This document shows, piece by piece, positions 1-64,000 of a stretch of 64,000 nucleotides of DNA. The stretch comes from Epiperipatus broadwayi (lineage: Eukaryota; Animalia; Onychophora). How positions within the stretch are numbered: the first letter of the stretch is position 1; every line of letters starts with the position of its first letter. Made by a program: the position numbers and the translations under genes. The stretch is taken from assembly GCA_028023455.1 (NCBI GenBank), contig JAQFVV010000005.1, positions 17,484,001 to 17,548,000 of the forward strand, written 5' to 3'. The notes beneath the pieces were generated by a model. It was not told the DNA's origin. It was given only the letters and a program-made list of their open reading frames with translations, and did no database searches.

Positions 1-508
1 TAAAAGATTGCCTTGACAACAGTTTGAAATTGTTGATTGTATTGATATTGTCTAAGTGTTGACTGGTTTTTAATGATTATTTACAAACCCATTTAGCCTT
101 GAGAATTATTACTTTGAGTGAAATTTGAAATTTATAATTGCAATTTGTAATGTTATAATTGACTATTTATTAGTCTCAATTCAAAATAGGTTATATTTAC
201 CTGTTTAAAGAGATTTATTTAAACTTTTTTGTATCAATAATATTAATCTCTGTGGTCAAGTTGCAATCTTTAGTGTCTATATAAATATATTAGACCATTA
301 ATAAAAGTGGTATTCCATCTTTATTGTTAAAAGGAGGTTGCCTTGACAACAGATTGACATTGTTGATTGTACTGATATGGTTTTTAATGAAATTTATATA
401 CATACATATACATGCATGGAAAAAAATTAAAAGGAAATAACATTGCAATTAAAATTAAGTGAAAACTTTAAATATATATGTCTTCAGATATAATTTATTT
501 ATATTTAC

Positions 509-584
509 CTGGTAACCTTTCTACAAAATTAGATGGTACCAGCCCTCGCCGTCCATCAAGCATTTCTCCATCATAGAAACCATC
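509..584 (-). CDS. Rbp: RIMS-binding protein exon, C-terminal half of the first SH3 domain (DGFYDGEMLDGRRGLVPSNFVERLP)
   Basis: Acceptor ttttattttattag at 585-586 and donor GTAAAT at 507-508. 76 nt, phase 0 to 1. Carries the SH3 GLVPSNF motif and continues the 1101-895 exon in frame. Confidence 0.93.
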
Positions 585-894
585 CTAATAAAATAAAATC
601 AACCATTATTATTTTTATTAATAAACATAGTGATCTTGCATACCTTTTCTGCCTTCAGAATATTATTTTATTGACTTAAGCATTTTAAATCTTAAAGAAA
701 TACAAATTGAAAAAGAGCAGGATCCACAAAGCATATACAGAACTGAGAATTACCTCAAAATGAGAAGTCATAAAAGCCAACACTAAGAAATTATACACAA
801 TAGGGATCAGGAAAAATGTAAACAAGTACAGCAAATATTTATTTGGTTATACCCACAATCAGAACAATCAAGTAAAGAGGCACCAAGGCCTTAC

Positions 895-1101
895 CTCATC
901 CATTTCTCCATGCACTAACACATATTCCCCGGCATTGACAGCTAATTCAGATTCGGGATTCTCATTAGGGGAATGTGTTAGGGGATCATAGTTGTATCGA
1001 GCTACAAAAATGGCTACCCTTCCCCGCCCTGGTACATCCAAGTATGTCATAGTAGTAATGTTTTCATCTATAAATTCTTCTGCATCACCACCACTATCAA
1101 T
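895..1101 (-). CDS. Rbp: RIMS-binding protein exon, N-terminal half of the first SH3 domain (IDSGGDAEEF...IFVARYNYDPLTHSPNENPESELAVNAGEYVLVHGEMDE)
   Basis: Acceptor tttatttttttatag and donor GTAAGG. 207 nt, phase 0 to 0. The YDP..SPNENPE.EL...G.Y..V.G.MDEDGFY.GE pattern is typical of RIM-BP SH3 domains. Confidence 0.93.
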
Positions 1102-1725
1102 CTATAAAAAAAATAAACATGCATAATAAAGCCTATAATAAACATGCCTAATAAAACTTATATAGTGTCAATTGATTCAAGATATTTAGGCAAAGAAAAA
1201 GTGCACAATAAAAGAATACTAATAGTTTTTTTTTTGGTAGCATTTAGGACTGAAATTTATTGATTATAAAAGAATATAAATGTGCAGTAAAAGTAAAAAA
1301 CATATTATATGAATTCTGAAATTTGTTCAACAAATCACATTTCTTATTCATAGTGACAATAATTGGTAAATGCATAACTTTCTACTTGTGCAATCAAAAG
1401 TCACTAATTACAGAAATATTTTTACATATAAATGTATGATAAAAGCCTATTTAATTTAAAAAAACATTATACAAGTAATATATAAATATATAATCATAAT
1501 ATCAATCTTTCCAGTTTCCCTTTTATGAGGTCAAATAATATGGCAATGGTGTAAAAAGAAATACTTGGTTATGATGTAGCCTTAGTTCATAATATAAGAT
1601 ATACTTGTAAATTGAAGCAGAATAGCAAAAAGGATGGGATAGATGATGAGAATAGGTAATTCTAAAAAGATGCTATTCATATATTCATTAGGAGTTGATA
1701 TCAATGGTATTTAATAATAATTATT

Positions 1726-1940
1726 AACAGGCAAAACTCTCCATACAGTAGTGCCACCCTGTGCCAACCAGAGTAATCAATGGATGGTAGAAGGCTTGTG
1801 CATAAAATCCCCATATAGTACCTATTCATCCAATATCCCTAGACTAGTTTCTGGCTTGTGGCCTTTGTCAGTGAGGAGCCTTGTATCTGAGAGCGCTGCA
1901 CCTAGATCTTAGGATCTAATGCAATCCTCCAGCAGCCATC
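1726..1940 (-). mobile_element. Penelope-like element terminal-repeat fragment (family B) with a decayed hammerhead at 1837-1876
   Basis: Homologous to 32694-32910. The minus strand reads CCTCA CTGACAA AGGC CACAA GCC A GAAA CTAG TC TAGGG (core G to A change). Confidence 0.65.
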
Positions 1941-4900
1941 TTGTTTAGTGATTTAATAATAATAGTAATAGTAACATATACCTTAAATTATTTCAAAGAT
2001 GGTGACATTTAAAAATTTTCTATATAGCCCCAATTAAATTTTTTTGATTTATTAAAGGATTGCAAAAGATTTATAATAAAAAAAAGATGGATAATGGACA
2101 TAGTTTCACAAATGATAAAAAAAACAACAACATAAAAACGATTGTAATAAAATTAAAATCTGTAGAAGTAAAATATAATGCAATTTTCTTAAAAACAATT
2201 AATAAAACAATTTTATCCCCATTTATTAAAATATATCCATGTTTAAAAAGTGGTGATGGGGGGTGGGGTGGGTGGTCAAATACCAATGAAGCAGAAGTTT
2301 TTCCAACTTTTCCAAAGTAATTGACACTATGAATGAAAATATGCATATCAATAATCAGATCTTTTACACTGTTATATCAAATATCAATAACATAAACTCA
2401 AGTAAATGTCACTTGAAGCACTTTCCAATTAACACCCTTTTGTCAAAAAAAAAAATCAAATCATTAAATAATCTTCTATGAATTTTAAATAAGAAAGAGA
2501 CTATTTGATTATTCTAATATCTAAAATGTTTAATAAATAGTACTTGGTTTTTTTTTATTATTCTGTTCTGATATAAAAATATACAATGCAGCAAAATCTC
2601 TACATCCATTATTTTAAATATTATAGATTCATCAATTATTTAGCCATAGTTAAAACAAAATATTATTTGGAAATGCAAAGTATGTCTGCTAATATTACAA
2701 ACACACCAGAGGAAATCATATTTGGAATTGACAACTTTAATATAACTTAGACATTTCATCTTTGCATTTCATCATTATATAATTTTTAAATTACAACAAA
2801 ATTTATTAGAGATATGTATATATTGCATATGCATGGCAAACACATTTAAACTACAAGTGTGCATTTGTTATAAATATATAGCATATAGTAATGAATAAGA
2901 TATACATGTTATATTGAAAGCATGCTAGGTTGTAATATTACAGCTGAATATTTTTTTTAAAAAACTGCTTTTTCTGTAAATGTTTTAATTAACAGTCATG
3001 TACTACATTAGCTCAGAAAAAAAAAAGATTTATAGTTGAATTACAAATGATATATTAAATATGTACTATGAACCTTGATTCAAAGTAAATACTTGTATTA
3101 AATGAAAGTTCAATAGTTAATAAAATTTAAAAAAAATTCACTTCAAATGTATATAATAATATTAACCAAATGGTGACGATGATGATTTATAACATAAGTA
3201 CAAGACCTCCCAAAAATATTTTTGTTTTTCAATTTCAATAAAATAAAACTCTCAGGTGGCAAACCTTCTAACTAGAAAGTTTACTTTTGAAAAACTTATT
3301 AATACCTGATCATCATTATTTACAAATTATTACCACCATCCCTGCACGTCCCCAGTGGATTGCATGATTTCTCAGGGTTGTGGATAAAGTGTTATGTTTG
3401 AAATTATCAAGAAACAAACACAATTAAATGGATTAATAAAAAAATAATTTAACAATTTATTAACTGTATATAAATAAAAACTGTTGCATATATACTCACA
3501 ACTATTAATGCATATACAAAATATGAAGAATAATAGTAATAAAAATTATTTTTAATTTAAGTTTAAGGTCTTATAATATTAATAACATAAGATATTACCA
3601 TGTTAAATATTTAAACTGTTCCAAACCATGGTTTTCTGCAGATATTATTCTTTTAATATATTTATGGTCGTAATCACTATTTTGTTTTCCTTAGTTTTCC
3701 TAGTTTCTATCGATGTAAAGTTTTTTTCTCTAACATTATTAAACTGAAGTTATTGTACAAATTATCTAAAGTCAGTTTTTAAAAAAATTCAATATGGCAC
3801 CAGGACCATTAACTAGTTAAAATAGTGGCTATATTTGTTAGTGCATGCAATGTTATTATAGTCTAATTTATTGCTTTCATTTCAATAAATATATTTGTTC
3901 CTTATAAATCAGAAAAAATAGAGAAAATAATGTAATTAAGTTAATACTTAAAATATCTTAGCTCTTGTGGTGAATGTTTTAATCCTATAAAATAATATCT
4001 ATTGCTACAGATTATTCCTTATTATTATTCATTTCATTGATTTAGTAAATTTTTTAAAAATTTTCATAAGAGGGGAGTAGAGCAGTTAGCCATGACTATG
4101 ATTTTTTAAAACATATATATATATGTGATTTTTAAAAGAATAAATTTTTTTCATTTTAATCATATATAATTGCAGTCAAAAATCTGATTTTAAAAGAAAA
4201 TGAAATGTTGTGAATATTTGTTTCACGCGTAAAGTTGTTTTTTTCCATTTTAAGCTGTTTATTTTTTTTACAAAGTTGTTAAGATCAAGATCTGTTATTC
4301 ATATTTAAGTGAAAGATTATTTTAAATTAAAAAAAATGATTAAAATATTATAGGTAATTATTTTAGTTTTAATAATTGTCAAATAATGTGTTAATATGTA
4401 TTTAAAAGAACAAGGGAGATATAAGGTTTTAAGTTTAATAAAAAGTTTAATTATTTATGTTATATTATTATTTTTTCTTAATATTAAAGTTATTTTTAGA
4501 AATAGTTAAATGCAAGGCATTCAAAAACAAATGTTTAAAGGTGTGTGTGTAGGTATATAAAGTGAACCATGGAAAATTTTTATCATATGGTTTCTAGGAG
4601 ATAACCATAGCAAGTTCAGACATCATTAATTTTGTAGTAAGGGGGTTTTTTTACCCTTAATAAAAAAACTCAGACTTGATAAGAAACTTGATCCAACTAG
4701 ATTATTTTTAATAGATTTAAAAAATGGCCATAGTATTAAAATTATTAACCATGATAGTCAACTAGATAAAGATATTCTGAGAGGGCTTGTGAAGACTCTG
4801 TTCCAGTTGCTCATATTACTACCAACTCTGTGGCATAATGTTAAAATAAAACAAAAGTTTAAAATAAAATAAAAGCCCATCTAGTAAAAAAAAAATTTCT

Positions 4901-5883
4901 AAATCTAAGCATCGAAGAAGTAACATTTTAAAAATATCTGGAGGAAAAATGTTAATAGTTTATCAACATTTCCAAGAATTCTTAAATTTTTACATCCACC
5001 TGTAATCATCTAAACAAATTTCAAAAACAACACTTTTTATATAAAACTTTTAAAATTTAACCAAGATGAACTTTCTTTTAGTAATCTTCACTTTCCTACC
5101 TTGTCAACAATTATCAACTCGGAAACTCACTGAAAATCAGATTGAAAATAAACATTGAATTTAGAACTTTAAATAAAAACAAAAAAAGAAATAAAAAATA
5201 TTTTCATTAACAATAATTTTACTATGAATTGTTACGATGCATTTTTTTCTTCTTAGATCTCCCAAAGAAATGTTCTTTTAAAACAACAAAGGAAACATTA
5301 AAAAAAATTTTTTTTGCTTTATATGTAATGCATGTTTGCAAACATCCCATATAATAATTTTTGGTATGAATGCTTATTAGGGATTATATAATAATTGTTA
5401 AAATATATTTTCATTATAAACTTTAAATCTTATACATTATTACAGGATAAAAGAAATTGTGTTAATATATAGTGAGTCATTAAGGATACAAGTACTAAAG
5501 TAAGGCATTGGTTACTTTGTTTGATATGCAAATAATTTAAACAATGGGCTTCGTATACTTGGAATTGATATATGCAGTAATATATTTTTTATTTATATAA
5601 GAGATAGTGAATTCATCTTATGGCAAACTTGTTTTATCTGAGAGATGCAAATTCCTCTTATTGTGTAGCTATGTCATTTTTTATGCAAGAAATGATAAAA
5701 TTCCAATGTGCATGAAATATGTAGTAATATATTTACTTTACTTTTGCTACTTATTAAATAAGCCATTACTTGTGATCCTAAGTTTGTATGTTTAGAAGCT
5801 TCATATATTATATTTTGCATCAGTAGATAAGTTCAATGTATTATTAAAAAAACTTTTACCTGTGAAATATGTATAAAACTATA

Positions 5884-6100
5884 TTAAAACAGGCAAAACT
5901 CACTATATGTATTGCCACACACAACAAGCTAGAGTAATCAATGGATGCCAGAAGACTTGGGCATAAAATCCCCATCTAGCGCCTACTCATCCAATAGCCC
6001 CAGACTAGTTTCTTGTGGCAATACGTATAGTGAGTTTTGCCTGTTTTAACAAGTTATACACAAGCATAAGAAGTGGTGGTCATGTGATATAAAACTATAT
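5884..6100. mobile_element. Family B Penelope-like fragment with an inverted terminal arm
   Basis: The 5884-5919 arm is the reverse complement of 6014-6049. The junction falls inside the hammerhead stem II at TGTGGC microhomology. The tail matches 33078-33120. Confidence 0.6.
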
Positions 6101-9100
6101 TCTAAATTAGTTACTTATTTTATTAGTAAATAATTATAATACTTTTTTATATAATCCTGGTTAAGATTTTTTTATTCAGTTTATAGAAAACAGTGCTGAA
6201 TATAAATAGTACTATTTCATTTTGGATTTTTTTTTTGATTTTTCTTTAATACTTTGAAAAGCTGTAGTAACTTCATAAAAATGTTTGTTATTAATGATAA
6301 TATGAAATCATTTAAATGTCAATAAAATGTATATATTTTTAAAATTAAATTTGGTTTTTGTATATTTTCATTATAAGGTCAACACTTATCATTGATTTAC
6401 AGTAGCACTATTAGATTTGCTATGACATTTTGATATTTACTTTGAGATATTAAGTACCTACATACTACTAATTTCTTTTGTCTAGCTATATTAAATTACT
6501 ATTAGGTATTATAATATAAAAAGGTTGATATTCGTTTACTTATTCTAAATATACTTCAAGATCAATAAAATACATCTTTGATTTCAATGTATATTTTTAT
6601 AAAATACTTACATATGTATGATAGAAGTTTTAGATATAAATATATTTTATTTTTTAGTTATCCAGAAGTGAGAGATTTATTATTATTGATCTATTAGTTA
6701 CAGTTACAGTTTTCGGCTTAATCAGTTCATAGGGAATATTAAGTGTGAAAAGCCAACTCACTTCCCCCATTATTTTATACATGGTAGTTGTGCCATTCAA
6801 ATATGTGAAACATTTGAGGAGCAGTTTCCCACATTATTTACTGTTACAATATATATAGAGAAGCATAAATAAGGAGAGGGGAATATATTAGTGAATAGAA
6901 AAGTTGAGAAGCTGTGACGGGAGAAAAGGGAAAGAAATAAGTGATATCGGAATTCAGTTCTAGCTGTTAAGTTGTTTAACATTGGAGCATAGTGTGGCTG
7001 TATAAAAGTACCCCCCCCCTTTAAGCAATACATAATTTGACTATGCCAAATATCAATTCATTCCTCTTATGTGCTATAACATTTGAAATAGCTGCCTGCC
7101 TCATTATTGCCTCCAAGTTATTCTGAAAATTGTGATAAAAGCTTGGCTTATCTAGATAAAATGTACTATGTCCTCATTATATATATAGCATACTGTTAGC
7201 CAATGTGTTGCTTGTTAAAAAAAACACTGTAACAAATATATCAAAAAGAACAATGCTTAATTGAGAAGATTCTGTGAACAAGACTACACGACCTGCAAAA
7301 TTACAAAGGAATCCGGAAAGTGATCTGAAATGTTAACCTGGACCAGTCTTAAATCAAAGACTTTAGTGTAATGTAATGAACTATAGAATCTGCATAAAAT
7401 ATCTGTAAGATTATGAATCATTGCAACATCCACAGTAAGATAGGTATTATTAATATGATTTCATTTTTTTTTTTTGTTATATTATTTTGTATAAAATTTA
7501 TTTTGGCCAGTATACATTATAATGAACACCATGTTATTAATGAATGTTTTGAATCATCAGACAATTTTTTTTTAATCTCATGGATAATTATTTGGCTATA
7601 TTATTCTTATGTGCATATCAATGTATTTGCAATTTTATGATGTTTATTATTATTATTATTTTCTTTTTTTTTCATTAGGTAGTTAAACAAATTTTGGTAT
7701 TAAATATAACAGAAAACATTTAGTTGTTTGTTAATTTTTTTTCACTATCTCATTCCACAAATTAGTATCATAGACAAACCATATCATCAGCATTATTTCG
7801 AGTGGGGACAGAATCCATTCTTTAAACTGTGCTACCACAAGAATGTTAGCAGAGATGTTATTAGGATTGTGAAGCTGAGGCTTATCTCGATTGTGCTCAT
7901 TTAATGTGTCATTGGTTCTTCTGTAATGGAAGATAGTGCCCTGAAACCCTGGTCATTGCCATGAGTTTAATTTTAAGGTACCGGTGCGAAATGATCTTAT
8001 GTTCAACCATCAGATAGTTAATTATCAAAAAATGATGATGATCAGGAAATATAGCTTGTGTTTATAGTGAGCCTGTAGGAGCAATAAATAGATGCTTGCT
8101 TGATCATCATCAATCCTAAATGTGGCCATAGAAAATATTAATAATAAGTGAGGGGTTGTGGGCAACACTGTTAATTCCTTGGACATAAATGTTTCTTTAA
8201 CAGTAAGTTATAGGCTATTTTTCACTACAATACATATAAACATCTGTATTGTGTATACTTCAAAACTATATATTATAAAATTTTCACTACTATGTCTTAA
8301 TGTGCATAATTTTTAAATTACAATAAATTGTATCATAAGTAAATACAAATTATATATACCTATTAAGTGTCTATATTATAAATATTCATGTGTGTTAAAA
8401 ATATATAGTATATAGGATTCTATTTTTATTGATATTTTATTATGTATAATTTTTAAATTATAATAAATTGTATCATAAATTGTATGTGTGTGTGTTAAAA
8501 ATATTTGTATTACATACTATATATGTATATCAAATGCTAAAAGCTAAACTAATCAATATAATAAATCAGATCAATTCATAATAATTAGCCAAAATTAAAT
8601 TACAATTCCATTATCAATGACTTCCCTATCAAGATAGACTTCTCAAGGGTAACACAAATATCAAACAATAATATGTATTTGTTTTATGCTTATATAACTT
8701 TGCACTTGAGAAATCTGTCTTAGCAGAAATCACACATTTCCAATTATTCATAAAAAAATTTGGAACTAAATGGGGTAGATATGGTAGTCCTATTGTTTTT
8801 TAGACAGTTTTACATTGTCATTTAAATTGATGTACAATAAGTACTGTGTTTATAAATAGGTATTCAAAATTGCACATATTAAAATTATGGTTATTTAAAT
8901 TTTCAGGTTAAAAACAAAGATGATTTATGTTGAAAGTACAAGGGTTGTGTTGTTGAATCATTATATCCTTTATTTAATCAAAAAAAAAAAAAAACACATT
9001 AATCTCAAACAAGTTAAAAGGTGAAGTCCCATATTAATGGCAATTTAGCTGTATTTTTAGATTCTGCATATTTTTTAATATACTCTAATAGAAAACAAAT

Positions 9101-12100
9101 TATTTTTGAAATAATTACTATTTAAATCTTAAAAAGCAAAAAAAACAACAACTTTGAATTATCTGGGATAAACAAATTTTCATTATTGACTATCTTTATG
9201 AAAAGAAACTATCTACTTCTTATTTAATGAAGACATTAAAAAGTTTAAGGCAAATAGCTAGTTTAAAAATAAAATAACCCCTACATATACAAACATTAAA
9301 AAAATTTGTTGAAAATAATTCAAAATAATAATCAGAGAATTCTCTTTATATTTACTTCTGAAAAACTAGTTATTTTTAAATTGTCATAAAATACATCCAG
9401 TACCATAGTCAAATCTTTTGAGCCTTTATACAAAAAATGTTTTGGGCTCTGGAGTAATGTATTTGTTTATAGACCCAATAAAGTAGTATTCTCTCATGCA
9501 TTAGGGCCCTAGACTTTGATGACTTTTGCTTTATGCTAGCTAAGCCCTTGTATCAAGATAGACCACATTTTACTTTTAAATGATTTTATTTAATGAAATA
9601 TTTCTGTTTGTTTATGTGAGTCAAATCTTATAACCAATTTTTAATCTACTTCTACCAAACAAATTTTATTCAAATTTTATACACATTCAGTTTTTATCAC
9701 AATGCAATATTTCAGATTTATCCAATCTAACATGTATACGTGGGCTAAGTTTTGAGACTTTTACAATAGATGGTGCTATACTTTTTAAGAAAATGTTTTC
9801 ATTTAATTTAACGACTAAAGTACTAAAAAGCAAAATGTTGAAGAAATTTTAGAGATTTTCACAGTTAAGTAAAATAGAAAAAAAAAAGAAATGAAAAATG
9901 AAATCTTAATTTCTCTTTGATTGTTTACATAAAATTTGCTTTTTTAACTGCTATTTTAATAAAAATAAAAATATTGTAACCAATTTTTAATTTACTTCAA
10001 ACAAATGAATTTTCTTAAAATATTATATGTCTTCATTATAGATAAGAATGCAATATTTCAGGCTAACAGGGTTGGTGTGTTTAATTTTGAATACTGGAAA
10101 TATGATATTTTTTAGATTCTCAGTTTTTAAATATGAATAGCTTTCCTATTTATAATAAATGATTTTGAGAAATTGAAGTGATACAGAGATAAAGTTCTTA
10201 ACAATAAATCAGTTGAAATATCCAAAGAATAAAAAATAATATATATATATTTTATAAAAAAATATTTTATTTCATTTGATAACTAATGCATTTAAAAAAA
10301 AATCATAAAATGTTTTCTTTAACCATAATTTTACTTAATATATGTAACTTTAAATAAAATCATAAGGCATTTATAAATTAATTAATTCAGTCAATAATAG
10401 ACTAATTTAGTTTGGTCACAATATCTTAAATTTTTTTAAAATTAATTAATGAATGCCTCATGATTAGATTTCAAGTTCATCAAATGAAATAAAAGTGTTT
10501 ATTTTTAAAAATATTTTTTATAAATGTTATTTTTTTTATGGATTAAATGAAATAATAAATCAATGTTTCATATATGAATGTTCAATATATTTTCATATAT
10601 ATACAAATATTTCTAATATTTAATATAAATATATATTTATTCAGTATTAAAATATTATCCATCATTACATATATAACATATGTTTATTTATTTAGAGTTT
10701 TAAAAGTGAGTGAAATATCTCTACTCTATACATTTAATATCAGTTATTTAAAAAAAATCAATTTACATTAAAATATATAGGCAGATTTAAGGTTGCTCTC
10801 TGGCTGTTATTGTTCTGGATAACTCTAAATAAAAAGATCTAAAATATGGTAAGAAATAATCCACTTTCTTCCTGTAAAAAGTTATTGAACATGGCAGCTA
10901 GAGGACAGTTCAATTATTATTTAAAATAGATTTGGCAAATTTCACATGACATATATATATATATTGTAATGATCAGATTAACATATTTCTTCAACATTTT
11001 ACATTTTCTCTATTTACTTATTTACATTAAATAATTTACATGGGCACCACCTGGCTTTAAGCATTAGGAAATAGACTAACACATATATATTTAAAACAAT
11101 ATTTTATTGAATATAACCATTACGCAGCCCCATTTGTAATGCTGGGCAAAATCATGAAGAACATAAGTTACTCCTGAGGAATGATCATAGACCAAGCAAT
11201 CTTGCATAAGCAAAGTAACAAATGATGTAATACTATTTATTTACAAGTGTACTTATTAATTAATGACCAATTTATTTTCTTTAATAAAATTAACAAATCA
11301 TATAACAATAACTTTTTACAAAGTATAATCATTAATTCATATGCAATTTATTTCTTTAACAAAATCCTTTAATCTTCATACGTCATAGTATCAATATATT
11401 CATAATGTCATATTAGCTGTACCTTTAACTCTGCCTCCAATAAAATTAAATATAATCTATGCATGCATGAATTCATAAATATAACATTTCTTTGACTCTC
11501 ATGTTTCCTAGTACTTACACATACATATGTCCTATATGGGATAGACATCAATGCTATCTTTATTGCAATAATCATAAGGAATGGTTTTCTTGAGATTCTA
11601 TTCCTAAACATAACTGCTTATATAATAAAAACTATAAAAAGATGACTTTTTGGTAATAACCTTACCCGAATAAACCTTCTATATATAATAATTATAAGGA
11701 GTGATCCTTTTTGGTCCTAAATCTAATTTAATACAACTAGAAACGGGGATAATTCATTTTGAGATTGATCTCTAACTCATCAAACTGATAGGAATGTATT
11801 CTTCCATATGGATGTGAACATATGTAAACTATTAAACATTGAACAAACAACTGCGCATATATAAATCCATCTACATAAAATCCAATTTTCAGTAATCAAA
11901 TATAGGTTTAACTACAAAGGAATGAGACTAATGGAAATAATTACATCATTAATTACAGTTATTTGTGATTTAGGCATCTATGTGTGTACATTGCATTTAC
12001 ATGATTATCTGCATTTACATGATTATCATTATTTATTTATCTTTTCTCTTATTAATAACTTATAAAAATTCTTATGCTTAACATATGTATGTGATATAAT

Positions 12101-12279
12101 TATTTTTTTTTAAAAACAAAAAAAGATTTAACAAATAAAGAGAAGTTACTACAAATTCATTACCCTTATTTTTTTTAAACTAATAGTTTTTTCAAAATAA
12201 TATTCAGATAACAAGTGTTATTTACAAATTCAGATTAGTTAAAATAAAGTACAAATCTGACTTCAATTATAAGACTCAC

Positions 12280-12309
12280 CAAAACCAAATAATAGTCCTT
12301 TACTTCTTT
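12280..12309 (-). CDS. Candidate 30-nt cassette microexon (KEVKDYYLVL in phase 0)
   Basis: Acceptor tatttgtcag and donor TTG|GTGAGT. Frame-preserving between the 13458 and 1101 exons. No transcript evidence is available. Confidence 0.28.
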
Positions 12310-12838
12310 CTGACAAATATTAAATGTCTGTATAGATTCGCAGCCAGTTATTCAAAATGTGATTCAAATGAGATCCAGATTAGATCTAAATAACTGTTAA
12401 TAGTGTTCTTCCTTTTTATTCACAAGGCATAGTCAATCCTGGGATTTGAATGAAATAATATTCCCTTCCTCAAAAGAAAATTAAAAAAAAAAGGCTTTTA
12501 TATCCAAAACTTAATTTCTTCTTGAATCTTTTTGTAGTTCTTTTTTTATAATAGATTGTTCATTTCAATATATATTGGAAGAGATCAAAACATAAATCTA
12601 ATTTTTCTTCAACCTATATTTTTTTTATAAAATATTGTGCTTAATTTTTATTTAATTAATGTAGTACTGTACAATAATATTTTTAAAGCCTCTATGCATA
12701 TTTTTTAATACTAAAAAAAAATCAAACACTTTATTGCTCAGGAGATTATAAAAAGTTTAAATATTGGAAGTGAAAGAGCTGAGCTGCAAACCATAACCTT
12801 TGAGCTCTACCACTGTAACAAATATTCACTATGTTTTT

Positions 12839-12946
12839 TTTTTTTAAGTGTCATAGCATCGGCCGGGACGCGAACCCGCAACCCAGGCAACTTCCTGCTA
12901 GTGCAAGGCAGTTGCGCTGACCTCTCGACCACCACCAATGCAAGAC
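12839..12946 (-). mobile_element. tRNA-Gly-derived short SINE with poly(A) tail
   Basis: Head GCATTGGTGGTGGTCGAGAGG...GGTTCGCGTCCCGGCCGATGC with A and B boxes and acceptor stem. 16-bp TSD TATTCACTATGTTTTT at 12823-12838 and 12947-12962. Confidence 0.82.
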
Positions 12947-13457
12947 TATTCACTATGTTTTTAATACTGAAATTCTGCAATCATGATTTATTCAAAAACA
13001 TTGATAAATTGAAAAGGATCAGGAATCAAAACTTGTACAATCTTAATATAATGAAAAATGTCTGCTTTTCACATTTAATGTTTGCCGTGTATAAACTTTA
13101 TTATTATGTGTTGTTTCTATTGGCTATAAATCTTCTTTTGACTTTTTGTTTTTTTTGTTAAAGAAGAAAGATCTGTGAAGAAGATTACTAGACAACTAGA
13201 TCAGTAATAAAATTTAAATAAACATTAAGTATGAAAAGCAGATATTTTACTTTGTATTTAATATAGAATGAGATTAATGAATTACAGATGTCAAATAAAA
13301 ATATACAAAGTTAAAAGAAAAAGATAATATTGTTTAATTTAGAATTTGCATCCAATATGAAATACTGTGTTATAATATGCAAATGCTCAGAAAATTAAAA
13401 TCATTTAATTCAGTACATAATTATTAAACTTTAGCACAGGACTTAAGCAATACTCAC

Positions 13458-13561
13458 CATTTTATTGGATGAAATAATAGAACTGAGCCTTGTGGCGGAA
13501 GAAGGTAGAGCTGGCATTATGTTTCGTCCACTTCTGATGTAAGTTTGACGAAGACCTAATG
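13458..13561 (-). CDS. Rbp: RIM-BP linker exon (LGLRQTYIRSGRNIMPALPSSATRLSSIISSNKM)
   Basis: Acceptor tctttatatttattag and donor GTGAGT. 104 nt, phase 1 to 0, open, and bridges the phases of the upstream and SH3 exons. Confidence 0.78.
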
Positions 13562-14940
13562 CTAATAAATATAAAGAATAGTATTAAGTGAAAGAATCAA
13601 AAATTAAATCTATATGGTATTATTTTAATTAATAAAAATTAATATTTTTAACTATAAAATTCCTTTTTTTAAAAAAAAAAGAAAGAAAGAATAGTATTCT
13701 GGTGAAAGCTATATCATATTAATGTTAAGATTTTACTTCATGGTAAAAGAAATGACTGATACTCATTATCCGATGTATGTACCAGGCAAGAACTGACAGA
13801 TTTCTATTTACTGATCAACACTGAATGGCTAGCTAATTTAGCTATGGATTAACTATAAGAACAACATCTGGTTTGCTTAGGAAAGTTTCAGCTATCTGAA
13901 GAAAATCGTCAACCTCTACTCAGTTTGAATATCAGGACATTATATGCTTAGTTAATAGCAAGCTAACTACTACACTAAAAAATCTGTCAAAAATTTAGAC
14001 TTTGAATTATTACTTTTACTAATCCTATAACTCTTATCCTCCTACATATAAAAAAATTAAAAACTTCATAAAATTATTTGAGAATCTTATCAAACATGCA
14101 GATCTGGATTAATGATAAGTCTCATTCAACTTAAAAACAATTTAAAACTTTCAATGAACAATAAAGATATTATTATTGAAAATGTTTTCTTTAACATTAT
14201 AAAATGTCATTAGTGAATATTTTTTCATCATATTTGTGCCTTTTTATTCATATTCATTTTTGTATTTATTTTTCTCTAATCATTTTATCTGTTTTCTTTT
14301 TCTATCCCACATAATAATGAAATTAAATTCTCTACACATTGTTTCTTCTATAAATATATTTTGACTATTGTATAACTTTTCTAGCCTATGATATTCATTA
14401 ATTTTGTCACATAATCCAAGAAAACACTCCCTTTTTTTTACTAATCTAATTTTATTCCAAACAGTTTAATTCCCTTTTAGTTTCTTCCATTAAAAAAGTG
14501 CAACCCATTTCCTCTGCATGATATTATTTGCTGACGACAATTCAACTACAATGCATATATTTTATTTACTTTTTTTTTAATTGAGTAATGTAAAATGGTT
14601 AGATGAAGTCAAAAGTTTAGCGGTATGTTTAGAGACCATGTCAGCTAAGTTAAATATTCTTTCCATAGTAAACTCATCTGTCTCTTAGTTTTGATTAGTC
14701 ATCATTCTTTGTAACATTTTTTGAATATAAAATTGTTTCATAAATTAGACTATCGTATTCTCTTCTTCCTAATTTTTGTTATAATGATTTCATTAAAAAA
14801 AATCTTAAAATCTTTATACCTTTTTCATTATTCTATATCTTTGAATCTTGCCTGCTTTCCCCATAATTTATCCTGATTCTTTTTCAACATTTATCACTCC
14901 AAAAAAGATGTTCAATGCTTTCTGTTACACCTTCAAATAA

Positions 14941-14985
14941 ATTAGGTCATGTGACATCTGACTTGATTTTTTTTTTGTAAATCAC
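14941..14985 (+). repeat. 3' tail fragment of hammerhead/Penelope-like family A
   Basis: attaggtcatgtgacatctgacttgattttttttttgtaa matches 26527-26562 and the reverse complement of 60718-60755. Confidence 0.7.
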
Positions 14986-15022
14986 ATAATCTATAGTCTA
15001 TTTCAGTAATGAAGTCACTTAC

Positions 15023-15037
15023 CTCCAGTTCCAGTAA
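15023..15037 (-). CDS. Candidate 15-nt cassette microexon (VTGTG, phase 1-1)
   Basis: Acceptor aaatattag and consensus donor GAG|GTAAGT. Frame-preserving between the 19876 and 13561 exons. Confidence 0.35.
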
Positions 15038-17389
15038 CTAATATTTATATAATTGTTTTTGAATAAAAACAAAATTAAAAATGCTTATTCCTCATTTATT
15101 TGACATATATACATTACTTTCCTCCTCTGCCTTTTTTGGGAAATATGACTTTATAAGCATATATCATTAATTTAACTATTTCTAAAAGATTCTTCTTATT
15201 CTGTATGTTATTTCTCAACATCTTTATTAAGCAATATATAATACTTTCAAAAAACAATAGATGATTATTCAAGATTTTTTTTTAGATTAAAAAATTATTT
15301 TTAGATACTAATTCATAATTATTTTTAATTTTGAGTTTTGTTTATATATCCTGATAGCATGCATTTTTAAAAAAGGTGTTCACCTATAAAAATAATATTT
15401 ATAGAAAAAAAGGGGCAGGGCCAGAATAATCTAAATACAATAAATGAAGAAAAAATAATATAGTTAATGCCAGAAAAGTATATACATCCAAATTAATATA
15501 AAACTAGCAATTTTTATAACAGACAGTTGTTCATAGTTTTACTATCATCATAAGTTAATTCCAAAAGGCATATCTCACAAACCAAACCAGACTACAATTT
15601 CTAAACTTTTCTATTCATTATTTTTCAAATGCAGTTTTCATAACTATTTCCCTACTTGTGATCATTTATTGATTTTTATTTCTCTTTCTTTTACTTTTCA
15701 CACTATCATGCAACACATCTTTCATAATTCTCTTGCTGCACAATACACAATCAATTCAATTTTTTCTCATTTCTTCAATAAACAATCTTTTTTATACACA
15801 AATGTCAAAAATAGCATGCCGTCCTGTCCATTTAACTACATTACTTTCCTGGAAACTATGGAGTCAATCTGAATGCCACTTTAATTGCACATATTATACA
15901 CTTCGAAATAATTTATAACATTATGTGGATAGTTTATCTACTGATATTTGTGCTATAACTTTACGATGAATAGTTCCAAAGAATGGCAATGATTCTATAT
16001 TTTAGTTTCCAGTTTTATCCTTAAATGGCAGGAGCAATTAAAAGTTAAAAAAGCTCTAAGTCTGAAAATCAACTTGTGCATTATGCCATGCAGGGCTCGA
16101 GTATGTAATATTAGTAAAGCAGAAAAGTTGGATTTGTTTTAAATTAAATTTTGGCTTGTTGTGAAATTGGTTTCATTATTTTGAAAGATATTTTTAATAA
16201 TAAAATATAAAACATTATACTTTTATAATTTATCATGTTTTCAAAAGAATTTATATTTTCATAGTGGAAAACTTTGAACTAAGACTTTCCAGCTCCCTTC
16301 AGTTATCCACTGAATTCCCTATAATTACATTTAAACACCAAGTATATAAATTATACTTGTATTCAAATATTATAGAGGGAAGCAAAAAATATTTTTTATG
16401 TTAATCTAGCAAATAAAGAAAATAAGTTTGTTTTTTCTTTAGGTATATTTATTGCTTTTAATATTTTTTTGTTACCTTAATTAAGTGTAAAAAATATTTA
16501 AAATAATAATTATACTATAAAACAGTTTTATTTTGTCACAAACTCTATTGAAACTGAAAGCCATATAAATAAAAAATTAAATCATGCAATGAAAATCTCA
16601 ATTTGGTTAAGTATAATTTTTTTTTAAAATAAGAAATATTTCATTTTTAAAAAACTATATTTCCCAAATATACTTTTCATGATGCTTTAGTTATATCTTT
16701 AGATGTAAATAATGGATTATGAAAAGAGTATTAGAAATGTGTTTTTTTCATTTAAGATTTGACATAAGCAATGCAAAAAGAATGATAAGAGGCAATGAAT
16801 GTCTTGGTCAGAGATATACTTATTTATTATTAATATAAATTATTGTATAAGATAATTAAATTGTTACATTTTCATTTACCATTGTCAAACTCCCTCCACT
16901 CACAACTTTGACGCCATCCATTTCAGATAAATACACTAATGATTATTACTAATCATTTTCGAAACTAGAGATTATCTCTAGCACAGATATAAACTTTAAA
17001 CCTCAAGATAATTAAAGTATACATTTATGTATTACATGCTTAATAGGGACATGCATGCAATCAGTCAAAGGATCAGAGGAAATTAACTTATCAATATTAA
17101 TAGAGAGGGAAGTGGACAAATGTCTATATCTATATGAATCAGTTTCCCTTTTGCAAAACAAACATAAAGTATAAATTCTAAAGGAAATTCAAAATCCAGA
17201 AAAATTATAAGAATTCCTGTAGATTGCCTGCTCTCTGAAGGCTGAAATGAAACTTAAGGAACAATGCAAGTCACATAAATCTTTATTATTATTTTTGTGA
17301 AATTCAAACTACTAATATATATGTTTGTAGTTTTGTATTTATTAAGTAGTTTTATATAACAGATTTTTAATAAATATGTTTTAGTAATA

Positions 17390-17690
17390 CTTAGATAAAA
17401 GATAACATTAATAGAAGATCAAGTGGAATTTCAGACTACAGAAGAAAATTTGAGAGGCAAAAAATGGACAGGTATCATTGTCATCAATGAGAGAATTAAG
17501 AAGCTGAAATGGAATTAAGCTGAGTAGGTTGCTAGAAAAGATGGAAATAAATGGACAATTGAAGTTTAAAAGACTAGATCACAAACAATTGTAAAAGGTT
17601 TAGAGAAATATGGAAGATGAATGGATAATGATGATTATTGGAGTGATGTCAAAAAACTGTGGATGGATAAGCTTTGAAAATGATGGGTAA
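17390..17690 (+). mobile_element. Degenerate RTE-clade LINE 3' fragment
   Basis: Reads INERIKKLKWN*AE*VARKDGNKWTIE, matching the RTE at 56745-57750. Confidence 0.65.
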
Positions 17691-19875
17691 CGTAGCAGAT
17701 GAAGAAATAATTAACCATATTTGTCTTGCTTGTGCTATTATTGTTAGTTAAATATTCACTTTATTATATTAACTTTTGGTTTGAATGAAGACTAATTTAT
17801 TTACTTTCTCAAAATACATAAGGAAAAGAACATCTTATTGATCTTTTAAAAAGTTGATGAAAACAAAATTTATAAATTGGTATTTAAACTTTTTTTATAT
17901 AACAATGTTGACTCTATCTAATCAAGTCTTATAATAAAGTTTTTTAAAAGAATATAAAACTTCTTGCCCTTGCTATCTTAAATTAAATAAATATATTAAT
18001 TACAAAATTGAATATAAGAATATACTTTTTATGTTTATATATTATTATCAGGTTATCTGTAGCATGACCTAAGTAGTTTTTGATAGTTCTGAGAAAGTAA
18101 GCATGTCTTTTTTACTGATTATTTTCCCCTTGAGTTCATACATTGCCTCTTTTATATCCTAATCTCATATCATAAAGTAAACACTTTTATCAAAATCAGA
18201 TTTAAGAGTTAATTGTTTCAAAGTTTGCAATAAATGATTATCCAACTTTCCACAGTTGCTCTGGAATACAATAAGACATTTGGATCCAAGTATTTTGTTT
18301 AGAAAACATCAGTGTTCTAAAATATCTATTGTTTAAAAATACTATTGTTTACATTGAGTAAGCAATTAAAAGTATGCATAATTTATCTTTATCAAATTGT
18401 TAATGAGACGTATATAATTCTTTTTTTATAATTAATATTAATTTATATTTTAAAATAATACACCACTTTTTATTTCAAATAAACAAATAGACATACACGT
18501 AAAAAAAAATGCAAATAATATCCCAAATGCATTTCTGGTTAAACTAGAGTTGGCCCAGTTCATAAACTTTTCTTATATATCTACCTCATCATTTATTACT
18601 TGTAATCGTAATGAAACACTTAATTTTAAAGGAAATACAATGCCCTTAAAAGCTTTACTTCTTGGAAATTGTATATATATATTAATAAGGACAGTTACAG
18701 CAGCTCTTTGAAAATATGAACAAAGAGAAGAAGAATATTAGCACAAATTTTAAATATTTAGAAAAATATTTTTTATATTCAAAGATGACGAACGATTGAT
18801 TATTTAATCATCTTAGAAATAACCTATTTATTCTTTTGTTTAGTTTTTGTTAAAAAAGATGCTGAAACAGAAATATTAATTTGACGGATATTTTTTCAGC
18901 TGGAATAACAAAATAACTCGTGTAAACACAACTACATTCAATGTATATATATAGGAATCCATCTTTTATTTATAGAAACTACCTTGACAACAGATTGGAA
19001 GATTCATGATTTAGATAAACTTAAGCTATTATCATGTGATAGTAGAATATATATGCAAAGAATCATCTTGTGTGATAGAAAACTGAAAAGCATAGGTCAT
19101 GCATTTCATGAATAATTTTTCGGCTGGAATAATTAAATTAGTGCAATATAAAGGAACAAATGGATATGTTCGTGCATTTAACGAATAACTTTTCGGCTGC
19201 CATAATTAAATTAATATTATACAAAAACGTAAATACACAATTAATATATACATGCATAGAAAAGTGATTTGCATTACATGTATTTTACGAATAATTTCGG
19301 GTGAACTAATTAAAATAATGTATATAAAAAATACACACATTCAATATATATACATAGGAGTAAATAACTATGGTTAATCTCTCAACATCTTGTGATTCAT
19401 GCATTTTTTAACAATAGGTTCCATCATTTATTTCTATCGCAGATGAATATATTTGCTTCACGCAACTACGACTATACTTCAACCAATACTTACTTTACAA
19501 ACGAAACTCCCAAATTGATACCATAAAGTATATATCCATTAAATAAAATAAAACAATTTCTGAGATAAAAATATATATGCTGAATTAAAAATTATTACAA
19601 AAATAATGGTTTAGCCATTAATTTTCTTTGAAAACAATTTGCATGAATTTGTTAAACGGAAATCGATTTTAGCTATTTGTTTAAGAAAATCCGCGAAAAT
19701 TAAACTTTTCATAGTAATTAGATAAAAATGACTTTTTATTGGTTAATATTTTGGAATGGGAGCTGGGCCTTAAAGTTACTGGCCGATTAATATTATCTGA
19801 CAGTTTGTTAATCAAAAACAAATAAAAACTATTATTATTTTTTACTATTGAAATACACATAGTATAAATACTTAC

Positions 19876-19947
19876 CATAATTACTATCAATATCTACTGA
19901 TGGTAAACTTCTATACCTAGGTGTTGAGTATTCTATGGCGGGGAGAC
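19876..19947 (-). CDS. Rbp: RIM-BP linker exon (SLPAIEYSTPRYRSLPSVDIDSNY), symmetric phase 1-1
   Basis: Acceptor ttttctgtattttag and donor GTAAGT. 72 nt, open in the phase the flanking exons require. Confidence 0.72.
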
Positions 19948-20022
19948 CTAAAATACAGAAAATTAATATTATAGCATTTTAAATATATAGAAAATTATGC
20001 AGAACATAAAGATGAATGAAAA

Positions 20023-20420
20023 CTTTATATATATAGTTGACTATATATATATATCAAAAAGAGCCTCATGTTTTTTATTTATCTTCTTAACTTACAATCT
20101 GGAATCGAATTTGGACCGATAGATTTGAAAATTTTTTCAACAGATTTTTTTTTGTCACATAATATAGCCAAATAAATAACTATCCAATATTGTTTAATTC
20201 AAAATTGTATACGTTTGTTCGTCTGTGCTACGAATAAAATGGATGACAAACAAATGGAAAGTATATATATATAGTTATCTATATATTAACAAGAACCTCA
20301 TTTTTTTTATATATATCTATCTTCTTGGCTTACAATCTGGGATCGAATTTGGACAGATAAATTTTAAAAAAATTTCAACAGATTTTTTTTTTGACAAATA
20401 ATATCCAATACTGTTTAATT
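20023..20420. repeat. Diverged tandem duplication with a ~240-bp period, possibly Helitron/HINE-like
   Basis: tatatatatagtt...cttacaatctgg(a/g)atcgaatttggac...caacagattttttttt occurs twice. The family assignment is weak. Confidence 0.5.
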
Positions 20421-22767
20421 GAAATTTGCACATCTTTGTTTGATTATATAATGAAATGGTTTCTTCTTTAAAACCTAAAGTTGGGTGCACTTTCGGTGAA
20501 GTTCACCAATCACTTAGTTATGCAGATAAAAAAACGTACACAAAGATAAAAACCAATAAATGGGCATTAGATAGAAAATAAAACAAGATTGCAAAAATAA
20601 TAAAATTGTCAACATTTGGCAACCCTTCTGAAAACTGTATTCTCTTTAATTGTCATTCAGTAAGGGTTGTGTTATAAGAAGCTTCTGCCTACAGGCTGAT
20701 TACCTATCTTCATCAAGTATTATCAAATAAAGGATCATATGACTTACTTTCAATATGTGCATTAGAAATAGTAATTTAGTCTGATATTTGGTTACAACTA
20801 CCATGAGCCGTTAATTGATGACTTAAACGTACAATAAATGATTTTTTGAATAGAAGAACAAAGAAAATAGATTACAACTTTAAATATTTTAAGCTATTCA
20901 TGAATAAACTAAAAAGTACTAGTGCACTCCCAATTAAAGAATTGAAGCAAAAAAAAAAATTGCTTATCAGAATTTTTGATGCTCATAAGGCATCTTGTGA
21001 ATAAAAATAGTTAGATACTTATTAACAGATCAGTTTTGCATGGTTATTCAGATTGGCTATAAGCCAGTTGCAAGGATCTTTCATATCCTATATATAAAAT
21101 ATATTATTTAAGTTTTAAAAAAAGGTTTATATATAACATATAATTATATCAAATAATTGTGAGTCATATAGAGTATGATAAAGTAATGACATCCATCTTA
21201 ACCTGTTTTATATAAGCAGTTGTAGGGTATTGGTCTCTGAAATTCAAGGTCCATGGATTTCAGCTCTACTCTGTCACTTCTAATGCTCAAACTTTTTAGG
21301 ACCTCTCATGATTTGATATAGCAGAAGAGTGTTCTATTCTGGAATCCAAGGCCCATAGATAATGGCCCAATTCTGTCACTTCCAATTCTCAAAGTTTTTA
21401 TGAATCCCAAGCAATAAACAATTCAACAATTTTATTTTAATAAATGAAATAAGTTACACAAGATGGTAATTCAATCAGTATTTGTAGAGAATCCCATATT
21501 TGTCTATGCCATGTATGGTTAAGCACAACAGCCAAATGATGAACTCAAGAGCTAAAACTTTCTAGATCAACCCCAAGCTCAACTTGTCACTGTGTTGCTT
21601 TAATGAACATGTCTTCTGTTACAACTAATCTTATTTTTGTTATACTATATGCATTTTATCTGTTCTCACAAGAGTGAATGTGAGAATGTATATACATTTA
21701 AGAGTTTTATTATAGAAAAAGAATGAGTATAGATTTTATAAGAACAAATTATGACTCATTTGAGATTTAATTAATTTTTATAATGAATTATTTTTATTAT
21801 ATATTTTTGATTTGCTTTTAGCAAATAAATTGCAAATTATAAAGCGATTATCATTCAATAAGACAAAATGATGAGAAGATGATTCCAAAGTGTCAAAAGA
21901 AAACATAAGATGGTTCCAGAATGTCAGAAGAAAGCATAAGATCTAGAAGGGGAGTGATTTTAACATGTTCCAACTAAAGGAAATTTCAAACAATTTTGTA
22001 ATCATTAAAGCCTTATCTACAATATCATGTTATAACTAACCAATTCTCAGGTTTGCAGCATTATAAAAAGAGTGATTTTTCTTATTTCACATATACTTCA
22101 TAAAACAATTTCCACATAAATTAGAACTCTGAATCTCCATAGCATGAGATGGACTATTTATTAATGAAGCTTAATCATTTGAGTTTAAATTACAGCATTG
22201 CAAAATATTTAGCTCACTTAATCAACTAATTATAACTAGATCACCATAACACATCATTTCCTAACATCAATTACCTTCTGCTCATGCATTTATGATGACA
22301 CATATCATAAATCAGCCTATTGAGCTACATCTTCAAAGTGAAAGAAAAATAAAATATAGCTAAAACAAGGGAGCAAGAAAGGATTTAAAATCACACTACA
22401 GAGCATCCATTACATACAGGAAAAATAATCCATAAGACACCACTAAAGGCATGTAGCTGGTACAAAAAATCCAGCCTAATAATACTACTACAGATGAATT
22501 CTTGAGCTAAAAACTTTTTGTCTGATTATCCCCAATAAAATATACTCTAATTTTAAATACAAAAAACTTTATAAGCAGACAACTGATAGATATCATTTAT
22601 TAAGTTTAAACACACATACACAAAAATTTCTCATTACCTATATATAATAATTAAATGAATAAAAAAATCAAGTCAGATGACCTAATTTTAATAAAGCTCC
22701 TATTTACAAATGTTATATATAGAGTAAGTTAAAAACAAACTCTTATGAAGCTTCAAAATACCCTCAA

Positions 22768-22807
22768 CCTCAGACCGTGGTTTCTGCCTCTAGCGTCATC
22801 AGTGAGG
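22768..22807 (-). ncRNA. Minimal type I hammerhead ribozyme (copy)
   Basis: Exact reverse complement of 23335-23374. Confidence 0.8.
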
Positions 22808-23136
22808 TGCTAGGGAATAAAAATACTAGAACTAATCCAGCATTTTATCAATGCCTAACTATTGAGAAGAAAATCTGAAACTTTCAGACATTTAAATGTC
22901 CAAAAATCCAGATATCTAACTCAAATAGCAGTATGTGACTGAACTAAGTTCAGATACACCATATATTAATAGCTCTAGCAATATAAAATCGCCAAAGCAT
23001 TAATAGCAAAAAACTAAAATTAAATTGATAAAAAAATCAAGTCAGATGACCTAATTTTAATAAAGCTCCTATTTACAAATGTTATATATAGAGTAAGTTA
23101 AAAACAAACTCTTATGAAGCTTCAAAATACCCTCAA

Positions 23137-23176
23137 CCTCAGACCGTGGTTTCTGCCTCTAGCGTCATCAGTGAGG
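23137..23176 (-). ncRNA. Minimal type I hammerhead ribozyme (copy)
   Basis: Exact reverse complement of 23335-23374. Confidence 0.8.
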
Positions 23177-23334
23177 TGCTAGGGAATAAAAATACTAGAA
23201 CTAGTCCATACTGCTATTTGAGTTAGATAGCTGGATTTTTGGACATTTAAATGTCTGAAAGTTTCAGATTTTCTTCTCAATAGTTAGGCATTGATAAAAT
23301 GCTGGACTAGTTCTAGTATTTTTATTCCCTAGCA

Positions 23335-23374
23335 CCTCACTGATGACGCTAGAGGCAGAAACCACGGTCTGAGG
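23335..23374 (+). ncRNA. Minimal type I hammerhead ribozyme
   Basis: CCTCA CTGATGA CGCTAGAGGCA GAAA CCACGG TC TGAGG. Perfect 5-bp stem I, intact core, GUC cleavage triplet. Confidence 0.8.
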
Positions 23375-26300
23375 TTGAGGGTATTTTGAAGCTTCATAAG
23401 AGTTTGTTTTTAACTTACTCTATATATAATAATTAAATGATACATACAATCTTTATTTCAAAGTCTGAAGGGAGGAGAATAAATTAAAATAACATAAAAT
23501 CCCATACAGAACTTCTAGATTACTAAAAAAAAAATTTATCAAAGTTTTAGAATTGTATTAGGGTACCAAGTTCATAATCATATACTTAAACATGTCTAAA
23601 AATATCTTGTAAGAATTGATGGAGTCATAAAATGATAAAATTGGGAGCTGATCTAGGTGTAACAAATCTGATGCTTGAGTTTCTTTGAACTCCTAAGCAA
23701 TAAACCATTTGATTATTTTATGTCTAAACATAAAGCTTTACCATCCAAAACATTCCAAATTTAAAAAAATGACATTTTATGAGAACAAAGAATGAAAAAA
23801 CAAAAAACACATTTGCAGAATCTGTTAAGGCATGTAATCAGATTGGGATCCATTCCTTCAAATTTACACTGAAATAATTTAGGAGTAATCATTTCTAGAT
23901 CACAGCCTAGAGCAAAGTTGCCACCCGACACAATCATTTGAATAGGGAAAATATAATACAAAATCAAAAATAATTTATATTATACACATAAATTTGAAAA
24001 CGATAATCAATTTTTCCCTACAAAACAAACTATAATAAAACTTTAAAAAGCATGAAAAATTTTATGCACATAATAAATGTAAACAATTTTCCTTATAAAT
24101 CCCATCACGAAGCTGCAACGAAAAACTTTGAACAATATTGCACATAGGCATGCTATATCAACCAATGACATTCATTGTAGCATTTGTGTTCACTGTAATA
24201 CTTTCTTATTTGAAAGTTATATATTTTTTTCATATCAATATTAATGAGACTTATTTTCAGGCTCATGATTAAAATTATAATACAGACTTTGGCAAGAAAA
24301 TTATTGAACTTATTTTTAAAAAATTATTCTGATACAAGTAAATGAAATAAATTGGTAATAAAACATAATAAAGAATTGTGAAACTGTAGTGTTTTAATGA
24401 GAAAAAGTATTCAATGTACAATTTATCCACTGTAGAAGGATTGTCTGTAGCAGATCTTACTATAATTATATCACTAAAAACCAAGTTTGATTTAGAAAAT
24501 TAAGAGTCTTTTAAAAATCAGGATTTCTCCAATAATACTATTAAAATAATTCATTTTCATAAGATTGAGTTAATAGAAAGTTCTTTGTCAATAAAAAAAG
24601 AAAAAGAAAAATTGCCAAAAAGTTCATATTTCACTTCAAACAACCATAAAGTTAACATTCAAATGTCTTTTCCATTGTCAATATTGACACACACATTTCT
24701 TAAAGAATGATAAACCACAAAATTGTCAAACTCCATTTATGATGCAGACTTTTGTACTCTGGATTAATTGTTAAATAGAAAAAGAAAAAGGAATAACAAC
24801 CATAAATCTAAGACAGTTGGTTGAAGCAAACAAGATGATCATTTTTGAAAAAAAAAAATTCCCCTCCCAATTCACCTCTACATCTGACACACCCATTTCA
24901 TTAATAAACTGCCCCTATGAATAAAGATATTTCATTGCTTTCTTTGGAAAAATTCAACAACTAGGACACTCCCAACATCAATCGTCCCAAAATTCATTCA
25001 TCTGGTTTGTCTATATAGGGATTCTTATTTGTAAGGCCAAAATACATTGACTATTTGCATGTGTTAAACTCAACATATAAATTCTATTAATTTTGACTCC
25101 ATATTTATCATGCAGAGAATCCTTTGCCAATAAATGTATTAGGATAGCAAGCTACTTGATGATAACAAAATTTTCTTCTGTCAAATGGCTAACACTGTAA
25201 TAACTGAGAAGATCATACACATATGGCCATATCAGTTCTTATCTGCTCTTGAAATAATTGCAAGCATTTTAAAACAAAATCACTCCATGGTAAAATATAA
25301 AGAAACAATAATCAAAATCAGCAATTTTATTTCTGCCTAAAATTAATACAAGATTAGATCATTAATAATGTGCTATACAAAGTGTAAACAATCTATTTAC
25401 ATATATTGCTATAGACTTTGCCATGTAACTGTCAATTGCCTTAATAATAAATATTCAACATGTGGTTGGTTTGATAGATTTTCTCATATTTGCATTTTTC
25501 TCAAAATTAATTCTCCTAGTCTCAGATAGTACCAGAAAAAAAAAATGGACAGTACAGTATATGCTTCATTAAAAAAAACCCTAAATGAATGTCTGATACA
25601 AAATCAATTAAGAGAGAAAAAATAAACAACAGATAATTTAAAATAAAAGATCTTATACAAAAGATCAGACAGTAGTGGTTTTTAATCACCAAATTAAAAC
25701 TATTCTATTTTTCATCCAGAACAATTGTTCTTTATCAATAGATGAGAGAATGCCATTTTTATTCTTTATGATAAAGACTGACCCCCCCCCCCCAACATGA
25801 CAATTTCACAATATTTATATAAATCAAAATATTATGAATTCAAGATAATGCTGCAGAAACTAAAAGTACAGAGAAAAATGCAGTTTAATGAAAACATAAA
25901 TTTTATTAAAGAAAGAATATGTTTTTGCTACATTTTGTCAAACTAATTATCCAAAGTCACAAATTTGCATTTTTTAAAAAAAAAAAACATTTAATTATAA
26001 AATCCTTCTAGCTACTTTCAGAATTTTGTAAATTACCTTAATAATAGAGTAGCTAGAGGAGAAGTAAATTATTAAGATGAAAACCTTGCATCAATAACTA
26101 CATCTTATTCATCTGAAAGATCCATTTTTTCTACTTGGAATCAGTAAATGTATATGTGTTCCATATGGAAAATATCCTCTAAGAATAGCTAAATATTTTT
26201 TTACCAATTACTAATTAGATGGTTAACGGAAAAAAATCCCAAGGAACTGTTCATTTACTTGAAAAACTTCAAAGATTCCCCCTGATTCAAACTCATTGTT

Positions 26301-26401
26301 GTGAAGTTGGTGGAAGATGGCTAAACATTAATTACATTTGCGAGATCCTTCATAGATATGTTTTAGAATTTACTACTGATATACGTATAATATAGGGAAT
26401 T

Positions 26402-26559
26402 GTTTTATAAAGAGCTCACAAATAAGCTCTTAACAAACTTTGCAGAATATCCTCAACCCCAAATAAACTTGTTAAGAGCTTATTTGTGAGCTCTTTATAA
26501 AACATTTGTAATGCAAGCTTGTTTAAATTAGATCATGTGACATCTGACTTGATTTATTT
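26402..26559. mobile_element. Family A Penelope-like insertion, inverted arm plus 3' tail
   Basis: TSD TAATATAGGGAATT at about 26388-26401 and 26560-26573. The 26402-26440 and 26465-26503 arms are inverted. The tail matches 14941-14985. Confidence 0.72.
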
Positions 26560-27089
26560 GTAATATAGGGAATTTGAACACAGACTTTCAAACTCCCTTC
26601 AATCTGTGTTCAAATCCCCTATATTACATTTAAACTCCAAGTATATGAATTATGCTTGTATTTCAAAAATATTACTGATATATATATAACAAATAAAGAA
26701 CATCTACACAAAATACAATCTTGATTACAATGTATGAACCAAACATTTTATATCACATGGCTCAGCTTACTTCCATATATTTGACAATGATGATCTCTAT
26801 TTTCCATTATAGTTTATGTTTATGTAAGCAATGACTTGAACATCAGACCAGTTTTAATAAAATGTCTTTAGCAATAGTTTTTTCTTTCATATGAAGGTCA
26901 ATTAGCTAGAAATAGTCATGGGAACATTCAGATATTGGAGAGTCATTAATAAATCAATGACTACACAATTGGCTGTGATTGAAGATCCTTGATTAAAAAG
27001 AAGGAAGAATACATATCATGTTTGAACAATGGTATTATTTCCATCACTGAGATATCTTGGTCATATTATTAATAGGCATAGAAACATAA

Positions 27090-27280
27090 TGGATTAAATT
27101 AATTATAAAATTCAACTTGGATGGAATGTTTTGATAGAAGTAATTTAATATTAACTTAAAAGATGTGTATGTATTTGAAAATAATATTTTTAATTGATGT
27201 GTTTTATCAATTCTTACATATGAATCTGAGACTTGGACACTTAGTAGAAGAGCAATATAGAGACTTTAGACCACTCAGGC
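27090..27280 (+). mobile_element. Degenerate RTE LINE fragment
   Basis: Reads ...KIQLGWN...ILTYESETWTLSRRAI*RL*TTQ, compared with LTYGSETWTLNRRSIQRLQTTQ in the 56.7-kb RTE. Confidence 0.7.
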
Positions 27281-29429
27281 CCAGCACATGACTGAGAAGC
27301 ACCTTTGTGCAAGATAAATTTTAGAGCCGACCCTCCCCCCAATTCTATAAAATAAAAATTGTAAATTAAAACACATTTTTTCCCCCATTGCTTTTGCAAG
27401 AAAAACTTGAAAATATAGTTTTAGACATTTAATGTGTTTGGTAAATAACTTACATGTTTTATTCATTTATTTCTATAAAATAAACACAGAGAATAAAACA
27501 CATACTGAAATAAAACATATAATTGAACTTGCCATGTTATCTTGATTAAAAATCTTTCCATTAAAATCTTTTTAAATACATCAGTTTATATGTAAAATTA
27601 AAATAACAGTAATGAAAACATTGCACTGCTCCCTTCTTTTTCTCAGGCTAGCTCTGATATTATATAAGTAATTATATAATATATAAGTTACTTAACTAGT
27701 TATTAAAAATATTATGGACATCCAGAATATGATTCTTTGGAAACACCACTCTTCATAGTAAGGAGCAAAGAGAGCTTGGCACTTGACTTATCTCCATTAT
27801 TCTTTCTTAATCAATTTTTAGATCAACTTTAACCAGCAGGTCAGTAATTCATTAAAAATAGTTGTTTGTGTAAAAACCTATTGAAAAGCTCTGGTGCATA
27901 AACTTACATTTTCTATTAATAAATTGTTTTTCACTTCAATATTCCTTCAATAATAATATATTTACACTGACACTATTATTTAATTTTTTATCTGGTGTTA
28001 TTTCACTAACAAAAACTATAATTTATTATATATACAATCTGAAATTTTAAATTTTCTTACATTGTTTATATTTTATTAGGGCCATCAAACTATATCAATT
28101 TTAAATAAGTAGCTGATGTAATTCTTATATCCCATTAACACCTTCTTGTTAAAAAGAAAGTTCTTTGTTTTCAAAATCCATTTGTGATTTTTAAATCAGA
28201 TTCTCCCTGGCATAAAACTTGTTCATGTTTTCTATTAACAAAAATACTTTCAATATGGAAAAGGAAATAAACCTCCAGTTTATAAATATATAAATAGACT
28301 ATTTATTACAGTAAAAACACTTTCACTTGTTGTTTTCATTCAATAATAAAAATTTCCCATGAAATTTAAAATTAAATAATATCTTTTTAAAAATTATGTT
28401 TTTTTACTCATTCTGTTTTCCTTAGATTTGGACCATAGTATGGATTATGGGTCAATTGTGAGTTTTTAGCTAAATAATGCATCCAAAAAGAAATTGTTTA
28501 GTAAAACATGTACAAATATGCCATCTAAAAACAGATATCATTATTAAAAATAGGGAAAGTTATTTAGTAAAATGTGCAAATAGATTATGCAATATAATAA
28601 AAAAAAACAAAGATAACATTAGTGAAAAACTTTGGTACAACACAACATTGATCCTGCACCTCATATTTCAGATAAGGCTACTCTACCACTATTCCAACTG
28701 GCACAACACACTAAAACTTTGTAAAATATTATTAATATAAATAATTTGATTATAAGCAGAATTATTATAATTGTGAGGCAATATTTTTGAAATAAGTTTT
28801 ATTTTTAAATAAATTATTAATAATATGTTACTTTTCATATAAATTAGGTTATTTACATAAAAATGATTGGGAAATTTAAACATTTTCATTTACATATAAA
28901 TTTTATTAATTATAGTGACAAAAGGGCATTGGTCTTTTCGGTTTTGTGCAATGGTGAAGTATATATGAAATATATTTCAAGAACAAGAAATGTCACAATA
29001 AGTTTAAGTAAAGAAATATTCCATTTATATTTAAATAATAAATATTTACAATCAAAATGTGTATCTAAATATAAAATGATTCAGAAATCTAAACATTTAT
29101 GCATAAGTTTTTATTAATTATCATAACAAAATGGCATCAACCTGTTTGGTTTAGCATAATGATAAGAGTATATACACAGTATATTTTGAGTTCATGCCTA
29201 GAAATTTAAGACTCATGTAATTGTCACAAATAATTCCTTTTATATTTAAATAAAAAATATTCACAGTCAATGTATTTCTAATAATGAAATGATTCAAAAA
29301 TGTAAATCTTTTTATTTACATATAAATTTTATTTATTATGGTGGTATCTTGGAACCCCCATGATAAAGTGCTTTTGTGCTCTGCATAATGCATACCTGCA
29401 TGGGACGGCCCTGTTTAACCATATATTAA

Positions 29430-29660
29430 AACATGGAAAGATGTATATCATGAGTAACAAGGAAGACTGGAAAGTGAACTAGTTAAGTGAGAGAACAAAC
29501 AGTTACCACTAATACTATTGATAGAATTAAGAGACTGATATAGAATTGGATGTTATTAAAAAATATGACAATAAGTGGATAGTTGCAGCCTTAAAATGGA
29601 TTTAAAGATATCATAAAAGACCTAAAAAGAGATAATATGCAAGATAGGAAAATGAGGCCT
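29430..29660 (+). mobile_element. Degenerate RTE LINE fragment
   Basis: Residual MERC...REQT...IDRIKRL...DNKW...KRP pattern. Confidence 0.55.
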
Positions 29661-30969
29661 TAGGTATGCTAGAATATTCAATAATACATAAAAATAATTA
29701 TGATAATTTATTTACTGAAAGATGATCTTCATGATTTAGTAAACAATGAGAGTAATGGACTTCAAGAACTAAAGGCTCTTAATCAATTCCCACAGAGAAA
29801 TATGAAAGAAAAAGATCTGGACAATTGATTGCAATTTTTCCTCTGAGTTCTTTATGCTATATTTAAAAATGTTATTGTAGGATAAGCTTGAAACTTCCGG
29901 TTCTGTCACTTCCACTTTCAAGTTTTCCAGCAATAAAGCGATTCAATTATTTATTTTTAGTCAATTCAACTAAATATTTACACTAAAATATTATATATTA
30001 CTTTTTAATGTTCTATTCTAGAATATAGAAAAACGTTTTCTTTGATAAAATTAAATAATAATAATTGCATAATTTTTGCTGGGAATTCATTAAAAATTTA
30101 AGCACCGGAAATGACATAGTTGGCGCATGATTTATGGACTTTCAGCTCCACTGTCCATTTACTACTGAGCTACTCACATGCATACAGATATACATTATTT
30201 CAGCATCGTTACTTCCATGAGGAAAGTTAACTAATGATGGGGTAATTTATCGTCGCTTACCATCTGTCGATGAAATTTATTCTAACAATGCAATTTTTGA
30301 TATCAATTTTTAATTCATCATAGATACACATTATGTATACACATTTTTATCAACACGTAAAAAACTGTCTGCTTAAATATTATAAAATCATTTAATAATT
30401 ATTCTGATTAAATTGATATAAAACCATTTAATAATTTTATTACTTGATGACAGAAAGTCTTGCCAATGGCTAAAAAAGATGAAACAGTAAATATACATAA
30501 AACTTACCTTTATTAATTTTTAGTACTCACTATTAGAAACAATTTTTGACTTTGAAAGTATTTAAATCTGTTATTTACATAAATGTCTTTATTTTATAAA
30601 TCGGTATTCTAAATTTAGAACAAAAAAAGTGTTGTTATAAATGCTAATGAGCTGCATTAATTCAAATAGAAAGCATACAAGTTGTTTATAAATAAGTTCT
30701 ACTACATTACTTAAAAATTTAAACAGGTAGATATAATTATGGCTAAGCTTAAAAGTTAAACTATGTGAAAATTAAAAATATATTCGCTGTATACACATCT
30801 AATTATTTATTGCAGAAGTTGCGTTTTCTATGTATTTATGGGTGGGTAGTATACATACATATTAGACATGGTTTTATTTTGACTATTTATAGTCTCTGCC
30901 AAAAGTCTTAAGCAATTTTATATTGCTATGACTACTAATATATGGTATGGCTGAAGATCTATCAGCCCC

Positions 30970-31320
30970 ATATAGCTATTTGAGTTGGATAGCTGGGTTT
31001 GAAGACATGTAGATGTCTGAAAAATTCAGATTTTCCATTCAATAGATAACTTTTAGCTAAGTGCTTAGCTTTGGGTTGGTATTTTTAGACCTAGTGTCTG
31101 AACCTACCCTGACACCCTCTCTGAGGAGTGCCAAAGCACGAAACCATGGTCAGGGGTTTGGGGAGGGGTTCCTGACAGAGATATTTAAGTGCTGGCTCTG
31201 GCTAAGCATTTATCATAAAGCTTGTAGAGGAATTGAAAATCCTCACTGTTTATAACTTACAAGCTTAAGAGATAGGGTCATGTGATCTATAAATTGATCT
31301 ATGACTTTTATTTTGACAGT
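30970..31320 (+). mobile_element. Penelope-like terminal-repeat fragment related to family A
   Basis: gctatttgagttggatagctgg...atgtctgaaa...tcagatttt matches 23213-23275. Contains a hammerhead and a GTCATGTGA tail motif. Confidence 0.65.
31116..31156 (+). ncRNA. Minimal type I hammerhead ribozyme, fully intact
   Basis: CCTCT CTGAGGA GTGC-CAAA-GCAC GAAA CCATGG TC AGGGG. Perfect stem II, palindromic stem III ACCATGGT, GUC triplet. Confidence 0.85.
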
Positions 31321-32693
31321 TTACATATATGTTCGTAATTTCTCTATTCTGACTCAATGACAAAATCATAAAACCAAACAATATGTTCTTCAATTTGCTG
31401 AATGTTATGGTAAAGAACTTGAGTATGGTTTTCCTGGGAGAGATAGAGCCGATCTATGTTATTCTAAAGAAGTGCAATATTGATTGTTTCCATTGAGAAG
31501 TCATGGCAGAAAATAGAATACATTGTAGGGCTACAATTAGATATGGTGATGAAGTATTTCAGAAAGAAAAGTCTTCTGCTGACGAAATTAAGGAGACACA
31601 TTTGTGTTTCACAGATTGGTTGTATAGTCATCACAAAACTTATTTCTTAGGCAGTTTTTTTTCACTCCTTTCTTAAAGTTAGAATAGCTATAATCATTTG
31701 AGTGGTTCATCATAAATCATCATCATTATTATACAACTTTAGTTCAAAAACTGGAACCATTTCTTTAAAATTTAAGTCTATGTTTTAAATCCATATATTT
31801 TAACTATATTAAATTCAATAAATTAATAAGACAATTGCTATCATTGATCAAATATCTACTTTAATTTTACCAAATAATCAGATTAATAACTTTAATTATT
31901 TCATAACAACTGTCAAAATAATTAATAGCCAATCATGGACAAGTATGGGCATTCTCACCTCACACACACACACAAAAAAAAAAAGTTAGAAAAATAAAAA
32001 AATCCAAGAAGTTAAAATGAGTTTTAGCAATAAAAATCCAAGAAGTTAAAATGAGTTTTAGCAAACTAATTTGTGAATCATAATGTGAACCCACATATTA
32101 CATACCAATCTTTTAACAGTTTATTCAATATCTTGTCATGTTGTCTTTTAACTTTTTCTGCAGCAGAATATTATTTCTAAAAGGTTTTAATATATTGCCT
32201 AATTATAATTTCTATTGTCTTCTATCATTAATTATATGAAAACAATATTGCATTATTTTTAAATGCCTTTCAGTTAATCATTTTAAGGAAAATGATATCT
32301 TCATAAAAACTGCTCAATTTCATCTGTTATCCATTTACTTGGCACATTCAATTCACTCTAAATATGTGCATATAGGATTAGATTCAATAACAACATATGT
32401 AGCAACCTAAATAATCATATTGCTTTTATAATCTTGTAATATTTTCAGAATTTTTTAATGCATGCTTGAGTAAAAAAATTTCATTGTCTTTATGTTATGA
32501 TACTAGAGAGTTCATTGCTCACTTTCATGTAATCAACTTGGCACTGCATATATATATATATATAAATCTAACTTAGTAGTAGCAATTCTATCATTATGAT
32601 GAAATCTCTCTTCAACTTGTTTAATGCAGTTGCAAGACAGTTGGTCTGTGTTGCAAATCAGTAGTCAAATTTATCTTCCTATCTAAAAAACTA

Positions 32694-33125
32694 AACAAGG
32701 CAAAACTCTCCATACAGTAATGCCACCCTGTGCCAATTAGAATAATCGATGGATGCCAGAAGGCTTGTGCATAAAATCCCTATCTAGTGCTTACTCATCC
32801 AATATCCCCAGACTAGTTTCTGGCTTGTGGTCTTCGTCAGTGAGGAGCCTTGGATCTGAGAGCACTGCACCTAGATCTTAGGATCTAATGCAACCCTCCA
32901 GCAGCCACCTTTTATCTCTATTTAACTACAAAACTATGAGAATAAAATTGAAAACACAATAATATTTTCAATTTAAGCTCAATAGCTTATATAGTCATAT
33001 GCACAAACCTTCTGGCATACATTGATTACTCTGTTTGGCACAGGGTGGCACTACTGTATGGAGAGTTTTGCCTTGTTTAATAACAATTATGTGCTAGTAT
33101 GAGCTGGTGATCATGTGATGGTTAA
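32694..33125. mobile_element. Family B Penelope-like insertion with inverted arms
   Basis: 32694-32773 is inverted at about 32996-33078. Hammerhead on the minus strand at 32806-32845. Confidence 0.7.
32806..32845 (-). ncRNA. Minimal type I hammerhead ribozyme
   Basis: CCTCA CTGACGA AGACCACAAGCCA GAAA CTAG TC TGGGG. Palindromic stem III ACTAGT, with one stem II mismatch relative to the 1837 copy. Confidence 0.72.
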
Positions 33126-33500
33126 TGGTTTATCTAAAAAACTATCAAGATATTTCAAATGATTTGTATTTTCAAATTAATAACCATCAAACTCTAACAG
33201 TTGCTTAAAATTTTTCTTTCATCATTGATTGATAAATCAGCAGAATTTTTTTGAATAATAATCGCTATCACATAAGACTTTATAACTTGCAATAAATATA
33301 ATTGAATGATATATATTTCTCAGGAGTGCACAAAAAGTTTGGTCACTGATAATGATATGGCTTGACCATGATCTATGAACCTTGAATTTCAGAATCTATT
33401 ACTATATATATCACTGTACCAAATCGTAAAGAACAAAATAATTTTTGAATGATTTATTGCTTGAAAGTTTATAAAAGTTTGAATGCTGGAAATGATGGAG

Positions 33501-33587
33501 AGAGGTCATAATTCTGGTCTTTGAACTCTAGAGGTCACAATTCTGATCTTTGGACTCTAGAGGTTACAATTCTGGTCTTTGGACTCT
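33501..33587. repeat. 29-bp tandem repeat, 3 copies
   Basis: AGAGGT(C/T)A(T/C)AATTCTG(G/A)TCTTTG(A/G)ACTCT repeated head to tail. Confidence 0.85.
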
Positions 33588-34039
33588 AGAATCTATCACT
33601 TTACCAATATATCAAATCATTAACAGCAAACACAATTAAAACATTTAAAAATATTCTGTACATTTTCTTTTAAAATGATAAGAATAGCATAGTTATCAGT
33701 AAATAATAAATCCAGAATAAATAAAAAAAATTAAGAGTCACAGTTTAGTTGAAATCTCCACCATCATATCTATATTGCAACTTACTATCTTCTTCATAAA
33801 GCCATCTATGAACCATTCCAAACACTATAATTAAAAATGCAATATATCTCTGTTTAGCACCAATTTTCATTTCATAAGTCCCAGATTTTTCATTACCAAT
33901 AATAACATCATATTCCATTATGACAAAGCTATATAATAAGCTGCGTCACCAACTAAGACTGGGAAACCAGTGAACAAATACACATAAAAGAATAATATGA
34001 ATAGCAAATAGTCTACAACAACAATATCTCAACAGTTCA

Positions 34040-34735
34040 CTAATGTTCAATTCCCTCGATTTACTTTAAGACTGGCTGCTATAAAACGTTTCCCGTGGGT
34101 CTTGAATTTAAGCACACTTTGGCCCCAGCCCATTAGCTGCACACAAACACATCATAGTATAGGACTGTGACCCACATTAAGCTCCTTACAGCTTCCATCT
34201 CTGCAATAGTCCACCTGTAACTCAACTTGAAAACCACTGGAAATTAAATTCTTCATTTAGCTGCTATCCAGATGGTTTTCTGAGGCTACTGTCTCCCAAT
34301 CTCTATGGACCTATTCAGCTATTTCCCATGAACACATTTCTACTGAGTCTGCACGTTAACTAAAGGACTGATACAAAAATCTCTGCCACAGTGGAATTGA
34401 ACTGGAAAATCAACTGGAGATGCACTCAAATCATCCAAGTACTTGTTATCCACTCTTTTTATAGCTTTCTGATTACTTCTACAATTAATTACCTTCTTCA
34501 TATAGGGTAAGGAAGGTATTTAGATCCATAGCTAAATAAATTGTGCTTTCGGAATTCTTTACCATATAAGGCAATTTAGTCTCTTATCAAGAAATATTTG
34601 CAACAACAAATATTTCTTGGAATTTTATTGATTGCCATTATATTAATTCTTCCAATTAAATTTCTATAAATTATCAGTTCGTGATCTAAAAGAAATCTCT
34701 CTAATAAATTCTAGTTTTTCTGGAGTGCACAAATT
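34040..34735 (-). mobile_element. Old diverged LTR of the same family as the 42750-44263 element
   Basis: Collinear blocks align with the TRIM LTR, e.g. gtctcttatc.agaaa.atttg, caaatatttct.ggaatt and aataaattctagtttttctggagtgcacaaa. The left boundary is uncertain. Confidence 0.62.
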
Positions 34736-34809
34736 TATATAATATTTTTACAAAAATACAACATAATATAAGTAAACTCAAAGAACATGCAGTGAAGTTC
34801 ACACACTAT

Positions 34810-35045
34810 CATAAAACTAAGCCAAATGCTTTGATTAAATTAATAAAAACAATGTATAATTTGTACTTAGTGTTCACAATAATTTTCTTGCACTTTTTAC
34901 ATAAACAAGCCTTCTTCTATAATGCTTTTCAATTCTCTAAAACCATATCAAAATTTTGGTAACCATTTATATTCAATAAAATGTTGAAATTGCTTTTGAT
35001 ATAGTCCATAACAATGATATTCCGTGGTAATTACTGCAGTCCTCC
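34810..35045 (-). mobile_element. Degenerate LINE reverse transcriptase fragment
   Basis: DCSNYHGISLL...KLYIVFINLIKAF resembles the LINE RT motifs NYRGISLL...FIDLxKAFD. Confidence 0.6.
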
Positions 35046-36133
35046 ATGTAAAAAAATGTAGAGGTAAAGTGACCGAATCAAGAGTTAAAAGTAAACTAGA
35101 TCACAATTCAAGGGTGTTGCTCCATTGCTAATGCTCAAATAACATATGACTTCCTTAGCAGTCAAGTATTTAATTATTATATTTTTATTTAATTTGCTCT
35201 GATTAATGTCTATCCACCAGAGAAATCTTGTAACTGAATTTTTATCCACTTACCAATTTCCGATCTAATTGAAACATTGCATACATATGTACTCTCAATG
35301 AAACATATTTTTTTAGTTTTCAAACGCTTTTAGCCAAAAAAAAAGGGAAAAATTTATATTTTATATAGGATTTAGTATTCTTTTATAATACTGTCTTCTA
35401 GTAGAATTAAATTGTACTTAAATTTTCTTAATTCATAACTTCTAGAACTATATAAAACTAACTAGAAATTACTTGCAAGGTAATATCTACTTTCTTGTGT
35501 ATCAAGGTCAAATAAATGTTAGATTGCAAATGAGCTGATAAATAGACTGACGTTAGTACAATTTTTAAATTTAATTATTTCATACATTTATTCGTGAAAG
35601 CTGAAATCTAGCAACATCAAATTGCATTTAAACTTCATTCATATTAATTTCTGGAATTAGATAAAAATAACTTTTTTTTTTAAAGAAATGCTTTTATTCA
35701 TGTAAAAGTAAAAAAAAAAAACAACTAATTTTTCTTCATTTTCACCAATAAAAGTGTGAGCTCTCATGTTTAAAAAATGTATAAATGTCAATCTATTTAT
35801 TAGCATAGACTGGCATTGATACAATTGCCTCACACTTTTATTTGTGAAAGATGACAGCAATTTTTTTTAAACTTTATAATACATAGTAGAGGTGACTGTC
35901 CATCCCTCTTATATGTATTAAATAGTTTATGTTCTGTACATGAGGGGTCAGATTGACTTTAGGTCAACATGGGTGGGACAAAAATCTCAGCCTCAGGGTA
36001 GCCTTTGAGCGTTCCATCATCAGATTTTCAATAGGATGGATGGTGGAGTGGATTGAAGCCTGTCCATTAAAGTATGAAGATTGGCTATCTTAGTATAAAT
36101 CTGAGCATTTATTGCATATATGTGTAGAGATGG

Positions 36134-36177
36134 ACCAACTGATAATTGTTGGCTTAGCATGAATTGCGTATATTGGT
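36134..36177 (+). ncRNA. Decayed hammerhead copy
   Basis: ACCAA CTGATAA TTGTTGGCTTAGCAT GAAT TGCGTA TA TTGGT, with two core substitutions. Confidence 0.55.
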
Positions 36178-36561
36178 GATTATTTATCTTTTGACATATA
36201 TTGTGTTCAAGTGTATCAGTGTTGGGTCGTGTGGAAGTCTGTGCTCATATACTCTATATATTACACATATTGATACAGGTAAATCAGTTATTACACAGTA
36301 GAGATGTCTGCCCATCCTTCATACATGTATTAAATGGATTATGTCCTGTACATGAGAGGTCTGATTGACTTTAGGTCAACATGGGTGTGACAAGAATCTC
36401 AGCCTCAGGGTGGCCTTTGAGCGTTTCATCATCAGATTTTCAATTGGATGGACAGTTGAAGAGTTGGAGTGGATTGAAGCCTGTCTATTAAAAATGAAGA
36501 TTGGCTATCTTAATATATAACTGAGCACTCATTGCATATATGTGTAGAGATGATAATCTGG

Positions 36562-36605
36562 ACCAACTGATGATAGCTGGTTTAGCATGAAATACATATA
36601 TTGGT
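36562..36605 (+). ncRNA. Minimal type I hammerhead ribozyme
   Basis: ACCAA CTGATGA TAGCTGGTTTAGCAT GAAA TACATA TA TTGGT. Perfect stem I. Combined with the 36134 copy, the inferred ancestral stem III is the palindrome ATACGTAT. Confidence 0.7.
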
Positions 36606-36829
36606 GATTATTTATCTTTTCGACATATGTGTTCAAGCTTATCAGTGTTATGAGATAGAGTGGAGAGTGGTGGGTCATGTGAAAGTCTGTGCTCATATAC
36701 TCTATATATTACATATATTGATATAGGTATATAATAAGCTTGTATATCAGTTATTACATAGTAGAGATGCCTGCCCATCCCTTGTTGTGTATTAAATGGA
36801 TTATGTCCTGTACATGAGGGGTCAGACTG

Positions 36830-37060
36830 GCGTATGATAGTTTTGTGGAATGAAATTATAGAATTTTGCGTACCCTAAATTATTAATTGATATTGTATTT
36901 AGCGTAGTGAATGTGTCTTTAGGAAGCACATACATGCCTTTCCATCTTGCTGTATGTTTCTTATATGAATGGGTTTCTGGTTTTAATGGCCATCCCATAT
37001 ACTTAGTTTGTACAGCTCTTCTTTAGAACTGGAACATGAGAGTCCAGATTGTTTTTATAA
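36830..37060 (-). pseudogene. Possible degenerate GIY-YIG endonuclease relic (Penelope-like)
   Basis: Fragments KYMG...KH and HIHY..YNIN...KIL resemble the C-terminus of PLE endonucleases. Several stops and frameshifts. Confidence 0.3.
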
Positions 37061-38924
37061 GCTGCTCCGATCACCAAACTATATGTTCAATTAATTCATA
37101 ACAAGTCATACGGTTCTTGGGGCCCGCTTACATGGTAAGGAACCCCATGAGTAAAGACACCATTTGAAATGCACATCTTTAGAAATATATATAACATGCT
37201 GTAGTATCAGAAGTTATATTACAGATACTCCAGTTCATCCCTCCATTCAGTAATAAGATTTCAGCATTGATCTGAATATGTAGTCTGGTTTTATACATAT
37301 GTAATTGGCCTATAGAGACTATTACTGCTCATTATGTATTATTAAATGATCTTTATTAAATGTCATAGCAATAAATAATCATTTTTGCACTTGACTTAAC
37401 CATTGCAAACCTAAGAGGTAGAACATAGCACAATAAATCATGAATAGAGTGTAGATTAAATTTGTTAAAAACTCTTTTAAATTATGGTGCATCAGATGAG
37501 ATTCTGTTCTCAAACTTGCTCATCATTGTTACACCTGTGTGTGTCATTCAATGCACTTATGTTTATTTAATCTATATTTAATAATTAAAATATATTAAAT
37601 TATAATCAATGTGGTGTATGCCATTCATAGTCTATCCCATTCTTAGTTAAATTTATTAATATTAGCATTAATTGTTGATATGCATTACCTAGTCAACTAT
37701 AGATGTGGGTGTTTAGCTAAATTATTAGTAATTTAGTTATTATTTCCCGAGTCTCTTGCTCCACCCTTTGCTACTGCCGGCACACGAATTAAGAAACTCT
37801 GAGGGTGGCCTCATATATGTCATCCATAGGTTAGTAAAGCATGGAGTGTTGGTGGAGGAATGGAGGTGAATCTGATTCGAGGTCTCAACCCCTCATCTAG
37901 AACAGCCTTGGGCTAATTTGCCAAGACTCCGGATTTTGTTGTGTGAATATACAAACATGACCGATACAATATATATCTATACATTAGAAATTTTTATTAT
38001 TTTATTTTCATGATAGATGTTGCAAGTCATTTATTATTACAAAAACAGTACTAATACTAATATTACTACTGGTACTATTACTAATAATATATGTAAATAT
38101 ATAAATACATGTTTAGTAAACTATTTTCCTTATAAGTGAGACTAATACAGTTAATTGTTATGCTTGTAAAATATTTTTGGTGCATTTTAAACAGTTGCAT
38201 ATTGAATAAATTCACATTCATATATGTTGTATGTGATAGATATCAAGAAGAAATATTACCCATTTTTCAAACTTGCCATATTTTTCATTTCTAAGACTAT
38301 GTTCCACATATGCACAATCAAACTCAAATAACTGTTCAAAATATGTAGAACACTTATTTCCCTATAATACATTTATAATTATTCGTATACCCAAAACCAT
38401 ACAGCCTGATTGCTACTCCATTACATTTGATAATAAAAATACAATGTACTTAAAAGAAACAACAAAGAATGGTTTGATATATACTTATGTTTCCTAAAAT
38501 TTTTACCAAGAATGTCATGAAGAAAATCTGGCAGTCTACAATTTTTTTAGTTACACAATTAGCATGGGTTTGCTTTTCAAACTTAGTTTACTAAACTTAA
38601 TATAGAAAATACAGATTTAAAATAAAAATTACCTCTAACCTTTCATGCAAATATATACAAGATTTTCAAAAACTAAACATCTTAAAGTATTTATGCATTG
38701 TAATTGCATATTCAACAAAACTTGTTGCTTATCCTTTTGGATAATGTAATTATTGATTTATTATTTTGCGATATTTGGATAATGTATAGACGGTACATGA
38801 TTAAAAGTTATTGATTTGTGAAATATTAATATATTTAATTTAAACAATTTTGTAACTGTGCTAATATTTGTAAACATTCTGTTTGTCAATTAAAAAAACA
38901 ACTAATTACAACTAAATTGCTTAC

Positions 38925-39228
38925 TTCGAATGCTTGTGTCTGTTAGCATGGCCAATTCTATATCTCTATCTAAACTACTGCTTAGCAGTTGATGTTTTGC
39001 ACTCCTTTTCGGACTCCCTGTTAAGTCGCCATTAGAAAGAAACCTCAGAGCTGAATCTGGTGTCGATGTTCCACTTTCCGGCGATGTTTGAACTTCAGCA
39101 GAAACCGTGCAAGATGACCGATTGGCCTGTTTGTACGCCTGCTTTTTGATGGAAATAAGTTCCAGAAGTAATTCTTCATGTCTGACTGCTTGCAATTCAT
39201 ATTTAGTTTCTAATTCACGTAGTTTTGA
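38925..39228 (-). CDS. Rbp: RIM-BP coiled-coil/linker exon (SKLRELETKYELQAVRHEELLLEL...TDTSIR)
   Basis: Long poly-T acceptor ending TAG at 39229-39230 and donor GTAAGC at 38923-38924. 304 nt open frame, phase 0 to 1. Coiled-coil composition is consistent with the RIM-BP N-terminal region. Confidence 0.8.
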
Positions 39229-42200
39229 CTAAAAAAAAAAAAAAAAGTGGAATAATTCTTTGTACAAAAGACTAGATTTTTCAGTAAATTATAAAATAAT
39301 TTTAAAAGTTAACTATTAAATAATAATTTAATATGATTGTAAAATGTTATACATTTCTTACTAATTATCTCTAAGTACTATGGGGAAGGAAGGGGTGCAT
39401 GGTAGAATGAACAACTTAAAAACTATAAATTCCTGAATTAAAACTCAACTTGTTCCTTCTGGTGATCGAACATTATGTGAGATAAATTTTATATATACAT
39501 AAAAGTTTTTAATTTTAAAGTTTATTAAAATATAATTTTGTAAATTGTAGTAGATATAACATTATATTGAATAGTAGTATTTTTGCTATTGATGTTCCTT
39601 TGAATATGTATGTATATGAGAATGTGTGCATATATATATATATCCATATATATTTGTTTAAAAAAAAATTTAGGAGATTTTTTATCTTGAAAAAGACGAT
39701 AGAATAAAAGTGAAATATCGTGAGTATTTTACAGGGCAATACAAACAAGTCTATAAAATGGTGGTATTGGGTTTTATATATATGCATCATATTATATATA
39801 AGTGAGATAAGACTATTATTGTAATATTAATAGTGAACATGACTTGTTAAGCAATTAATTACTTGAATAATTATTATTAGGAGAGATATTTCTTATTACT
39901 AAAATATAAGCATTATAATAATTCTCTAGCATCTAAGCTTATAGAGGCAATTGACCTATTTTGAACTTTGACCTTCAAAGGGATAAAAGGAATTACTTAG
40001 CAGTTTGCAAATAGCTAATTCCAATGACTTTTGATATTTTTAATTGTGCAAGTTAATAATTTAAATATTCAATATCCTTAGAATTTAAACCTGAGCAAAA
40101 AATGTTATGCAACTATAAAATACAACTTAGAATTTTGTCAGCAAAATACTGCAGTGTTTATCTATGAATCTATTACTTGCTTTAATTTTTGATGAAACTT
40201 TAAAAGAAATTATATGCAAAAAAGTGATTACTGCAAAATTTTAGCAGAATCTGTATTTGTAACAGTAGACCGTTAAGGCAAAGTAAAAAGGCAATACAAT
40301 TTGATTATGAGTATGAAAATGTAATAGATCATGAAATTTCATTTAAAGTAAATATTTTTCACTGCATAGTACATCAAACATTAGAATATGCAAGAAAGAT
40401 TTGCTTTATTAAAAGAACATATGAATTTTTTTCAGCTTTAATATTTGTTAAGTACATCATAAAATAAAAAAATATTTATTATCTTGTTCAAAGTTATGAC
40501 AAAATTAACATATGAGAAGCATTCACACATTGATGCAGACAATTTTTGTGAAAAAATTTGGCAACCATTTATTTCTAATTTTAAAAACAATATATATCAC
40601 ATAATTCAGTAAATTTGATCAAACGACTTGATCATAATTTATTCAAACTTTACAAATTGCTCTTTGCATTTTTTTGCCATTACCACTATCTATAGTACCT
40701 GTGGAATGGTCATTTTCTAAAGGTATTAAAAAAACTACTTGCATTCCACAATGGTGCAAGTCAGACTTTTAAATCTTGCCATTATCTCAAGAGAAAGACA
40801 TTTTAGATAAACATGATATTTAATTGAGACTTTTCATTAATAAAAATTAGAACAATTCAATCCATTGTGTGATTTTTTTCTTTCTGTTTAAATACATATG
40901 TATTTTTCTATTTCTTTACCCAATAATGTTTAATATGTTTTTAGTTTATATGCTTGTAAGTTTATCAGTTTTTTATTTATACTATAATGGTCAGTGCCCT
41001 CTCTGCTCCTATCTACCTTACCAGGGCACCCCTAGGCTATTTGAACCTAGAAAAATTTATAAAGAAGGCAGACATGTACAAGTAAGGTTCAACTTTTATT
41101 CGACAGATAATCCTAGTTGCCAGTTCATGGAGAAGCTGAGCTTTATAATATATTTCACACTTAAATTTTTTAATCATTGATAGATAGAATTAATAAAGAT
41201 AATAAAGTAAATCACTGCCAGAAATAACTGAGACAAAACATTTATTATGCACATAAAATATCAAAACAAATTTGAGGATTTAAATCTTTAACATTTTTTA
41301 GTGAATAAATTTATATTTGTCTAAAATTGCACAGAGGGATGAAATTTTATATATTTTAATATTATTTTCATATTTCATTAAGTGCAAATATACTGCATAG
41401 AATATGCATTTAAAAGCCTCAAATCTTTTAATTCCAGGCCAAAAGTTTGTGTCAATGTAACATTAGTTTACTGATATACCAATGTGATCAATGCAAAATG
41501 AGAATGTTAGCATAACAAAAATCATGATTACAGGAATTTACATCTGCAACTTGATATTATTAAAGTAACATAAAGATCCTTGTCCATTACAGGAAAATGT
41601 GTCTGTCTGGTGAAGGAATCTCATGAATATACTTGGAAATAAGAAGTGCTCCATATAGAAGGGAGAGTAGTCCTTGCCAACTAATAGTCCCCATCTAGAG
41701 CATAAGAAAATCAATGGCATAGGAAATATCTCTAACTACTATTGGAAATGCAATGGCTTTCATTTTTGTGCCATGCATTCAATTGGGTGATATACCCTGT
41801 ATGCTAACATGACCAAGGGAATGATAATCCAATGTGCCTCCCCAGATTACATTGACATAAAACACCTGTATATCCATCCACCAGCATTGATTCAACTACA
41901 AAACAAATAGGCCAAAATTAAACTTATTTAAACCAATATAATCTTAATGAGTCTATGCAGTCATTTATACTCGACTTTAAATTTATTAATTTAATTTAAC
42001 AACAATGGAAATAACAATGGCAAACATGTTATACATAAATATTTAATAAATAATTTAGAATTTAACTATCAGATAAGAGATTTTCTTTAGGAGAAATAAC
42101 GTTTAGATTTACTAATTGAAAGTTTGTATTTTCTCAAGTTAGATAATTAAAAGTTCAAATCTCATTTTAAAAAAGATTCATACTTCCCATGGTATTTCTA

Positions 42201-42749
42201 TGGATTCTCCAGATTGCTGCAGGATTATTAAATACCATTTTCATGGTCATTAATGTGCTATACATTCAGTTCAAAGCTTTGTCCATCATTGATTAGTAGA
42301 TTTTTTTCCTATTGGAGATTAATCCATTTTTGTTATTCTTTGGGAATTGCTACTCTGTAGGCTGCCTCTGACAGTGCAACTGAGAATGCAGTCTGTTGCA
42401 TGACCACTACATCATGAAGATCCAAAATACAAGCACCAAAATATTTTAATCAAATCAATCCCAAAAGTAATCTAATTCTTCATTTTATACTATTTCATAT
42501 CCCTTATCACCGAATTCCAGGATCGATCTCTCATAGCTTAGTGTGACTCTCATTGATGATTATGATTTTTCTTTCTGGATTATGTGTTCATATGCTTCTT
42601 TATTGGTTAGTTTCTTTTAGAGTGAGAAACACCAATATTTTCTTATCATTAGTAATTTTAATTTCTCTTATCTGATTTACAATGTGTTAAATGCCCCAAG
42701 GGCATGTTTACCATTACATTTCAATAGAAATTCATTTCCACTCTACTAT

Positions 42750-44263
42750 TGTAATATCCACACTACGACTGTGCCAATGTTATATCTGCAAGTCATACTG
42801 TGTGGTCAGCAAATAACGTTATACAATTCCCACGCTGTTCTTTTCCAACGAGTGCTCTCCAACGAATGGTCTATTTTTCAACGAATACCCTGCTCTGCAA
42901 TGAATGCTTCTACTCTGCAACTAATGCTCTTCTCTGCAACAAATGCTTCTACTCTGCAACTAATGCCCTACTCTGCAACTAATGCTCTTCTCTGCAACTA
43001 ATGCTCTTCTCTGCAACTAATGCTTTTCTCTGCTGCAGTCTCTTTCAGCTACACCCATGGACTACATTTCCACTGGGCGCTGGTCATTTACCGCCAGCAC
43101 TAACACGAGATATCTCTACTCTAATACTGTCCGCTACTCACTACCATGTGACTGCTCTCTACTACTCTCTATATTACACTGCGCGATGTTACCCAGTCTT
43201 CTTATCGCTCTCTGACAACTGCCACTATCAATCAATGCACTGACCAATAAGGTAATGTCTCTTATCTAGAAACATTTGTAATTAGCAAATATTTCTAGGA
43301 ATTGTCGATCGCCATTACATCAATGCACTAATTAAATTCCTCAGCTATCAGAGCGCAATCTAAAAACAGCCTTATGAATAAATTCTAGTTTTTTCTGGAG
43401 TGCACAAACATGTCTGCCATTTTACAAAACACTACACACCTCCCTCCACTCCAGAAAAACCCTTGTTGTTAACGTTACTAATTGGGATTGACATTTTCAC
43501 CCGGTTTCTCCATCTACAGCTAAACTTGTAGTTCAACGTATTCGCTACTCCCAGGTTCCAAATACGACTGCGCCATTGTAATATCCGCACTATGACTGTG
43601 CCAATGTTATATCTGCAAGTCATACTGTGCGGTCAGCAAATAACGTTATACAATTCCCACGCTGTTCTTTTCCAACGAGTGCTCTCCAACGAATGGTCTA
43701 TTTTGCAACGAATGCCTGGCTCTGCAATGAATGCTTCTACTCTGCAACTAATGCTCTTCTCTGCAACAAATGCTTCTACTCTGCAACTAATGCTCTTCTC
43801 TACAACTAATGCTCTTCTCGGCAACTAATGCTCTTCTCTGCAACTAATGCTCTTCTCTGCTGCGGTCTCTTTCAGCTACACCTGTGGACTACATTTCCAC
43901 TGGGCGCTGGTCATTTACTGCCAGCACTAACGCGAGATATCTCTACTCTAATACTGTCTGCTACTCACTACCGTGTGACTGCTCTCTACTACTCTCTATA
44001 TTACACTGCGTGATGTTACCCAGTCTTCTTATCGCTCTCTGACAACTGCCACTATCAATCAATGCACTGACCAATAAGGTAACATCTCTTATCTAGAAAC
44101 ATTTGTAATTAGCAAATATTTCTAGGAATTGTCGATCGCCATTACGTCAATGCACTAATTAAATTCCTCAGCTATCAGAGCGCAATCTAAAAATAGTCTT
44201 ATGAATAAATTCTAGTTTTTTCTGGAGTGCACAAACATGTCTGCCATTTTACAAAACACTACA
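42750..44263 (-). mobile_element. TRIM-like non-autonomous LTR retroelement: two 687-bp LTRs and a 140-bp internal region
   Basis: LTRs at 42750-43436 and 43577-44263 with TG...CA ends. 5-bp TSD ACTAT at 42745-42749 and 44264-44268. PBS TGGCGCAGTCG (43565-43575, minus) and PPT GGAGGGAGGTG (43437-43447, minus). Confidence 0.88.
42890..43030. repeat. 19-bp tandem repeat inside the LTR (TCTGCAACTAATGCTCTTC), also at about 43720-43860
   Basis: About 7 degenerate units per LTR, visible directly. Confidence 0.85.
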
Positions 44264-45109
44264 ACTATAGTTTAAAAATTACTTCAAAAAAAGGAAAACA
44301 AATTAACAGTTTTCACAATTTTTTTTACCTTCCTTAAAATAATTTTTTATTTTTAGATTTTTAACTTTTCCTTATCACTGTTAAGTTTAAATAATTATTT
44401 AATCAGTTTACCATCTGTACATTTTTTCAATATCAATTTAAATAAATTTTATTTATTGATCTTTTTTTTATATTTTCATTTGAGAGTGATGTAATGGCAT
44501 ATATGTATACCATTACAAAACCTATACAAAATCCAAATGACAAAGTGATTTTCTTGCCAAATAAAATATAGTTAGTTTAATTTTGTATTAAAACATATTT
44601 AATATTTTTGTTTGTATAAAACAGTAAGTTTGTCTAATCATTTACATGAAATTATATTAAATGGAATTCAAAAATGATTTTCTTATCAAAAACATAAATT
44701 ATTTAATTTTTCCCAAATTATTTTTGTTGCTTTTATACCTTTCTTGTATTTTTACTGTTTATATTATTTTTTTGTAAGTTTTGATTTTTATTCAATAAAT
44801 TTATAGTTAATATATTTCATATTTTATTTTTACTCACTGATGTGTTTTTATGAAGTGATGTTTTATTGTGAGGAGGATTATAAAGAAATTAAATAAAGTT
44901 TGCACACAGGCACTGAACAGTACTGCTGTGTCCTGCATATAAACGTACTAAAATGTGAAAAATTAATTTCAGTTATACAAATAAAAGAATGGAGCAGAAT
45001 ATCTAATTCACAAGTCAAATTCTCAAATAATCATTGAAATAAACTTGCAAATATGACTCCTTTGTTTTTATAACAATGCCAATCTGTTTTTTAGATAAGA
45101 AATTAACTT

Positions 45110-45214
45110 TTTTTTCTCATGTGTCATAGCATCAGCTGGGAAGCAAACCCGCTAACCTGGGACAACTGCTTGTAAAGCAGCCGTTGCTGACCTCTTGACC
45201 ATCAACGCTTGCCA
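45110..45214 (-). mobile_element. tRNA-Gly-derived SINE copy
   Basis: Homologous to 12839-12946 (gtgtcatagcatc.gc.ggga...ctgacctct.gacc). Flanked by an AACTTTTTTT direct repeat. Confidence 0.72.
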
Positions 45215-45575
45215 AACTTTTTTTACTATAATGAATAGATAATTCACAAGTTAGATTTTGGCATTGATACAAGAAAGTGGGTATTAAAATATGGCATATC
45301 AATCAATTGTTCCACCCCATACATTTTTGCCTGTGAAGAAATTTTTTTTTTTACTTTTTAGTGCAGTTATGAAAAATAAAAGCATTAATTTTTTTAAAAA
45401 TATATTTTGTATTTTTTTAATTATATATATATGAAAAACAAAAAAACACAAGTTAAAACTTGCTAACGCTTGTATTTATGACAATAGATGGCATTCTACC
45501 AAAAACACCGTCAAGCGTAAGTTTGTTTACATAAATGTCAGAGCAAGCATTCACTGTTTCTAACTTTAGTTCCAC

Positions 45576-45617
45576 CTTCAGATCATGATTTCAAGCTATT
45601 TGCTATCGTCAGTGAAG
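45576..45617 (-). ncRNA. Minimal type I hammerhead ribozyme (inverted copy)
   Basis: Exact reverse complement of 45652-45693. Confidence 0.82.
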
Positions 45618-45651
45618 TGATTTCAAGCTATTTGCTATCATCAGTGAAGTC

Positions 45652-45693
45652 CTTCACTGACGATAGCAAATAGCTTGAAATCATGATCTGAAG
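45652..45693 (+). ncRNA. Minimal type I hammerhead ribozyme
   Basis: CTTCA CTGACGA TAGC-AAATA-GCTT GAAA TCATGA TC TGAAG. Perfect stem I, palindromic stem III ATCATGAT, AUC triplet. Confidence 0.82.
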
Positions 45694-46369
45694 GTGGAAC
45701 TAAAGTTAGAGATAGTGAATGCTTATGTAAACAAACTTACGCTTGACGATGTTTTTGGTAGAACGCCATCTATTGTCATATACATATATAATGATTATGT
45801 AACAATGAATGATCAAAATCAGTTTTAAATTACAAATATTGCTAGGCACTGCTATTACCAGTGTTATATTAATATTCAAAAGTATAAGGTTTGAATTTTA
45901 AGCTGTTAGCCTAATAGTTAAAATAAATAAATAAAAGCTATTGAACAAGAATAGTATTAGTCCAAGAAACACAATGGCAATAATAACAAGTCAGAAACTA
46001 GTCTTGGGATATGTATAGGGTAGCATTGAATCTTGTTGCAATAACACTGTCACCTAGTGTCTATTGATTATTCAAACTTAAAAATTGATGGTAGATAGTG
46101 CTAAAATTATTCTAATAACAATGAGATAATCTTTTGGGGATGAAGACCAACCAGTGAAAGAGACGATGAAGTCTTTTATGTAAAATGGTTTGGACTGATA
46201 CAATACATATATTATTAGGTCGCAGCGATTTAAATCAAAAAGAATTTTATCAGAGCATTGTAACTAGTATTAGAAAGTTGATTAATAATTATAATTAAAA
46301 AACAGCTTATATTATGCAAATATTATTCCAATATAATTTATAAGTGCACTCAATTGGCACCATTCCAAT

Positions 46370-46480
46370 GGGTAGTTTGGTTCAGTAGTAAAGTAGAAGG
46401 TTTTGAATTCAATATCTATGGATCACAACTCAGCTCTGTCACTTCCTGTACTTGAATACCTTGTGACCTCTTATGAGCAA
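46370..46480 (+). repeat. Old SINE-like family, with related copies near 21230-21420 and 29890-29950
   Basis: Recurrent motif c(a/g)g(c/t)tctgtcacttc following degenerate tRNA-like A/B boxes. Confidence 0.4.
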
Positions 46481-46779
46481 TGAAACCTTAAATTTTTTTC
46501 ATTATTTAACAAAACACTATTTTTAATAAATATATTAATGATTATCACAAACCATCTATTAGGTTAGAGAGTATTATATAATTTTTGGCCCAGATATAAA
46601 CTCACTACATCTATTCTTATTATATACAATCACATGGCATCATTAATTTAGCATCACCATACTCCAATGTATAATATTTTATATATATTTTAAAATCTCC
46701 ATCTTTTTATAGGCACATCAAAAATTTTAATAAAAATATCTGAAAAAAAAAATGCAATGCCACCCAAGATGCAATTCTA

Positions 46780-47400
46780 GTTGATGGAGTACTCTTCAAT
46801 TGGCTTGTTTCACAACTCCATCATCTTCGTTTAGTATTTGTTAATAATAAATTACTACAAGCCGCTTTGTAGAAAGACACTGAATGTGATTTCGGCCAAC
46901 TGAAGAGTATAGTTTGGTCAGAAATCCATGTTAGGAGTCATTTGCCTTTTTGTAATGTCCTTTATTCGTATGTTTAAAGAATCTAAAGAAAGAAACAGTT
47001 TTAGAGAATACTTTATACAGTAGAGAACAAAGTTTTTGCTAGGTTTGAGGAAAAGTAGTATTAATTTAATAAGTAAGTCAACTAAGGAAATGAAGTATCA
47101 GCAAATATCATTCAACATATTCAAACATTTTGGAAAAAAGGAGGTGGTTGTTGTCAAAACTAAGAGACTAAGAAATCTCTGTGTTGATGAAAATATTTAT
47201 TCATCTAAGAAGTTGTCAACACTGGAAATGACTTTACTCAAGATGAAGATGAAAAAATCTGATTAGTTTGTGTTAAAGATGACACATTCTGATAAAGTGA
47301 TATGATAATATATAAATAAAAACAATCCAATGGTTGTTTGGGGAATCATGTGATATTCAAGCACCAAAAATAAAAACTTAGGTTTGATCCAGTAACTTTT
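46780..47400 (+). pseudogene. Possible pogo/Tigger-like DDE transposase relic with acidic tract and decayed PHD-like C-terminus
   Basis: Lys-rich ORF fragment followed by DEDEK..VC..DDTF..C..W..ESC-like residues. Heavily decayed. Confidence 0.25.
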
Positions 47401-48915
47401 AGGTCTTGAGTCCATCATTCTATCGTTGATGAAATTAAAAAGAATTTAGATTTAATGAATAAGAAAAAATGTATTATTGAAAATGTTAAGAGTATGAATT
47501 CTAATATATCTGAAGTCAGATTGCAATGAAAGGATCAATAAGCCAGAATGAATTCAGAAAACAAAAAACAAATCCTGATTCATAAGAAAGTAGACATTCT
47601 TAAGACAATCAGGACTTTTAACAGATTGATGAAAAAAGATTAGTATTTATAATCTTAATTTGCCTACTGAAATAAGCCCAAAAGAAATACTGCATAATTG
47701 AAAGTATTTATAAGTTACTTTTAAAACTATACTATAATTTACCATAGAACAAGTCAAATAATATTAAAATTTCAATGTGCCATCTATACTATTTTCAATC
47801 ATATTCTATATATATGGTCTCATAATATGAAAGTTGAGTAACCTATCCAGGAAAAGGTTTTGGACAGACCAATCTTTTCAAATGCTTTTGAAGAGATAGA
47901 TAAACATAGCAATATCAGTCTTATTTAAATATCACTAATATGATATATTTGATGTTAACATTTGAATATATAAATAGTTCAAACTTCTTATGATCTTCCA
48001 AACAATAAACTATTCTGTTATTTTTATATATATATTTAAATGTATAAATTAGCAACCTTTATTTACTAAAACCTATTTATAAACTTTAACAAATAAAGTG
48101 TATTAATGATATTTCAGTTTCTTCTAAGGATGGTTTATCCAAAACATATCATATGGAGATTGGTCATATTTTGCATCATGTGACTATGAATAGAATAGGA
48201 GTCAGCAAACTGTGGCTCATGAGACACATATGGTTCTTTGATCTCAACCTCATAGTTCTTTTTATCATGATAAACAAACACATTCTTTAATTTCCTCTCA
48301 TAATTTGTAAATAAATATTTTGATGACTCTAGGAGAGGGAAAATGCACTTTATAACATTGTTTCCTGAATTCAGCCTTATTGTAAACGAAATGATTGTAT
48401 ATGATGAATATTTAAATATTTGAAATTTGTGAATAAATCGAACTGTCAAAGTAATTTTTTGCTTTTGTTTATTTTTTTAAAAAAGTTTTTTGTTAGACAA
48501 TATATAGATTCTATTATGTTCTATCATAATAAAATAAATGTTCAAATATATCAACAGCCCTTCAAAATTTCATATTTTTATGAACCTATTTTTCACCTCT
48601 TTCCTCATTGCTCTGGGGGGGGGGGGTATATATACAAAATTAGCTCTTCATATTAAAAAGTTTGCCAAATCCTGGTATAAACTAAAAATGATATATGTAA
48701 TATTGTTTAATATTGCTTCAAATTATATATATTTATAAAAATGATATATGTAATATTGCTTCAAATTATATATATTTATAATACTGAATAATTATTTATG
48801 ACTTATTTGAACATTTATTTGTGTATGAGATTCTTTGTGAAAAAAATGAGTGATAGTAATTCTGCTTTGTATATTAATGAGCCATCTGTAAATAAGTTTT
48901 ACTAAATAAAACATG

Positions 48916-49173
48916 TAATTATAAATTTTATTAAACGCCCATTATTATATTAAGTAATAATTTACTAAGGCTGTAACCTTAGAAATAAGCGTCTGAAAAA
49001 TACGAAGGTAGGGACCTCTATAGGATTCTCTCTTTTCTTCATAGCGTAAGCTTGTGTTTTAGGATTTCTCTCTTTTCTTCATAGCGTAAGCTTGTGTTTT
49101 AAGACCTATAGAGGTCCCTACCTTCGTATTTTTCAGACGCTTATTTCTAAGGTTACAGCCTTAGTAAATTATT
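48916..49173. mobile_element. Inverted-arm insertion with Penelope-like architecture; no ribozyme retained
   Basis: The ~70-bp arms at 48955-49024 and 49105-49174 are perfectly inverted, with an internal ~40-bp tandem duplication. Flanked by direct repeat TAAATAAAACATG (48903-48915 and about 49174-49186). Confidence 0.6.
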
Positions 49174-51569
49174 AAATAAAACATGCTAATTTACAAGTTC
49201 AAAGTTCAACACCAAATGATTCACATATAGTAGTTTTAAATAGGAATATCTTTGCTATTTTGATTTTTCAAAAGCACTTGGTAAAGCTGATTTTCTTGGA
49301 TGCCTGTCGTGCAGAGATTGGTCTATTTTCATTTCACATGATAATGTAAAGAATGAGATTAAAAATACTGTAGATAGGCAGTGAAGTTTTAATGTCACTG
49401 CAAATTATTTCTTACTGATGAATAATTAATTATATTAACAGAAATATTGATTCAAATATTTTTTCATAAATATTTTGTCATCTTCCAAAAACATTCATCA
49501 TAATTTATAATCTCATCTTTTAGATACTGCGAACTAGATAACATACTTTGGTAATTAATCCTTACTGTTTAAATTAATTTGGATTGAAAATATGTAAAAT
49601 GATTCAAAATAAAATGTAAAAAGTATATGCACAACTAATTTTAATATTTACATGATGTGAAGTAAAATGGCTGTTTTCTTAGATGAAGTTATAAATTTAT
49701 GTGCACAGCCCAGATTCCTGGAGATCACTGTTGGCCAAAGTTCACAAACAGTAGTCATAACTTTTTATTAAAAATAAAATCTTCATAGATTATTACAATA
49801 TGGAGAAGCATTTTGTGACTTCTTGTTAAAATCAAATGTATTCCTAAGCCACATTTGCCATAGTACACAATATATATATATATTAAATAAATAAAAATAA
49901 GCCTTACAGAGATATTCATACAATACCGAAGGTTTTGTTGGCTAATGTATTACGTTTTACAACTGCTGTGTCCTAGGGATATTCTTTCAATACCTGACAG
50001 ATTGCATCAATAACATTAAAAAAGAAAACCCCAAGCAATTTAAACTCAGCATCACAAGTTTATTCACTTGTCAATAATTGTATATAAATAAAATAATTTG
50101 AAATTACTTTGTAATAACTTATTCACTTATACATTAATTTATAATAGTCCATATATATAACTGTGTGTTACCATTAAAACGGTTTCTTACACACGATTTT
50201 ATAATGATCATTAGCCATTACTCAGCTGATGACGACATATATATATTTAATATATTAACAAACAGTAGAAGAGAACATTGTAGGTTTATATATATATCAG
50301 TCCTTCCTTCACAATATGAGCTCATTTGCATAAAACATCTATTATAATTCAAAGATATTCATGTTGAATGTAAATTTTTCTATAGCGAATACACCAACGA
50401 AGAGTGTCAATTAAACACGTTTATCTGTTCGTAATCACAAAATGTTAATAAGCTTTAATTACATCTTAAATATATACAAGCACAGACAATCCAACAATTT
50501 TTTGCACTTTATACATATTAGGAATTCTTTATGTAAGTTTGGATTAATATAATTGGAATAACATTAGTATATACAAATAAATAACAGTAAATAATAAATA
50601 TATAAAATAATACGTATGTAATTGGTATGTGCGTGTATAATCATGCATATTAACTTATACGTAAATAATTATAAAATAAATCGTTATCAATTAAAAAAGT
50701 AGTTTTAAGAAATAAAAAAAATCATTGCTAATTAACATACGAAATAATAGTTTGAAAATACTTTTAAGTATTTAAGAAGTGTTTTTTTAATGATTTTATA
50801 CAATTACTACTATTATTTGTTAATGGCAGAAATATGAAAACCAAACTGAGGCAAAGCTATTAATCAATATTATAAAACTCAAACGCGAGTAATTACAAAA
50901 AATATTACAAACAATAATTATCTTCAAAGACAAAACTATAAATATTGCTGCCTGAGGTCAGGAGAAGATTTTTCCCTCTAACTTGCACGTTTTTTTTTTT
51001 TTAATCAAAAGAAATGATAAGGAAATGAATTAAATAGATTCAGTACTTTGAAGAATAATTTGAAATGTTTTATGGAAAGAATATTTCTAAGTAATTTGTA
51101 TCATTACTTAAAAAATGCGCTCCGTACCAGTAGTGTATAAAGAGAGTGACCTTAATTAAATCATCATTATCCAGCGCTAGAGTTGTAAATTATTTTATTT
51201 AGATAAAAAGAACACACGACTAATTGGCAACGATATATACATAAATGACTAACTAATTTAGATTATTAAATATACAATTAATACATTTGCTAAATATTAC
51301 ACCAACAAATATAAAACGGTCTTAAAACAAACCACATTGTTTATCCTATACCTGCGGATTATCACATGGGCTAGATTAATTCGGGATTCCAAAAGAGTAC
51401 CGGTCCAATGTCCATACTTTTGTTAAAATTCAAACACACTTTCACTTTTGATTTCTGGGGATAAGATGATTTTAAATTATTATTTTAGAGAGTGCAATAG
51501 TACTAGCTATCTTTTAACGCGTCAAAACAATCTAAGTTGAATATTATTTTAGTTTTAGTTATACCTTTA

Positions 51570-51646
51570 TTCTTTTTTTTAATTTATGTCAAAGCGTTGA
51601 CTGGGAAGCGCAGCTATGCTAACCGCTAGGCCACCAACGCTTGACA
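51570..51646 (-). mobile_element. Internally deleted tRNA-Gly-derived SINE
   Basis: Minus strand GCGTTGGTGGCCTAGCGGTTAGCATAGCTGC...TTCCCAGTCAACGC resembles both ends of tRNA-Gly. Confidence 0.6.
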
Positions 51647-51949
51647 ATTTCCAGACTTGCATCTCCATAAATAATTATTTTATTTAAATTCGATTACTTT
51701 CGCACTTGTTTCTTTTATTTTTTTAAAAGCCATCTGATCATTATTTTAATATAAAAGATTCATGATATTTTTATATATATATTAGTGACTAATGCTTTTT
51801 TTCATTAATCTGACCCTCCAATTTATAGCATACTTAATTTCTATACTGCTTCCACAGGACATGCATATAATCTTTTAAATATTTCAGTGAGATCTGATTA
51901 TCATCCATTCTTTTTTGCTTTACTTCATTAGTTTGGTGTTATTTCTGCG

Positions 51950-52659
51950 CTCATCTAGCATTTGAAGTTGATTATTGCCCTCTGAATTGATGTCTCTACT
52001 GAGTCACATGATGATGTATTCTAATTTGGCATGTATAGAAGTGTCACATCTTGATGGAGGTGATTTAAATACCTTTTGAACTTCCCTTTAGTCTCTGATC
52101 TAATTAACATGATTTTTTTTTTCTGACAGTATCTTAATTACTTTGTTTTTTAAATACTTCCAGATTCAAATGTTTTATCATTTATAGAAAAATTTACTCT
52201 TTGTTTATAATTTTGTGATAATATAAAGATTAATCTTGTCTTAGCTTCTGCCCATTAATAACTCTGCTGGAGTTTTACCAATAGATGTCTATGGCATTAT
52301 ATGTTATGTGAATAATGTTGAGTGTAAAGAGTTGTATAAATCTCCCCCCCCCCACCAACACTTATACTGTCTTATTTGCAAATCTATTTGATTGATGTGG
52401 TATGGGGAAATGTGAAGAACTACACATTTTTTCAGCATTTTCATCTTTGATATGTGAAACCTGTTCTATTGTTTGAAACCAACATTCTGAAATTTGTAAT
52501 AAGAAAAACTCTCACCCAGTCCTTCCTTTGTTTCTTAATACTAGTATTTTTTATCAAATTGCAGTCTAACCATCTAAATTATCTTTCAAAAGGAAAATTT
52601 ATTCACAAACCACAAGAATCATTTACAAAAAAAAGGACCTTTACATATAAATCTCAGTG
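51950..52659 (-). pseudogene. Old Ty3/Gypsy integrase relic, left part
   Basis: Decayed motifs W..LRF..KGPF, FL.FVNKFS, LVSNN.TGFT, P.QSN.FA..TV and GKTPAE.LMGR..RL. Confidence 0.7.
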
Positions 52660-53305
52660 GAGACTGTAATATATGCATTTTAAATTAAACGTACATACGA
52701 AAGTGTCTTATTCTATAATATTATTTTATTGTTAAATCTTTAAATTTTGCTACTAATATTTTAATCATAGATGTTAGCTTGAAATGCAATCAATTGTAAC
52801 AAACTAATTAAACAGATAACGAAGGAATTTAATTAGCAAAACCCAATTTAATTAAATCCCACCTTAATTTATAAGAGTTACTCCAGAAAACAAAAGAAAG
52901 CAAACAGATAAAGGGGGCCATTTTGAAAAGATCAACAGAGTGAGTACAGAGCGTTTTCAGTGAATTCGAGCAGAGCATCCGTTGCAAGAAAACAGCGTGG
53001 GAATTGTGAATTACCCTCATTGAGAAAGGAGAGAAGTTAGACGTAGAAACTATACGTTCAGAATTATAGTGTGAGTATTCGTTATCGTGTGTACATAGTG
53101 TACTTTTCTAACACAGCTCGGCGGTAATCAGAACTTTGTATAAACTGTAAATTAGTGAACATTGAACTGTTTTGACAATTAAACTAACTAGTTCGCAAAT
53201 TAACTTTTCTGTGCAGTAATTGAAGAATCAATATACTGCAATCTGGCACAGTCAAATTAGTTGAACCTAAAAAACCACAGTGAATAACCAGCTATTAATA
53301 AGAAA

Positions 53306-54130
53306 ATGTCAGTTTTCGGACAAAACTCTATTGGAGAGTTCGACATGGAAAACGCGGCCAATTGGCCACTATACCTTATAGAAAATTTCTTCATTTTAAA
53401 TGGCATTGAAAACAACAAGTGGAAAGTAGCTGCCCTCTTATGTTTCTCGAGAAAAAAAATGATTGAAATCATCAATAAATTATACCAAAATCCCGTAGAT
53501 GAGAATGTACCATTTAAGGAATTATCCCAACGGCTAAACAAATTTTTTAGCCCTCGCCCTTCCCGCCATATAGCACGCCTACAGTTACAAAATAGAAAAC
53601 AACTAAATAGTGAAACAATCAAACAATATAATTTAGCACTCAAGGAGCTAGCAAAAGATTGTGTGTATGGTGATTTCATAGAAGAAATATTATTAGATCA
53701 ACTGCTATGGGGAATGTCTGACGACAGGCTCAGACAACATCTGTTAACAGAGGCAGACCTAACCTACGAAAGCGCTATAAAGAAAGAAATAATGTATGAG
53801 CTAATTCTAGAACAGGCGCAGGCCTTCAGATCAAAAGATAAAAGTTACGAGTAAGTTTTCAAAACCGATAAAGCAGAAATACGTTCGTTTCAACGGGAAC
53901 CCCAGAGAAATAACAAAATTAAATGCTACTGCTGTGGTAAAACAGGCCACATAGCTAAAGACTGCAAATGGAAACAAGAAATGTGATTCAAATGCCGAAC
54001 TAAGGGCCACCTTGCACGTGCGTGCAGACAATCACCAGAAAGGGATGGTCGACAAAGGAAATATAGTCCAGACACAAATGGTAGAGCATATAGTATTAAA
54101 TATATATCTACCAAAGGGGAAAGAGATAGG
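53306..54130 (+). pseudogene. gag: Gypsy-type gag with two CCHC zinc knuckles (53924-53965 and 53984-54025)
   Basis: Gag capsid-like pattern (F..NGI...K...LL; F.EL..RL..FF.P; RKQ..SETI.QY...LKELA.DC.YG), then CYCCGKTGHIAKDC and *FKCRTKGHLARAC. Premature stops at 53852-53854 and 53984-53986, all in one frame. Confidence 0.88.
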
Positions 54131-54701
54131 ACCATTTTGCAAGCACAAACAGAGATCATTAAATTACAAAATCAATTTGAAGATGATCGGAAAGACTCGG
54201 AACAGAAGCAGTGTAAAGAGCAAGATTCTCCGAAAGAGCAACTCCAGATTTACATACAGATGATAGATATGTTGGTCGCAGAAAAAACAGCTGCAATCAT
54301 CCCTAGCACAAAGTCAGCAGGCCATAAAACAGAAATCAGCTAAACTCGAAGAATTTCAAGGAAGATTGAAGGTTTCTAGACAACGTGTAATAGAACTTGA
54401 AAAACAAAACTCAGAACTTAGTGAAAAATTGCAAAGTAAGCTCGCAATGTCAGAATTATCTGCACAGGTAGAGAGTTGGCAGCTCTATGAAATGGAGCCA
54501 CAAGAAAAAATGGCCGAAAGTGAAAATGAATTAGACATTTCCGAAGATTTTTTAGAAGAGTGGCAATCTTTAACCAGTGAGCTGCCAGATACAAAAACTG
54601 TAGAGCAGGGAAAAAATCAGACTCTCTCAAAGCAGGAGAAAAAGGCACTCAGGGCGGCAAGGAAAAAGAATTTGCACAAATTTCAAGGTTACATCTGTTA
54701 A
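54131..54701 (+). pseudogene. In-frame C-terminal extension including a Golgin A2 (GM130)-like coiled-coil segment at about 54137-54465
   Basis: Restoring 2 nt at about 54290 gives KEQLQIYIQMIDMLVAEKTELQSSLAQSQQAIKQKSAKLEEFQGRLKVSRQRVIELEK. This closely follows the conserved GM130 segment (human, from memory: [57 protein letters not shown]). Confidence 0.8.
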
Positions 54702-55376
54702 TCGTAAAAATAAAGTTTTACTCCAGTTTGGGAAAAGAAAAAATAAAGCACTGAGGAGTCGCATTATGGGGTTTTCTGGAGTAAGGGGAGGTATTGTAAT
54801 ATATGCATTTTAAATTAAACGTACATACGAAAATGTCTTATTCTAAAATATTATTTTATTGTTAAATCTTTAAATTTTGCTACTAATATTTTAATAATAG
54901 ACATTAGCTTAAAATGCAATCAATTGTAACAAACTAATTAAACAGATAACGAAGGAATTTAATTAGCAAAACCCAATTTAATTAAATCCCACCTTAATTT
55001 ATAAGAGTTACTCCAGAAAACAAAAGAAAGCAAACAGATAAAAGGGGGCCATTTTGAAAAGATCAACAGAGTGAATACAGAGCATTTTCAGTGAATTCGA
55101 GCAGAGCATCCGTTACAAGAAAACAGCGTGGGAATTGCGAATTACCCTCATTGAGAAAGAAGAGAAGTTAGACGTAGAAACTATACATTCAGAATTATAG
55201 TGCGGGTATTCGTTATCATGTGTACATAGTGTATTTTTCTAACACAGCTCGACAGTAATCAGAACTTTGTATAAACTGTAAATTAGTGAACATCGAACTG
55301 TTTTGACAATTAAACTAACTAGTTCGCAAATTAACTTTTCTGTGCAATAATTGAAGAATCAATATACTGCAGAGAC

Positions 55377-56600
55377 CAGTTAACAAAATCAAAGGTTACA
55401 CTTGTATACATAGAATAACCAATTAATTTCATGTCAATTACATTAAGACATTAGTTATCACCAGAAATTGAAGGCATATAACTTCCCATTCCAGAAATCA
55501 TAGTTGTGGCCCATTTACATTAATCTGATCATGTATCTCACATATATGACGATGTTAGTCAATTCAAACACATATAAGTTTGTTTAATTTACGAACATGT
55601 AGACAATGATTAAAACCATATTTAGCCATTTAGTCTATAGAGCTTTATCTTACCAAGTTTACGTTTATGTAATATAAGAAAAAATTCATTTGAACAGTTC
55701 TATGTGATCTAAATGTACTCTCTGCCAGGCTCTAACAGTCTCACATTTTAAATATAGTTCTCTAAATTTGAATACATCCTGGCCACCAAACATATTCATG
55801 GATTAGTCCTTTGGAATGGACTATTCAGGCATATATGAGATGGATTAGGACCATGATTTTTTCTCTTCATCACGCCGGAATGCTCATCACATTTATAATG
55901 CATCTATTAACAATGGACAGCTAGATGATCATGTGTATTTCACAATGCTTGCATTAATTATTTTTGGTATTGATTCAGCCCGTCTAACCATAACTATTTT
56001 ATCAACTGGTTATATTCATTATTCACTTTCATCTAGTCTGTGACTACCTTACTATTAAATGTTCTGGACTCCATGATAGCTATATAATTAACAAATAAAA
56101 TCTTTATATGGTTCATCTTTGTCAAACAGCCATAATAATGTATCTGCATATATAACTGGGGTTCTCTTTTTGTATTCTAATTTATATTCATACAGTGAAA
56201 GAATGTTATTCTAGTGTATCATATATGGGTTTATATGATTTGGTAGAGATTTTTTTCTCCAATGTATCCAAGTAGAGTTTATTAGCCATTATTAACTTAA
56301 AATCCTTTTCATATAAATACTTGTGAATTTTTTTCAATTCAAAAAATTACTATCACGGCTATAGTTTTGCTTAACTTTTGACAAACTTCTTGATGTATAT
56401 AACATGATCTTTATTCCTCTTCCATCAACTTTGTTAATACTGCTATCATTCTATACTCAAGTGCAGCTAACATCAATATGGTGATATGACTTTCATCAAA
56501 TTGTACTAGAACTATGCTTACATTAGCAGTATTTTTGTGCCCAGGAAAGCCTTATTCTGAATTCAACCCTATTATTTGTAAACTCAGTTTGTTTCTTTAT
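55377..56600 (-). pseudogene. Old Ty3/Gypsy pol relic (RNase H and integrase zinc-binding domain), right part
   Basis: VLVQFD...TSRSLSKVKQNYS...KIHKYLYEKDF...YEYKLEYK...YADTL (RNase H) and KGLIHEYVWWPG (H2C2 region). Many stops. Confidence 0.72.
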
Positions 56601-56744
56601 TCAAGCAAAATTTTGAAATCAAGTTCTTAATATATTTATATCAAATGGAATTCTTTCAAATTTTGAATATGTGTTATAAATCTATGACAATGAAATGTTT
56701 CAGATTAGACTCCTAATTTTCAGGGATGCATTTGAGAAAGTGGT

Positions 56745-57750
56745 ATCATCATCATCATCATTATCAACCATTATCAATCCACTGCAGGATGAAGGTCTCT
56801 CCAAGTTTAATCCATCTCTCTGATCTTTAGCTTCTCTTCTCCACATCACCCCTACACATTTTCTTATTTCATCCATCCATCTTACATGTGGTCTCCTTCT
56901 GGGTCTTTTACAATCTCTTGGAATCCAGTTTAAAATTTCAATTGTCCATCTATTATCATCTCTTCTAGCAATATGTCCAGCCCAACTCCACTTCAATCTT
57001 TTAATTTTTTCAATGAGGTCAGTAACACCTGTTTGTTCTCTTACCCATACATTGCGTTTTCGATCTCTTCTTGTTACTCCCAACATACATCTCTCCATAC
57101 TTCTTTGAGTGGTCTGAAGTCTCTGTATTGATCTTCTATTAAGTGTCCAAGTCTCAGATCCATAAGTAAGAACTGGTAAAACACATTTGTTAAAAACTTT
57201 TCTTTTCAAACACATAGGCATATTTCCTTTTAATATCAAGTTATTTCTACCAAAAGTACTCCAACCAAGTTTAATTCTATGATTAATTTCCTCTATTATG
57301 TTTCCATCTGTATTAATAATCTGACCAAGGTATTTGTAACTCTTAACTCCTTCTAATTCATCATAATCAATCTTTATTTTCATATTTTGAGCAAATCGAT
57401 TAAACATTACTTTAGTCTTTTTAACATTTATCTTTTTAGTCGTACTTTCCTACTTTCATCTGATAACTCCTGCAACATTTCCTGCAGCTCGGAAGCATTA
57501 TTTGCAAAAACAACTACATCATCTGTGAAATCTAAATGACTTAAATAATCTCCATTTACTTTCACTCCTTTAGTTTCCCATTTTAATCCACAAAATACTT
57601 CTTGCAGCACTACTGTAAAAAGTTTTGGAGATATGGAGTCACCTTGTCTTACACCTTTCTCAATGTTGACTTTCCCAGTATCATTATGTAATCTAATTGT
57701 TGCTGTTGCATTTTTATAAATATTCTTTAAAATATGACAATATCCTATAT
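56745..57750 (-). mobile_element. 5'-truncated RTE-clade LINE (RT domains and C-terminus) with a (GAT)n tail
   Basis: KGVRQGDSISPKLF, HLDFTDDVV, YKYLG, LTYGSETW and KWSWAGHIAR motifs. One frameshift near 57430. ATC repeats at 56745-56762. Confidence 0.92.
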
Positions 57751-59805
57751 ATATATATTTAAAAAGGCATAAATTACAAAGTATTTTGGTGATCAATTAA
57801 AATAGATATAAAAACAAACTTTGATTTCTCTGTATATGTTTCCTTTTTTAAAAAAAATATATGGGATTTTATTTGCTCCTTGATTGTAAAAGTTGATTTT
57901 TTTAAAAAAATACCTTCTAAATGAACAAAACAATAATATGAATAATGTTTAATAAGTGCAATTATGTTAAAAGTTTCTGTTTCCATTCTAGATATGGATA
58001 GACAAGTAAGTATATCAAAATATTTGTGTGTGTGTGTGTATATATATATACAGTAAAGATAAAGGTACTCAAAAAGAATAATAAAAATTGATTTTTATTA
58101 AAGTAAAAACAAAGAAACAATTTGATTGTATATCGTATTAAAGCTATATATATATGTTGGAGAAAATGATATAGATTGAAAAAAATAATAAAAAAATAAA
58201 ATAATTGAATGATAACTTTCAAATACTTGAGAAATATAGGTAGGAGATTTAGAGAAGTCATATATAAGATAATATGTAGGACCAATTATCTTAAGACAAA
58301 TAGGGAATAATGATATGATGCATATAGATGCAAAATCAGAACAAAACAAGGTCAAAACATTGTTATAAATGGAAATAGAATATAAAAATGAATAACCATA
58401 TTTATTAAAATGATGTGACACAAACTAAAGATATAAAAAACGAATTACATAAATAAAATATTATATTGAAATATATTTAATAATCTAGCATTAAAAATTA
58501 GCTTGATTTATGTTTTTTTTTTTTTTGTTCATTCAGTTTCATAAACTGATTCTTGCACAGATAACAATTCATTCTCTTCTTGTTGAATGTTATCAACTTT
58601 TCCTTTCAATTCTCACAATATCATTATACATTTTAATTCGGATAAAAATCCATTTATTCATTTCTGATTGCTCTTAAGAAATTTCCTATTAATTTTTATA
58701 GTTTTTTTTTTTTCACAATGAGTTCAGTAGAGGTTGCCTTGATGCTCTGATTTATAAATATATATATTAGCAAAATCAGACAAATAACTAAATATATATA
58801 TAAACATAAAAACATAAAGATTATTAAAGTATAAAGTAATACAAATATATATTAACTATAGCATAGAAATATATGATTATTATAAGAAATAAATTATATA
58901 AAATAAGTAACATTATTTAAAAAAGTAATAGCAATAACGAATAAAAACTATTAATTAAAAATGGCAAAAAAATAAAGAATTTTTAGGAAAAAGTACATAA
59001 ATTGTATTAAAGAAATAGGGTTAGAAATATAGAAAGCAATGGTTAGTAAGAACTGTAAATACATGCAAGCTATTAGCAGAACAAAACACAAACAAAACAC
59101 ACATGCGTGACTGAAAACCATCCTCAATAAATTACAGGATACCACAACACCAATTGGAGGGCAACTCAGGAGATATAATAAAACAAAACATTAGACAAGA
59201 AAATTTCAGTTCGGCACTTGCAAAAAAAATGGCCTAAGCACTCGCTCAAAACAATTCATGAATAATAATATCCCAAGTTTTTTTTAAAAGTACATTTTGA
59301 AAGATATAAAAATCAAAAAAAATTAAAAAAAAAAAAGAGATACAAATATTTGATTATATGAACCAATACAACATACAGTCATTGAGGAATTTGTTTCATA
59401 TATAGAAAATGTAAAAAAAAAAACATAACATTAAATTACATCAATTAATAGTAGTTAAAATTTTCTCAAGTTTATTTTGTCAATAGAAAATAAAACAAGA
59501 CATAACTTTCTCAGCTTATGCTTAAATGTGTTTTTTTTTTTTTTCATTGCATTCCAGTCCCATATATTGTATGTTTGATAAATCAATCATTCTCACCAAA
59601 TGGAGAAAGGGACTAAAATTAATATAAAGTTGTGGTCATTAAAATATATAGTTGTTGCCCTACAATCAAATTTATATTATTTTGCAAATGAATTGGTGTG
59701 AACTCAAAGCCTTGGAGTTTTAAAACTTCGGGAAATTACCATAATAAAATAAAGATGGTTCTTTTATTTATAAAATGCATTAGGATCATCTTTGAATCCT
59801 CAGTT

Positions 59806-59841
59806 CTCACTGATGAGGCAATAGTTAGAAACTGATCTGAG
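59806..59841 (+). ncRNA. Minimal type I hammerhead motif, slightly decayed
   Basis: CTCA CTGATGA GGC-AATA-GTTA GAAA CTGA TC TGAG. Stem I is intact; stems II and III are weakened. Confidence 0.6.
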
Positions 59842-60198
59842 CATGTGGAAATATTAATATTGCCATCTAGTGTCCAATAACTCTATAAGTTTACAATAGA
59901 TGGTTCTATAGTAGGTAAAGCAAACTGCTCTTGAAAGTATGTAGACATTTATTTAAAAAAATGTAATAAAAATATTGCTGTTTTACTTTAATATATGTTA
60001 CATCATCTGAGAAAAAATATTTAGAACTTGAATAGACTACTATTAATCTGAATATCACTAATTCAAAAACTTCTAGCTCTTAAACAAAATTATAAGTATT
60101 ATTTTGATTTATTGTTTTAATTACCATCAATAAAAATTTTGTATTTAATGCCAAAACAAGGGTATTCTGTATTTTAAAATGTTATATTATTATTGATA

Positions 60199-60285
60199 AT
60201 ATATATATATATCTTCTACAAAAAGTATTTCAATGTATATAATATATATATATATCTTCTACAAAAAGTATTTCAATGTATATAT
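60199..60285. repeat. ~42-bp tandem duplication
   Basis: aatatatatatatatcttctacaaaaagtatttcaatgtata occurs twice. Confidence 0.8.
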
Positions 60286-60717
60286 AAACTATAGATAATA
60301 AAATTAAGGTTTATTTAAATTTTCAGCAAAGCTTTGGTTTATAATGAGAAAGAAAGGTTTTTTTGTTGAAATCTGAAAAATTTACAAATCCAAATAAAAC
60401 CTTGGAATTGAAGGATTTTGGATTAATGGTAGTCTATCTATATAAAGAAGAAATAAAACATCCTTAAACTTAATACCAAACTAGAAATAAAAAAAAACAG
60501 TAGATAAGTAGGTAGATATTAATCATTACACTGCATGATATTCAAAGCACAAACTTACAGATAAGATAAAAAGTAAATAATCAAATGGTTTTATTGCTCA
60601 AGAGCTTATAAGATGTTCAAGTGCCAGAATTGGAATCAATTAAAGGACAGTACAATACAGATTCTGACACTTAATCACTGTACGAAACCCTAGAGGGAAA
60701 CTTACATACAATAAGAT

Positions 60718-61160
60718 TACAAAAAAATAAAGTCAGATGTCATGTGACCTAATTTAACAAGCTTATATTACAAATGTTATATATAGAGCTTGCAAATAAG
60801 CTCTTAACAAGTTTTGCAGAATATCCCCAACCCCAGACCGGTTTCTGTTACTGGCTTCCTCAGTGAGGTCTAGGATATTCAAGTATTAGATTAAAAATAT
60901 CAGGACAAGCCCAGCACTTTATCTAATGTATAACTATTAAGTAAAAAATCTGAAATTTTCAGACATCCATATGTCTTCCAATCCAGCTATCTAACTTAAA
61001 TAGTTATACATTAGATAAAGTGCTGGGCTTGTCCTGGTATTTTTAATCTAATGCATAAATATCCTAGCACCTCACTGAAGATGCCCTAGCAGACACCGGT
61101 CTGGTGGTTGAGGATATTGTGCAAAGCTTGTTAAGAGCTTATATGTGAGCTCTATATATA
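60718..61160. mobile_element. Older family A Penelope-like insertion with diverged inverted arms and two hammerhead motifs
   Basis: Arms at about 60778-60935 and 61000-61160. Minus 60831-60868 reads CCTCA CTGAGGA AGCCAGTAACA GAAA CCGG TC TGGGG; plus 61070-61106 reads CCTCA CTGAAGA TGC-CCTA-GCA GACA CCGG TC TGG. Confidence 0.72.
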
Positions 61161-62890
61161 ATATAATTATATATGCTTTTATCAAACAAATATCTTTAAT
61201 CTCTTATTTTAAAGTATATATTTATAAATTAATGGGGAAATTAAACAATGGTCTTTTTTTTTCAATTTCCAATAAAACATTTACAGATACAAACCCTCTA
61301 GATTATCCATGCTCAGTTTTTATTACAGTTTTTGCCTTTACTCACTGCATAGAACTAAAGAAGCCATATTGTGAAAATTAACCAGTGACTCCGTGCAATG
61401 GGCAAAAGCAAAAACTAAAATGAAAAGTGAGCATAGAGCACATACTATATTAGTGCCAAATGTACATTTATTTTCAAATTTAAGGAAGATTACTTGATCT
61501 GTTTAATAAGAAACAATAAGACTAACTTCCAATAGTTAATATTGATTCAGGTTTACATAAAAAATATTTTATAAAAATAAAAAACAGCAAATTCTTTTAA
61601 AAGATTAATAGTTATTGCAAATAAATATACTTTATTTTAAAGTAAACATAATGTAAGCAATTATTTAAAAAAATAAACTATTGTGGAATACATATCTATT
61701 TGCATATGAATATTAACAGAAGCCTGTATCTATAGTGGCAGAGTGATAAATGCAAAATCTAAAAATATCCAGATTGAAGCTCAACTATGTCATTTCAGGT
61801 GCTTGATGTCTCATGTTGCACCATTAAAATACTATTAATTTATGATTTTTGGGAATATTCACTTTGTTTGATGCACTTTACCACAGTGTATTTTGAAGCC
61901 AAGAAAAAACTTTCTCATCCAAGTGCAATCCCATATTTTTACAAAAGTAAAATAATAAATAGTTTAAGTTTCATACTTTCTTCAGAGTTTGGAATCATGC
62001 TAACATATCAGCTATTTATAATCCGATTTTTATAAAATTACTGTCCAATAAAAAAATGTCTGGTCAACTTCAAAATTCAAAGCAAAACAGCAGACTAATA
62101 TATCACTCTAGCGAATTTGTGTGGATGTCTTGGTTATGCCAAAATAGTTTACAGCCATAAATCATATGCAAACATTGTCTGTATGTAAAAGTATGTGACC
62201 ATATATATGTGTGTGTATAAATTACATTAGAAGAGCTCTCTGCTTAAACAAACCAATAGAATAACAGCAATCCATTGTCAAGAGAACATTACAATTAGGC
62301 AGTAAATGGTATCCTTTTATTGCTAAATTTTACTGTTGCTTTGACAAGTTTTCTGATATTTTAGTGCTTCTGTTTATGCATGAAGGCTGTTCTGATGTAA
62401 TTTACATATGTATTTCATAAAACATGTTTTTGAAAGCAACAATCTGAGGATGTTATTTTATTGAAATGTCAGAAAATTTACTTTAATATTATTTTATTAA
62501 ACATGGTTGCTCCCAAAACCATGTTTTATAAAACATCTTTTTGCCCATGAGAACATTTATTTCAATATATATAACCACACTACATATTAGTAATTGATAA
62601 TAAATAAAGATTTTTAGTTTACTTCTAGCATGCTGATTAGGTATTGTAAACTTCTGACCCATATAATGATAGTGATTGCATTTGAAATACAAGTTAATTA
62701 AAAGAAATAGCCTGGTTTTAATGTGATCACAATTTATGATATTATGGGTTTACATTTGTTTAGAATTATACTAAAAGCACCATAATTCTGATTAGCTTGT
62801 ACATATACAATGATTACATTTTGTAGTATAGTCTCTCTTACTTTAATGGTTTATATAAAACAAAAAATGAAGATGAGGGTACATAAATAT

Positions 62891-63587
<697 letters not shown>

Positions 63588-63949
63588 AAGAGAGAAAGTA
63601 GACAGAAAAAGTTTTTGATAATAATATCTAAAAAAAAGAAGTATATATCAATAGTCATCAGCAATTTTCAAGTAACTCTGAAACTGTAGCAATTTTATTT
63701 AACAAAGGAGCCATTAACTGTCAGCAATATTCATCTATAAAATAATTGTATTTAATTTTCATAAAAATTATTTTCATTTATTATTAAAATAAATATATCA
63801 CATTATATGATAGCAGAAATAGTTATTCTTATTTGTGTGCACAGCTTTCTTCTTCTTCTTCCTTTTCCTATGTATTGATTTCTACTTTAACCTATCATAC
63901 CATTTACAACTTTCTTAAACACTTTATCAATACTATTTATTTATATCAA

Positions 63950-63988
63950 AACTACAGTTTCGACTGTCCTGCAATCATCATCAGAGCT
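63950..63988 (-). ncRNA. Hammerhead core with good stem II but no stem I
   Basis: CTGATGA T GATTG-CAGGA-CAGTC GAAA CTGTAG TT. The flanks do not pair. Confidence 0.42.
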
Positions 63989-64000
63989 ACAATATTCAAA

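What the first reader, a model, noticed from the sequence alone, without database searches (positions are those of the whole stretch)
52660..55376. LTR retroelement whose Gag is fused in frame to an apparently captured host Golgi tether (GM130/Golgin A2) in place of pol
Seen in sequence: a complete element (LTRs about 96% identical, GAGAC TSD, PBS-like site, PPT) with only 1554 bp of internal sequence and no protease, RT or integrase. One frame runs from ATG 53306 through Gag and two CCHC knuckles into a coiled coil. Repairing two stops and one 2-nt deletion (about 54290) gives a single ~465-aa protein. From memory, QxEIxxLQNQFEDDRKxxEQKQ..EQ...KEQLQIYIQMIDMLVAEKT[E]LQSSLAQSQQAIKQKS..LEEFQGRLKVSRQRVIELEK-QNSELSEKL-QSKLAMSEL follows the conserved N-terminal coiled coil of GOLGA2/GM130 in order, intron-less and with two internal deletions. 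Inference: a host mRNA piece was captured by template switching before this copy retrotransposed, so a Gag-golgin non-autonomous family (TR-GAG-like) was mobilised in trans. The golgin moiety might help multimerise Gag or localise particles at the Golgi or microtubule-organising sites. I know of no described example.
Basis: partly seen in the sequence, partly recalled or inferred. Interest (0 to 1): 0.92.

Follow-up and report, generated by a model that had tools for sequence, protein, structure and literature searches.

The report
Gag-only retrotransposon carrying captured golgin exons
A defective jumping gene in this animal genome swapped its enzyme genes for spliced exons of the host Golgi protein GM130/GOLGA2, fused them in frame to its capsid gene, and then spread to hundreds of copies on two different retrotransposon backbones.

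Summary
Window 52660-55376 is a complete non-autonomous Ty3/gypsy-type LTR element: 576/577-bp LTRs, a GAGAC target duplication, 1554 bp inside and no pol.

Its Gag (capsid fold plus two CCHC knuckles) runs in frame into about 300 nt that are 87-91% identical to exons of the host GOLGA2 gene on another contig. A native exon-exon junction is present, so spliced mRNA was captured.

- **Family 1.** About 120 copies carry this junction. In 4 of 30 sampled copies the 466-467-aa frame is still open. LTR divergence is 0.007-0.063.
- **Family 2 (new here).** About 220 copies have unrelated LTRs and a non-sister Gag. They carry other exons of the same capture plus the same 3' tail of unknown origin.
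- **Module total.** About 420 copies carry the golgin-plus-tail module, which has changed backbone.

All golgin pieces keep the host frame and no family-wide stop exists (neutral P about 0.014). However, amino-acid constraint on the golgin part is not detectable. The mechanism, LTR-mediated retroposition, is known; the copy number, the in-frame Gag fusion and the backbone exchange are unusual. The helper element, expression and function remain unshown. Four first-reader notes flagged other copies in this genome.

The parts
52660..52664 (.). Target-site duplication GAGAC (left)
   Evidence: Read directly. The same 5 bases follow the 3' LTR. Other copies have different 5-bp duplications.
52665..53240 (+). 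5' LTR, 576 bp, TG..CA
   Evidence: Direct repeat with the 3' LTR, 95-96% identical. K = 0.039.
53244..53253 (+). PBS-like site TGGCACAGTC, 3 nt after the LTR (most copies read TGGCGCAGTCGAACC)
   Evidence: Sequence reading. The primer tRNA was not identified.
53306..54121 (+). Gag: capsid-like helical domain plus two CCHC knuckles (53924-53965 and 53984-54025). Broken here by TAA at 53852-53854 and by TGA at 53984-53986, the latter in the first Cys codon of knuckle 2.
   Evidence: - Pfam: PF03732 (E 2.8e-4, below its curated cut-off) and PF00098.
- 13,350 Gag relatives were found, and the long ones checked are Ty3/gypsy Gag-Pol.
- An AF2 model of a natural open copy has pLDDT 82-93 over residues 10-175.
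- That model matches dArc1, PEG10, PNMA2 and Ty3 capsids.
54122..54163 (+). Start of the shared module. Probably the end of an upstream host exon (called A-2 here); the exact Gag/host switch point is unresolved.
   Evidence: This stretch is about 82-85% alike between families 1 and 2, whereas Gag is 61-63% alike. It aligns to rotifer golgin residues 48-60. The host exon itself was not found.
54164..54339 (+). Host GOLGA2 exon A, complete, with a 2-nt gap after 54288 that shifts the frame in this copy
   Evidence: 87% identity to L041 3976-3791. The match begins at the host acceptor and ends at the host donor. Contigs of other copies carry 2 more letters at 54288.
54340..54401 (+). Host exon B, 5' part, joined to exon A at the native splice junction (host intron of about 430 bp absent)
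   Evidence: 90% identity to L041 3359-3293. The junction reads ..AAATCAG|CT.AAC...
54402..54435 (+). Host exon C, inner part. The B-to-C switch lies in a 10-11-nt microhomology at 54392-54402.
   Evidence: 91% identity to L040 5907-5864.
54436..54459 (+). Host exon D, 3' part. The C-to-D switch lies in a 7-nt microhomology at 54429-54435.
   Evidence: 85% identity to L040 5753-5713. A host-type spliced contig diverges from the element after 54459.
54460..54701 (+). Tail of unknown origin: about 80 codons (acidic, predicted disordered, then a basic helix), with stop TAA at 54699-54701. Shared with family 2.
   Evidence: - No homologue was found.
- It is 82% identical to the family 2 tail.
- Between families omega is 0.28, against 1.55 and 0.65 in the two off frames.
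54702..54794 (+). 3' untranslated stretch and polypurine tract (GGAGTAAGGGGAGG at 54778-54791)
   Evidence: Sequence reading. The tract is conserved in 28 of 30 copies and is similar in family 2.
54795..55371 (+). 3' LTR, 577 bp
55372..55376 (.). Target-site duplication GAGAC (right)

Best explanation
This is one copy of a non-autonomous Ty3/gypsy-type LTR retrotransposon.

**Origin (inferred from structure).** During reverse transcription inside a particle, the polymerase probably switched from the element's RNA to a co-packaged, spliced host GOLGA2 (GM130) mRNA and back. This replaced protease, RT, RNase H and integrase with golgin coiled-coil exons. A further 240-nt tail of unknown source is also present. 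The result is one Gag-golgin reading frame.

**Shown here:**
- The golgin part matches host exons at 87-91% and carries native exon-exon junctions.
- Later in-frame deletions at 7-11-nt microhomologies trimmed it differently in two lineages.
- The golgin-plus-tail module sits on two backbones whose LTRs are unrelated and whose Gags are not sisters. This implies recombination between retroelement lineages.
- About 420 copies carry the module, and the sampled family 1 copies have independent 5-bp target duplications.

**Inferred:**
- Copies are mobilised in trans by Pol of related autonomous gypsy elements, which are abundant and intact in this genome.
- The frame through the module has been kept open by selection in the active lineages (my odds about 60%).
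- The golgin part serves as a sequence-tolerant, dimerising coiled-coil extension at the C-terminal end of Gag, where Pol would otherwise begin. It would help the defective element's own Gag and RNA get into helper particles.

The confidence of 0.8 applies to the capture, the family structure and trans-mobilisation. The functional role of the module is less certain, as stated above.
For: **Structure**
- LTRs, target duplication, PPT and a 1554-bp interior without pol.

**Host origin**
- The GOLGA2 gene lies on contig C6259, minus strand, with PF15070 exons downstream.
- Exons A, B, C and D match the element at 87-91% DNA identity, with the A|B splice junction exact.
- A composite of the host pieces aligns without gaps over 300 nt at a mean of 88.6% identity.
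- The best outside protein hits are golgins that carry PF15070.

**Family**
- All 40 scored genomic matches are near full length at 89-94% identity.
- Junction 30-mers occur 122 times (family 1) and 224 times (family 2). The shared D|tail 27-mer occurs 420 times. Reversed control patterns occur 0 times.
- LTR K ranges from 0.007 to 0.063 and target duplications differ between copies.
- 4 of 30 copies have the open 466-467-aa frame, and these include the two youngest.

**Family 2**
- It carries exons A-1, B+1, C and D with native B+1|C and C|D junctions, plus the same tail.
- Gag dS between the families is saturated, while tail dS is 0.52-0.58.
- In the Gag tree, family 2 groups with seven autonomous elements (98/98 support) to the exclusion of family 1. 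The AU test rejects family 1 plus family 2 as one clade, p = 0.008.

**Frame maintenance**
- Every golgin piece is read in the host frame.
- No family-wide stop exists. The simulated neutral chance of that is 0.24 x 0.185 x 0.32, about 0.014.
- All six indels in the module are multiples of three.

**Protein**
- Capsid fold and knuckles, then one helix over residues 275-414.
- Homodimer prediction for residues 275-467: score 0.54, best of 3 controls 0.00. This mark was reached by 21 of 30 proteins solved as pairs of one chain and by 0 of 23 solved as single chains. The runs agree in at least 70% of contacts and the partner pLDDT is at least 69. Contacts are in register over 278-385.

**Helpers and mechanism**
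- At least 49,849 first-look gypsy pol candidates exist, many with open 1,000-1,350-aa frames.
- The mechanism is documented in animals (PMC5131818).
Against: - **No amino-acid constraint on the golgin part.** Omega is 0.72 among all copies, 1.23 among young copies and 0.41 against the host. The off-frame controls are 0.42-1.04, 0.47-0.95 and 0.51-0.58 respectively.
- **Some disabling lesions are shared between copies** (11 of 59 distinct lesions). Broken copies may therefore also have been copied, or CpG and homopolymer sites may mutate repeatedly.
- **The in-frame deletions may be biased.** They lie between stretches that code similar peptides, which favours in-frame outcomes mechanically.
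- **No helper with matching Gag or LTR was found.** The best Gag identity is 53% for family 1 and 63% for family 2.
- **Neither outer switch point is resolved.** The 5' Gag/host junction and the tail's source are both unknown.
- **Expression is not shown.** The two runs that hold the family are only guessed to be RNA.
- **Sampling is thin.** The 30 family 1 copies are the ones most like the window copy, family 2 rests on six loci, and the Gag N-half tree has a single family 2 row.
Confidence: 0.8

Rival explanations
1. Pure passenger. The capture and amplification happened as described, but the golgin-plus-tail module does nothing for the element. It hitch-hiked because the backbone kept its LTRs, PBS, PPT, packaging signal and Gag. 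The open frame would reflect youth, chance, or only a need to avoid early termination on the genomic RNA, not a protein function.
For: - Golgin-part omega cannot be told apart from the off-frame controls.
- The open copies are simply the youngest.
- The neutral chance of no family-wide stop is only about 0.014, which is not overwhelming.
- Shared lesions suggest that broken copies may still be copied.
- LTR-captured host pieces are usually neutral retrocopies (PMC5131818).
Against: - The module persisted through a change of backbone, and through divergence of about 0.12 per site from the host, in two lineages.
- All six indels are in frame.
- Tail omega between families is 0.28, against 1.55 and 0.65 off frame.
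- Transduced pieces in LTR elements are normally present in one or a few copies (PMC7264820), not about 420.
Confidence: 0.3
2. Two independent captures. Families 1 and 2 each picked up GOLGA2 mRNA separately, so no backbone exchange occurred.
For: - Their Gags are not sisters and their LTRs are unrelated.
- They hold partly different exons.
Against: - Both share the same non-golgin tail, the same exon D|tail junction, about 40 nt beyond the stop, and the same upstream piece before exon A or A-1, all at 80-93% identity.
- The shared 27-mer across the D|tail junction occurs 420 times.
Confidence: 0.04
3. Host-side function. One or more open Gag-golgin copies are domesticated host genes, for example a GM130-binding restriction factor or a dominant-negative golgin, and the rest are dead relatives.
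For: - Open 466-467-aa frames exist.
- The coiled coil keeps 70-75% identity to the host segment, so it could pair with GM130.
- Gag domestication is common, as with Arc, PEG10 and PNMA, which share this fold.
Against: - The open copies are the youngest insertions, with near-identical LTRs. They are not old conserved single loci.
- No orthologous protein was found in the 5.8-billion-protein search.
Confidence: 0.04
4. No capture. The resemblance to GM130 is generic coiled-coil similarity.
For: Pfam finds no golgin domain in the pieces.
Against: - DNA identity to four host exons in order is 87-91%, with splice junctions exact.
- PF15070 models a later part of golgins, so its absence here is expected.
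Confidence: 0.01

Closest known systems
LTR-mediated retroposition chimeras in animals (Tan et al. 2016, PMC5131818)
   Same: - A spliced host mRNA piece replaces part of the internal ORFs of an LTR retrotransposon.
- Template switching at short similarities is the proposed mechanism.
- The chimera can be copied again as a non-autonomous element.
- Frames often stay as in the parental gene.
   Different: - Those cases are young, with one or a few insertion sites.
- Here about 420 copies exist, with a long in-frame fusion to a complete Gag, later internal trimming, and transfer of the captured module to a second backbone.
Maize Bs1 (Elrouby and Bureau 2001, 2010, as described in PMC5131818 and PMC7264820)
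   Same: A pol-less LTR element that carries exon pieces of host genes and encodes a chimeric protein. [quoted passage not shown]
   Different: - Bs1 has 1-5 copies in Zea and pieces of three genes, one of them out of frame.
- It is a plant element.
- The original papers were not available to me.
TR-GAG elements of plants (term used in PMC13570524 and others)
   Same: Terminal repeats plus a Gag ORF, no pol, mobilised in trans, sometimes abundant.
   Different: TR-GAG carry no host-derived coding extension. They are defined in plants, whereas this is an animal Ty3/gypsy relative with a Gag-host fusion.
Gag-onc fusions of replication-defective acutely transforming retroviruses (general knowledge; capture mechanism cited in PMC5131818)
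   Same: Host mRNA is captured by recombination during reverse transcription. It forms an in-frame Gag-host fusion that replaces pol and depends on a helper.
   Different: - Those are infectious vertebrate retroviruses selected for cell transformation.
- Here the element is a germline-amplified retrotransposon, and the captured piece is a structural coiled coil without a known signalling role.
GM130 / GOLGA2 golgin
   Same: The captured 100 codons are the conserved N-terminal coiled coil (the motif EQLQ.HIQTIG.LVAEKT.LQ ... LKASR.RV.ELE). They are 40-51% identical to insect and rotifer golgins and 70-75% identical to the host's own exons.
   Different: - This is only a trimmed fragment.
- It lacks the PF15070 region.
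- By my recollection of GM130 biology, not tested here, it also lacks the p115-binding N terminus and the GRASP65-binding C terminus that place GM130 on the Golgi.

Membership tests
LTR retrotransposon, Ty3/gypsy (Metaviridae) lineage | Two LTRs in direct orientation ending TG..CA, flanked by a short target duplication | tested here: met
   LTRs of 576 and 577 bp, 95-96% identical, with a 5-bp GAGAC duplication.
LTR retrotransposon, Ty3/gypsy (Metaviridae) lineage | Gag with a retroviral-type capsid fold and CCHC nucleocapsid knuckles, related to Gag of PR-RT-RH-IN elements | tested here: met
   Pfam hits. 13,350 relatives, of which the long ones checked have the order PR-RT-RH-IN. The fold matches Ty3, Arc and PEG10 capsids.
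LTR retrotransposon, Ty3/gypsy (Metaviridae) lineage | Pol (protease, reverse transcriptase, RNase H, integrase) | tested here: not met
   The 1554-bp interior holds no such domains. The element is therefore a non-autonomous derivative, not a full member.
LTR retrotransposon, Ty3/gypsy (Metaviridae) lineage | Primer binding site complementary to a tRNA 3' end, and a polypurine tract | tested here: inconclusive
   The polypurine tract is clear and conserved. The site after the 5' LTR begins TGG, but no matching tRNA was identified.
LTR-mediated retrocopy / transduction chimera | Internal host-derived segment without introns, co-linear with the parental mRNA | tested here: met
   Native junctions A|B (family 1) and B+1|C and C|D (family 2). 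The host introns of about 430 bp, 3.5 kb and 73 bp are absent.
LTR-mediated retrocopy / transduction chimera | Microsimilarity at the element/mRNA switch points | tested here: inconclusive
   Neither outer switch point could be placed. Host exon A-2 was not found and the tail's source is unknown. Microhomologies were seen only at the later internal deletions.
LTR-mediated retrocopy / transduction chimera | Secondary retroposition as a non-autonomous element | tested here: met
   Hundreds of dispersed copies with distinct target duplications and LTR ages.
TR-GAG (plant non-autonomous class) | Terminal repeats plus Gag only, no other coding capacity | tested here: not met
   Gag is present and pol is absent. 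However, the ORF continues for about 190 codons of host-derived and unknown sequence.
Golgin GM130/GOLGA2 | Golgin subfamily A conserved domain (PF15070) and full-length rod with terminal binding sites | tested here: not met
   No PF15070 hit in the element, while the host gene has it in downstream exons. Only the upstream coiled-coil exons are present.

The most novel reading that the evidence does not exclude
The golgin-plus-tail module is an adaptive, portable accessory domain of parasitic Gag-only retroelements. In this reading a host coiled coil was taken over by a transposon and kept in frame. It was then passed between unrelated backbones because it improves entry of the defective element's Gag and RNA into helper particles, or ties assembly to host GM130 at the cis-Golgi. 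That would be a host-to-transposon exaptation, the reverse of Gag domestication.
Probability: 0.3. Interest if true: 0.8.

Novelty: new variant of a known kind. Interest (0 to 1): 0.66.

Why it matters
Host genes captured by LTR retrotransposons are usually seen as one-off retrocopies, and the reviews read here say they occur in one or a few copies. This case differs in three ways:
- The captured piece is fused in frame to a complete Gag.
- It has lasted through divergence of about 0.12 substitutions per site from the host, compared with 0.007-0.063 between the LTRs of the sampled insertions.
- It sits on two different backbones and has reached about 420 copies.

That makes it a natural test case for two open questions. 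The first is whether non-autonomous elements that keep their own Gag gain from extra protein modules. The second is how often modules move between retroelement lineages by recombination in shared particles. It also gives a dated series of template-switch and microhomology deletions on a known host template. If the fusion protein is made, a Gag carrying a GM130-type coiled coil could interact with the host Golgi tether, which would be testable cell biology.

Tried and rejected
- **Pfam on the four ORF pieces.** No golgin family was hit. This is explained by PF15070 modelling a later part of the protein.
- **First comparison with host exons.** Comparing the element with the PF15070 exons found nothing, because the captured exons lie 43 kb upstream.
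- **Origin of the tail.**
  - Nothing in 80 kb of the host locus.
  - No protein at E up to 10.
  - Only generic coiled-coil look-alikes in the ESM Atlas.
  - No similarity to exon E at the DNA level.
  - My recalled likeness of its basic end to the GM130 N-terminal motif is no better than shuffles, p 0.12-0.6. That idea is rejected.
- **Host exon upstream of A-1 (A-2).** Not found in 36 kb.
- **Direct helper element.** Thirteen autonomous relatives were sampled. Gag identity reached only 47-53% to family 1 and up to 63% to family 2, with no LTR similarity.
- **dN/dS among copies.** Gag is mildly constrained (0.36-0.39, against 0.56-0.96 off frame). The golgin part is not distinguishable from the controls. 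This test has little power because most differences arise after insertion.
- **Copy number.** The 1367 first-look candidates overstate the family. Junction-specific counts give 122, 224 and 420.
- **Expression.** No run is on record as RNA. Two small runs, guessed to be RNA, hold fragmentary contigs over 27 of 30 bins and also hold a spliced host exon D|E contig. A processed pseudogene could mimic that contig.
- **Other.** Rfam found nothing in the window. The Bs1 paper is not held.
Full report
**1. The object**

Window 52660-55376 is a complete LTR element. The 5-bp GAGAC duplication lies at 52660-52664 and 55372-55376. The LTRs are 52665-53240 and 54795-55371, run TG..CA and are 95-96% identical (K 0.039).

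A polypurine tract lies at 54778-54791. A TGG-initiated PBS-like site lies 3 nt after the 5' LTR. The interior is 1554 bp.

Pfam sees only a retrotransposon Gag (E 2.8e-4, below its curated cut-off) and a CCHC knuckle in it. No ORF could hold PR, RT or IN.

One frame runs from the ATG at 53306. It is interrupted by TAA at 53852 and by TGA at 53984, and it shifts after 54288.

**2. The golgin part is host GOLGA2, captured as spliced mRNA**

A PF15070 (golgin subfamily A) scan of the window's own 5.6-Gb assembly found one multi-exon gene. It lies on contig C6259, minus strand.

The captured exons lie 43 kb upstream in the same orientation. At the DNA level:

| Element | Host exon (my label) | Identity | Host locus |
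|---|---|---|---|
| 54164-54339 | A, complete | 87% | L041 3976-3791 |
| 54340-54401 | B, 5' part | 90% | L041 3359-3293 |
| 54402-54435 | C, inner part | 91% | L040 5907-5864 |
| 54436-54459 | D, 3' part | 85% | L040 5753-5713 |

The host A-B intron of about 430 bp, with GT..AG ends, is missing exactly. A composite of these host pieces aligns without a gap to 300 nt of a natural open copy. Mean identity to 30 copies is 88.6%.

The B-to-C and C-to-D joins lie inside exons, at 10-11-nt and 7-nt imperfect microhomologies. They are therefore deletions or template switches, not splice variants.

A search of 5.8 billion proteins with a natural open copy returned golgins that carry PF15070: a beetle at E 2.7e-8, a rotifer and others. 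These align at 40-51% identity over the conserved motif.

Generic coiled-coil resemblance is therefore excluded.

**3. It is a transposed family**

The internal region has at least 40 near-full-length matches at 89-94% identity. A 30-mer across the family-specific upstream junction occurs 122 times at up to 3 mismatches. The reversed control occurs 0 times.

Thirty copies were studied:
- They have their own 5-bp duplications.
- Their LTR divergence ranges from 0.007 to 0.063, median 0.034.
- Four have the whole 466-467-aa frame open, including the two with the most similar LTRs.
- Of 59 distinct disabling lesions, 48 are private to one copy.

**4. A second family and a portable module**

Contigs of two public runs laid on the element left a loose end that did not fit family 1. 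That 30-mer occurs 224 times in the genome.

The six loci fetched define family 2. Its features are:
- LTRs with no detectable similarity to family 1.
- A Gag 52-57% identical to family 1 in protein and 61-63% in DNA, with saturated dS.
- Gag fused in frame to host exons A-1 (L041 9511-9431), B+1 (L040 about 9462-9397), C and D. The B+1|C and C|D splice junctions are native. One microhomology deletion runs from the end of A-1 into B+1.

After exon D both families continue with the same 80-codon tail and about 40 nt beyond the stop. This stretch is 78-93% identical in 45-nt windows. Both families also share the stretch before exon A or A-1.

A 27-mer across the D|tail junction occurs 420 times.

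One capture of a longer piece (A-2 to D, plus tail) therefore preceded both families. Each family then trimmed it differently.

The Gags do not share that history:
- In the N-terminal half, family 2 groups with seven autonomous elements (98/98 support) to the exclusion of family 1.
- The AU test rejects a family 1 plus family 2 clade, p = 0.008.
- Two caveats apply. The group was named after the tree was seen, and family 2 is represented by a single row.

The simplest reading is that the module, or the Gag-LTR backbone, was exchanged by recombination between co-packaged RNAs.

**5. Selection**

Omega estimates, with the two off-frame values as controls:

| Comparison | Gag | Golgin | Tail | Off-frame range |
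|---|---|---|---|---|
| Among all 30 copies | 0.39 | 0.72 | 0.47 | 0.42-1.04 |
| Among young copies of different sublineages | 0.36 | 1.23 | 0.42 | 0.47-1.08 |
| Host versus element | - | 0.41 | - | 0.51, 0.58 |
| Tail, between families | - | - | 0.28 | 1.55, 0.65 |

Amino-acid constraint is therefore plausible for Gag and for the tail. It is not detectable for the golgin part.

The frame itself, however, looks maintained:
- Every golgin piece in both families is read in the host's frame.
- All six indels in the module are multiples of three.
- No family-wide stop exists.
- Simulated neutral substitution at the observed numbers gives 0.24, 0.185 and 0.32 for the three segments. The product is about 0.014.
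- The other two frames of the same 300 nt hold 9 and 10 stops.

The caveat is that deletions between stretches coding similar peptides are biased to be in frame.

**6. The protein**

An AF2 model of a natural open copy shows the following:
- A confident helical domain over residues 10-175.
- Two knuckles.
- A disordered linker.
- One helix over residues 275-414.
- A disordered acidic stretch.
- A short basic helix.

The first domain matches dArc1, PEG10, PNMA2 and Ty3 capsids.

Two copies of residues 275-467 are predicted to pair in register over 278-385. The score was 0.54 and the best of 3 controls was 0.00. This mark was reached by 21 of 30 proteins solved as pairs of one chain and by 0 of 23 solved as single chains. 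The runs agree in at least 70% of contacts and the partner pLDDT is at least 69. For eukaryotes the tool warns that a pass may come from memory. This supports a dimeric coiled coil but does not show one.

**7. Helpers and expression**

The genome holds at least 49,849 first-look gypsy pol candidates. Many have open frames of 1,000-1,350 aa.

Thirteen were sampled. They form a clade with the two Gag-golgin families, but none is close enough to be the direct helper.

No run on record as RNA holds the element. Two small runs from two coded organisms hold contigs over most of it. They also hold a spliced host exon D|E contig, which suggests they are RNA. An intron-less GOLGA2 pseudogene also exists, however.

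**8. Comparison with what is known**

Capture of host mRNA by LTR elements through template switching, followed by re-copying of the chimera, is documented in flies, mosquito, fish, birds and mammals. The same paper describes it for maize Bs1, which has 1-5 copies (PMC5131818).

A review states that transduced ORFs in LTR elements occur in one or a few copies (PMC7264820).

This finding is therefore a new variant of a known kind. Three features stand out:
- A full Gag-host fusion frame.
- About 420 copies.
- The same captured module on two backbones.

Four first-reader notes had flagged other copies in this genome.

**9. Limits**

All queries were natural copies or pieces of the window. The window has 24-33% GC.

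Noticed in passing
L058-L063 (for example G000:C1:5714233-5717262); the element spans about 1-2330 of each locus: A second Gag-golgin family. It has LTRs of at least 360 bp that are unrelated to those of the window's element. It carries host exons A-1, B+1, C and D plus the same tail. About 224 copies by a 30-mer count. Three of the six loci have the module frame open.
   Followed up: yes
L032 = G000:C12508:3192370-3195690 (match at 3193870-3194190, minus strand): An intron-less match to PF15070 positions 115-222 with four stops. It spans what are two separate exons in the C6259 gene. It is probably a processed GOLGA2 pseudogene unrelated to the Gag-golgin families.
   Followed up: no
L045 = G000:C6262:37000-44500: An apparently intact autonomous Ty3/gypsy element. 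It has a 1353-aa Gag-Pol frame at 1875-5936 and LTRs of over 500 bp that contain a 107-bp tandem unit. Its Gag is 48% identical to the window element's Gag. The genome search gave at least 49,849 first-look pol candidates.
   Followed up: partly
window 56700-57407 (-), 62810-63601 (+), 62843-63664 (-): Three ORFs of 235-273 aa with no Pfam match. The last two overlap on opposite strands.
   Followed up: partly
window 1-64000: Very AT-rich sequence throughout, 24-33% GC in 4-kb windows. The element is the GC maximum at 33%. No Rfam family reaches its gathering score in the window.
   Followed up: partly
Codons 363, 224 and 51 of the open-copy frame, seen in L003, L015, L019, L020, L023-L025, L027 and others: The same stop or 1-nt deletion recurs in 4-5 copies from different sublineages. 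This could be recurrent CpG or homopolymer mutation, assembly error, or copying of already broken sources. It was not resolved.
   Followed up: partly
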